DNA of 64,000 nucleotides from Eledone cirrhosa (taxonomy: Eukaryota): assembly GCA_964016885.1 (NCBI GenBank), contig OZ024757.1, positions 17,050,001 through 17,114,000 on the forward strand, written 5' to 3'. The notes under the pieces were generated by a model. That model saw only the letters and a program-made list of their open reading frames with translations. It was not told the origin of the DNA and did no database searches. Position numbers and translations under genes: made by a program. This document shows positions 1 through 64,000 of the stretch, in pieces; position 1 is the stretch's first letter, and every line of letters begins with the position of its first letter.

Positions 1-21
1 GATATAGATAGATAGATAGAT

Positions 22-560
22 ATATTTCTTTTATTTGCCACCAGGGCATCAAAAGTGGGACAAGTACAATGGGGGGAGTTTACAAAACAAGGCGTCCTCA
101 ATAAGGAGGAGGCAATAACAATATATAAAAATAAAATAAAATATAACAAAAAATAAAATTTATAACAAAGTCCTCAATAGAGAGGAGGCGCCTTGGGGGG
201 TCGCACACACCCCCGAAAAAAAGTGTGCAACCCTTCTCCTCAGGAGCACAGAGAAGGGGTGCTCCCTTGGTCTTTCATCTTCCTCACCTATAGTCTCATG
301 TAGAGTGAAGGCCCATTCACACGGGCCATTCTCGCCACTTTCACCCATCTTTCATAAAAACGGCTGGGGTGCAATAGATAGATATGTTTCTTTATTAGCC
401 ACAGGGACACAAAAGAAGGGGACAAATAGAAAGGGGGAAGTTTACATACAATAAAAACGTGTAAAATACTATCACAAATGCAATTTAAAAAATCAATCGA
501 TTTTCCCCAATAGGGGGAGACATTACATATGGGTACAACACATACCCCCGAAAAAATTAG
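22..560 (-). mobile_element. Two tandem 3' fragments of a non-LTR retrotransposon with a (TATC)n tail, possibly L1/Tx1-like
   Basis: Minus frame ends FYERWVKVARMARVNGPSLYMRL*. The 3' UTR ends AATAAAGAAAYATATCTATC. Similar copies lie at about 32470-32800 and 54430-54750. Confidence 0.5.
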
Positions 561-1042
561 ATAGATAGATAGATGGCTAGCTGGCTGGATAGAGATATAG
601 ATGGATGAATGGATAGGTAGATAGATGGTTGGATGGAGGGAGAGAGAGGGATTGATAGATAGAAGGTTGGATAAATGAAGGGACAGATAGATAGAGAGAG
701 ACAAACAGATAGGCATATAGATAGGCACCTTAACTTGTAGAAGCCCATCATTTTTCTTGGGTCATACAAAATATTACTTTAAATAACATATTGAGGGTGG
801 GTAACATTTATATACCTATCTATCTACTTGTCTGTCTGTCTATGTATCCGTTTATATATTTACCTACCCACCTCTCTCTCTCTCTCACCCTTCCACCACC
901 TCTTTTACCCCATTTTAATTTTATTTTGATCATGCCTTTATTTTTAATTTCATTTGCACCGTTTCCTCTCACCCCCTTTTTGCTATATGTCTCTCCACCA
1001 CTCCCCTACACACCCTTTGAACTCTCTTCCCACACACTTTTC

Positions 1043-1074
1043 ACCTGAAGAAGGGCTTATGCCCGAAACGTCGT
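1043..1074 (+). ncRNA. Minimal type I hammerhead ribozyme motif in a PLE pLTR-like fragment (about 790-1162)
   Basis: CTGAAGA-a-GGGC(ttat)GCCC-GAAA-C-GTC. Stem III is the palindrome ACGT. Stem I is weak (2 bp). AATAAA and a (TA)n run follow. Confidence 0.6.
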
Positions 1075-1412
1075 TCCCCACCACCACCCCACTCTCAAGA
1101 GCGTGAAATTAATAAACATTCGTTGTACTGCCTCTCTGTTTTGTTCCCGTTCAATTTTTCATTATATATATATATATATATATTGAGAGGTGGGTAGGTA
1201 AATATATAAAGATGCATATATATATAACATATATATATATATCATATCATATATATATATATATATCACATATATATATATATATATCATATATATATAT
1301 ATATATATATATAAAAATGACTTCTATATGATTAAAACTCTTTTATCGTATACTCTACCAATGTATTGAGTACCTTTTGTAACTGTAGTTCCATTCCGAA
1401 TATATATATATA

Positions 1413-1603
1413 TAGGAAAAAGTATGACCCCGCCGGCAGAGCTCAAGCTGTTTCGACGGCTATTTCTGGACTCGAAACGTCGAAACGGCTTGAGCTCTGC
1501 CGTCGGGGTCATACTTTTTTCCTATTACCCACTCTACTACCCTAAGTATTGAGTACTCTGGTGCGTTAGGGTCCATCTGGTTCCTTACCACAACTCCTTC
1601 GTT
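1413..1603 (+). mobile_element. Short PLE family A copy (3' end of the 55.8-59.3 kb element) with inverted 5' arm, in (TA)n
   Basis: GAAACGGCTTGAGCTCTGCCGTCGGGGTC...TACCCACTCTACTAC...GTATTGAGTAC...CCTTCGTT resembles the reverse complement of 55787-55925. Confidence 0.85.
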
Positions 1604-1896
1604 ATATATATATATCTGAAGATCAACTAAATAATAAATGAGGCCTCAGTGAGGTCATTCGAGCAGCTAGAAATGACAGTCAATTTTCCTCCCAAATCAC
1701 ATCCTACCATTGTAAAGAAGGAAATAGAATACATTAGAGAAAAAGAGATAATGTAGTCATTGATATCTACAAAAAAAGATGGGATGGTCACAACAGGATT
1801 GCTGCGCTGCATCTGATCATGTTTGTTTAGTCGTTGGGAAAGAGAGAGGGCTACAAACACAATATATATATATATATATATACACATGTGTGTATG

Positions 1897-1941
<45 letters not shown>

Positions 1942-2187
1942 TATAATATTCATTTTATTAAGGCTACATAGTGAGACTTGTAACTACAGTTTCGCCTGTT
2001 TATCTCATGAATAGTTGAACTCTATTTCGGTATTGAGTACCTTTTTTGTCATCAGATTCATACGTGTGTGTGTGTGTGTGTCGGGTTCGATCGGGGGTAA
2101 CCACAGTAAGTAAGGTAGTCAATACATAGCAGAGTATAAATATTTAATATAGAAATGGCTTCTACAGAACTAGAACTGTTTCATTCG

Positions 2188-2219
<32 letters not shown>

Positions 2220-3039
2220 AATAGAATAGAATAGAATAGAAGATAGTGAATTATATTTCAGAACAGAGCAGAGCAGAGCATTTTGTGGAACGATAGGGGA
2301 CATTGTTGAAAGACGAGAAATGGGGGAGGGGAAAACTAGGCTAGGGATCCTGAATGTGTGAAAGGGAGTGGGAAAAGGCGGTGGGAGGGAGCGACATTTG
2401 TAAGATCAATATCTGAAACCATGTCAGTTTGTGTAGACACACACACGCACATACACACACACATTCACATAAATGTGTGGGATGTATTAATGTATTATTT
2501 AACTAACTTTAACAAAATCCGATTTACCATATTCAATACAGAATGTGGGTGAGTGTGTGGTAAATCGAATATAATTTATAGTTAATTAAATAAATATTAT
2601 ACACAACAGAAATATATATATAATTATGATTATTAATAATAAAGCACCAGTTATGCACTAGGGTCGATTTAATCGACTTTCCCCTCTCTCAAAATTACTT
2701 GTGTCTATAGTAGAAATCTTTATTATTAATATGAAGATTAAATAGTGAATCTTGTTTCTGCTTTTCACAGGGTCAACCACATACGGATCTCTCTATTGAT
2801 ATATATATATAAATATATATAAAAATACATATATATGTATTTATAATTATACACATACACACATAAATATATGTGAGTGTGTGTGTGTGTGTGTGTATTG
2901 GTGTAGTTTCTAAGGAAAATGGTCAGCGAATAAAAATTAAAAAAAAAGATATTTGGAATAAAGATACTATTTTTAAGAGACCGTAAATATTAACCGTAAC
3001 ATTTTAACTGCAAACGTCTTTGACCTCTGCATTTAGTAA

Positions 3040-3116
3040 TACAAAAATCATCATCATCACCACCATCATATATTAATACATATAATATATATATTGCTTA
3101 GCATTTCCTAATACTA

Positions 3117-3179
<63 letters not shown>

Positions 3180-3291
3180 TAAGAATGAATAACCAGTTTA
3201 GACCTATATATAGTATAAATAGAATATTAGGAAAAACTAGGCAATATATATACATATATATAGTATAAACAGAATATTAGGAAAGACTAGG

Positions 3292-3341
<50 letters not shown>

Positions 3342-4030
3342 CACATCGAAGTGGAATTAAAAATCCACCAAGAAAGGGAGACCTGTAATTTGCTGAGCTA
3401 AGAAAGGGTTAAGGTATTCCATTCGCTATCTCAGCAGCTGGGTAGATTGCTGTCGACAAGACAGTGTCAGAGAGACTGAGAGAGGTGGGGGAAACGGCGG
3501 CCATGTTGAAAATTCAACCAAGCTGGCTACACACTTTTACACACACACACATATATATTATATATAACAAACATATTATATATCCACATAGCAATAAGTT
3601 ATTTAACATTAAATTGCCTTATGTTTCATATACATCCTTAAATATATATTTTGCAGAAAAATAATGTATTATTATTATTATTATTTATTTATTTATTGCA
3701 GTACTTATTCAGATAGCAATAGTAGTAGTAGTAGTAGTAGTAGTAATGGTGGTGGTAATAGTGGTATCGGCTTCCGTCGGTCTTAACGCTTCTCTCTCTC
3801 TCTTTCTCTTTTCTTGCTTACTGGCTTTTCACAATTTTAATAAAAATTTTATAAGAACATATTAATTATTTTTAGAAATATTGATTGGTATAATGAAGAG
3901 GTATATCTATCTATATTTTTAATCACCTTGAATTATTTGTCTAAACACATACGTTAAGCCATACACACATACGTTACATTGTTTCAAGAAAATTGCATAG
4001 ATGGCTATGTCAAGGTCCTTTCAATTTATT

Positions 4031-4129
<99 letters not shown>

Positions 4130-4148
4130 CATATATATACATATATAC

Positions 4149-4205
<57 letters not shown>

Positions 4206-4209
4206 CATA

Positions 4210-4248
<39 letters not shown>

Positions 4249-4338
4249 ATACACAGATATATATACACATATATATATATATACACACACACATATATAT
4301 ATATACACACATATATATATACACACACATATATATAT

Positions 4339-4385
<47 letters not shown>

Positions 4386-4462
4386 CACATATATATATAC
4401 ACATATATATATATACGTGTATATATATATATACATATACATACACACATATATATATACAC

Positions 4463-4550
<88 letters not shown>

Positions 4551-4729
4551 TGGTTGACGGGTGAGAAAAGAGTACTCAATATCGAAGTAGAGTTTAAATA
4601 TTCATTTTATTAAGGCTAAATAGTGAGTCTTGCTACTCTGGAGTTTCGCCTGTTTACCACAAGGTTAGGAGACCTGTGATAAACAGGCTAAACTATAGAG
4701 TAACAAGACTCACTAGTTAGCCTTAGTAA

Positions 4730-4790
<61 letters not shown>
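3040..4790. repeat. Compound (TA)n/(CA)n microsatellite region; main tract about 4030-4548
   Basis: Read directly. It explains the IY/HT-rich ORFs. Confidence 0.95.
4548..4737 (-). mobile_element. Short pLTR-like family B fold-back element; relatives at about 1945-2062 and 20240-20352
   Basis: Inverted arms carry CAGGC-GAAA-CTC(ca)GAG-TA, the 3' half of a hammerhead. Tail is AACTCTACTTCGATATTGAGTAC. Flanked by (TA)n. Confidence 0.6.
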
Positions 4791-4795
<5 letters not shown>

Positions 4796-5619
4796 TCTGA
4801 AATGTAACTAATTAGGACCATTATTCCACTCAGTACTCCATACCAACGAAAAGTAGAATATAATAATGATTTTCTGCTCTGTGGTTGAGCTTTTACTGTT
4901 TCATTTGGTCATAAAACGGTAAAACCCTTATAACATACATCCATATGTGTGTGTGTGTGTATTCCCCGATCAAGCCAAGATTAGTATTAATAATTGTTTC
5001 TACTTTTGGCAGAAGGCCAGCAATTTCCCAGTAGATTACTGGTACTTTATTTTATCGACCCCGTAAGGATGAAAGGCAAAGTAAACCTCGGCGAGATTTG
5101 AACTCAGAATGGCAAGGGCCGTAACTCTATGCGTCAATAATGATGTTCATTAAATTTTATTTCAACACATTTTAAAACTTCACTACACAGATTAGAAAAA
5201 AGGCAACACACACATATACATACATATACATACATATACACACACACACAAAAGAGGGCAATGAGAAGTTTTAGAGAGAATAATTTTATAAATTATTCTA
5301 AACTATAGAAGTGTAGAGTAATATTGGAAACAAAAAGTAAAGTTAAAAATAAAAATGAGTTGACATAAAACATTTTAATGGCAAAAACAAAATGCAGAGA
5401 GAGGTATATATGACAGGGAGAAAAGACAGCCGAGAAAGAGAGAAAGCAGTGGAGTAGGTCACCACCGCCGTCGCCATCATTAAACCAACACCGCCATTAC
5501 TACTAGTAGTAGTGAACTCATTGTTATTCGTTTCATCCATCGTATATACATAACATATATATATATATATATATATAGATATATATATACATGTATGTGT
5601 GTGTGTGTATACGTGTATG

Positions 5620-5669
<50 letters not shown>

Positions 5670-5799
5670 AGTGTATATCTCTCTATATATATATATGTGT
5701 GTGTGTGTACGTATAACTATATATGTATATGTGTGTGTATGTGTGTACAGCTTCTAATATTAACTACTGCAAGAAACCATTACTATTAATATCTACTGA

Positions 5800-6020
5800 A
5801 GAGTGGTAAATTGGCAGAAATGGTAGAGTGTCGGACAAACTGTTTTTGCGGTATTTAATTACGGCTCTTTATGTTCTGAGCTCAAAATCTACCGATGTCA
5901 CCTTTGCCTTTTATCCTACCTTTCCGAGGTCGATAAAATAAAGTACCCGTCAAATTCTAGTGTCGATATAATCAATTTTCCCTCCCCCAAAATAACTGGC
6001 ATTGTGCCTAGATTAGAAAA
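5800..6020 (+). mobile_element. tRNA-derived SINE, diverged copy
   Basis: A-box-like TGGCAGAAATGG, B-box-like GAGCTCAAA, and core GCCTTT.ATCCT...GAGGTCGATAAAATAAAGTACC. Confidence 0.75.
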
Positions 6021-6259
6021 AAAATTAAGGGAGATGGATTGGCAGAAACGTGAGAGCTTCGGACAAATGCTTAGTTCATATTTAAATTAAAACCTTCCAA
6101 CATAATTTTATATAAATACCCTATGTTAGAGATACTGTCTTAATAATTAACAAATTTAGTAAATTTCTCCAAATTCTTTATTAACCCTTTTAATACCAAC
6201 CTGCCCAAAATCGCCTCCAGTTCTATGAAACAAAATCGCCCGTTTTAAAGAGTTTTTAT

Positions 6260-6490
6260 TTAACCCTTTAGCATTTACATTACCTCTATATTTACTATTG
6301 TATTTTAGCAGTAAAGGGTTTATCTCACAATGTTGGATCTATGAGATGTTGATATCATTTATTTTGAGAACAATACCTTAACAATACCTGAACATAGATC
6401 CCATATTATGTGGGTTAGTTATGTAAGATAAAGCCTTTACCACAAAAATACAATAGTAAATATAGAGTAATGTAAATGCTAAAGGGTTAA
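6260..6490. mobile_element. piggyBac-type MITE
   Basis: TTAA-CCCTTTAGCATTTACATTAC ... GTAATGTAAATGCTAAAGGG-TTAA, with TIRs of about 45 bp and TTAA TSDs. Relatives lie at about 33723-33937 and 35360-35535. Confidence 0.8.
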
Positions 6491-6869
6491 CATCAGTATG
6501 AGTGGCCAGTTACAGTCCGTTTGAACAGAAAGAAGTGAGAGAATTCTGGCCAGATACAGCCGGTTTAAATGCTAAAGGGTTAAATCAAAACCGTCCAACG
6601 TGAATTTATATGAGAATCTTTCGTTAAGTTATGTTCCAAATAGCATCTTAATTAGGAAATAATTAAGTTTAAATCCCACCAAGGATAACTTTTCCTTTCA
6701 TCCTTACTGGATCGATAAAATAAAATACCAGTTAAATATTGTGGTCGATATAATTGAATCCCCGCCTTGTGCCTAAATTAGAAATCATTTTTAACCACTG
6801 AAGAAAAACAAAAGACTTTTTGAAGCATATAGCCTTTATTTGCGTATTCTTGCACTTACGGCCAGATGG

Positions 6870-6912
<43 letters not shown>

Positions 6913-7330
6913 AATGGTTTCTACATTTGGCACAAGGCCAGCAATTTTTGTGGCGAGGGAAAAGTCTATTATATCCACTCCAGTAGTTTACTGGTACTTT
7001 TATTTTCTCGAACCTGGAAGAAAGGCAAAATTAATCTCGGAAGGACGGGATTTGAACCCAGGATTTAAAGAACCAGAACAAATACTTTTAAGCATTTGTC
7101 CGATGCTCTAACGATTCCTATAATCCACCGCTTAATAATGGTCTCTGATTTAGGAACAAGGCCAGCAATTTTGGGGGGAAAGGAAGGTTGATCAAATCGA
7201 CCTCAGTGCATTACTGGTACTTTATTTTATCGACCCCGTAAAGATGAAAGGTAAAGCTACCCTCGGCGGAACAGTAACTATATGCCGCAGAGAATGCTGT
7301 CCGACGCTCTACCGATACCGCCAATCCACT
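6913..7330 (-). mobile_element. Two adjacent tRNA-derived SINE copies
   Basis: Reverse complement of the SINE seen at 23189-23378. Confidence 0.8.
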
Positions 7331-7728
7331 AATAATAATTGTTTCTACTTCTGGCACAAGCCCAGCAATTACCCCAGTGCATTACTGGTACTTTATTTTA
7401 TCGACCCCGTAAATAATAATTGTTTCTACTTCTGGCACAAGCCCAGCAATTATCTCAGTGCATTACTGGTACTTTATTTTATCGACCCCGTAAATAATAA
7501 TTGTTTCTACTTTTGGCACAAGCCCAGCAATTATCCCAGTGCATTACTGGTACTTTAATTTATCGACCCCGTAAATAATAATTGTTTCTACTTTTGGCAC
7601 AAGCCCAGCAATTATCTCAGTACATTACTGGTACTTTAATTTATCGACCCCGTAAATAATAATTGTTTCTACTTTTGGCACAAGCCCAGCAATTATCTCA
7701 GTACATTACTGGTACTTTATTTTAGCGA
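7331..7728 (-). repeat. 81-bp tandem array (about 5 units) built from the SINE 3' part
   Basis: Units start at 7331, 7412, 7493, 7574 and 7655 (AATAATAATTGTTTCTACTT...CGACCCCGTA). The SINE head resumes at about 7846-7958. Confidence 0.9.
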
Positions 7729-8135
7729 AACGCTTACTTGGAGCAGCATCCTTTCATATTTCACGTCATATATTTAGCAGGGGGACGAAGCTTTGCTAAC
7801 CCTACTCGATAGATCCCCTATTCTTTCATGGCTTAATGGCTCTATAAGGATGAAAGGCCAAGTTAACCTCGGCAGGGATTTGAACTCAGACCGTAAAGGG
7901 GCGTAACGCTATGCTGCAAAGCATGGCGTCCGACTCCCTACTGATACTGCCAATCCACATGGTAGTACAATGGAAGTTGCTCCTTCCAATCACTGACAAT
8001 GCTATCAAACGGTTATTGTTATCAAAATAATTATTTGATTCCGATTATAAGAGTCGATTATTGGTATCGAAAAGGCTTTGTCCAAAAATGATCACAATAA
8101 CCGGCTTCCATCGCCTCTGCCACCACCACCACAGA

Positions 8136-8229
8136 AATAGTAGTAGTAGTAGTAGTAGTGACAATGGTGGTTGAGATGGTAGTATTAGTAGTGGTGGAAG
8201 GGATGGTGATGAACATGGTGAATTAGTTA

Positions 8230-8276
<47 letters not shown>

Positions 8277-8455
8277 ATAGTAGTAGTAATAGTAGTAGTA
8301 ATAGTAGTAGTAGTAGTGGTAGTAGTAGTAGTAATAGTAGTAGTAATAGTAGTAGTAGTAGTAGTAGTAGTAGTGACAGTGGTGGTTGAGATGGTAGTAT
8401 TAGTAGTGGTGGAAGGGATGGTGATGAACATGGTGAATTAGTTATAGTGGTTGTG

Positions 8456-8486
<31 letters not shown>

Positions 8487-8705
8487 TGGTAGTAATAGTA
8501 GTAGTAGTAGTAATAGTAGTAGTAGTAATAGTAGTAGTAGTAGTGGTAGTAATAGTAGTAGTAGTGGTAGTAATAGTAGTAGTAGTAGTAATAGTAGTAG
8601 TAGTAGTAGTGGTAGTAGTAGTAGTGGTAGTAATAGTAGTAGTAGTAGTAGCAGCAGCAGCATTAGTAGTAGTAGTAGTAGTAGTAGCAACAGTCGTAGT
8701 AGTCT
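8136..8705. repeat. (TAG)n tract with a duplicated 75-bp unique spacer
   Basis: GTGACA.TGGTGGTTGAGATGG...GAATTAGTTATAGT occurs at about 8158 and 8372. Confidence 0.9.
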
Positions 8706-8963
8706 CGTAATTCTCCGTCACGAAGGACATTAACAAAAAATTACTTAATCATGTTTAATTAACAATAACAGATTTCGGTGGAATATTAAATGTTATACTC
8801 TCAAGGAGTAAGGTTATGTATGCATGTAACGTGATGTTGTGGCCTTCATTACTATCCACCACCCTATCAAAAGCAGACGATGACCTCCATTTGGGAATTA
8901 CACAATAGATAATATTGAATAATAAAGGACTAGCAAAAAGCTGTGACTGTTCAGCTGCCTGCC

Positions 8964-9005
<42 letters not shown>

Positions 9006-9007
9006 AA

Positions 9008-9415
9008 TAGTGTACCCCCAGGGTTTCGCGGTCCCGGTTATTCGCGGAAATTTCCTTAGAACTTAACTATGAACTGTTCGTGGAAACCACCGCATATTCG
9101 CAGAATCGTAAATATCTTCCGCGATTTTAGTGGCAATATATATTTTTTCATCTCGGCGACAGAGAGTTTCTGCCCTTTACGTTCTAGATACGATTTTTAC
9201 TGCGGCCTTTTACGTTCAGTACCAGTAATGCATTGGGTATTTGCTGGCCTTGTGCCAAAAGTAGAAACAATATATATTTTTTTGCGCTAAATTATTAACA
9301 ACAGTATTTGCCAGCCTATAATTTACGTTATATTTCGACGTTTAGTCATTTTTATGGACCACGTCAAATATTCGCGGGTACTCTAGGAACGTAAACCCCG
9401 CGAAGACCAGGGGAC

Positions 9416-9420
<5 letters not shown>
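9008..9420. mobile_element. pogo/Tigger-like MITE with an internal SINE fragment
   Basis: Degenerate TIRs: left GTGTACCCCCAGGGTTTCGCGG, right CCGCGAAGACCAGGGGACAACTG. Confidence 0.5.
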
Positions 9421-9470
<50 letters not shown>

Positions 9471-9729
9471 TGTGTGTGTGTATATATAGAGAGAGAGACA
9501 CACACACATGGTGTCCAACGCGTAAAGACACTTTTCCTACTATATCAAGCGTTAAACTAATATATTTCTTCAATGTACTGTGCCGTTTGCTTTATTATTT
9601 CTGTTTACTTTTTACATGTGTGTATATATATATATATAGTAATAATAAATTTGAAGACTAAAATCCGAAGAGGGCTCTATAAGGATAATATACATAAAAA
9701 TATACATAAAAACCGTTAGAGCAAATATC

Positions 9730-9872
9730 TATTAAAATAACAGATTAAAGTTTAAGCAAAGAATCGCTGCTTTCATCCTTAACGGGATCTTCTGAAACGT
9801 GTTTATATGAAGATCCCGTTAAGGGTGAAACCAGCGATTCTTTGCTTAAATTTTAATCTGTTGTTTTAATAT
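9730..9872. mobile_element. Fold-back pLTR-like element; same family as the arms at 15731-15797 and 16013-16080
   Basis: Inverted arms of about 62 bp containing TGAAGA-TCCCGTTAAGGGT-GAAA, which is hammerhead-like. Confidence 0.6.
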
Positions 9873-9878
9873 ATATAT

Positions 9879-10319
9879 ACTAGCAGAGGTACCCAGCGTT
9901 GCTCGGATATTAAATAGCAGTTGTGTATACCATTTATGTCAATACTTCAGTGCTGCTTCGAAACCTATACTTTTACAAAATCATCGGTTTTTTTTCCAAA
10001 AGGGGGTTCCTGCCCCCAGGGGTCCCCTACTCAATATGTGCCAATTCTGAGAGTTCACATTCATCTGTAGAACAAACGTAGCCCATGTGTCAAGTTTCGT
10101 GAAAATCGGTTGCGAACTCCAGACGTTATGACGTTTTGTTGCATTGCACTGCAGTGCTTCAGTCGACTCCAAGGAAGTGGTTAAAGGGGGTTATCTGCCG
10201 GGGGGCCTATAATCAATATCTGGAAAAATGAAAGTACCCATGACCATAAGTAACCAATGTCTTAAGTTTGGTGAAAATACTGTAGAAATGCATAAGGTTT
10301 ATACATGCGCGAGCGCGCG

Positions 10320-10391
<72 letters not shown>

Positions 10392-11016
10392 TGTGTGTGT
10401 GTGTGTGTGTGTTTGTGTGTGTTTGTGTGTGCGTATGTATGTGTATGTCCATCGGGGCATACGGATGTACTGGCCTAAATCTTCACTATTTACTTTTACT
10501 ATTTTAATAACCTGTCTTTTTCGTTTTCAATTTTATTTACATCATTCTTAAACTCCGGGGCTGGAAATCATTCATTCTGTTATGTTAAATAGAATATTAG
10601 TCTAACGACTCCATTTATACCATAAACTTGGTCTTGTCTTTGCAAGAAATTGTTCTTCACGCTCCACATAACGACGTATTATCCTCGCTTTTTTTTCTGT
10701 TCATTGCCAGAGAACGTCTTCACGAACCAAAATATTGTCTTCCTGTTTTCGTTCGGTTGGAACGTTTCTCGAAATATTTACTTCTGCGTTCACAGATTAC
10801 TCTCAGTTCAATTTGAATGGAAAATTCCTGTTTCATCGATTTTCTCCGTAACCATGGAAGCTTGTACCCTAAAAGTCGACCCAACGCCTCCTCGGGTCAT
10901 TCTACATAACTGTGTAAATTTTCGCTGCATTCCACCAAGCCATTTCGACGTTTATCCGATTACACTTACTTACTTAAATATATAACGTCCGACCACTTCC
11001 AATTTATATAGTAGAT
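9879..11016 (+). mobile_element. Non-autonomous Helitron/Helentron (HINE-like) element, possibly composite
   Basis: Starts ACTAGCAGAGGTACCCAGCGTTGCTCGG, contains AAGTTTCGTGAAAATCGG motifs and ends TTTATATAGTAGAT. Confidence 0.5.
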
Positions 11017-11162
11017 TATATACATATATTATTCTTTCTCCAAGCGTGAAACTAATACACTTTATGGTATTGCATCCTCTTGTTCGTTCGTTTCGTGTTT
11101 CCTTGACTTACACACAGTCTGTTGAGTGATTGTATTGTCGTTCTTGTTTGTACATCCAAATA

Positions 11163-11271
<109 letters not shown>

Positions 11272-11796
11272 TACGTATATAACTATTATAATTAGTGTTT
11301 CTTCAACTTCTCAGTTGAAATCCCGTCGAGGCCAATGAAGCCTTTCATCCTTTTCGGGTTTAATAAAACAAAGTACCAGTCATGTACTGGTGTCGATTTA
11401 ATCGACTTTCCTCTTCCTCAAAATTGATGGCTTTCTGCCTCAAGTAGAAACCACATGCTTTGCAGCATAGTGTTACGGTCCTTTATGGTCTGAGTTCAAA
11501 TCCCGCCGAGGTTAACTTTGCCTTTCATTCTTACGGGGTCGATAAAATAAAGTACCAGTAATGCACTGAGTATTTGCTGGCCTTGTTCCAAAAGTAGAAA
11601 CAATTATATACATCTAGGTTAGCTGGTATTAAAGTTCCAGCGATAAATTACCCGTTAGAGGACTCCTCGGCTGAATAAAGGACACAACAAACCTCCCTAG
11701 TGCTGGTCCACAATAGACTGCAACTGCTTAATTTTCGGCGGCCTATCTTAAAATAAATATATATAAATATTTTATATTTGAAAACGAATTTATATA

Positions 11797-12075
11797 TCAT
11801 CATCATCGTTTAACGTCCATGTTCCACGCTTGCATGGGTTTGGACGGGAGTATTCCCACTTGAGGCAAGAGTGGTTGTCTTGCTCGCATAGGACTGCTGG
11901 CGGGTTTTCTACATCTGGATGCCCTTCCTAACACCAACCACATTTACAGTGTGGGACTGGGAGGTTTTTACCGTGTTGCCTACACGGCCACATTACAGCG
12001 TGGACTGTGTGTTTTTTTTTGTCGTGACACCTACACGATCTCATTTGTTTCGGCCTGGATGTTGTGGCACCAACA
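11797..12075 (-). mobile_element. Dispersed repeat with RTE-like (GAT)n tail; copies at about 17780-17955, 30350-30630, 30775-30940 and 30970-31145
   Basis: Shared TGGTGTTAGGAAGGGCATCCAG ... CCCATGCAAGCGTGGAA.ATGGACGTTAAACGATGATG. Confidence 0.75.
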
Positions 12076-12168
12076 TAACTTTACATTGAAAGGGGCGGTG
12101 TGGATGGGGTGGGACGGGGTGTGTTTTGATAGAGGTGCCTACTGACTGTAGTAGGTTTTACTTTGTAT

Positions 12169-12303
12169 TTAGGTAAGGCGGATCTTCTTTATTACTGAGT
12201 ACCGCCAAAGGTCTCGGTCCAGTGAAATTGTCTTGGAGAGGTGTAAGCGTGTGAGGTCGGAATTTATTATGTCGTCCCAGGTTTTTCTGGGTCTGCCTAC
12301 TCC

Positions 12304-12304
<1 letters not shown>
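12169..12304 (-). pseudogene. C-terminal relic of an RTE-clade LINE ORF
   Basis: [17 protein letters not shown]...DRDLWRYSV* matches the RTE C-terminal GRPxxxW...DRxxWR signature. Confidence 0.7.
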
Positions 12305-12396
<92 letters not shown>

Positions 12397-12693
12397 CACA
12401 CATACACACAAATATTGTTTATGCGTAACCCCTGACAGAGTCGTAGGAGCGCAATTGTGACATATGGCGTTTTGGGGACTTTTTAAACAGGGTGGAGACC
12501 ATCCCCTCTCCAGATCTGAACACAGCCAATTTCTTCCAGAGTAGTCGAAGAGTGGGAGAGAGAGAATGATAGAAAGGAATGGAGAAAGAGATATAGAGTA
12601 AGAATCGACCCTAGTACTGGACTTCACTGTTACTTTTTTAATACATATTTGTGTGATGAGTGTATGTGCGTGTGTATATATGTATGTATATAT

Positions 12694-12745
<52 letters not shown>

Positions 12746-12811
12746 GAGAGGTATAGAGATTGTTTTAGCAAGAAACTAACGGCATTCTATAACATATATG
12801 TCCCATTCTAT

Positions 12812-12852
<41 letters not shown>

Positions 12853-13026
12853 AGGGTTGACGGACCCACCATATTTATTAATGCCAGTACCGGTTGTATC
12901 TCAGCGCACTCAATGGGCAATATAAGATACATTTACCAGAGTATACACATAGTTATTTACCTCAACATGGAGTTGTAGGGGTGTCGTAATGACTCACAGC
13001 GTTTCGTGGAGATTTTAAAACATGGC

Positions 13027-13180
13027 GGACCCCATCCCTTTCCATATCTGAACACAGCCGAATTTCTTCTTCTGGACCCCATCCCTTTCCATATCTAAAC
13101 ACAGCCGAATTTCTTCTTCTGGACCCCATCCCTTTCCATATCTAAACACAGCCGAATTTCTTCTTCTTCTTCTTCTTCTT
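13027..13180. repeat. 47-bp tandem repeat, 3 units; single related copy at about 12497
   Basis: Unit GGACCCCATCCCTTTCCATATCTAAACACAGCCGAATTTCTTCTTCT. Confidence 0.85.
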
Positions 13181-13840
13181 GAGAGAGAGAGAGAGAGGGA
13201 GAGAGAGATAGAAGGGGTGGGGGGTAGACAGAGATATAGAGGAAGAATCGACCCCCAGTACTTGAGTGGTACATTTTTTTTTATTGACCTCGAATAGATA
13301 AAAGGCATAGTTGATATCGTCGGTATTTGAACTCAGAGAGCCCAGACAGTCGGAAAAAAATTCAGCAAATTATTGTATCGGCCGTTCTAACGACTGTTAA
13401 TTCACAGCCTACACACATAAACATATATATGTGTGTACAACAGTGAATGCGCACACAAATCAAAATGGCTACCAAAGCCTGCTGAATGTCATTCGTCATT
13501 GTGTAGAAAGACGGACAGATAACGATAAGATACGTGTGTATGTGTGAGTATATATACACACACACACACACTCACACATGTAGACTTTATCTTAACCCAT
13601 CTATCTATCTCTCTCTATATATATATCTATATATATAGAGAGAGAGGGGTGCGTATGTGCATACATACAGACAATACAGACGACCTTTATCCATCTTACT
13701 GTGTGTGTGTACACACACACACATATATATATATACACACATGCACCTACATATACACACCCACGCACATACATATATACACACACATTATATATATATA
13801 TATGTGTGTGTATATGTATGTGCGTGGGTGTGAATATGCA

Positions 13841-13935
<95 letters not shown>

Positions 13936-14039
13936 GTGCATGTGCCAATACATAAACCCAAATAATTCGCGACCCTTGCATTGTCCATGGATAATCATTT
14001 TGTTCTTCACAGATTAATGTAATAAGAGCCTTTACACAG

Positions 14040-14070
<31 letters not shown>

Positions 14071-14178
14071 CTCTCTCTCTCTCTCTCTTTCTCAGTCTTG
14101 CTTACACTAAACATGGAGAACATGTTGCTACTGTTAGCTGACTTCGGTTGAGAAGTTTTGTAGGCTGGAAAGAGCATG

Positions 14179-14236
<58 letters not shown>

Positions 14237-14325
14237 ATATATGTATGTGCGCGCGCGTGTGTATATGTGTGTGTGTATGTGCGCACGCGTGTGTATATGT
14301 GTGTGTGCATGTGCGCGCGCGCGTG

Positions 14326-14465
<140 letters not shown>

Positions 14466-14639
14466 TGTTTATAGAAATGACTTCTACAGGACGAGTACAG
14501 TTTCAATCGAATAAATACAGTTCTAGCCATGTAGAAGTCATTTCCATAAAGAACAAACATGTCTGTACTCTGTCAACGTGTTGAGTAGCTTTTCTTTTTA
14601 CTGAGGTCACCTCCTGGTACCCATCGGAATCCACACACA

Positions 14640-14689
<50 letters not shown>

Positions 14690-14694
14690 CACAC

Positions 14695-14729
<35 letters not shown>

Positions 14730-14744
14730 CACATATATATACAT

Positions 14745-14781
<37 letters not shown>

Positions 14782-14972
14782 GGCAAAAGGGATACTTAAT
14801 TTGTTGGTAATTCAACATATAATTCAATATATATATATATACAGACACATATATATACATACACACACACATATATACACATACACATATATATATATAG
14901 ACACATATATATACATACACACACACACATATACATACACACATATATATATACATACACACACATATACAT

Positions 14973-15075
<103 letters not shown>

Positions 15076-15117
15076 TATATATATACATACACATACACAC
15101 ACATATATATATATCAG

Positions 15118-15339
15118 ATAGGGTGTGGTAAAAAACCAGGTGGACCATAACCCACCAGAATACTTGATAATTGGGGTAGCTGAGTGGGTAATACAAAAAG
15201 ATTCGAAACGGCCGGACCTCCGCTGTCGAGGCCCTGAATCTTTATATATATATATATATATTACCCACTCTACTACCCTATGTATTGAGTACTTTGGTGC
15301 GTTATGGTCCACCTGGTTCCTTACCACATTTCCTTCGTT
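15118..15339. mobile_element. Family A short element with tails on both ends and an internal TA expansion
   Basis: Inverted tail at 15118-15192, hammerhead 3' half at 15205-15232, (TA)n, then tail to CCTTCGTT. Confidence 0.75.
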
Positions 15340-15862
15340 ATATATATATATATATATATGAGGTTATGTGTTAGTTCACTATGTCTAAATAAACAATAAT
15401 TCTAATCCTTGGTCTTGAATAATGAAATTCACGGAGTATAAAAAATTCGTTGTAACGAAAAATTCTTTATAAGAGATTGACCTAACACATCGTGGGTGTG
15501 CCGGAGATTGAAAACAATTTCGTTATATTGGTATTCGTTATAACGGAATTTACCTGTATATGTGTGTGTATATATATACACACACACACACTTCTGTAAT
15601 AAGAGAAACAACACACACATACACACTTGTAGTAAGAAACCCATACATACAGCTAAGTGAAGCGGCCAAGCTAAAACCTAAAAGCCGTTGCCATTTGTAC
15701 TTGGAAAATGAAACTTGGAAAATATATATATATTAAAATGACAGATTAAAGTTTAAGCAAAGAATCGCTGCTTTCACCCTTAACGGGATCTTCTGAAATA
15801 TATATATATATATTTACATTCTACCTTCTCTTAAATTAATGTTTTAACGTTTTAAATACTCT

Positions 15863-15932
<70 letters not shown>

Positions 15933-16077
15933 GTTTTAAATACAAGAGTAATTTTAAAACGTTCAAACATTAATTTAAGAGAAAGTAGAATGTAAATATA
16001 TATATATATATATTTCAGAAGATCCCGTTAAGGGTGAAAGCAGCGATTCTTTGCTTAAACTTTAATCTGTTATTTTA

Positions 16078-16155
<78 letters not shown>

Positions 16156-16249
16156 TGAGAGCAAATATAATCATTTACTAGGTGTTATTTAGCTCAATGC
16201 AATGAGCATCCTGCAGAACTGTTATATATATATGTCACTGTTATAACTT

Positions 16250-16309
<60 letters not shown>

Positions 16310-16629
16310 AAGTTATAACAGTGACATATATACACAGCTGCTTAAGTTTCGTTGGGTTCTTTATATCAAGGTCGTACTATATATATATATATATGAGTGT
16401 GTGTGTGCATGTATATATCTATATGTATGTGTGTGTGTGTGTGTGCATGTATATATCTATATATCTATATGTATGTGTGTGTGTGTGTGTATCTATCTCT
16501 CTCTCTATATATATATAGTTCTTTTCTATTAGAAGAGTAATGGAGAACCTTTCAAATTAATAGCAAATAGAGAATATATATTTATTTGACAATTTATATT
16601 GACAAAACATTTTGGCAGGACAAATTATG

Positions 16630-16695
<66 letters not shown>

Positions 16696-16774
16696 GCGTG
16701 TATTTCTGTAGAAGATGGAAGTTAATAAAATGTTTTGAAGTTTCTTTGGTTTTTCATTTGAATAATATGTATGC

Positions 16775-16828
<54 letters not shown>

Positions 16829-16865
16829 AATTCGGGATCTAGCTGCTGAAACGGCAGAAGCTCAC

Positions 16866-16909
<44 letters not shown>

Positions 16910-17715
16910 TACACATACATACATACATATATCCATATCCATTTCTTACGAACAGATCTTATCTTAATAATGAAATAATCTATTTTAGTAAATTTCTCAA
17001 AATGAACCCTTTTCAAACCAACTTGTCCAAAACCGTCTCCAGTTTTATGAAACAAAACGACCCATTTTAAAGGGTTTATATTTAAATCAAGACTTTCCAA
17101 CATAATGTTATATGAGAACCTTTTGTTAAGTTATGTTCCAAATAGCATCTTAATAAAGAAAACAGTTTTATGTGAGAACTTTTCGTGTTCCAAATAGCAT
17201 CTTAATAATGACATAAATAATAATTTTAATAATCCCTTTCTAAATACGATCACAAATGCGTTAAGGTGTATGTTAAATGTTCGTAATGTCACAAATGGTG
17301 GTTCCATTTTCCCCGTCAGATTAATGTCTTGTAAAACAGTACCCCCAGGGATTTCCTTTCATTAGTGTAAGTTAGTTGATTAAAGACATCGTTGGGACGA
17401 AAATAATCAATAAGTAATATAATTTGATTTATTAAAAAACAAATGTCAATTCCTAAAATATAAACAGCTTGCTAAAGCTGGTGTTTGGAACATAACTTAA
17501 CTTTGATGGGAGGTTTTTAGATAAATATAAACACTACAACCCTTTTTACCATATTTCTAGTGAAATACACTGCCTGTAATTTTAAAAGCTGCAAGATGAA
17601 ACAACCAAACTGAAACTTCGAAGTCACTGCCATTTTTCTACTTAGAAAATAAACTTCTACACTCTACCCACAAATTGTGACTGCTCATTTAGTTAATGTT
17701 TGAATGTTTTAAATA

Positions 17716-17778
<63 letters not shown>

Positions 17779-18503
17779 GTAAATGTGATTGGTGTTAGGA
17801 AGGGCATCCAGCTGTAAAAACCCTGGCCAAATTTACAGTCCCGTTAGACCAAGGTATGGCTTGGTCAACCCTGGGCAGACTTGTCTCTCGACGCGGACGA
17901 CCCGTCTGACCCATGCAAGCATGGAAAAATAAGACATTAAACGGAGATAGTGATATATATATATATATTTCTCCTATAAGACAGGTCTTATATTATTTTT
18001 TCTTCAGAAAAAAGACACTAAATCTTATTTTCGGAGTAGGGTCTGTATTTTTATACAAAAAATAACAGCACAAGAGTTTTGATAAAAGTATCATTATACT
18101 GACGTCAAATTATATTATAAGAGTTTAAAATATCATCATTAAAAGAATTTATTATATATAAAATAAAGTACCAGTAATGCACTGAGGAAATTGCTGGCCT
18201 TGTGCCAAAAGTAGGCACAATTGTATTAGTAATCAGCAAGACTCTGGGTATCTGAGTTTTATATTATTTTTTTATATTAATTTTTCTGTGCTAGGGCTTA
18301 CATTAGACAGCAACATAAAAAAATCATGCTAGGACTTATTTTTTCTTAGTAGGTCTTATAATAGGAGAAAGACGAGATATGTGAAGACATGATGCAACTT
18401 TTTCATATCTTAATTGATTGAATAAGTTGCTGCAAACATCACACTGATAATCACTTAATCATTTAAATAGATACAACTATATCTGTGTCTTTATGTGAGT
18501 GTA

Positions 18504-18556
<53 letters not shown>

Positions 18557-19240
18557 GTGTGTGTATGTGTGTGTGAATAAGTGCAGATGAAGCAACCAAG
18601 GTGAAACTCCGAACTCACAGGCCAATTTCTATACTTAGAAAATTTATACTCTAATCACCAGTATTGAGTGCTTATTCAGTTTAATGTTTGAGTGTTTGAA
18701 ACACTTTCTAATGTGTGTGTGTATGTGTGCAATATATATATACACACACACATACAAATATATATTATATATATATACATACTAATTTATATTAACAGAG
18801 TTGTCAACCTCTAAAAACCCAAACGGGGAATAACATGAAAAAAAGTGCTCCCAACAACGGAGAAATGAGACAAAATAGGGAAAATTTTACACAATGAAAG
18901 CTATACCTATTTTCACAAGAGGTGGGTGGGAGATCTCCCCGTCAGATGGGAAGAGTTGATAGGTCTGTATTAGGAATGTTTAATATATCACACCCAGGTC
19001 ATATATTTTTGCACTACAATTAGAAAGCAGAAAAATAAATGTTGAAAAAAAAGGCCCAGAAGAAAACTAAAAACCGAGCAAATTTTAAAATGGACGCAAA
19101 TCTGGAGGGATTAAGCATAAATCTTTTTTATATTTTCCGATATTTCTTTAAATAAAGCATTTGGGATACTCAGTATGAAGTGGAATACATATCACAAATG
19201 ATATATATAACTTTTTATACCTCTGTTTGTTGTTTTCTCG

Positions 19241-19274
<34 letters not shown>

Positions 19275-19304
19275 CGAGAAAACAACAAACAGAGGTATAA
19301 AAAG

Positions 19305-19351
<47 letters not shown>

Positions 19352-19467
19352 TATAATTAAAATATCATACACTTAACGCGTATGAAATTTTAATTATACT
19401 AAATAAGGTCTTTTGTAATAAATTGAGCAATGTTTCCCCTGCTAACAAGGGCTATATATATATATAT

Positions 19468-19500
<33 letters not shown>

Positions 19501-19916
19501 CATACATATATATATATATACATACACACATATATAATAATAATTATTATTATATATATATATATATATATACACACACATCAGAATGGATGCGGTAAAA
19601 ACCAGTTAGACCATTACTCAGAGTTCTCGATACTTGGGGTAGTAGAGTGGGTAATATGAAAAAATATGAGTTCGGATCAAGCTGTTGAAACGGCCTGAGC
19701 TGAGCCTTCGGGGTTCTGAGTTTTTTTCACATTCGCAGGTCAAGCAAAAAAGCCCTTTCAAAATATGGCTAAATTTACCACCTTCCCCCAACAATATCAT
19801 AATCCCTTTGGTTTGTCATGTCGTGGGGAGGACCTAATTATAATAATTGACATACTGTAAAAGAACATAAACTCGGAACGAAAATATAATTTTAATCTAA
19901 AGGTTTATATATATAT

Positions 19917-19948
<32 letters not shown>

Positions 19949-19953
<5 letters not shown>

Positions 19954-20175
19954 TGTAATAAACAACATAAGATAATTAATTCATTTACCAGTGGTTTCTT
20001 GAAGACAGATATTTATATGTCTTCAGGCGTCAGAATGAATAACATGTTATTCATGTCTTCAAGAAACCACTGGTAAATTAATTAATTATCTTATGTTGTT
20101 TATTACATAACTAAAAAGCTCTGTAGCCTACATAGAGAACTCTCTTTTCCTTTACCTTTCCTACGGAAATACTCC

Positions 20176-20176
<1 letters not shown>
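19949..20176 (+). mobile_element. Fold-back pLTR-like element with a half hammerhead
   Basis: Arms at about 19949-20008 and 20056-20113. GAAA-CCA(c)TGG-TA forms stem III. Tail has a CTCT...AGAG hairpin. Confidence 0.55.
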
Positions 20177-20226
<50 letters not shown>

Positions 20227-20353
20227 TATATTAATTAATTTTATTATGGCTAAATAGAGAATCTTGTTACTCTGGAGTTAGCCTTATTAAAATGAATATT
20301 TAAACTCTACTTCAGTATTGAGTACTCTTTACTTTCGGTCGTCAACTACATAC

Positions 20354-20434
<81 letters not shown>

Positions 20435-21019
20435 GGACTAGAACTGTCCTTCGAATGAAACAGTTCTAGTCCTGTAGAAGCCATTTCTGTATACTCTATT
20501 AAGTATTGAAGCCATTTGTATATACTCTATTAAGTATTGAGTACCTTACTGTGGTTACTCCCGATTGAACCCGGGTCTCACACACATATATATAGAGAGA
20601 GAGAGAGAGTGAGAGGGGGTGGGGGATATGTGGGTTTGAGAGAGAGAGTGGGGGTAGTGAGAGAAAGATAATATGTACCAATTTAAAATAATAAAACCCC
20701 TTCAAAAATTATTCAGAAGAACGTAATGAGAGGACTTTTTTTAAGAGAAAATATCACACATTGAAAACTGAAGGTTGGTAGTGGTTGATAAGGAGAGAAT
20801 GAGACAGACAGACAACCTGCTTTCATTGCAGCTAAAAATGGCTACCGCTGATATTTGCCGTCGTTTTCACTACAGCTTCAAATATCTGTCTACCAACAGC
20901 AGTGACTCACACACTCGTCTGTGTGTGTGAGTGTGTATATGTATGAACGGGAGTGTGTGTGATATAGATTAAGTTTCTTTGCTATAAAAACTTATTAATC
21001 TCTATTAATTATTTGGTCA

Positions 21020-21082
<63 letters not shown>

Positions 21083-21105
21083 ATATATATGTGTGTGTGT
21101 ATTTG

Positions 21106-21170
<65 letters not shown>

Positions 21171-21209
21171 ATATTAAATAAATGGAAACTATATTTATAA
21201 AAGCATATT

Positions 21210-21271
21210 TATTCTATTATATATATTTCAAGGGTACCAACAATTTTAGTACGCTATCATCAGATAAAATA
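21210..21271 (-). ncRNA. Hammerhead ribozyme, family D
   Basis: Minus strand: TATTTTAT-CTGATGA-tagcGTACTA(loop)TGGTACcctt-GAAA-tatata-TA-ATAGAATA. Confidence 0.75.
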
Positions 21272-21398
21272 GGAAGTGTGTTTTATAAATTTTGACATAA
21301 CCAAGGAGAATATACCTTAACGGTTCAAGTTATCCTTGGATATATATATATGAGTGCGTGTGTGTGTATTTGTGTATATATATATATATTTATATGTG

Positions 21399-21431
<33 letters not shown>

Positions 21432-21721
21432 TTGTTGGACCTCCGTCATTTCCAACGAGTGCTCCAGCTGATTCAGTCAACGAAACTGCCTGATCGTGGT
21501 ATCAACATGTAAGTGGCCAAGCATACCACAGACATGTTCACCTTTATCTTGTATAGAGTCTTTATTGAACTTTGGTCCCTTTGAACCACACATAACCCCG
21601 TCCCAATATGGGAGGTCAGTAGCCTCGTTTCAATCCTGACTCAATTTGTGAAGACGCCCGTTGCTAACTTCAAGAGAGCATATTTAGTATAATTTATGAA
21701 GTTTTGATTATAAACACACAC

Positions 21722-21756
<35 letters not shown>

Positions 21757-22361
21757 TACATACATACATACATACATACATACATACATACATACATACA
21801 TACATACATACATACATACATACATACATACATACATACATACATACATACATACATACATACATACATACATACATACATACATACATACACACACATG
21901 CTTGAATCATTGACGTAGCTTCATGGCTATAATACACATATATCAATATATTTCCCATTTGTTTTGGGAGAGGGAATTATCCTTTCAGAATATGTTAATG
22001 GCAATATATATAACAACCCAATAATTCACAGGACCCAGTACAAGACACCATACACATAACAGGGAAGCCTCTAATACGGTCTCTTAAAATATTCAAGATA
22101 GCAGTTAAATCACCCTCAAATTACATGTTGTATGAATGTTCTAAATATTATGTGGTCATAGCTGGAATGCCTCTCATCTAGGTCAATCCTATGCCAGCCT
22201 AGGGCTAAACAACAAGGAAGCCGCAATCCTGAGCCTCGTTTTAGTATTAAGACAATACACCACACACTAGTGATAATTCTACACACTCATATACAGACAT
22301 TAATAAAGTCACCTTGTTAACAATATTAAACATCAGTCTCTCTCTCTCATTCTCTATCATC

Positions 22362-22443
<82 letters not shown>

Positions 22444-22584
22444 TTAAAGGTTAAACAAGGTTCAATGAATAAATCAAAGAATTAGTTTTACAATAGATTG
22501 GAAGCACTCAACAATTATGGTTTTCCGGAGTTATTAATATTAATTCAAAATATTAACAAAAATAGAACTTCTTGTGATCAAGTA

Positions 22585-22652
22585 TATTTTATTATACATA
22601 TTTCAGAGGTACTGAGCTAACTTCAACAGTACGTCCCTCATCAGATAAAATA
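22585..22652 (-). ncRNA. Hammerhead ribozyme, family D variant
   Basis: Minus strand: TATTTTAT-CTGATGA-gGGAcGTACTG(loop)CAGTACcTCT-GAAA-tatgta-TA-ATAAAATA. Confidence 0.8.
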
Positions 22653-23134
22653 ATATGATGCATGACATACCCTGACATAGTAGATGGTTAAGATCCAGTC
22701 GTGGTAGCGAGTAAGATATGATAAAACTCAATATTTATATACCTTAAGATTGAGACATGAAAAAACTTTCATATAATACAGAGGGATATATATATATATA
22801 TATATACTCCTTATATGTGGATACACATACAGATACATATGTATATATAATGGGCTTCCACAGTTTCCACCTACCAAATTTCTCTCCTAAGGCATTGATA
22901 AGCCTGTGGCTACTGGTTCAAGAATCAATCTGCAGTAGGACTGAACCCTAAACCCACATAGCTGCAAATCTGAATCCTTATTACAACACATCTACAGTGT
23001 TTCAGCAAAGCAAATGCTTGCCAAACCTTAGTGATCACTTGCTTTGCTGAAAATGTAGCTTCCTCCTGTGGACTATTAATATCACGAGACATATTATGTG
23101 TGTGCGTGTTAGTCTATATATATATATGTGTGTG

Positions 23135-23174
<40 letters not shown>

Positions 23175-23188
23175 TTATATATAATTAA

Positions 23189-23378
23189 ATGGCAGTGGAT
23201 TGGCAGTATCGGTGGAGGGTCGGACGCCATGCTTTCCAGCATAGTTACGTCCCTTTACGATCTGAGTTCAAATCCCGCCGAGGTTGACTTTGCCTTTCAT
23301 CCTTACGGGGTCGATAAAATAAAGTACCAGTAATGCACTGAGTAATTGGTGGCCTTGTGCCTAAAGTAGAAACAATTA
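23189..23378 (+). mobile_element. Full-length tRNA-derived SINE, the main family in the window
   Basis: A box TGGCAGTATCGG, B box GAGTTCAAATCC, central GCCTTTCATCCTTACGGGGTCGATAAAATAAAGTACCAG and a 3' end GTAGAAACAATTAT. Confidence 0.85.
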
Positions 23379-23533
23379 TATATAATTAAGACTGTTTTCC
23401 AAAGAATGGTAGGGAAGCACAGTCAAATAAAATACATATTTATTTAATATAGAAATGACTTCTAGAGGACTAGAACTGTTTCATTTGATTATCAACAAAA
23501 TAGTTTGTGATGTAGAAGTAATTTTTATAGGAA

Positions 23534-23565
<32 letters not shown>

Positions 23566-23833
23566 CATATATATATGTGTGTGTGTGAGTGTGTTTTAAA
23601 CTATAAATATAGTCTGCAGTTCAAGAACCAAATTGACCACAAATCAGAGTAGTACCTAATGCAGAGTGGGTTTATAAATAAGGTCGAAACTAAACTATGA
23701 ACTTGAGCAATTTTATATTTATATGTGTGTGTATGTGTATATATATATATATATATATACGTTTATATATATATATATGTAAATATATGTGTGTGTGTAT
23801 ATATATATACGTTTATATATATATGTAAATATA

Positions 23834-23895
<62 letters not shown>

Positions 23896-24362
23896 GCGTG
23901 TGTGTGTGTGTGTGTGTGTAAATACATATATATGTGTATATGTTTATACAATATATATATACAATATATATATATATATTTGATATGTATGTTAGGGATG
24001 ACCAATGTGAAAATGTATTTCTAAAATATAAAATCACAACAAACTAAAACAAACTCATTCTTTCACACTATTGTATTGCATTTATAAGATTTATTTTTCT
24101 TCAGATTTGGCAAAGAGTAAAAAATTGAAGATAAAACAAAATGGCCGTGGAAAAGCAGTAGTGGTGGTGGGAGGTAGTGTTTGTTGGTAATGACTGAACC
24201 AACAGCAATGATGGTGGTGACAGTAGCAGTCAATATGTAACACACACACGCACACATACACACACACACATATATATACTGCTGAGTGCTTGAAACACTA
24301 AGCTTTGCATTACTGTTTATCTCTCCCTCTCTCACAAACATCTGTCATGGTCTCTCTCTCTG

Positions 24363-24393
<31 letters not shown>

Positions 24394-24482
24394 ATATATA
24401 TATATTACACACACATACTTATCACTCTAGTTGATGCCTCTTTCTTCCATTGTTGTCAATATATATATATACACACATATAC

Positions 24483-24582
<100 letters not shown>

Positions 24583-24935
24583 TGTCTTTGTATTTATTAT
24601 TACTATATATATATATATATATATATATTGATAACAATGAGAGAGAAGGAACAACTAGAGTGACAAAGAAGTGATGGCGTGGTTCAGGACAATAACTGCA
24701 ATGAAGTTAGAAACAAAGTCACATTAATTCAATGGCAATTACGTCATTTGCTTAACCAGTCTAGAACAGATATATCTACAAAGATCTTCCAGCAGTGACC
24801 ATCCTGTCTTTCTTATATGTACAGTGGGTCCTTTTTTTTTATATTGTTAAAAAAAAAGAAAAAAAGCAGGTGCAGCAGCACTAACCCCTTTTCATGACCT
24901 CCATGTTTAGTCAGAACTTATGGCATAACCATGAA

Positions 24936-25136
24936 GCCGCCTGGCCTAGTGGTGTGTTGGACTTATGATCATAATGTTGTAGGTTTGAGTGCTGGACTGG
25001 GTTGTGTGTTGTGTTCTTCAGCAAAACACTTCATTTCATATTGCCCCAGTATACTCTGCTGAAAATGAATAACAGCAGTAGCTGGGGATTTAACCTTGCA
25101 ATGGACTGGTGTCCTGTCCGGGGGGGGGGGGGGGGT

Positions 25137-25178
<42 letters not shown>

Positions 25179-25260
25179 ATTGTCCTCTGTTATTTAACGC
25201 CATGGATACTGGGATAAGGACGAACCTGACGAGCCTCCAGGTTCGAGACAGACTTTAGAC
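24936..25260 (+). mobile_element. Diverged tRNA-derived SINE of a second family (CORE-like) with an internal poly(G) tract
   Basis: TGGCCTAGTGG, GGTTTGAGT, GTGTTCTTCAGCAAAACACTT, and a G run at about 25119-25177. Confidence 0.55.
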
Positions 25261-25382
25261 CTTTTAGGCTTTATGTTGTAACCAGAGTGTCGCAACCCTC
25301 CACTGCTTAAATATATATACCATAGTCCAAGTTAATTGAAACTAAGTGTCCTTCAATTGTGAGTAGTACCCCCCACAATATA

Positions 25383-25757
25383 TACAGGGTGGGCCAAGAG
25401 CCACCTATTTAAAAACATTCATAATTTTTTTTTTTTTTCAGTTTAAAGTTGAATAAAAAACAGGATCGAATTATGGAAAATACATCCTCCAAGTAAAATT
25501 AGTTTTAAGTTAATTTGTAAAGTTTTATTAATAAAAATAGGTAAGAAGTGACTTTTGGCCCACCCTGAATATACAAGGCTAGGCTGAAAAGTTTATATGT
25601 TGACAATGAAGGAGTGATGCTAGAGCAATGAAATCTTGCATGCATTAATTTCAACTGCATTGTTTCTTTCCAGGGACTATGTTGAAAAATAAACCTCATT
25701 TGGTCATTCCATGAGAGTATCTTGGTCAGCCTATGAACTTTTCGGCTGACCCTCATA
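25383..25757. mobile_element. Two adjacent Tc1/mariner-type MITEs (25385-25567 and about 25575-25755)
   Basis: TA-CAGGGTGGGCCAA...TTGGCCCACCCTG, and GGCTGAAAAGTT...AACTTTTCGGCTGACCCTCATA. Confidence 0.7.
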
Positions 25758-25759
25758 TG

Positions 25760-26535
25760 TTCTTAAAGACCAGCTTAATAATGAGAAATTAAAATATAAC
25801 AAATATCTCCAAATTCTTGATTTTCAAAATGATTTCAAAGTCATAAGCAGTGTTTTTTTTTTAGAAATATGGCAATGAAAGGGTTAAAATGTTGATATTG
25901 ATCTCAAACCTTTCTATCATACTTTTAGTTATGTTCCAAACACCAATTTAATAAGAAAGCCATGGTATATTACTAAATTCTTCCAAATTCTGGAGTTTCA
26001 AAATAAATTGAAAATTTTTAAGTAGTATCATTCATTAGAAATATAACAAAATATAACAATTTTAATGAGAAGTTAGCTATATTACTAAAATCCTCCAAAT
26101 TCTTGATTATTTTCAAAATTAATTTTAAATGATATGCAATATCTTTCATTAGAAATATGGTAATGGGTGGGTTAAAAAAGATTTATATTTATATTTCATG
26201 AATTTTATGTAAGAACTTTTATCAAGTTATGCTCCAAACACCTACTTAATAATGAGAAAGTTAGCTATATTCCTTCAAATTCTTGATTATTTTCAAAATT
26301 AATTTTAAATGATATTTATATATCTTTCATTAGAAATATGGTAATGAGTGGGTTAAGAAAATGTTATTATATTTTATATAAGGATCTTTATTTATTAGGT
26401 TATGCTCTAAACACCTACTTAATAATGAGAAATCTATATTACTAAACTCCTCAAAATTCTTGATAATTTTCTAAATTAATTTAAAATGATATGCAATATC
26501 TTCCATTAAAAATATGGTCACAAATTGGTTAAGTT
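25760..26535. repeat. Diverged tandem units of about 180 bp from an AT-rich piggyBac-MITE-like repeat
   Basis: Recurring TTCTTGATTATTTTCAAAATTAATT...ATTAGAAATATGGTAATG.GTGGGTTAA. Confidence 0.6.
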
Positions 26536-28440
26536 TATCATTCTGGTGTAGACCAGAGGGCAATTACTATCATTAAAATTAAAATGTGGTTAGGGGAAAG
26601 AACTCAAATGAGCCAATGACATTGATTTAGATAATTAAATTAACTCTTTAGATACCAAACTCCCTTAAACAGCCTCTGGACCTCTTATACTAAGCTGTGT
26701 ATATTTATCTAAAACATCTTCCATCATAATTTTACACAAAGAACCTTTGTCAATCTTTTTACCACCATATTTCTAATGAAAGACACTGCCTAAAATTTTC
26801 AAATAATTTTTTAAATAATCGAGAATTTTGAGAGATTTAAATCTATAACTAAATTTCTCGTTATTAACCTGGGGGTTCTTAGACTTATATAAACATACAC
26901 ACAATGCATTTACTATCTGTCACATTACTACAATAAGGTGGTAAATTGGCAGAGCCATTAGAACATTGGATAGAGTGCTTTGCAGTATTCGGTCCAGCCC
27001 TCTGCTCTCCAAGTTCAAATGTCGCCTTTCATCCTTTCAAAGTCGATAAAAAGTACCAGTCTAGTACTGAGGTTGATTCTTCGTCTATACCTCTTTCTCA
27101 CTTCCACTCTCTCACCTTTTCTGGCAGAAATTTGCTGTACTTAGGCCTGGAGAAGGTTGGGCTCCGCCAGGCTTATAAATGCCCGCGAAATGCCTTATGC
27201 TAATATAGCGCCCTCTACGACTCCATCAGAAATTACGGAGCCATACCATACATATGGCTACAATAAGTTCACTTTTTAATCATTAGGTCCTAGGTTCTGA
27301 AACTATATTTGTTCCTGTAAATAGATATTTCCTGGCATCGAAGATGCTACTTTTTTCCTAAATTAAGTCTTAAGTCTCAAAATTCTACCATGAGTCCTGG
27401 AGGCTGAAGGTTGTTTATTATTATTTTTTCAAATTTTTGGTTGTCAAAATTAGGATGCGTCCTCAAGGACAAAGCGTCTTAGGCACCAGGGAAATACAGT
27501 ATTTCTCAAAAAGTTACTCATACACATTAACATAATTATTAACACCACACCCGCTACAACTACTACTACTACCATCAGCACCACCACACACCATCACTAC
27601 TACCACCACACCATCACTACTACCACCACAACATCACTACCACCTCCATACTAATATCACCACACCCACCAGAGTTACTATCACCACCACTACCTCAACA
27701 ATACCATCACCATTACACTAAGACTATACCATCACCATTACAACGTTTGATAATGCTTGACTTGGAGCTAAACAAGTTGGAGTAAGATGGGATGGTCACC
27801 ATTGGAATGGCCCTGATAATACTTAACCTAGGGATAAAAGACAACAATCTATTCGTAAACAAACCAAAACCAGAGCCTCTATATGGACACTATAAATGCT
27901 ATTTATAGCAGTCAAATCTTCCCCAAACTGAACAGTGTCAAGGACAGATTGGGCTAGTGTGGAAAATGGCCGATAAACGATGATGATGATGTTGATGATG
28001 TGTTACAACAACCTACTTTATTATTCCCTGTCCTTTCAACACACTACCTATGTTGTCACCTTACCCACCCGCATACTACACCACCACACCACTTCTACCA
28101 CTACTACTATCTCACCTGTACAACTACTAATCAAGTTACACAGGTCACACACACACAGACATGTGTCACTCAGTGTATGTATGTGGGTTGGAATAGGTAC
28201 ACCATATCCCTGCTTGCTTGTCTACATGGTGAATCCATGTCATAAGAAATGGTTAAAAGGATTTGTGTCATGAAGGGCATCTGTCTGTAAAACAAGAAGT
28301 CCTGACCAACCCATGCCAACATGTAAAAGCAGACATAAAAACAATAATGATGATGAGGATTATATATATATATGTGTATATATATGAATGTATAGTGTAT
28401 TTGGTAATATACTGTATGTTTAATTTAAAAATAATATAAA

Positions 28441-28633
28441 ATAATTGTTTCTATTTTAGGCACAAGGCCAGCAATTACCCAGTACATTACTGGTACTTTA
28501 TTTTATCGACCCCCGTAAGGATGAAAGGCAAAGTTAACCTAGGTGGGATTTGAACTCAGATTATAAAGGGGCGTAACTCTATGCTTCAAAGCATGGTGTC
28601 CGACTCTCTACCGATACTGCTAATCCACCGCCC
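28441..28633 (-). mobile_element. Full-length tRNA-derived SINE
   Basis: Reverse complement of the 23189-23378 family. Confidence 0.85.
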
Positions 28634-31384
28634 TAATAATATAAAATAATATAAAAATAATATAAACAGTATATTACCAAATATACTATACATACATTCA
28701 TGTATACATCGCTATTTCAGAGCACCAATCCTAATATATATATATATATGAAAAATTCAGGACCCCGACCGCTGAGCTCCTGCCATTTCAATAGCTACAT
28801 CCGAGCTCTGAGTTCGGATCTAGCTGTTGAACGGCAGGAGCTCAGCCGTTGGGGTCATGAATTTTTCATATATATATATATATATATATCAGTTTAAACA
28901 ATATGTAACAGGATATATCAATTGAGAAACAGCCAGTATTTTGTACATAAATACATACTTCAGGATGCTATAACAGCCTTCATATATACATACATGCAAA
29001 TATATACCCACACCCAAATATATATAGTACAGGGAAAAATTTGTGCTCGATGGTGTGAGCTCAGCCGTCAGACACTAACTTTTCATTACACATACACTTT
29101 ACTAAGCTGAACAGGGTCTTACTAGTCTAAACTAGTAACTCCCAATCTATATATATATAGATGTGGGTGTATATATACTTTTTTTAAAGTTGGCTGATGT
29201 GTAGCACACAAAACAGATATGAGGAAATGATAAAGTTTACTGATAGTATTATATTTACTATTGTATTTTCACGGTAAAAGCTTTACCTCACATAATTATC
29301 TCATATAATATCGAATCTATGAGATTTTGATGTCATTTGTTTTGAGAATAATACCTTAACAGTATGAGTGGCCAGTTAAAGCCAGTTTGAACAGAAAGGG
29401 GTGAGAGAATTCTGACCGGATACAGCCAGTTCAAATGCTAAAGAGTTGAAGTGGGAACACTGGTACCACAATAAAATGATGAATGGTGGTGTTGGTGTCA
29501 CAATAAAATGCACCCAGAACGCTCTGTAGAGTGGTAGTGCTGATATCACAATAAAATGCATATAATACATTCTTTACAGTGGTAGTGATGGTGTCACAAT
29601 AAAATGCACCCAGTACACTCTGTAGAATGGTGGTGTTGGAGCAACCGTAACACACAGATAGTACGGTACACACTGTAAAGTGGCAGAGCTGGTAATTACT
29701 TGAAAATCATAGTCAGTGTCTTTCATTAAAAAAATGGTAACAATTGGGTTATAATAAAGAAAGAGAGGGAGGATGGAAGGAAGACAGACAGCCAGACAGA
29801 AAGCTATATACATTCTACACCAGCTTTGAATGGCTAAGCATTATTATTATTAATTCTTCTCAAGTCAGTCATCATGCCTGATTCTCCACACAACATGGCA
29901 GTGTGCCTTAGTGAGAGAGGGAATTGTATGCTTTCTCCTTTATCGACAAATATTTCATCACCACCACTGCCACACAACTCATATACATGTGAGTCTATAT
30001 ACATTTATACATACCATGTACCTCTTGGTGTAAAAACATGGGCATATATATATATATATATGACTGCTTCAATAAATTAACCGTTACATATACAATAAGG
30101 ATATCCGTAGTTAAAAATTTGCCTGGCTCCCAATGAGAGGCCAGCATTGAAACAGCTCCTCCAATATACAGTGGTAGCCACAACTGGACCCCTAGACCTA
30201 AGGTTACAAATACATGTTAAGTATATGAAATTTTAATTATATATATATATCTTAACCAAATATACACCCCAATCCACTACCCCTACCCTATCCTTCCACT
30301 CCCACCAACACCACCCTCTCTCTGTAAGGTTGGTACCACAACATCCAGTCCAAATAAATGAGATGAGATTGAGATCGTGTAGGTGTCACAACAACAAAAA
30401 AACACGCATTCCACACTGTAATGTGGCCGTGTAGGTAACATGGTAAAAAGTTCCCAGTTCCACACTGTAAATGTGGTTGGTGTTAGGAAGGGCATCCAAC
30501 AGCCGTAGAAAACTTGCCAGATAGTCCTATATGAGCGAGACACGGTCACCCAACCAACCTTGCCTCAAGTGGGACAACTCCCGTCTAACCCATGCTAGCG
30601 TGGAAGATGGACGTTAAACGACGATGATGATATATATATATATATATACCCGACTTCCCACGGGTACAAGCCGAAGCTGAAGCATATAGACAACATGCCC
30701 CCCCCCCCCCCCCCCCCACACTTCAAAATGGTCGTGGAGGTGCCACGCCAAAAAAGCACCCAGCCCAGATTGTAAATGAGGTTGGTGTTAGGAAGGGCAT
30801 CCAGCTGTAGAAATCAAGCCAGAATCAGTTCCCATATGAGCAAGACAAGGTCAGACGACTGAGCACTTTCCACAACAGGACAACCCATCAAACCCATGCT
30901 AGCGTGGAAGAATGGACGTAAAACGGTGATGATGATGATGATACACACACACACACACATATATATAAATATGTGGTTGGTGTTAGGAAGGGCATCCAGC
31001 TGTAAAATACCCAGTCAAATTTTCAGTCCTCATCGGAGCAAGCTGCGGCCAACTCTAGACAGACTTGCCTCCGGGTGGTGACGACCTGTCTAAACTATGC
31101 AAACATGAAAAAGTGGATGCTAAACAGTGATGATGATGATGATATATATAGAATAATCGAGAATCGGAATATCAGCCCACGAAATCACGATAAACAATAT
31201 CCGATATATGTGGCAGAGGGCTCAATAATTTGGAAAAATCAGAGCTATAACTATCGTTAAAATACCAACACATAGAGATCATGCCTAAAATCACCCGTGC
31301 AGCCGAAAAAGAACGACCAGGAAGATTCGGGTCACTCAAATAAAATATCAATAAATTAATAAATTAAATGAAATATATATATAT

Positions 31385-31683
31385 ATATTGGTAAACGGTA
31401 AAGAAAATGCTGACAAATTGTTCACAGTGAAAAATAGTTTAATTAGGAATAAGTGAGAATTAGTAATAGTACTGGTTAGTATTCAGTTTTGGTTTTAAGT
31501 TTTACCGGTTGCGCATTTCTAATGCTTTTCAAAAATAATTTTTAGATAGAGCGTCCGTGATGTTTGCTCTAATCTGTAACTGAATACTAACCAATACTAT
31601 TACTAATTCTCACTTATTCCTAATTAAACTATTTTTCACTGTGAACAATTTGTCAGCATTTTCTTTTCCGTTTACCAATATAT
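31385..31683. repeat. Inverted repeat with arms of about 105 bp next to (TA)n
   Basis: TATTGGTAAACGG...GTATTCAGTT versus AACTGAATAC...CCGTTTACCAATA. Confidence 0.85.
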
Positions 31684-32019
31684 CATAACTTGTGTGTTAC
31701 ACCTCTATTCTTTTAAATATATATATATATATATACACTTTTACCTGTTCCAGCCATCCGGCTGAGGCCATGCTAGGGCACCGCCCTTGTTGCTACACAT
31801 TCTATCTCCAGCCTGCGTTGGCTGGCCATTGGTGTAAGAGGGAGTTTGTTGCTGCTGCCCTTAGGTTATATATATATATATATTAGTAAAGGAAGACCTA
31901 GAAAAGATGGTTAGAGACAATCTCAAAAGACTGAACCCTACAGAGGAGAAGATGAAGGAATGTTACAAGTGGAAGGAGGTGGGGTTGGAAAAGAACCATG
32001 CATGGCAATATGTATCATC

Positions 32020-33137
32020 ATAATAATAATTTCTACTTTAGGCTCAAGGCCAGAAATTTTGTGGAGGGGGGGGGGGAATCGATTAAATTGACCTCAGTGC
32101 ATTACTGGTGCTTTATTTTATCGACCCCGTAAAGATGAAAGGCAAAGCTAACTTCAGCATGATTTGAACTCAGAACGTAAAGGGCCATAATTCAATGCTG
32201 CAAAGCATGGTGTCTGACACTGCCAATCTACCGCCCTCCATCATCATCATAATAATAATAATAATAATTGTTTCTACTTTTGGCACAAGGCCAACAATCA
32301 TCCCAGTGTATTACTGGTACTTTATTTTATCAACCCCCGTAAGGATGAAAGGCAAAGTCAACCTCGGCGGGATTTGAACTCAGATCGTTAAGGGACGTAA
32401 CTATGCTGGAAAGCATGGCGTCCGACCCTCTACCGATTCTACTGCCAAATCCAATAATAATAATAATGGTTTCATTTATTGGCCACAAGGGCTGACATAA
32501 AGGGAACAATACAATAGACAAGGACAGTGGGGGTTTTACACAAAAATCAAGTAAAAAATAGGAAAACAATAACAATAAACAAGAAAAATACAACAATGAA
32601 AATTCCCCAATAGGAGGGATAACCATCCAGCCAGGGTTGAGTCAGGTATCCCACCAATCCTGAACCAGCCGACACTTCAAGGGCACCCCGGGAAGGGTAC
32701 CCCTCTCCTCCTCAAATTCACCAGCCTACAGGTGCATGATCAGAGTGGGTCCACTCACACTGACCATTCTTGCCATATTCACCCACCTTTCAGCAAATGT
32801 ACTGGGGGGGGGGGGGGCATTTCTCTCTGCCCCCTCACCTTCCTTTCCAAGTGAAATTTGAAAAAGTTGATGAGGGATTGGCCGAAGAGAAAAGTGTGTC
32901 TTCAGTCCTTTCAACCCATCACCATAATGCTAAGCTCTGTATCTTACAAGTGTTTCTACTTTTTAGCACAAGGCCAGCAATTCACCAGTACATTACTGGT
33001 ACTTTATTTTATCGACCCTGTAAGGATGAAAGGCAACGTTAACCTCGGCAGGATTTGAACTCGGAACGTAAAAGGGCCATAACTAAGCTAGAAAGTATGG
33101 CGTCCGACCCTCTACCGATACTGCCAATCCACCGCCC
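32020..33137 (-). mobile_element. Cluster of three SINE copies (32020-32236, 32265-32452, 32950-33137) around a LINE 3' fragment
   Basis: SINE core motifs. LINE relic reads TFAERWVNMARMVSVSGPTLIMHL*. Confidence 0.75.
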
Positions 33138-34530
33138 TATCTGAATCTTACAATAATAATTGTTTTTCCTCAACTTCTCCATGTTGGCAAAGATTGGATG
33201 GGACATTTTGAGGCATTGTTTTATATCTGAATACCCTTCCTGACAAAAACCCTTTTAGTCGCCTCTTATGACACACATGGATGAGGTGTACCATTTGCAA
33301 ACCAGATACACAAGGTTATATTTAAATATATAGAGTAAAGATTACACACTCACTGTTTGGTTTTCGCTTCCGTATATTTTATATCCCTATAGTTAATTTA
33401 ACTGGCAATCAATGTTTATCATTGATTGACGAACAGTTGAAAATAATTATACTATAATATATATATATACTAGCTGGCCCTGTGCCGTCAAAAATGACGG
33501 CTAATTGTAAAATCTATACATAATATAAAAAAACAGATGTTTGTCGGTTCCTTTGTGCTCACTCACACAAGTGATACAAACATACACACACAGCTGTGAC
33601 AAATCTTAGAACGCTATAGTTTCTCACCCCCACTTTCCTCGGCCATTATATAGATGTGTGTATTAGACACCCCTTCTTTCCTCAGTCGGTGTAATGGTGC
33701 ATTTTATCGTGACACCAACACTTTAACCCTTTAATGTTCAAACCGGCCAAAACCGACCAGAATTCTCTACCTTTTTCTGTTGAAACTGGCCATAACTGGT
33801 CACTCAAACTGATGTTACGGTATTGTTCTCAAAATAAATACTTTCAAAATCTCATAGATTTGATATTATGTGAGATAAAGCATTTACCATGAAAATACAA
33901 TAGTATATATAGAGTAATGTGAATGCTAAAGGGTTAAAAACACCCTTCCTTCCTCAGTCATCTCTAGTGTGTGACGGACAAATACACAAGACTATTATAT
34001 TAGTAGATAGGTGTGTGTATGTGTGTGTGTGTAATAAAAGGCCAATAAGTTTCAAAAAGCTGGCACAATGTGGTAGAAATATATATAGGGTAAATGATGA
34101 CAAAAAACAAAACAAAGTAATGTTTTACCCAGTATATTTCAATATATTTCAGGGCTATAACCCTCTTTTCAAATGTGAAGCAAAAACGGTTCAAAAGAAA
34201 AACAAACAATTGATGTGTTCCTTAAAGTGTGACATGGTAACATGATGTAACCATCTCACAACAGAAATACATATAGTGGCTATTATGTAATTCAAGATAT
34301 CATAAAATCTTGCCTTCATGTTGTCTTATTGTGAGAAAAACCACAGACCCTCCATCTCAACTCTACTTTTGAAAAGCAGAAGAACTGCGAAACCAGTAAA
34401 GGAACCAAATAAATATATATATTTTTTTTAAAATAAGACTCCAGTTGCATTTTCGATTACATCTTTTTTCCTTATACTTTCACTCGTGTAGGACACCTCG
34501 GTTATTTTTCATTTTGTAGAAAAACCTCAC

Positions 34531-34571
<41 letters not shown>

Positions 34572-35738
34572 AAAAATAAACAGAAATAACAAAGCAAATG
34601 GCACAGTACAATGAAAAAATATATTAGTTTAACGCTTGAAATAATAGGAAAAAAGTCAGTTTTGGACACACGTGTGTATACAGAAGCTTTGTTAAGTTAT
34701 ATACAAAATACCAGTTATGATTTAGTAGCAAATGTTTAAAAACAAATTTGTTAATTCAAATGTTCTAGTGAATAGATCATTGTAAAAAGCTGCAGTATTA
34801 GATTAAAGACTTCAATATTTTTATATGATGCCATTATAGCAATGTTTTGTGCTTCTCAAGAATGTCTTGCTAATATCGGTTTCATGTGATATAGAACGTT
34901 ACAGGTTAATAATGAGAAAGTCAATTAAATTACTAAATCCCTTCAAATTCTTGATTATTTTCAAAATTTTATGCAATGTTTTTCATTAGAAATATGGCAA
35001 TGAAAGTGTTAATAATTGTGGGATGAAGGGTATAGTTTGTGGTTGTGAAGCGGAAGGCCACTGCATGTGATAGTCTTTGCTATGTTGAGGGTGTACAATT
35101 GCTCGAAAAGATCCTCAGTGAAGGTGAGACCAAGCATATCAATCCTTCCATTACCACATTTCTAACTAAAGACACAGCCAATGATTTTAAAATCATTATG
35201 AAAATAATCCAGAATTTTGAAAGATTTAGTAATATAACTTTCTCATTATTAACATGGCGTTTCAAATATATCTTAACTCTTCCATTAGCACATTGCTAAT
35301 GAAAGACAATGTCTAATATTTTAAAATCATTTAGAAAATAATCCAGAATTGGGAAAGATTTAACCCTTTAGCATTTAAACCAGCCAGAATTCTCTCACCT
35401 CTTTCTGTTCAAACCAGCCATAACCAACCACTCATACTGATGTTAAGGTATTGTTCTCAAAATAAATAATATCAAAATCTCATAGACTCGATATTATGTG
35501 AGGTAAAGAGAGTAATGTGAATGCAAAAGAGTTAAGATAACTTCCTCATTACTAAGCTGGTGTTTGGAAAATATGTTAACCCTTTCGTTACTATATTTCT
35601 AATGGAAGACACCACCAATGATTTCCAAATCATTTTGAAAATAATCAAGAATTTAGAGGGATTTAGTAATATAACTTTGTCATTATTAGGTGTTTGGTGT
35701 TTGGAACATAAAATGATGGAAGATTATTAGATAAATAT

Positions 35739-35984
35739 TGTGGAACCTCAATTCACAAACAATTTTTCCGAACATAAAACACCTCGGTTGAAGAATGATG
35801 TCTCGAGTAATGAACACACAAGCTGAAATAAACAGTTGGCGACAAGGTGGGAGAATTGGCAGGTAAGCATCACTTGCTGTGTAGTTACAATCTATTTCAT
35901 GCTTAGTCTCTCTCTTTCAACATTTTGTATGGTTTACGAACATTTCAGGAAGAAATTAAGTTTGTGAATCAAGATTCCACTGTA
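35739..35984. mobile_element. pogo/Tigger-like MITE
   Basis: GTGGAACCTCAATTCACAAAC ... GTTTGTGAATCAAGATTCCACTG-TA. Confidence 0.7.
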
Positions 35985-36420
35985 TAGACACCTTAAAAGT
36001 CATGTATCTTAGAATCAAGGGCAGTTTCAAGCAGTTTGATATCAAAGGGGTTAAATATGAAGCTTACCACCATAAATGTACACATTTGGTGTGTATATAT
36101 GGTGTGTTTAGATTGGGAATCCAACTATCTCTCTCTCTCTATATATATATATATACATACATACAATATAGAACAAATAGCACTACTTAGGTACTGTACA
36201 CACTTGGCAGAGTACCCCAGAACTTACATATATACAGAATATAGCACTACTAGGTACCGCATACATTATATTGAGTACACCAGGATTTATATATATAGAG
36301 AGAGAGATAAATATAATCCCGACAGTGACGCCAAGTGGTTTCAGCATATATATAAATAGATACAATATACAGAATATAGCACTACTAAGTACTGCACACA
36401 TTATATATAGAGTTCACCAG

Positions 36421-36457
<37 letters not shown>

Positions 36458-36907
36458 AGGATAAGAGAGTATTGAAGTTTGCTTGAAGCATTGTGGAACA
36501 ATAAGTAAATATCTTTAAGTCGTTTGGAAGCCTCGACAATGCAAATGGGTAAATCTCCGGGTAACAAGGTCCGGTGGTGGAGAGAGAGATGTAAGTGGGT
36601 GTACGTTGAGATGCGTGGTGTGTATAAGATGTGTGAGATGTGTAGAATAAAGGGAAGAGTATAAAGGATAAAATAAAAATAACAACACAAGAGAGAGTTA
36701 CCTTGGGAGAGATTTAATAGTCCCTATATATTTCGGATTCACATCCATCAACTGGGGTTTTTTTCCGGGGTGGGGGAAAAGGTTGTATGTCGGACAAGTC
36801 CGGAACGCGTCCTTCGCTGTTTGTTGTTTTGAATATCAAACAGCGACCAAATGTAGCACCTGAAATTGCTCTAAATATGTTACTAGTGTACTATTGTTGA
36901 CCAAATC

Positions 36908-37947
36908 TACCGTATATATTCGAATATAAGCCAACCCAACTATTTCATATCTGAGAAATGGGCAAAAATTCAAACTTTATTTACATAGAATTTGAAGTTG
37001 GTGAAAATTGTCAAAACATTGACCCCAAATATAAACTGACCAACCTCTTCTACCATTGAGTTTTTTGGCCACATATTCCTTGGCTTATATTTAAATATAT
37101 ATGGTTATATATATATAAAGATTTACATCTACATAAACATAAAGTCATAGATATATATGTGTTTTGCAACCGGTCACGTTGTGGCTCAATGAAGAATTAA
37201 TAAATTAAATAATCAGAGCAATATATCATAAATCATATCTTTAGAATTATTAGATAAAATATATACCATTTCCTCTACCAATTAACATAATTAACCATAT
37301 AAAAAATCAATTAGACCAAGCTATAAAAATAAAGGCTCCTATGAAGAAATTTCCGACAAATAACCGAAAGCGGCCTCTTCGTGGTGGCCCCGATAGAGTA
37401 TTTATCCAACATTTCAACAGCATGTAGAAATTGACTAAATAACCGTCAACTATACACAATTAGGTGTAAATTCAAACTTAGAAGAAATGCGTACATACCG
37501 TAATTGGTAGAGAAAATGGTATATATTTTATCTAATAATTCTAAAGACATGATTTATGGTTATATATATATATATATATATGAAAAAATTCAGGACCCTG
37601 ACGACTGAGCTCCGGCCATTTCAACAGTTAGATCTGGATCTAGCTGTTGAAATGGCAGGAGCTCAGCCGTTGGGGTCCTGAATTTTTTCATATTACCCTC
37701 TCTACTATGCCAAGTATCAAGGACTCTGGTGAGTAATGGTCTAACTGGTTTTTACTGCCTCCAAATATACCAGATTTGCTCGAATATAAGCCAACCCCAC
37801 TATTTTATGTCTGAAAAATTATTTATGTAGAATTTGAAGTTGGTGAAAATCATTAAAATACTGACCCTGAATATAAGTCGACCCCCACCTCCTTCTATCG
37901 ATTTCTCAGTCACATATTCCTCGGCTTATATTCGAGTATATACGGTA
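36908..37947. mobile_element. Two copies of a TA-flanked Tc1/mariner-superfamily MITE (36908-37105 and 37768-37947), separated by a fold-back element and a family A copy (37580-37762)
   Basis: TIR TACCGTATATA.TCGAATATAAGCC / GGCTTATATTCGAGTATATACGGTA. Confidence 0.7.
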
Positions 37948-38371
37948 GTTTTTGTCATTGTTCTAAGTATGTTGGTACACCCCTGATGACCAAATATGGT
38001 ACCTGTGATTGCTCTAAACATGTTGATGACTAAATATGGTGCAAGTGACTACTCTAAGTATGTTTATGTGTAATTTACTTTCTTTAATGCGGGTTTTTAG
38101 CCTGGGTTTTTAAGTGATATATGGTGGGTAAGAGTTTTAGGGGATACTAGACCACCCGTGACCCGCTGGGTCATATTTACTTCAAAATATTTTTTTAAAA
38201 TCATGTTCACTTAAAAATAATTTTTAAATAATTAAAATATACATAGACATGTATATAATGTGAAATGAAACTGGAAGGCCCATATATATATGGACCTATT
38301 ATTTTTATCTAAAAACATTTTTTCTAATTCCATCCCACCCGTCCCCTTAATCTATTTTATTTCTCATTCTT

Positions 38372-38407
38372 TCTTCTGATGAAGGACTAACGTCCGAAAC
38401 GTTAAGA
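38372..38407 (+). ncRNA. Minimal type I hammerhead ribozyme in a PLE pLTR fragment
   Basis: TCTT-CTGATGA-a-GGAC(taac)GTCC-GAAA-C-GTT-AAGA. Stem I is TCTT/AAGA and stem III is the palindrome ACGT. The downstream tail resembles 9540-9616. Confidence 0.75.
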
Positions 38408-38507
38408 CCCTCTTTCTGCTATATCAAGCGTTAACCTAATATATACCTTCCATATACTGTACCGATTGTGTTGTTATTTCTGTTTACCTTTTACATACAT
38501 ACATATA

Positions 38508-38608
<101 letters not shown>

Positions 38609-38732
38609 ATACATATATATATCTGTATGTGTGTTTGTGTATATATATGTATATATGTGGGTGTCTGTGATCTATATATACTGGTCAAACACACACACAC
38701 ATACTCACATATATATATATATATACACTCAC

Positions 38733-38774
<42 letters not shown>

Positions 38775-39120
38775 CCTTGCAAGCAGGGAAAAAGCGGACG
38801 TAAAATGAAATGATGATGATGATGATGACACACAACACCACCAGCTCTCTCTCACACTCTTCCATTCTCCTTCTCTGTCTCCTCTCCCTCTCTCTATGTC
38901 TCTCTTTCAATCTATACTCTCACAACCACTATCTCTCTCTATCTTTCTCTCTCTCTCTTTATGAAGGTACCCGGAAAAACCCCATATCTCGGGAACCTGT
39001 GGTCCGGTTTACATGAAACTTGTATCCCCATCCAAAGTATCTTCCCATTATGCACCCTTTTGGCTGTATTACATTACAGATAAGCAATCACAGACTTTTA
39101 GTATTATATAGATAGATACA

Positions 39121-39931
39121 GAGGGTCAGAGTTTTAGGTGATATATGGAGGGTCAGAGTTTTAGGTGATATATGGAGGGTCAGAGTTTTAGGTGATATAT
39201 GGAGGGTCAGAGTTTTAGGTGATATATGGAGAGTCAGAGTTTTAGGTGATATATGGTGGGTCAGAGTTTTAGGTGATATATGGAGAGTCAGAGTTTTAGG
39301 TGATATATGGAGAGTCAGAGTTTTAGGTGATATATGGAGAGTCAGAGTTTTAGGTGATATATGGAGGGTCAGAGTTTTAGGTGATATATGGAGGGTCAGA
39401 GTTTTAGGTGATATATGGAGAGTCAGAGTTTTAGGTGATATATGGAGGGTCAGAGTTTTAGCTGATATATGGAGGGTCAGAGTTTTAGGTGATATATGGA
39501 GGGTCAGAGTTTTAGGTGATATATGGAGGGTCAGAGTTTTAGGTGATATATGGTGGGTCAGAGTTTTAGGTGATATATGGAGGGTCAGAGTTTTAGGTGA
39601 TATATGGAGGGTCAGAGTTTTAGGTGATATATGGAGGGTCAGAGTTTTAGGTGATATATAGAGGGTCAGAGTTTTAGGTGATATATGGAGGGTCAGAGTT
39701 TTAGGTGATATATGGAGGGTTAGAGTTTTAGGTGATATATGGAGGGTCAGAGTTTTAGGTGATATATGGAGGGTCAGAGTTTTAGGTGATATATGGAGGG
39801 TCAGAGTTTTAGGTGATATATGGAGGGTCAGAGTTTTAGGTGATATATGGAGGGTCAGAGTTTTAGGTGATATATGGAGGGTCAGAGTTTTAGGTGATAT
39901 ATGGAGGGTCAGAGTTTTAGGTGATATATGG
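39121..39931. repeat. 27-bp minisatellite, about 30 near-identical units
   Basis: Unit GAGGGTCAGAGTTTTAGGTGATATATG. Confidence 0.97.
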
Positions 39932-39939
39932 TGTGACAG

Positions 39940-40092
39940 TGGATACCAAGGCAGTAGAGAAGTATCAGAGGGCAGCCAAAGGTCAGGTGGCGCGATGATC
40001 TGACCCGATAACTCAACCCTACATGGCCCTAAATGGCCAGAGATAGGAAGCGGTGGAGATCAGCCAGGGAAGGGTTCCTCCAACAGGAGTGA
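39940..40092 (+). pseudogene. C-terminal relic of an RTE-clade LINE ORF
   Basis: WIPRQ*RSIRGQPKVRWRDDL...W..MARDRKRWRSAREGFLQQE*, with internal stops. Confidence 0.7.
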
Positions 40093-40399
40093 GAAGGTCC
40101 TGGATTTTGGCTGGAAGGTCAGAGCAGTTTTGTCTCATTATTAAACTGGTGTTAGGAACATAACTTAACCTTTTGGTTACCATATTTCTCATGAAAGACA
40201 CTCTTTTACCTGTTCCAGCTATCCAGCTGAAGCCATGCTGGGGCACCGCCTATGCTTTTCAATTAATTTTGAAAATAATTAAGAATTTGAAGAATTTGAA
40301 GTAATGCAACTAACATTTTCATTATTTTGCTAGTGTTTGGAACATAACTTAACAAAAGTTTTTACATAAAATTATGATGGAAGGTTTTTAGATAAATTT

Positions 40400-43300
40400 T
40401 ACACACCAATACAACACAACACTCCACACGCCAATACAACACTCCACACACCGACACAACGCACCACACACCGACACAACACACCGACACAACGCACCAC
40501 ACACTGACACAACGCACCACACACCGACACAACGCACCACACACCGACACAACGCACCACACACTGACACAATGCACCACACACCGACACAACGCCACAA
40601 CGCACCACACACCAACACAACGCACCACACACCGACAACGCACCACACAACGCACCACACACCGACACAACGCACCACAGACTGACATAACACACCACAC
40701 ACACCAACAGAACACTCAACAAATAAACAAATAAAATAAAAAAAGAAAATAAATAAAAATTATAGAAAACCAAAAAAACTGGCAAACCCAACATAAACTA
40801 CAGAATTAATGGTAAAACACTATATAGGATGGTGGTGTACTGTAGTGGTGTAGTGGTGGTGTGGTAGTGATGGTGTGGTAGTGATGGTGTGGTGGTGATG
40901 GTGTAGTGTTGTAGTGGTGGTGTGGTAGTGATGGTGTGGTAGTGATGGTGTAGTGGTGATGGTGTAGTGGTGGTGTGGCAGTGGTGATGGTGTAGTGATG
41001 GTGTAGTGGTGGTGTGGCAGTGGTGATGGTGTAGTGATGGTGTAGTGGTGGTGTGGCAGTGGTGATGGTGTAGTGGTGGTGTGGTAGTGGTGATGGTGTA
41101 GTGGTGGTGTGGTAGTGGTGGTGTGGTAGTGGTGATGGTGTAGTGGTGGTGTTGTAGTGGTGGTGTTGTAGTGGTGGTGATGGTGTAGTGGTGGTGATGG
41201 TGTAGTGGTGATGGTGTAGTGGTGGTGTGGTAGTGATGGTGTAGTGATGGTGTAGTGGTGGTGTTGTAGTGGTGGTGTTGTAGTGGTGGTGATGGTGTAG
41301 TGGTGGTGATGGTGTAGTGGTGATGGTGTAGTGGTGGTGTGGTAGTGTTGGTGATGGTGTAGTGGTGGTGTGGTAGTTGTGATGGTGTAGTGGTGGTGTG
41401 GCAGTGGTGATGGTGTAGCGGTGGTGTGGTAGTGGTGATGGTGTTGATTGTATATTGGAGATAGTGGTAGTGATATATTGGTGATGGTGTAGTGGTGATG
41501 GTGGCAGTGATATATTGGTGGTTGTGGTGCATTGGTGGTTGTGGTGCAGTGGTGGTGACTGCATATCGGTGATGATGGTGGTGATGGTGTACTAAGCATT
41601 GGTAGAGGTTGCACATTGGTCATGATGAACTGATGTTGGTGGTGGTGGTGTACTGGTGTTGGTGATGGTGTACTGGTGTTGTTGGTGGTGGTGGTGTGTT
41701 GGTGATGGTGTACTGGTGTTGTTGGTGGTGGTGTACTGGTTGGTGGTGGTGGTGTACTGGTGTTGTTGGTGGTGGTGTACTGGTGTTGGTGATGGTGTAC
41801 TGGTGTTGTTGGTGGTGGTGTACTGGTTGGTGGTGATGGTGTACTGGTGTTGTTGGTGGTGGTGTACTAGTGTTGTTGGTGGTGGTGTACTGGTTGGTGG
41901 TGATGGTGTACTGGTGTTGGTGGTGGTGGTGTACTGGTGTTGGTGATGGTGTACTGGTGTTGTTGGTGGTGGTGTACTGGTTGGTGGTGATGGTGTACTG
42001 GTGTTGTTGGTGGTGGTGTACTGGTGTTGTTGGTGGTGGTGTACTGGTTGGTGGTGATGGTGTACTGGTGTTGGTGGTGGTGGTGTACTGGTGGTGGTGA
42101 TGGTGTACTGGTGTTGTTGGTGGTGGTGTACTGGTGTTGGTGGTGGTGGTGTACTGGTGTTGGTGATGGTGTACTGGTGTTGGTGATGGTGTACTGGTGT
42201 TGTTGGTGGTGGTGTACTGGTATTGGTGATGGTGTTCTGGTTGGTGGTGATGGTGTATTGATGTTGGTGATGGTGTACTGGTTGGTGGTGGTGGTGTACT
42301 GGTTGGTGGTGGTGATGGTGTACTGGTTGGTGGTGGTGGTGTACTGGTGTTGGTGATGGTGTACTGGTTGGTGGTGATGGTGTACTGGTTGGTGGTGGTG
42401 GTGTACTGGTGTTGGTGATGGTGTACTGGTTGGTGGTGATGGTGTACTGGTTGGTGGTGGTGATGGTGTACTGGTTGGTGGTGGTGATGGTGTACTGGTT
42501 GGTGGTGGTGGTGATGGTGTACTGGTTGTTGTTGGTGGTGATGGTGTACTGGTTGTTGGTGGTGGTGATGGTGTACTGGTTGTTGGTGGTGGTGATGGTA
42601 CTGGTTGTTGGTGGTGGTGATGGTGTACTGGTTGTTGGTGGTGGTGATGGTACTGGTTGTTGGTGGTGGTGATGGTGTACTGGTTGGTGGTGGTGGTGTA
42701 CTGGTGTTGGTGATGGTGTACTGGTTGGTGGTGGTGATGGTGTACTGGTTGTTGTTGGTGGTGATGTACTGGTTGGTGGTGATGTACTGGTTGGTGGTGG
42801 TGGTGATGGTGTACTGGTTGGTGGTGGTGGTGGTGGTGTACTGGTTGTTGGTGGTGATGGTGTACTGGTTGGTGGTGGTGGTGATGTACTGGTTGTTGGT
42901 GGTGATGGTGTACTGGTTAGTGGTGGTGATGGTGTACTGGTTGTTGGTGGTGATGGTGTACTGGTTGGTGGTGGTGGTAATGGTGTACTGGTTGGTGGTG
43001 ATGGTGTACTGGTTGGTGGTGATGGTGTACTGGTTGTTGGTGGTGATGGTGTACTGGTTGTTGGTGGTGATGGTGTACTGGTTGGTGGTGGTGATGGTGT
43101 ACTGGTTGGTGGTGGTGATGGTGTACTGGTTGGTGGTGGTGGTGGTGTACTGGTTGTTGGTGGTGATGGTGTACTGGTTGTTGGTGGTGGTGGTGTACTG
43201 GTTGGTGGTGGTGATGGTGTACTGGTTGGTGGTGGTGATGGTGTACTGGTTGGTGGTGGTGATGGTGTACTGGTTGGTGGTGGTGGTGATGGTGTACTGG

Positions 43301-43680
43301 TTGTTGGTGGTGATGGTGTACTGGTTGTTGGTGGTGATGGTGTACTGGTTGGTGGTGGTGATGGTGTACTGGTTGGTGGTGGTGATGGTGTACTGGTTGG
43401 TGGTGGTGATGGTGTACTGGTTGGTGGTGGTGGTGGTGGTGTACTGGTTGTTGGTGGTGATGGTGTACTGGTTGTTGGTGGTGGTGGTGTACTGGTTGGT
43501 GGTGGTGATGATGTACCGGTTGGTGGTGGTGATGGTGTACTGGTTGGTGGTGGTGATGGTGTACTGGTTGGTGGTGGTGGTGATGGTGTACTGGTTGGTG
43601 GTGGTGGTGATGGTGTACTGGTTGTTGGTGGTGGTGGTAGTGTACTGGTGTTGGTGGTGGTGTACTGGTTGGTGTACTGT
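40400..43680. repeat. Complex satellite block: 20-mer ACACCGACACAACGCACCAC (40400-40710) followed by (GTG/GTA/GAT)- and GGTGTACTGGT-based arrays
   Basis: Read directly. It explains the VMVYWL and poly-His/Thr ORFs. Confidence 0.95.
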
Positions 43681-44339
43681 TATTTGGACATTTGATACCT
43701 AATTACCTATTAATGGATTACTGAGGGGGAAAGGGTCAGGCCCATGACCCTTTTTAGGAGCATCTCACAGATAGACGTGTGCCTCTCTAGAGATATACTA
43801 GGATAACCAGGTGTGGTAATGTTCATCTGGGTCAGAACAAGTCAAGTCCACCTTGGACTACAATCCTCAATGTTCGTCATTCTTTTAAAGATAGTAGTGT
43901 GATTTGAGAGCAATTTAGCTGCTAGAAATAGCAGCTCAAGCGACCAGGTCATCTTTAACAGTAGATCTATGAAATGATCAAAGACATTCCAGCCACGGCT
44001 ATCCAATATCAATGTTTTTCTAGACTATGATATCCAACGTTTCTTTCTCTTTTTTAAAAGGGTACTAAATGTGAAGGATATTTGGCTGTTATTTCTAGCA
44101 GTCATACCACCATATACAGGGTTCCACGTTGGCTTCCTCCTATTGTTATTTCAACCCCAGCTCAAAGGCAATCCAGCCGTGACCATCCGGAAAACAATAA
44201 CACTTTCTCTGTATCTAAACCCTTTATTTCATTATCCAATGTCCCCTTCTGTTGTTAAAGGTGTTAGGTAATGATGTGAGGGAAATTTGGCTGCTATTTC
44301 TAGCAAGGCGAGCAACAACTTAGAGGCTCATATTGGTTG

Positions 44340-45390
44340 AATTGTTGTTTAGCCTCAGGTCAGGACTGAGTTAGCAGGCAGGCCTAAGATCAAAGATGTT
44401 CTAGCTGTGACCAGCCTGTCCTTTATTCAGACATAGTATATCTAGCACTACATTATCTAATGTGTACCTCCTTGTTTTTATTTAACCCCAGGTCAGCTAA
44501 GATCAAAGATGTTCTAGCTGTGACCAGCCTATCCTTTATTCAGACATAGTATCTAGGACTACATTCTTTAATGTGTCCTTCCTTGTTGTTTAGCCCCACA
44601 GACACTTGATCCAGCAAAGCAATAGTTAAAGAAGTTCCAGTTGTGACCATTCAATCTATAATACAGACAGTGTATCTAGGAGTACATAACGTGTACCTCC
44701 TTTTTGTTGCTCAGCCCCAGGTCAGCCCTGAACCAAGTGATCTGTAATCAAGGATGTTCCAGCTATGACCATCTCATCAAACATCGTGTATCTGGGACTA
44801 CATTATCTAATGTGTTAGATAATGTAGTTATTGTTTAGCTCTAGGTCAGCCCTGATCCAAGGTTTTCCAGCTATAACTATTCCATCTTTTATTCAGCTAT
44901 AGTGTATCTAGGAATACATTATCTAATGTGTCCTTCCTTGTTATTTAGCTCCAGGTCAGCCTTGATCCAAGTGATCTATGATCAAAGATGTTCCTGTTAT
45001 GACCATCCCATCTTTTATTCAGACATAGTGTATCTAGGACTACATTATCTAATGTGTCCTTCCTTGATATTGTTATTTAGCCCCATGTCAACCCTGATCC
45101 AAGTGATCTGTGATCAAAAATGTTCCAGCTATGACCATCCATTAGACAATGAACCTAGGGCTCATCCCGAGTCGTTTATTGTTTAGCTCCAGATCAGCCC
45201 TGATCCCGAAAACCTTTGATCAAATATATTCCAATCATGACCATCCCAACTTTTATTCAAACACGTTTAGCTCCTATTTCACTCATGATCCAGCCGACCT
45301 TTGATCAATGGTGTTCCAACCATGCCCATCCCAACTTTTATTCAGACATAATGTATTAAGGCCTACATTATCTAATATGTCCTTCCTCGT
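44340..45390 (+). repeat. Diverged tandem array of about 120-bp units from a dispersed repeat
   Basis: Recurring TTTAGCCCCAGGTCAGCCCTGATC...ATCAAAGATGTTCCAGCT.TGACCATC...CTACATTATCTAATGTG. Minus-strand relatives lie at about 1650-1830, 22050-22215 and 27790-27920. Confidence 0.8.
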
Positions 45391-46459
45391 TGAAGATTGC
45401 TGTACATGTGGTATAAGGGAGATTTGACTGCTATATCAAGCATGTAGATGTTAGCAATGAAAAAAAAAAGACCACGAGGGACCACGTAGAAAGAGACTCC
45501 CTATTAGGTTATGGGGGTGGTAGTAGAGGTGGCGGTGTGTTTGGAAGAGAAAGAAAGTAAACAGCTGACAAGTTGAGTAACATAAACATTGGTTGAGAGA
45601 GTGTTATATAGGGAGGGGGTATCAATGAATACAACAGTTTGTTAGAGAGAGTGATCGAGAGAAGGGGAGGATGGGATAGAGAGCGTGATAGAGTGAAAGA
45701 GAGGATGTGATAGTGATCGAAAGAGGATGTGATAGAAAGAGTGATCGAGAAAAAGAGAGGATGTAATAGAAAGAAAGAGTGATCGGGAAAAAGAGAGTGT
45801 GTGATAGTGATCGAAAAAGGATGAGATGGAGAGTGATCAAAAAAGGATATTGATCGAGAGATCGAGAGAGGAAAGGCTGTGATAGAGAGGGATCGAGAGA
45901 GAGGAGGGTGTGATAGATAGAGAGAGTGATCAAGAGAGGATTTGATGCAAGTGATCAAGAGAGGGTGTGATATATATAGAGAGAGATAATGGGAGTGACT
46001 AAGAGCACTAGAGAGAGAAAATGAGTGTAAGAGAGATCGTATGTGTGTGTGTGTGTGTGTGCGTTAGAGAGAACGATATACACAAACATATATATATAGA
46101 GATATATAAATAGAGAGAGATAAGAAAACGATAGAAGATATAAGAGGATGAGAGAGAGAGAGAAAAAAGAGAAGGAATATAAGGTAAGCGAGGCCAGCAG
46201 TGCACGACCAACATGGCAAGATAAATAAATAAATAAACAGAGAGAGAGAACATGGAACAAGCACGGTAGAAAACTTCCTTCCAAAATAAAGACGAACATT
46301 AAGTGTTACATGAGGTCCAGGTGAAAATATGGCCTTGTTCTAACCGATCTCGTTGGTTTCCTTACTAAATATCTATCTCGCTGGAACAGTAGTGGCAGCA
46401 AAGAGACAACGAGGTGGTGAGATCCAAGCTAATCTAGACATTGTAAAAGTCCACATTAC

Positions 46460-46492
46460 CTGATCTTCGTCTTTCTTCGAGGCAGCCATCAT
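46460..46492 (-). CDS. Probable first coding exon of an unidentified host gene (MMAASKKDEDQ)
   Basis: ATG ATG GCT GCC TCG AAG AAA GAC GAA GAT CAG|GTAATG gives a phase-0 donor in unique CpG-containing DNA, directly downstream of promoter motifs. Confidence 0.5.
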
Positions 46493-46499
46493 GTGCTAG

Positions 46500-46562
46500 A
46501 TCAGTGCGCATGCGCTCACATCTGTAGCCTCTACACCCGAATTTCGCGCGCTTTTCGCATTC
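46500..46562. promoter_or_regulatory. Housekeeping-type promoter candidate
   Basis: NRF1-type palindrome TGCGCATGCGC at about 46505-46515, E2F-like TTTCGCGC at about 46542, and local CpG enrichment. Confidence 0.55.
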
Positions 46563-47194
46563 TCTTGTCCTTTCAGACAAATTGCTCGGGCAATAGAAAT
46601 ATAAATAAAACAATTTTTTCTATAATTTCTTTCACCGTTTCTACATCTCGAAAATTGTCCAAAGTAGATTTTGCAGGGGCTTTTTTTTGAAGGGGTTTTA
46701 TTTGTTTTTGTTTAAAGAAATAAATACTATCTGCAATGAACAACTCAGCCTCTCTTTCCCCGACCCATAACTAAGGTAGAAGGAGGAGGAGTAGGGCAAA
46801 GAGCAGGCTTTTCCATTAACTGTTTCACACCCCCTCTGCTTAGCATACATATTTAATTAGCGGAGAAGAATGGAGATGCGGAGTCTTTTGGAGGCTGGGT
46901 GTTAGATTTTTTTAAAAGACCTGAAACTTTTATAAAACAACAAAAGCCTCCATCCATTCCCTCTTTCTCTCTCTCCCATCTGTCTTAACCATTCCAGGGA
47001 AATTATTTTCCCTAGAAAATTAACATTAGCTGATAAAACGGGAGAATGAAACAAAGCCCGTTGAAAATAGTTGAAAATATTTTTCTTATAAATAATTTTA
47101 CGCTTTATGTCAACAACTAATATATTTTTCTTTTCTTTTTTTTTTTGTTTGTATTTTTAGAGAGAAAAGACAAGACGAAAAGTAAGATGGCTCC

Positions 47195-47515
47195 TAGGTG
47201 CTGGCATGGCTGTGTGGTTAAGAAGTTCGCATCGCATCGCTACCACGTTCAATCTGGGTTCAGTTTAACTGTACCTTCTACAAATAGCTTAGGATGGACC
47301 AATGGCCCTTGTGAATGGAATTTGGTAGACGGAAACTGCAGAAGCCCGTCGTATATACATATATATGTGTGTACATCCGTTCGCTTAAGTCTCATAGCTT
47401 AGCTGTTCGAAAAAAGGGATCGAGATGTTAAAAGTAAAGTACTAGGGTCTGATTGACTAAATCGAAGTTGTGTCCCCAAGTATGGCCGCGGTCTAATGAC
47501 TGAAACAAGTAAAAT
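47195..47515 (+). mobile_element. tRNA-derived SINE, third family
   Basis: TGGCTGTGTGGTTAAG, GGGTTCAG, TTTGGTAGACGGAAACTG.AGAAGCCCGTCG and ATGACTGAAACAAGT. A related minus-strand fragment lies at about 22850-22990. Confidence 0.6.
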
Positions 47516-47950
47516 TATAATAAATAGCTCTATTATAATAGCCCCTTTGATAATTCTAATTAATAATAAGACGAGAAGAATAATTATGTGAGAATGAAAA
47601 GACAGGATTCGATTTTCTTTTCACAGCTGCCAGCAGTTAGTAGACGAATATTTAACGTTAGTTCGTCAATGGTGGAGAAAATATCTTCTCCAAAACAGAT
47701 CTGACATGGCGGAGGCGACCTTTTTTTTTTTTTTTTCCTTTAATATATTTTCTAAGAGGTGAATGACTAGATGTGTTACAAGTATATATATATATATATA
47801 TGCAAAAGTTCTATTTAAATTGTTGGGATACAACAAGCAAATATTATTATAACTGATATAAAGCACTCGACAAATATTTGGAGTAGATATACGATATTAA
47901 TAAATGGAAACTATAAATAAATATGGTTTTATAAATATAGTTTCCATTTA

Positions 47951-48023
<73 letters not shown>

Positions 48024-48241
48024 GAGAGGTGGCAGGTTGGATCTCGTAGATATATATTTAGATGGCTGGATGGGTTGAAGATGGATATATATATAGACGG
48101 CAGGGTGGATCGGATATTAGATAGATAGATGGATGATAGGGGTGGGTGGGTGGCTGGAAGGATTGCAAATAGATTAGTAAGTGGAGTGGCATGTAGAAAT
48201 TAGCAACAACAACAACAACAACAACAACAACAAAACGCAAA

Positions 48242-48319
48242 TACAGGGTGTCCCAAAAAACGTATACACACTTCAATTACCCGTACAGGCAATATTGTAT
48301 ACATTTTTGGGGACACCCA
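48242..48319. mobile_element. Tiny Tc1/mariner MITE
   Basis: TA-CAGGGTGTCCCAAAAAACGTATACA ... TGTATACATTTTTGGGGACACCCAG. Confidence 0.7.
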
Positions 48320-48525
48320 GCAGAGAAGCTAGATATGTGTATTATATAGAAAATAGTTATACAGAAAGCTAGATGGATATAAAAATCAGATAGAATGTCA
48401 AATTGAACATATATATATATAGGGGGGGGGGGACACACACACACGGGATTAGCTGAGAGCAAGAGGATCTTCAGAGGAAGAACTTGCATTGAGCAAGTGT
48501 TTCAGCCCTTGATTTCTCAAATATA

Positions 48526-48611
<86 letters not shown>

Positions 48612-48656
48612 GGGTGAGATAGAAAGATGGATATATAGAACAGTAAGTAGACAGAA

Positions 48657-48763
<107 letters not shown>

Positions 48764-48791
48764 GGATATATAGAACAGTAAGTAGACAGAA

Positions 48792-48914
<123 letters not shown>

Positions 48915-49969
48915 GCGAGATATGAAAACGATAGATCGATAGATATACAAAATCAGAGAGCGAGAGAGCAGGAAGAAGTTTAATGGACATATACAATTAG
49001 CTAGACAGACAAACAGCTTTAATTTTCGTCTATTTTCCCCAGTATAGAAATTTAATATAATGTGTAGAATATAATGTTAAAAATAAAACCGTAACTATTA
49101 ATGAGGCAAAGCTAATCAATTGTAATATAATTGTGAATTTTATGCAGGAACATTTAGGCAGCAAATAAAAATAAATCCTTGGGGATTTTTTATTATAAAG
49201 AAACCCAGTAAACTACCAACAAGTCGGGCGATATTTGACAAAGCGATCGTTATTAAGATGCTTAAAGCAGAGGATAGAAATGTTATATATCTAGTCCAGA
49301 AATAGCCGTCGAAACGGCTTGAGCTCTGCCGTCGGGGTCTTGAACATTTTCCTATATATATATATATATATATAAAACAAAGAAAGTGTGGTAGGAAACC
49401 AGGGGGACCATAACGCACCAGAGTACTCGATACTTAGTGTAGTAGAGTGGGTAATAGGAAAAGAGAAGCCCTACCAAATCGATAAATAATTACATTCCTA
49501 ACGTTTTTATAAGTGTTATTGTTAAATATGGAAGAAGAAGCTAGCATGGAGGATTTTTATCTGAATATTTACTGAAGAGAAATTTTTTCTGAGAAAATGT
49601 TTACTATTTCGTAATATCTAGCTATAAAAATATTCTGTGGTTTGATTAAAGTTGTCATTTGGTTAGATTTATTATCAAGTAAAACATATTTAGTTTCAGT
49701 AATGTCTCTAATTATTCCAACCAATATCAATGGTATCGAATCTGTCTTACGCTTGACAAAATAGTCCTAGATTGTCCCTTTTCCCTATCCCACTTTCTAT
49801 CTATCGATCTAGAATAACCTAAACTATATATATATGAAAAGATTCAGGACTCCGATGTCTTAGATCCGGCCGTTGCGGGGTCCCGAATCTCTTCATATTA
49901 GCCACTCTACTACCCCAAGTATTGAGTACTCTGGTGGATTATGGTCTAGCTGGTTTTTACCACACTCTA

Positions 49970-50105
<136 letters not shown>

Positions 50106-50486
50106 GAAAGTATAGAAATTATTGTGAGCGAGAAGCCAACAGTATTTCATAATATATATAAGTGACTATAACGTCAAAATGGAAAATAATTAACGTAAGA
50201 TGTGGGGAAATAATTCAAACTCAATTTTTAAAAAATCAAGACATATATATATATATATAATCATTCCAGCCATTATGAATGGGCTTCACCTAGTATTTGG
50301 GAAAAGTAGATCAGGGTTCCCATCTCTCGTTTTATCTATCTATCTGACTAACTGTCTAGCTATCTAGCTATCTAGCTATTTAACTAGCTATCTAACTATT
50401 TAACTAGCTATCTAACTATTTAACTAGCTATCTAACTATTTAACTAGCTATCTAACTATCTAACGATTTCTTTTTCTCCCCATCTT

Positions 50487-50872
<386 letters not shown>

Positions 50873-50880
50873 TTAATATA

Positions 50881-50939
50881 GATGAGATTCTACAGGACTA
50901 GAACTGTTTCATTCATTTGAAATCATCAGGAATCTCATC
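50881..50939 (-). ncRNA. Hammerhead ribozyme, family C (element about 50870-51030)
   Basis: Minus strand: GATGAGATTC-CTGATGA-tTTC(aaat)GAAt-GAAA-CAG(ttctagtc)CTG-TA-GAATCTCATC. Half copies lie at about 2082-2190, 14468-14632, 20433-20580 and 59460-59585. Confidence 0.75.
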
Positions 50940-51029
50940 AGGAATCTCATCTATATTAAAACTGTTATACTCTGCTATGTATTGAGTACCTTACTTACTG
51001 TGGTTACCTCCGATTCAACCCGGAATAAC

Positions 51030-51077
<48 letters not shown>

Positions 51078-51238
51078 ATAGAGAAGTTAATGTGAGCAAG
51101 AAGCCAACAGTATTTCATAATATTATAACGTCAAGATGGAAAATATTTAACGTAAGATATGGGAAATATATCCAAACTGAACCTGAACTGATAAGGACTG
51201 GTTTCTTGGGTATGTCACCATTTATAAAACAAATTTTG

Positions 51239-51299
51239 TATTTTATCTGATGAGTGCGTACCAAAATTTTGGTACCCTTGAAATATATATAATAAAATA
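51239..51299 (+). ncRNA. Hammerhead ribozyme, family D
   Basis: TATTTTAT-CTGATGA-gtgcGTACCAAAATTTTGGTACcctt-GAAA-tatata-TA-ATAAAATA. Confidence 0.75.
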
Positions 51300-51338
51300 A
51301 ATATGGTTTTATAAATATAGTTTCCATTTATTAATATC

Positions 51339-51372
<34 letters not shown>

Positions 51373-51507
51373 GAAAATAGAGAAATTAATGTGAGCAAGA
51401 AGCCAACAGTATTTCATAATATATAAGTGACTATAACGTCAAAATGGAAATATATATATATATATACGATATTAAACAAATGGAAACTATATTTATAAAA
51501 CCATATT

Positions 51508-51572
51508 TATTTCATTATACATATTTCAGGGATACCATATTAAAAATATGGCATGCCTTCGTCAGACAAAAA
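51508..51572 (-). ncRNA. Hammerhead ribozyme, family D
   Basis: Minus strand: TTTTGT-CTGACGA-AGGcATGCCATA(loop)TATGGTATcCCT-GAAA-tatgta-TA-ATGAAA. Confidence 0.75.
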
Positions 51573-51721
51573 TACAATATATAACCAGTTTTATAAATAA
51601 TTTTGACGTACCATAAATATAGCGACCATTAATGTATATCTACTCCAAAAACTTGTCGAGTGCTTTATATCAGTTATAAAATATTTACTTGTTGTAACCC
51701 AACAATTTTAAATAAAACTTT

Positions 51722-51766
<45 letters not shown>

Positions 51767-52132
51767 AAAAGATTCAAGATCCCGACGGCTGAGCTCCGAC
51801 ATATATAACCTCCCTATCTGTGAAAAAAAAAATTTATATATATATATAACAGCACAGTAGCTCCGAAATATATATAATAATAAAACATATATTTTGATTA
51901 TGTGAATGTATCCATTTATTTATATTTTGAATAATATTAATAACTCCAGAAAACTTCTTTGTTGAGTGCTTTTAATCTATTGTAAAACTATATTGAATAA
52001 TCAATGAACCTTGTTTAACATTTGATTATATATATATATATATAATGGAAAAATTTGAACAGGAACAAAACAGAGAGGCAGTACAACGAATGTTTATTAA
52101 TTTCACGCTCTGGAGAGTGGGGTGGTGGTGGG

Positions 52133-52184
<52 letters not shown>

Positions 52185-52259
52185 TATCCGGGAGCTTCCA
52201 ACAGTAATGGTTGTTTTTAAGGGTATGTCAATATTTATTTATAAAACTGATCTATATCA

Positions 52260-52324
52260 TATTTTATCTGATGAAAGCACACCATAATTTAACTTGGTGT
52301 CCTTGAAATATGTATAATGAAATA
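52260..52324 (+). ncRNA. Hammerhead ribozyme, family D
   Basis: TATTTTAT-CTGATGA-AAGcACACCA(loop)TGGTGTcCTT-GAAA-tatgta-TA-ATGAAATA. Confidence 0.8.
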
Positions 52325-52364
52325 AATATGGTTTTATAAATATAGTTTCCATTTGTTAATATCG

Positions 52365-52434
<70 letters not shown>

Positions 52435-52436
52435 AC

Positions 52437-52481
<45 letters not shown>

Positions 52482-52602
52482 GGAGGTGAGTTTTATTGTA
52501 GTACAATAAAGCAATGCAGATATCGGATAAGAAGCACTCTACAGTTTGTAGGACTAGAGTATACATAATATAAGATCAAAAGATGGTTAAAGGAGTTCCA
52601 TG

Positions 52603-52671
52603 TATTTTATTATGCGCATTTCAAAAACAAACATCATCATGCAATAATATTTGTGTTTTCATCAGATAAAA
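52603..52671 (-). ncRNA. Hammerhead ribozyme, family E, inside a 95-bp-arm palindrome (52565-52762)
   Basis: Minus strand: TTTTAT-CTGATGA-long stem II (ACAAATATTA/TGATGTTTGT)-GAAA-TGCGCA-TA-ATAAAA. Stem III is the palindrome ATGCGCAT. Confidence 0.8.
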
Positions 52672-53380
52672 CACAAATATTATTGCATGATGATGTTTGT
52701 TTTTGAAATGCGCATAATAAAATACATGGAACTCCTTTAACCATCTTTTGATCTTATATTATATATATATATATATATATATAAAGAATCAAAAAGAACA
52801 GAAAGATGCAGTAAAAGAGCTCTAGGCAAATTGGTGTCTATTGAAACGTACGTTAGAACCGAATAAATCTCTTTTACTGCATCTTTCTGTTCTTTTTTAT
52901 TCTTTATACACGCCCCGGAGTATAGCTAAACTGGAATATACACCTATTTTCTGCATTTCGTTGAGCACCACTCTGTTGTAAGCTGACCTTCCCCTACACG
53001 GTACATAACACTGTGTCCTGGAAAACCTTAATGCACTCGTGCATAACCAATAACTTAATTTAGTTATTATTGCACCGACGTGAGGTATATGATTTTTAAT
53101 GCAATGAAATATCTATGATCGTCGGCAAATCACTGATGAAGGACTCATTTTATTACATGTTATCCATGTGCAACCTGCAGTATTCTTCTCCCCATTTTTT
53201 CATATATATATATATCCACCTCTCACCTCCTCTCTTCTCTAACAGTGACATGTCGCTATGTTAATGGCGAAGTTACGACCGTCAAAGCCCTTCTCCTCCT
53301 TCTCCCCTTCCTCTCTCACACAAACAGTTAGTAAACATATTCTCATCTGAGCTACTTATTAACTTACTATGCTTTTCTTT

Positions 53381-54240
53381 AATAATTGTTTCTACTTTAG
53401 GCACAAGGCCAACAATTTCCCAGTACTTTATTTTATCGACCCCGTAAGGATGAAAGGCAAAGTCAACCTCAGCGGGATTTGAACTCAGATCGTAAAGGGA
53501 CGTAACTATGCTGGAAAGCATGGCGTCCGACCCTCTACAGATACTGCCAATCCACTTCTTTAATAATTGTTTCTTATATAGACACAAGGCCAGCAATTTT
53601 GGGGGAGGGGAAAGTCGATTAAATCGACCCCAGTGCGTGACTGGTACTTTATTTTATCGACCCCGTAAGGATGAAAGGCAAAGTTAACCTCGGCGGGATT
53701 TGAACTCAGATCATAAAGGACCGTAACTCTATGCGTCAAAGCATGGCGTCCGGCCCTCTACTGATACTGCCAATCCACTTCTTTAATAATATTTTGTTTT
53801 TCTTCAATCGTACAGAAGTCATAAAACAAAAGACAATCAATGAAATGGGCTAAAGATAGTAGTCACGGCCTGGGTTCTAAATCACTATTGTAATCAATTT
53901 ATTTATGATAAAAACTGTATAAACATGATAGTATTTACAGTAACTACAATAGTAATAATTGTTTCTACTTTTGGTACAAGGCCAGCAATTACTCAGTACA
54001 TTACTGGTACTTTATTTTATCGATCCCGTAAGGATGAAAAGCAAAGTTAACCCCGACAGGATTTGAACTCAGACCATAAAGAGACGTAACTATGCTAAAA
54101 AGCATGGCGTCCAACCCTCTACCGATATTAGTAATACGAATGGTTCCTTATATAGGCACAAGGCCAGCAAATTTGGGGGAGGGGAAAGTCGATTAAATCG
54201 ACCCCCAGTGCGTGACTGGTACTTTATTTCATCCTTATGA
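53381..54240 (-). mobile_element. Cluster of four SINE copies
   Basis: SINE consensus at about 53381-53554, 53562-53778, 53955-54126 and 54140-54240. Confidence 0.85.
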
Positions 54241-54298
54241 CAATGCAATGACTTTATTTTGTAGGCATAAAATAACCGGAGCATAAAATTATTACATC

Positions 54299-54401
<103 letters not shown>

Positions 54402-54852
54402 AAGAGAGAGAGGGGAGGGGAAGAGAACTAGATAGATATGTTTCTTTATTAGCCACAGGGGCACAAAAGAAGGGGACAAATACAAAGAGGGAAGTTTACA
54501 TACAATAAGAACGTGTAAAATGTTATCACAAATGCAATTAAAAAAATTAGTCGATTTTCCCCAATAGGGGAAGACAGTTCATATGGGTAACACATACCCC
54601 CGAAAAAAAATGTGCAACCCTCATCTCCAGGAGTACGAAGAGTTTGTACTCCTTTCCTCTCCTCCTCCTTTTCCTCAACCTACAGGCTTTCACCCACCTT
54701 TCATAAAACTTGCTCCATCCTGATTCTTCTTTCAAAGTGGTATTTGAAAAAAAGAATCAGATAGATATCTTTCTTTATTTGTCACAGGGGCGTACAAAAA
54801 TGGGACATTATAAGACGTGACGGCAGGGTTTTTAGATAGATAGATAGATATT

Positions 54853-54916
<64 letters not shown>

Positions 54917-54984
54917 AGGAAGGAAGGTAGATAGCTAGCTAACTAGATAGATAGATAGGTAGGTAGAAAGATAATGAAAAGGTA

Positions 54985-55200
54985 GACGGGTTATTGACAT
55001 TCTGATTTTATGGAGGAGCTCGGCTGTACGGGGTCCGAAAACGCCTGTGGTCTCGACGGCGATCGGTGCAAAGAGGAAGAGGCCGGACAAGCCTTGGTAA
55101 GAGCTTGTCTTCCTGTCCTCTGCATTGCGGGCCGAGGTACCGGGGTTTGTGGTCGAAGTGACTAAGTTGGAAGCGGAGAATGTGTCACAGCATGTCGCAA
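54985..55200 (-). pseudogene. Fragment of a restriction-like endonuclease domain from a CRE-like non-LTR retrotransposon
   Basis: ATCCDTFSASNL...GTSARNAEDRKTSSYQGL...FAPIAVETTGVFGP fits the DxT...AExxKxxxY...PxAVExxG pattern. Confidence 0.65.
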
Positions 55201-55748
55201 CTTTGTCTACCAATTTAGAATGGGAGGAAGTTGAGTGATTCATATTTTCCTATTTTTTTCTATTCTCGAGTCCCAAATAATAGGGGAGGAGATATGGAGG
55301 GGGATCGGTAAATGTTCTAGGTTGTCTCCATTGATCTTTTAAAACCAGAATTAATCGTTTAGCTTACATTTTGAGAGCCCAAACTCATCCTATTTATTTT
55401 ATAGCGCATGGGATTCCTAGTAATGTACTTTGTCGTGTATGTCTTTTAGTGTGTAAAGAAAATTAAAATGAAATTTCGCCGAAGATAGATTAGCAAAATT
55501 TAATAAGTGGAGGTGGAATAAGACCGGGGTGGTGGAGGACAAAAATCTGAAAAAGTTAATAAGCGGAGGGGCGGGTGGCATTATTCGAGACCTTAGAGTA
55601 GTAATTTAGGTAGGTCATGTCACAAAAAATATATAATAACAATAAAATAACAATAAAATATAATGTTTGTAATGAAAACTAGAAAAAGAAAGAGGAAAAA
55701 TTGAAAATAAATTAAAGATAAATTCATAGAAAAGGTGGGCTTCGCTAA

Positions 55749-55788
<40 letters not shown>

Positions 55789-55879
55789 CGAAGGAAATGT
55801 GGTAAGGAACCAGGTGGACCATAACGCACCAAAGTACTCAATACTTGAGGTAGTAGAGTGGGTAATAGGAACCAGTAAG

Positions 55880-55973
55880 ACCCCGACAGCTGAGCTCAAG
55901 CCGTTTCGACGGCTAATTCTGGACTAAATGAAAATTTATCCTGGTATTTAAATAGCCGATCTTCTCAAGGGGT
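55880..55973 (-). ncRNA. Type I hammerhead ribozyme with U3-A8 core in the PLE 3' end
   Basis: ACCCC-TTGAGAA-GAtCGGCTA(loop)TAGCCGTC-GAAA-CGGCT(tgagctc)AGCTG-TC-GGGGT. Confidence 0.75.
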
Positions 55974-57085
55974 AATTCCATATATGGTCAAAGTGATTGT
56001 CAAAAATCAGTAGTAATTCGGTGGTTGCAAATTAGTAGGGGAGATGGTGGCTAAACCTGCCAGTAGGAGAAAGAGGGGAGGGGGTGGAGTAGACCCAATC
56101 AAGCGTTGGTAGTGCCAGCTACATCTGGGCATGAGGTCAAAGAAGATACAGGGGAGGGGGAGGGGGAGGAAGTCGGAACGGTAGGTAGAACAATGGGGGG
56201 TAGAAATAGGAAAGAAAAAATACTGAGAGTGAAGAAAAGCAAATAAGTGTAAAGAAAAAAGTAAAGTAAATTAAATTCTACGACCTAGGTGTCAGGCTAT
56301 TGTTAGGCGAGAATAAAATAAAGAAAGAAAGAAAGAAAGAAGTAAATAAATAAATAAATAAATAAATAAGGAAATAAGTAAGAGAACTAGGTGGGACGGA
56401 TAAGGCAAGGACCCTTTTAAGAGGTATAAGTACGTAAATGATACGGTGACGGGTCAACAAAAGGGGCCAAAATACTAAAGAGACTACCACGAAATAAACA
56501 ATAAAGGTTTCCATCCCGGGCCAGCAACGACCCAGTGCAGCAAAGTGAACTTGTACGAGATAATAATTCTGAGTCCCGAGAAAAATATATACTAATGCTA
56601 ACTCTAAAAGATCTAAAACAAGCTACATGAAAGTTCGTACGAAATAAAGGTAGAATACGGAGAAATAAATTCAGAATCCACCCCGCCCGGAGGAAAAGCG
56701 AAGCAAGAAATACTGAAACGAAAAAATAAGGCATAAGTGCCACTAAGAAATATAGAGGGCACAGAGAATAGTGGGAGCGGTCGGAAAAAGGGGGAAAGTA
56801 TCCGGGGTCTAAGCCAACTGCTATAAAGGGCGGAGTCCGCCAAATCTATCAAAGACTAGGGGAGGGGGGGGGGGGGGTACTAAGGCTACATGGGGCCAAA
56901 GGGCAGCCTCGGGTGGGCGAGAAAAGACGCCGACAAAGGAGAAGAGCTGGGGTAGAAGGACAAAGGAGAGAGGGGGGAAGGAAATAAAGGAAGCGATAAA
57001 AGAATACAAAGAAGATCTTACGTCTTCCTTGGCAAGCAGGGGTTACCCATTGCAAAATCGGCAACTGGGGTGTTATAGCCCTAGT

Positions 57086-58789
57086 CTACCCCCTCGGGTC
57101 ATTATGGGGTTTGAGGGCGAGGTAAGTCCTACGCAATCTATGTTTACATGCAGTAACCAGTTCATCTTTCTTGTTTAGGAGTTGGTCCGTCGAAAACAGC
57201 ATTTGTAAAGTTTCCTCCGAGCATAAATTGCACGGACGGCGTCCTCCCGTGTAAGAATTGGCTCTGGACAGTAATCTCCAAGTGAGATCATAGGTGATGT
57301 TGTTGTCCTTGAGGTCCCATATGTGGCCCGAAAGTGTAGTGGCGTGACGCCGGGCCGGGTTTCGGAAGGTATGTCTATGTTGGTATAGCCGGGTCTTGAA
57401 GTCACATGCGGTAAGTCCTATATAGGCTTTGTTGGAGGTATCCGTCCTCACGTTGCACTGGTAGATCACATTACGGTCTCTGCATCTATTGTCGAGTGGG
57501 CAAATAGATCTATCCGGGCAGTTACACCTCCTGGTCGGTTCTCCACTGCTAATTAGGTTATTTCTGCCATCGGGGTTGAGTTTTTTGTTGTTAGAGGAGA
57601 CGATGTTTTGTGCGAAGTTTGGTGTAGTGCTGTAAGAGAGTTTGATGGTATTTTTGTTAATTATGTTGTGGTAGCGGTGTTGTAATGGGAAGTGTTTTTC
57701 AATGAGCCTAAAGAATAGTTTCCCGATGGGAGTAGTCACCTCTGCGTTGTGGGGAGGATTGAACCATGTTACATTGCGTGAGCGGCGGTGTCTCCTGCTG
57801 GTTCCGCTAATGGGAGCTGGACAGTAGGATATTTCCTCCCGGAAACCACTCCGCTTGAGGGCCTGGTTGTAATAAGGCGCATGTTCATCGAATATCCGCT
57901 CATTAGCTGACAAACGGGATATGCGGAGGGAGATGTTTTTGACCAGGTTGTTTGTGATGTTCCTAGGATGGTTTGATCGGCGGTGGATGTAGTGCAGATT
58001 GTCATTAGGTTTCCTGTATGGATAGTACAGGTCGTTTTCGAGGTCGAGGGTTACGTCCAGGAAGTTTACTCGGGTCAGGGACGTTTGTAGGGTTATTTTA
58101 AATCCCCAGTCGCGGAAGAATCTGATTAATTGTTTCCGGACCCGATCTGTACTACTGGGGTTGTACCCTTTAAGGGTAAGGAGCCCATCATCACGGTACA
58201 ATCCACCACCGAATGCAGGAAACATATCAATGAGTTTGGCTATTAGGAATAATCCTATAAGATCAGTGACCTCCGCCGAATCCGTGGCGCCCATGCTGAC
58301 GTCGAAGGGTGAGTCGGGAGCTCTTTTTATCCATTTAGAGTCGTCAAAGAGTAAGACTGTCTTCCTGGCGTGGAGGATGATTTTTCTTTCCTGGTCGGTG
58401 ATGGGCACTAGTGTTTCGGCGAAGTCCAAGGCTGCAGTAAGTAGCGGTAAGGTGATTGAAGCATAGTAGCTCTATATGTCGAACTGTATGAATTTAGTTT
58501 ATCGTTTATCCTCCATATTGCTGAACCAGGAGATTACTTCCTGGGTGTTGATCCATAGGCTAAGTCGGGTGTGTTGCTTGACTTTTGGTATCACGCGGTC
58601 TAGGATTTTTTTGCTGATTCTCCCTATGTCGGACTTCGTTGGGTTAATAAGCCTGATGGAGGGTTTACGGTCAAAATCGGATTTATGGTCCTTCAGTGTG
58701 AAGTATGGTGTCCGTGGGTCTAGAGGTTCCGTGCGGTCGGCGACCCCGAGGCTGGAGGTGATTTGTTGTCCATCTCGATTTATGTCCTT
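57086..58789 (-). pseudogene. PLE reverse transcriptase-GIY-YIG endonuclease polyprotein, 5'-truncated, with two in-frame stops (58499-58501 and 58472-58474); open from 58471 to 57086
   Basis: Hand translation upstream of the 447-aa ORF gives YFTLKDHK...RLINPTKSDIGRISK...QFDI*SYYASI. Then come MGATDSAEV, LYRDD, FLDV, SNHP, the CNCx5C linker, VIY...YIG, FKTR, CNLCSEE and LLNK. Confidence 0.92.
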
Positions 58790-59218
58790 GCCTTATCCGT
58801 CCCACCTAGTTCTCTTACTTATTTCCTTATTTATTTATTTATTTATTTATTTACTTCTTTCTTTCTTTCTTTATTTTATTCTCGCCTAACAATAGCCTGA
58901 CACCTAGGTCGTAGAATTTAATTTACTTTACTTTTTTCTTTACACTTATTTGCTTTTCTTCACTCTCAGTATTTTTTCTTTCCTATTTCTACCCCCCATT
59001 GTTCTACCTACCGTTCCGACTTCCTCCCCCTCCCCCTCCCCTGTATCTTCTTTGACCTCATGCCCAGATGTAGCTGGCACTACCAACGCTTGATTGGGTC
59101 TACTCCACCCCCTCCCCTCTTTCTCCTACTGGCAGGTTTAGCCACCATCTCCCCTACTAATTTGCAACCACAGAATTACTACTGATTTTTGACAATCACT
59201 TTGACCATATATGGAATT

Positions 59219-59312
59219 ACCCCTTGAGAAGATCGGCTATTTAAATACCAGGATAAATTTTCATTTAGTCCAGAATTAGCCGTCGAAACGGCTTGAGCTC
59301 AGCTGTCGGGGT
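59219..59312 (+). ncRNA. Inverted second copy of the U3-A8 hammerhead; predicted cleavage after C59307
   Basis: Same fold as 55880-55973. Confidence 0.75.
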
Positions 59313-59322
59313 CTTACTGGTT

Positions 59323-59450
<128 letters not shown>

Positions 59451-59908
59451 TGTGTATCCAGGGTTCAATCGGGGGTAACCACAGTAAGTAAGGGACTCAC
59501 ATCATAGCAGAGTGTAAATAGTTAATATAGAAATGGCTTCTACAGGACTAGAACTGTTTCATTCAAAGGAAATCATTCCTTTGAAAATAATAATCAGGTA
59601 TAACTATAAAATAAAAAAATTACCTGAATTTTTTTTTAGGGAAGGGATTTTTTCTAGGTTTTGTTCGCGTGTTTTCAACTAATCTGACCTTTGACATGTT
59701 CACAATTGACTTTTTATTTTCCGAAAGTGGAATTTGGTCGTCGGAAAAGCAGCCGGGAAAAAAAGGCGATTGCGAGCATGTCGAGGTCAGATTAGTTGAA
59801 AGCACACGTAAAAAAAAAAAAAACACGTAAAAAAAAAACAACCTAGCAATATATATATATATATATACGATATTAAATAAATGGAAACTATATTTATAAA
59901 ACCATATT

Positions 59909-60126
59909 TATTTCATTATACATATTTCAGGGATACCAAATTAAAATATGGCATGCCTTCGTCAGATAAAATACAATATATAAACAGTTGACAGCTTCCA
60001 AAAATAATGGTCGCTTATAATAGGGTACGTCAAAATTATTTATAAAACTGTTTATATATTGTATTTTATCTGACGAAGGCATGCCATATTTTAATTTGGT
60101 ATCCCTGAAATATGTATAATGAAATA
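59909..60126. ncRNA. Divergent pair of family D hammerheads (59909-59973 minus; 60062-60126 plus)
   Basis: TATTTTAT-CTGACGA-AGGcATGCCA(loop)TGGTATcCCT-GAAA-tatgta-TA-ATGAAATA on both strands. Confidence 0.8.
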
Positions 60127-60788
60127 AATATGGTTTTATAAATATAGTTTCCATTTATTTAATATCGTATATCTACTCCAAAAACTTGTCGAGTGCTTTA
60201 TATCAGTTATAAAATATTTACTTGTTGTATCCCAACAATTTTAAATAAAACTTTTGTATATATATATATATATATTGATAGGTTTTTTTTTTTACGTGTG
60301 TTTTCAACTATTCTGACCTCCGACATGCTCGCAATCGCCTTTTTTCCCGGCTGCTGTTCTATAAATTTAAATGATTGAGAGGTGCTTATCTGTAACTCCG
60401 AGGGTCACCTCTCCCTCATCACTTCCGTTTTCGGAGAAAGGAGTTTTCGGAGCTGGTGAGTGAGTCGGGTGTCAGATCGGTTGAAAACAAACAAAACCAA
60501 AACCAAAAAAAAAAAAAAAAAAAAAAAAAACCCTACAAAAGAAAAAAATAATGCCCAACGAAGAAAATTCCGATGCTGAGAAAATCCGACGACCAAATTC
60601 CGCTTTCGGAAAATAAAAAGTCAATTGTGAACATGTCAGAGGTCAGATTAGTTGAAAACACGCGAACAAAACCTAGAAAAAATCCCTTCCCTAAAAAAAA
60701 TTCAGGTAATTTTTTTTTATTTTATATTTATACCTGATTATTATTTTTTATAGTAATTTTTATATTAATGTTAATGATAAAGAATAAA

Positions 60789-61162
60789 TAATTGTTTCTA
60801 CTTTTGGCACAAGGCCAGCAATTACCCAGTTCATTACTGGTACTTTATTTTATCGACCCGGTAAGGATGAAAGGCAATGTTAACCTCGGCGGGATTTGAA
60901 CTCAGGTCGTAAAGGGACGTAACTATGCTGGTAAGAATAAATAATTATTTCTACTATAGGCACAAGGCCAGCAAATTTGGGGGGAGGTGTAAGTCGATCA
61001 AATCGACCCCAGTCCGTGACTGGTACTTTATTTTATCGACCCCGTAAGGATGAAAGGCAAAGTTAACCTCGGCGGGATTTGAACTCACAACGTAAAGGGA
61101 CGTAACTCTATGCCACAAAGCATATTGTCCGACGCTCTACCGATACTGCCTATCCACCGCCC
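60789..61162 (-). mobile_element. Two adjacent SINE copies
   Basis: SINE consensus at 60789-60930 and 60940-61162. Confidence 0.85.
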
Positions 61163-61265
61163 TAAATAATGTGTGTGTGTAATATTTTATGGTTTAGTGT
61201 TAAAGAATAAAAACTAATGATACATTTTTTTTAAAATGGGGCCTCCGAAGGTGTGAGCCCTAGGC

Positions 61266-61432
61266 CAGTGGTCACCAAAGTGGGTTCTAAAAAGGAGCGT
61301 CTTGGCTTCCGTGAAAAAAGGTAGAAGAGTATATTTATATTGCGACCATATAACAGTATTAGACTTTGGGGCTCCCCAAAAAGTTTCTGAACCAAAATGG
61401 GTTCCGCGTTTGAAAAAGTTTGGGAAACCCTA
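61266..61432. mobile_element. hAT-like MITE, degenerate
   Basis: CAGTGGTCACCAAAGT ... AGTTTGGGAAACCCT ends. Confidence 0.45.
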
Positions 61433-62617
61433 CTCTAAGCTATAGCTTATTTAGTTCATAAGTAAGTCCAGTACAGTATCTTGCTCTCTTCCGTGTTCCG
61501 GGTGGCGGTGCCCGGGTGTGTGGCCGAAACCACAAGACTGGGAGCGGGGAAAGTGCCGCAGCACGTGGCAGCAAATTACACAGCATTTCAGACAAAATAA
61601 TTAACTAACTCACTAGCTAGCTAGCTAGTTAATTAATTAAACTAAATAAATATACAAACATGTACTAGGTTGATGAGTGACTGTAGACAGGACTTCTCTC
61701 CGACAACATCCTTAAATCTTACAAGACCAACCTTAACCTTAACACGTACTATTTAATCAATGAGAAAGCTACACATACACACTTAGCTTCATCACCACCA
61801 TCACCATTATCATCATCAACGCCATCATCATCATTACCATCACCACCACCACCACCATCACCATTATCATCACCACCACCACCAACATCACCATCATCAT
61901 CATTATTATCATCACCACCATCATCATCATTATTATCATCACCACCATCATCATCATTATTATCATCACCATTATCACAATCATAACTATTATCACCTCA
62001 TCAATAAAATCATCATCATCATCATCATCATTACAAACATCATCACTACCATCACCACCATCACTACTATCATCACCACCACCACCATCACCATCATCAT
62101 CATCACTATCACCACCACCATCACCATCATCATCACCATCATCATCACAAACATCATCACTATCACCAGCACCATCATCATCACAAACATCATCACTATC
62201 ACCACCACCATCACCACCACCAGCACCATCATCATCACAAACATCATCACTACCACCATCACCATCATCATCACAAACATCATCACTATCACCACCACCA
62301 TCACCATCATCATCACAAACATCATCACTATCACCACCACCATCACCATCATCATCACAAACATCATCACTATCACCATCACCATCACCATCATCATCAC
62401 AAACATCATCACTATCACCACCACCATCACCATCATCATCACAAACATCATCACTATCACCACCACCATCACTACTATCATCCCCACCACCACCACCACC
62501 ATCACCATCATCATCACAAACATCATCACTACCACCATCACCATCATCATCACAAACATCATCACTATCACCACCACCATCATCATCATCATCACCATCG
62601 TTATCACCACCACCACC

Positions 62618-62648
<31 letters not shown>

Positions 62649-62735
62649 ATATCATCATTATCATCATCACCTTCATCAATCCCAGCATCACCACCACCGC
62701 CACCACCACCATGGTCACCACCACCACCACCACCA

Positions 62736-63157
62736 CAGAAGTCTGTCCTCTTGGTGGCTTTAATGTTAGCCCTGACCCTGTATAAGATTGTAATATTTTA
62801 AGGTCCAGTAATGCGTCCCTCAGAAGTCTGTCCTCTTGGTGGCTTTAATGTTAGCCCTGACCCTGTATAAGATGGTAATATTTTAAGGTCCAGTAATGCG
62901 TCCCTCAGAAGTCTGTCCTCTTGGTGGCTTTAATGTCAGCCCTGACCCTGTATAAGATTGTAATATTTTAAGGTCCAGTAATGCGTCCCTCAGAAGTCTG
63001 TCCTCTTGGTGGCTTTAATGTTAGCCCTGACCCTGTATAAGATGGTAATATTTTAAGGTCCAGTAATGCGTCCCTCAGAAGTCTGTCCTCTTGGTGGCTT
63101 TAATGTCAGCCCTAGCCCTGTATAAAATTGTGATCTTTTAAGGTTCAATAATGCACC
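62736..63157. repeat. 85-bp tandem repeat, about 5 units, flanked by (CAY)n (61790-62735) and (RTG)n (63198-63935)
   Basis: Units start CAGAAGTCTGTCC at 62736, 62821, 62906, 62991 and 63076. Confidence 0.95.
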
Positions 63158-64000
63158 CGATAGAATCAGTGCCCTCCGTAGCTGTCTTGTTGGCCTTAAT
63201 GATGATAGTGATGATGGTGGTGGTGGTGGTGTTGGTGATGGTGGTGATATTGGTGATGATTGTAATGGTAATCGTGATATTGGTGGTAATGGTGATGGTG
63301 GTGTTGGTGATGGTGGTGATATTGGTGATGATGGTGGTGGTGATATTGGTGATGATGGTGGTGGTGAAGATGATGGTGATGATCGTAATGGTGATGATGA
63401 TGATGGTGGTAATGTTGATGGTGGTAATGATGGTGGTGATGATGGTGTTGGTGGTAATGGTGATGGCGATGATGATGGTGATGATGATGATGGTGGTAAT
63501 GGTGATGGTAATGGTGGTGGTAATGGTGGTGGTGATGGTAATGGTAGTGTTGGTGGTGGTGGTGGTAATGGTGATGGTGATGTTGGTGGTGATGGTAATG
63601 GTGGTGGTGATGGTAATGGTGGTGGTGATGGTGGTAATGGTGATGTTGGTGGTGGTAATGGTGGTGGTGATGGTGGTGGTGATGGTGGTAATGGTGGTGG
63701 TGATGGTGGTGGTGGTAATGGTGGTGGTGATGGTGGTGGTGATGGTGGTGGTAATGGTGGTGGTAATGGTGGTGGTGGTGGTGATGGTGGTGGTGATGGT
63801 GGTGGTAATGGGGGTGGTAATGGTGGTGGCGATGGTGGTGGTAATGGTGGTGGTGATGGTGGTGGTAATGGTGGTGATAATGGTGGTGGTGATGGTGGTG
63901 GTAATGGTGGTGGTGATGGTGGTGGTGAAGATGGATTGACAAGACTCGATATTGTTATTTTAGCCCTAGGTCAGCTTCTATTATAGTAGAACTATGATCG

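Follow-up and report, generated by a model that had tools for sequence, protein, structure and literature searches.

Hammerhead ribozymes occur in the pLTRs of Penelope-like elements (PLEs), where their function has been called unclear (Craig et al., 2021; PMC8557442). As published there, PLEs of the Hydra clade insert into (TA)n targets and carry an inverted 5' copy, a tail and a hammerhead near the 3' end; the Hydra elements are mostly shorter than 3 kb, PLE tails are stated to measure 30-40 bp, and all 26 of the 26 Hydra rows in File S2 have a C3-G8 pair, a loop II of 3-10 nt and a loop III of 1-3 nt. A U3-A8 pair has been reported for the min-HHRs of S. mansoni Cercyon PLEs, with about 1,300 hits (Cervera and de la Peña, 2014; PMC4209133). 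As described there, these are type I motifs in the pLTR with a long helix II, a short helix I, G10.1-C11.1 and a palindromic helix III region, but they are minimal, lacking a true helix III, and carry one additional base at 9/10.1; the text of PMC4209133 describes no assay of the U3-A8 form. Perreault et al. (2011; PMC3088659), on natural core variants, describe U3-A8 covariation as active in vitro, and section 8 of that paper describes no C3•A8 mismatch in a replicating lineage. In the Poseidon element PAc of Anolis (Frangieh et al., 2024; PMC11167929), two internal reverse transcription (RT) start sites are described as defining the tail and AT-rich DNA is nicked on both strands; hammerhead mutants do not block its insertion in vitro, and cutting needs protein. 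A review on PLE hammerheads further describes palindromic stem III loops and cutting as a dimer.

The hammerhead reported here lies in a 64-kb stretch of Eledone cirrhosa DNA (the window), within an element that has the Hydra-clade architecture but is longer (3.5 kb) and has a tail of about 80 nt. The 26 Hydra rows of File S2 all have C3-G8, and measured against that published set its U3-A8 pair is new to the clade. It shares the listed features of the Cercyon motifs and differs in having a stem III of 5-6 bp with a 7-9-nt loop, a loop II of 37 nt and no extra base. PAc, as described in PMC11167929, differs in its C3-G8 pair, in a hammerhead that overlaps the ORF start and in having no RNA-seq ends at the cut site, whereas genomic ends at that site exist here.

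Judged from its sequence, the host is a young Hydra-clade PLE with the hammerhead in its pLTR. Copies with an intact 717-aa ORF are present elsewhere in the 3.0-Gb genome, and this ORF bears the marks of the Hydra clade: RLRWRTFF, an RWR variant of the RWK-type motif, and SDKTGN, with DKT instead of DKG. Its linker reads CNCPDRSIC (CxCX5C), and the GIY-YIG flanks, an endonuclease motif recognized by eye, are CNLC-SEE (CxxC, conserved E) and LNKK...CKH (conserved N, CxH); a Pfam search of a 461-aa ORF piece returned 0 families. The protein has 2,101 database homologues, mostly unnamed and 38-45% identical among the best 120 of the 2,101, the likeness of the element to Hydra-1_Obim was judged by eye, and copies are inserted into (TA)n, as in the Hydra clade. 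The intact unit is 3,542 bp long and occurs four times in tandem with 99.8-99.9% identity. Exact matches genome-wide number 2,217 for the 5' half of the motif and 23,328 for the tail; among the matches listed for the former (100 of 2,217), U3-A8 goes with G7 in 99 and with A7 in 1. The 3' ends of copies lie at +20 relative to the cut site in 12 of 30 and at +100 in 11 of 30. The coordinates are collected in Table 1. The preliminary description had placed 59219-59321 at the 3' end of the element; these positions belong to the inverted 5' arm and run antisense to the ORF, and the RNA-sense copy is 55880-55973 on the minus strand.

Table 1. Features of the hammerhead and its host element in the 64-kb window (positions are those of the window).
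Feature	Position	Strand	Remarks
Main arm of Hydra-clade PLE insertion, 5'-truncated	55782..58788	-	98.8% identity to intact 3,542-bp unit
Inverted 5' arm	58784..59327	+	99% identity to 3' pLTR
RT + GIY-YIG ORF, 5'-truncated	57086..58786	-	in-frame stops near 58500 and 58473
Tail, end A to 3' end B	55782..55864	-	end B about 100 nt past cut site; second putative RT start
3' end A (CCTAT, then (TA)n)	59324..59327	+	about 20 nt past cut site; putative RT start
Type I hammerhead, inverted 5' arm copy	59219..59312	+	antisense to ORF; predicted cut after C59307
Identical hammerhead in 3' pLTR	55880..55973	-	ORF sense; predicted cut after C55885
Predicted distal stem I (59213-59218 / 59319-59324), 6-nt bulge	59213..59324	+	P about 0.8; base meets 3' end A
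Core U3 U4 G5 A6 G7 A8 A9 (TTGAGAA)	59224..59230	+	lineage variation at 3, 7, 8 alone
Stem II (59231-59239 / 59277-59284)	59231..59284	+	37-nt loop II with weak hairpin (59251-59258 / 59263-59271)
Loop II boundary, 5' end of about half of genomic copies	59262..59273	+	contains TCATTT and TTAGTCC
Stem III with self-complementary loop GAGCTC (59295-59300)	59288..59306	+	loop = commonest letters in 12/12 subfamilies; predicted dimer contact
Short two-armed insertion, same subfamily as window hammerhead	50593..50843		both arms begin in loop II
Short two-armed insertion, older F-type subfamily	1412..1608		3' half only
Older fragments	49289..49460		3' half + tail
Short two-armed insertion, old B/C group	28761..28856		3' half only
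Short two-armed insertion, old B/C group	37594..37750		3' half only

Three further observations concern other copies and the tail. The four tandem units (G000:C1:91473243-91487432) alternate in likeness, u0 and u2 differing at 2 sites, u1 and u3 at 4 and the other pairs at 6-8, which suggests a duplicated dimer or a dimeric template copied twice; in all four the frame is open from stem III across the ~190-nt 5' UTR into the ORF, 784-786 codons from one stop to the next. At the joint of a main and an inverted arm (about G000:C1:91489170-91492700), some 60 head-to-tail copies of a 55-bp ORF piece form a minisatellite born at the 5' junction. The tail motifs CTCTAC...AAGTATTGAG and CTTCGTTAT (window 55782-55864, minus strand) resemble by eye the 3' end of the coral element Hydra-2_Amil as given in File S7 of Craig et al. 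(2021), hinting at possible clade-wide RT start signals.

The stems, the TTGAGAA core, GAAA and the GUC triplet all lie where the preliminary description had put them, and its reading, a type I hammerhead with a U3-A8 pair carried by the pLTR of a young PLE, is supported. Stem I pairs ACCCC (59219-59223) with GGGGT (59308-59312), stem II consists of 8 bp with one bulged U and opens with G10.1 (59231) paired to C11.1 (59284), GAAA occupies 59285-59288, and stem III has 6 bp, including A15.1-U16.1 and one G•U, closed by the loop UGAGCUC; the last base of the cut triplet GTC is C59307. Both arms carry the motif, identical over 128 nt. The bases expected of a hammerhead (U4 G5 A6 A9, G12 A13 A14, A15.1-U16.1, H17, G10.1-C11.1) are all present, and a Watson-Crick 3-8 pair is found in the window copy (U3-A8) and is absent from the ancestral subfamilies G-I and D described below. 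The predicted minimum-energy fold of 59201-59327 is the three-way junction of helices I-III with open ends in stem I (pair probabilities 0.71-0.98 in stem I, 0.61-0.76 in stem II and 0.48-0.75 in stem III), and its folding energy does not stand out (z +0.18 and -0.78). By prediction, dimerisation through GAGCUC is favoured, at -27.7 kcal/mol against -11.2 kcal/mol for a pair of separate hairpins.

The full descriptor matched these two copies alone in the window and 0 times in 100 Markov resamples of 64 kb, and a covariance model built from 12 natural representatives gave 12 matches in the window, two complete and ten partial. As had been anticipated, standard models miss the motif: Rfam returned no family at E<=10 for 59180-59328, presumably as expected for a variant core plus a 37-nt loop II, and over the whole window gave AT-hairpin miRNA noise alone among the matches listed (150 of 270). 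The sites at 1486, 28832 and 49314, previously regarded as older copies with a retained stem III, do have CGGC/GCCG, the ancestral state; however, they belong to the ten partial matches and are 5'-truncated, and as they hold the 3' half only they are not ribozymes. The G•U in stem III of the window copy is the commonest letter in the youngest subfamily only. Just 5' of stem I, the palindrome CCATATATGG (window 59205-59214), commonest in 9 of 12 subfamilies and with one change in E-G, is a possible endonuclease target inside the element's own pLTR. In a second organism (B, run X5), a 185-nt contig matches window 55957-56140 with 2 differences and 1 gap, covering the TTGAGAA core; the organism may be a close relative or the element a recent transfer.

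A pattern left free at positions 3, 7 and 8, with the youngest subfamily excluded, matched 4,509 times genome-wide. The first 100 of these comprised 74 U-A, 24 C•A and 2 U•G; counted by state across the genome there were 1,442 C•A, 39 U•G and 11 C-G matches, with the C•A, U•G and C-G patterns all requiring a CCCC stem I, which undercounts old copies. The preliminary description had proposed conservation of TTGANAA and the three stems as a test of the family, which the family fails in part: 1,442 of the 4,509 sister matches have C3 with A8, so the 3-8 pair is not always kept. C•A is seen in both arms of single insertions and was therefore already in the template. We divided 155 complete copies into 12 subfamilies on the basis of positions outside 3 and 8; rare states were deliberately enriched in this set, which includes two pairs of duplicates. 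A tree of these copies with 3 and 8 masked is a ladder (few columns, rough supports), along which divergence within subfamilies drops from 11% (C, B) to 1.3% (M, the subfamily of the window copy), and a separate tree of 36 ORF ends, rooted at the midpoint and with B absent, gives the same order. On the ladder stand C (C-G, some U•G), then B (U-A, some U•G) and D (U•G), E-F (U-A), G-I (C•A) and J-M (U-A). As read from these sequences, the 3-8 pair thus ran along the lineage through C-G, U•G, U-A, C•A and U-A; the direction is based on divergence and on C-G in published relatives, the tree having no outgroup.

Changes between subfamilies have a pN/pS of 0.07-0.23, against 0.36 for private changes, and this low trunk ratio identifies the C•A elements as coding, replicating ancestors of the window copy; the synonymous distance from G/H to J/K/L is pS 0.18. 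A C3•A8 mismatch (G8A) is expected to cripple hammerheads. Ancestors with a mismatched and probably crippled core kept jumping. The commonest letter at the remaining core positions is identical in 12 of 12 subfamilies, except that C11.1 is T in the oldest, likely through CpG decay. Stem I, CGGC/GCYG and GAGCTC are likewise unchanged along the ladder (the preliminary description's stem III and GAGCUC palindrome are thus kept across subfamilies), whereas loop II diverges; in contigs, N7 and 10.2 are the only sites between U3 and 10.2 that vary at 5% or more. Stem covariation is slight: two pairs change on both sides, 3-8 and one stem II pair (59235/59281; G-C in A-type, A-U in B/C subfamilies). 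Cells predicted to pair do so in 89.5%, against 18-53% in slid controls, and the covariation score was reached in 7 of 500 shuffles and equalled by one slid control. Two other accounts of position 3-8 were rejected: clean C-G/U-A covariation, with only 11 C-G matches, the 7 of A-type being most plausibly derived from C•A copies by back-mutation, and a direct path from C-G through C•A to U-A, since the trees place U•G and U-A before C•A.

Among tail matches, 972 lack C17 and 18,610 have it, and 18 of 30 inspected copies of the 972 had true 5' ends at G1.1 by eye (one further inspected copy begins at -8 and is kept out of the 18), which corresponds to about 580 of ~19,600 tail-bearing copies. 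Starts at neighbouring positions are fewer, about 206 at C17 (14/30 of 442, with 5 of the 14 being blunt joins and possibly G1.1 ends) and about 85 at +5 (5/30 of 511), so that G1.1 starts, about 3% of tail-bearing copies, exceed their neighbours 3-7 times. The inverted arm also stops at G1.1 in 10 of the 18 inspected copies. Head-to-head joins with 0-10 spacer letters gave 573 strand matches, or about 290 insertions; of the first 52, read by eye, 29 are G1.1/G1.1 with a short, mostly A/T insert, 15 are blunt and ambiguous, as they could also come from CG microhomology, and 8 extend further. An unbiased sample of 100 copies contained 3 that begin at 0..+2, not visibly over background, and genome-wide counts were therefore needed. 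Copies reaching the 5' UTR showed an excess of starts at the cut site (5/27, p 0.005), which the 3 informative ones among 20 further copies did not support (0 of 3); long copies and tandem arrays cross the motif scarless.

With several hundred copies beginning at the predicted cut site, the ribozyme likely cuts in living cells, and the pile-up at G1.1 is likely a footprint of in vivo cleavage after C17. These genomic ends also suggest that the preliminary description was right to regard the motif as functional, with cleavage after C59307. Ends at G1.1 in both arms are a better fit to a single RNA with the 5' end of the ribozyme's 3' product than to two independent stalls. We also compared eras by tail class, an imperfect proxy for core state (some G tails have an F-type loop), the share of each class being tallied by eye on 100 of the 18,610 C17-bearing matches. 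Both-arm joins at the cut site, including blunt or unclear ones, occur in 10/967 of F (U-A) and 4-6/1,654 of G/H (mostly C•A; p 0.01-0.04), and unambiguous joins alone in 6/967 and 4/1,654 (p 0.19); scaled joins per tail copy are about 1.5% in M/L, about 2.7% in K and about 0.6% in mixed I/J. Cut-site ends look about 3-4-fold rarer in C•A classes (p 0.01-0.19), which is suggestive only.

Far more copies begin within loop II than at the cut site. Of 100 consecutive tail matches, 54 begin 34-45 nt 5' of C17, 0 between -46 and -224, and 6 are long; a gapped re-count of the same 100 gave 55 within -47..-34, 1 at -56 and 7 long, while moving about 15 ends to -47 via chance matches to the inverted arm. 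Summed contig depth, which is not a copy number, drops about 18-fold across loop II. The boundary contains TCATTT and TTAGTCC, which we take to be initiator-like motifs. We give about even odds to a transcript start at this boundary, the alternative being a protein-made block; in Drosophila Penelope an internal promoter has been described within the pLTR. Among long copies 2 of 63 begin in loop II and 46 of 63 run past -80, so a start in loop II cannot account for the 5' ends of most full-length templates. TTTAG, within this loop, was rejected as a splice acceptor on the 16 of 100 copies that include bases 5' of the AG, and the loop II hairpin was rejected as the cause of the stop, since family B, with a different loop II, stops there too (16 of 22 copies at -42..-34, one of the 22 being A-type and measured against the wrong reference). 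At the other end of the element, of 90 copies running past end B, 27 stop 35-437 nt beyond it, several near +100 to +106, which suggests minor RT start sites in the 5' UTR.

The reading that we favour, and consider probable from these genomic sequences, is of a type I hammerhead that likely cuts, after C17, only a minor fraction of the RNAs made by the element and on which most insertions probably do not depend. The element's protein would nick (TA)n on both strands, reverse transcription would be primed at ends A and B of one RNA, and both cDNAs would extend to the 5' end of that RNA, usually the loop II transcript start and sometimes the ribozyme-cut end, before the two are linked head to head; uncut multimeric or re-ligated RNA would be the template of long copies. 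Cutting would affect a few percent of templates and may require the GAGCUC dimer, or protein. With both RT start sites on the 3' side of the cut, rapid cleavage would detach them from the ORF, barring re-ligation of the RNA; a slow ribozyme would consequently be favoured, which would explain the tolerance of U•G and C•A cores. Against this stand the possibility that RT stalling at the three-way junction also piles up ends at G1.1 and the Anolis RNA-seq data, in which no reads ending at the cut site are described (Frangieh et al., 2024; PMC11167929). Taking stalling further, the fold could be kept as a non-cutting signal bound by protein or read by the RT, the ends at G1.1 and in loop II being stalls at RNA structure or bound protein. 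On the trunk the C•A core lasted through about 0.1-0.2 synonymous changes per site, which would agree with this, as would the run of most templates through the cut site, the near restriction of the loop II stop to short copies, a pattern that a block close to the start sites would give, and the persistence of insertion in vitro with mutant ribozymes as described in PMC11167929. However, independent stalls of ~3% would rarely coincide, yet the other arm ends at the same base in 10 of 18 copies; moreover, catalytic-core positions are fixed while loop II is divergent, the 3-8 pair went back to U-A after C•A, and joins look rarer in C•A classes. We therefore regard a purely structural role as unlikely.

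Alternatively, the ribozyme could be obligatory, with cutting followed by re-ligation into unit-length circles (the Cervera and de la Peña model), circles as the only long templates and a C•A core that remains active enough, perhaps through a protonated wobble or protein help. The arrays of four 3,542-bp units (99.8-99.9% identical), scarless at the cut site, speak for this, as do the 46 of 63 long copies that reach far upstream of the motif and a few G1.1 joins in G/H tails, but tandem-unit read-through accounts for the same copies, one unit-length circle would not give alternating units (u0~u2, u1~u3) and a circle does not provide the loop II ends of about half of the copies, which makes this model quite improbable in our estimation. 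Much the least credible is the version of the preliminary description, a fast monomeric ribozyme stabilised by a pseudoknot between ACCAG and CTGGT. The two segments are present as described, and the 5-bp match in 34 of 37 L/M copies could be a recent gain; stem III, too, is longer than in published Hydra hammerheads. A conserved pseudoknot, however, did not hold as a family feature: the match is confined to these 2 of 12 subfamilies, with 0 of 98 copies in the other ten, and CUGGU is shared with the predicted distal stem I (P about 0.8), which would compete with the pseudoknot. Fast cutting is further opposed by the about 95% of tail-bearing copies that retain C17, meaning that most templates were uncut or re-ligated. 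Returning to a slow and occasional ribozyme, a bolder extension of it, which we hold to be possible but doubtful, is that the ribozyme forms a natural dose-response record, the lineage having walked through C-G, U•G, U-A, C•A and U-A while replicating and left G1.1 scars in each era; a transcript starting in loop II would hold half a hammerhead completed in trans by the 3' copy, and PLE hammerheads would be optional, tuned-down switches and not obligatory devices for processing.

The U3-A8 swap, offered in the preliminary description as the novelty, is already published for PLE hammerheads and as natural covariation and is of modest interest alone; what is new are the genomic ends at the cut site, the replicating C•A grade and the loop II stop. 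A literature search, with subscription papers and the supplements of Cervera 2014 outside its scope, found no genomic PLE copies ending at the cut site; nor did it find a replicating C3•A8 lineage, though Lünse 2017 and the Cervera 2014 supplements, likewise outside the search, may list similar PLE variants. Insertions with G1.1 ends in both arms would provide a DNA-only readout of cutting, countable in any assembled genome. The subfamily ladder offers natural C-G, U•G, U-A and C•A cores in a near-identical scaffold, whose rates in vitro could be compared with the scar frequency and copy number of each era, and it records a compensatory path via a mismatch in a catalytic RNA.

Other repeats were seen in and around these copies. 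On the minus strand of locus L034 (7326-8498), a 391-aa RT frame, unrelated to the element and presumably LINE-type, adjoins a full PLE copy. Within the window, a near-perfect, MITE-like, AT-rich inverted repeat of 124 nt (52602-52725) is a source of sub-threshold spurious miRNA matches, a 27-bp minisatellite spans 38981-40063, inverted (CAT/CAC)n arrays lie at 61998-63933, and another dispersed repeat family of ~150 nt is represented at 4989, 53954 and 60787.
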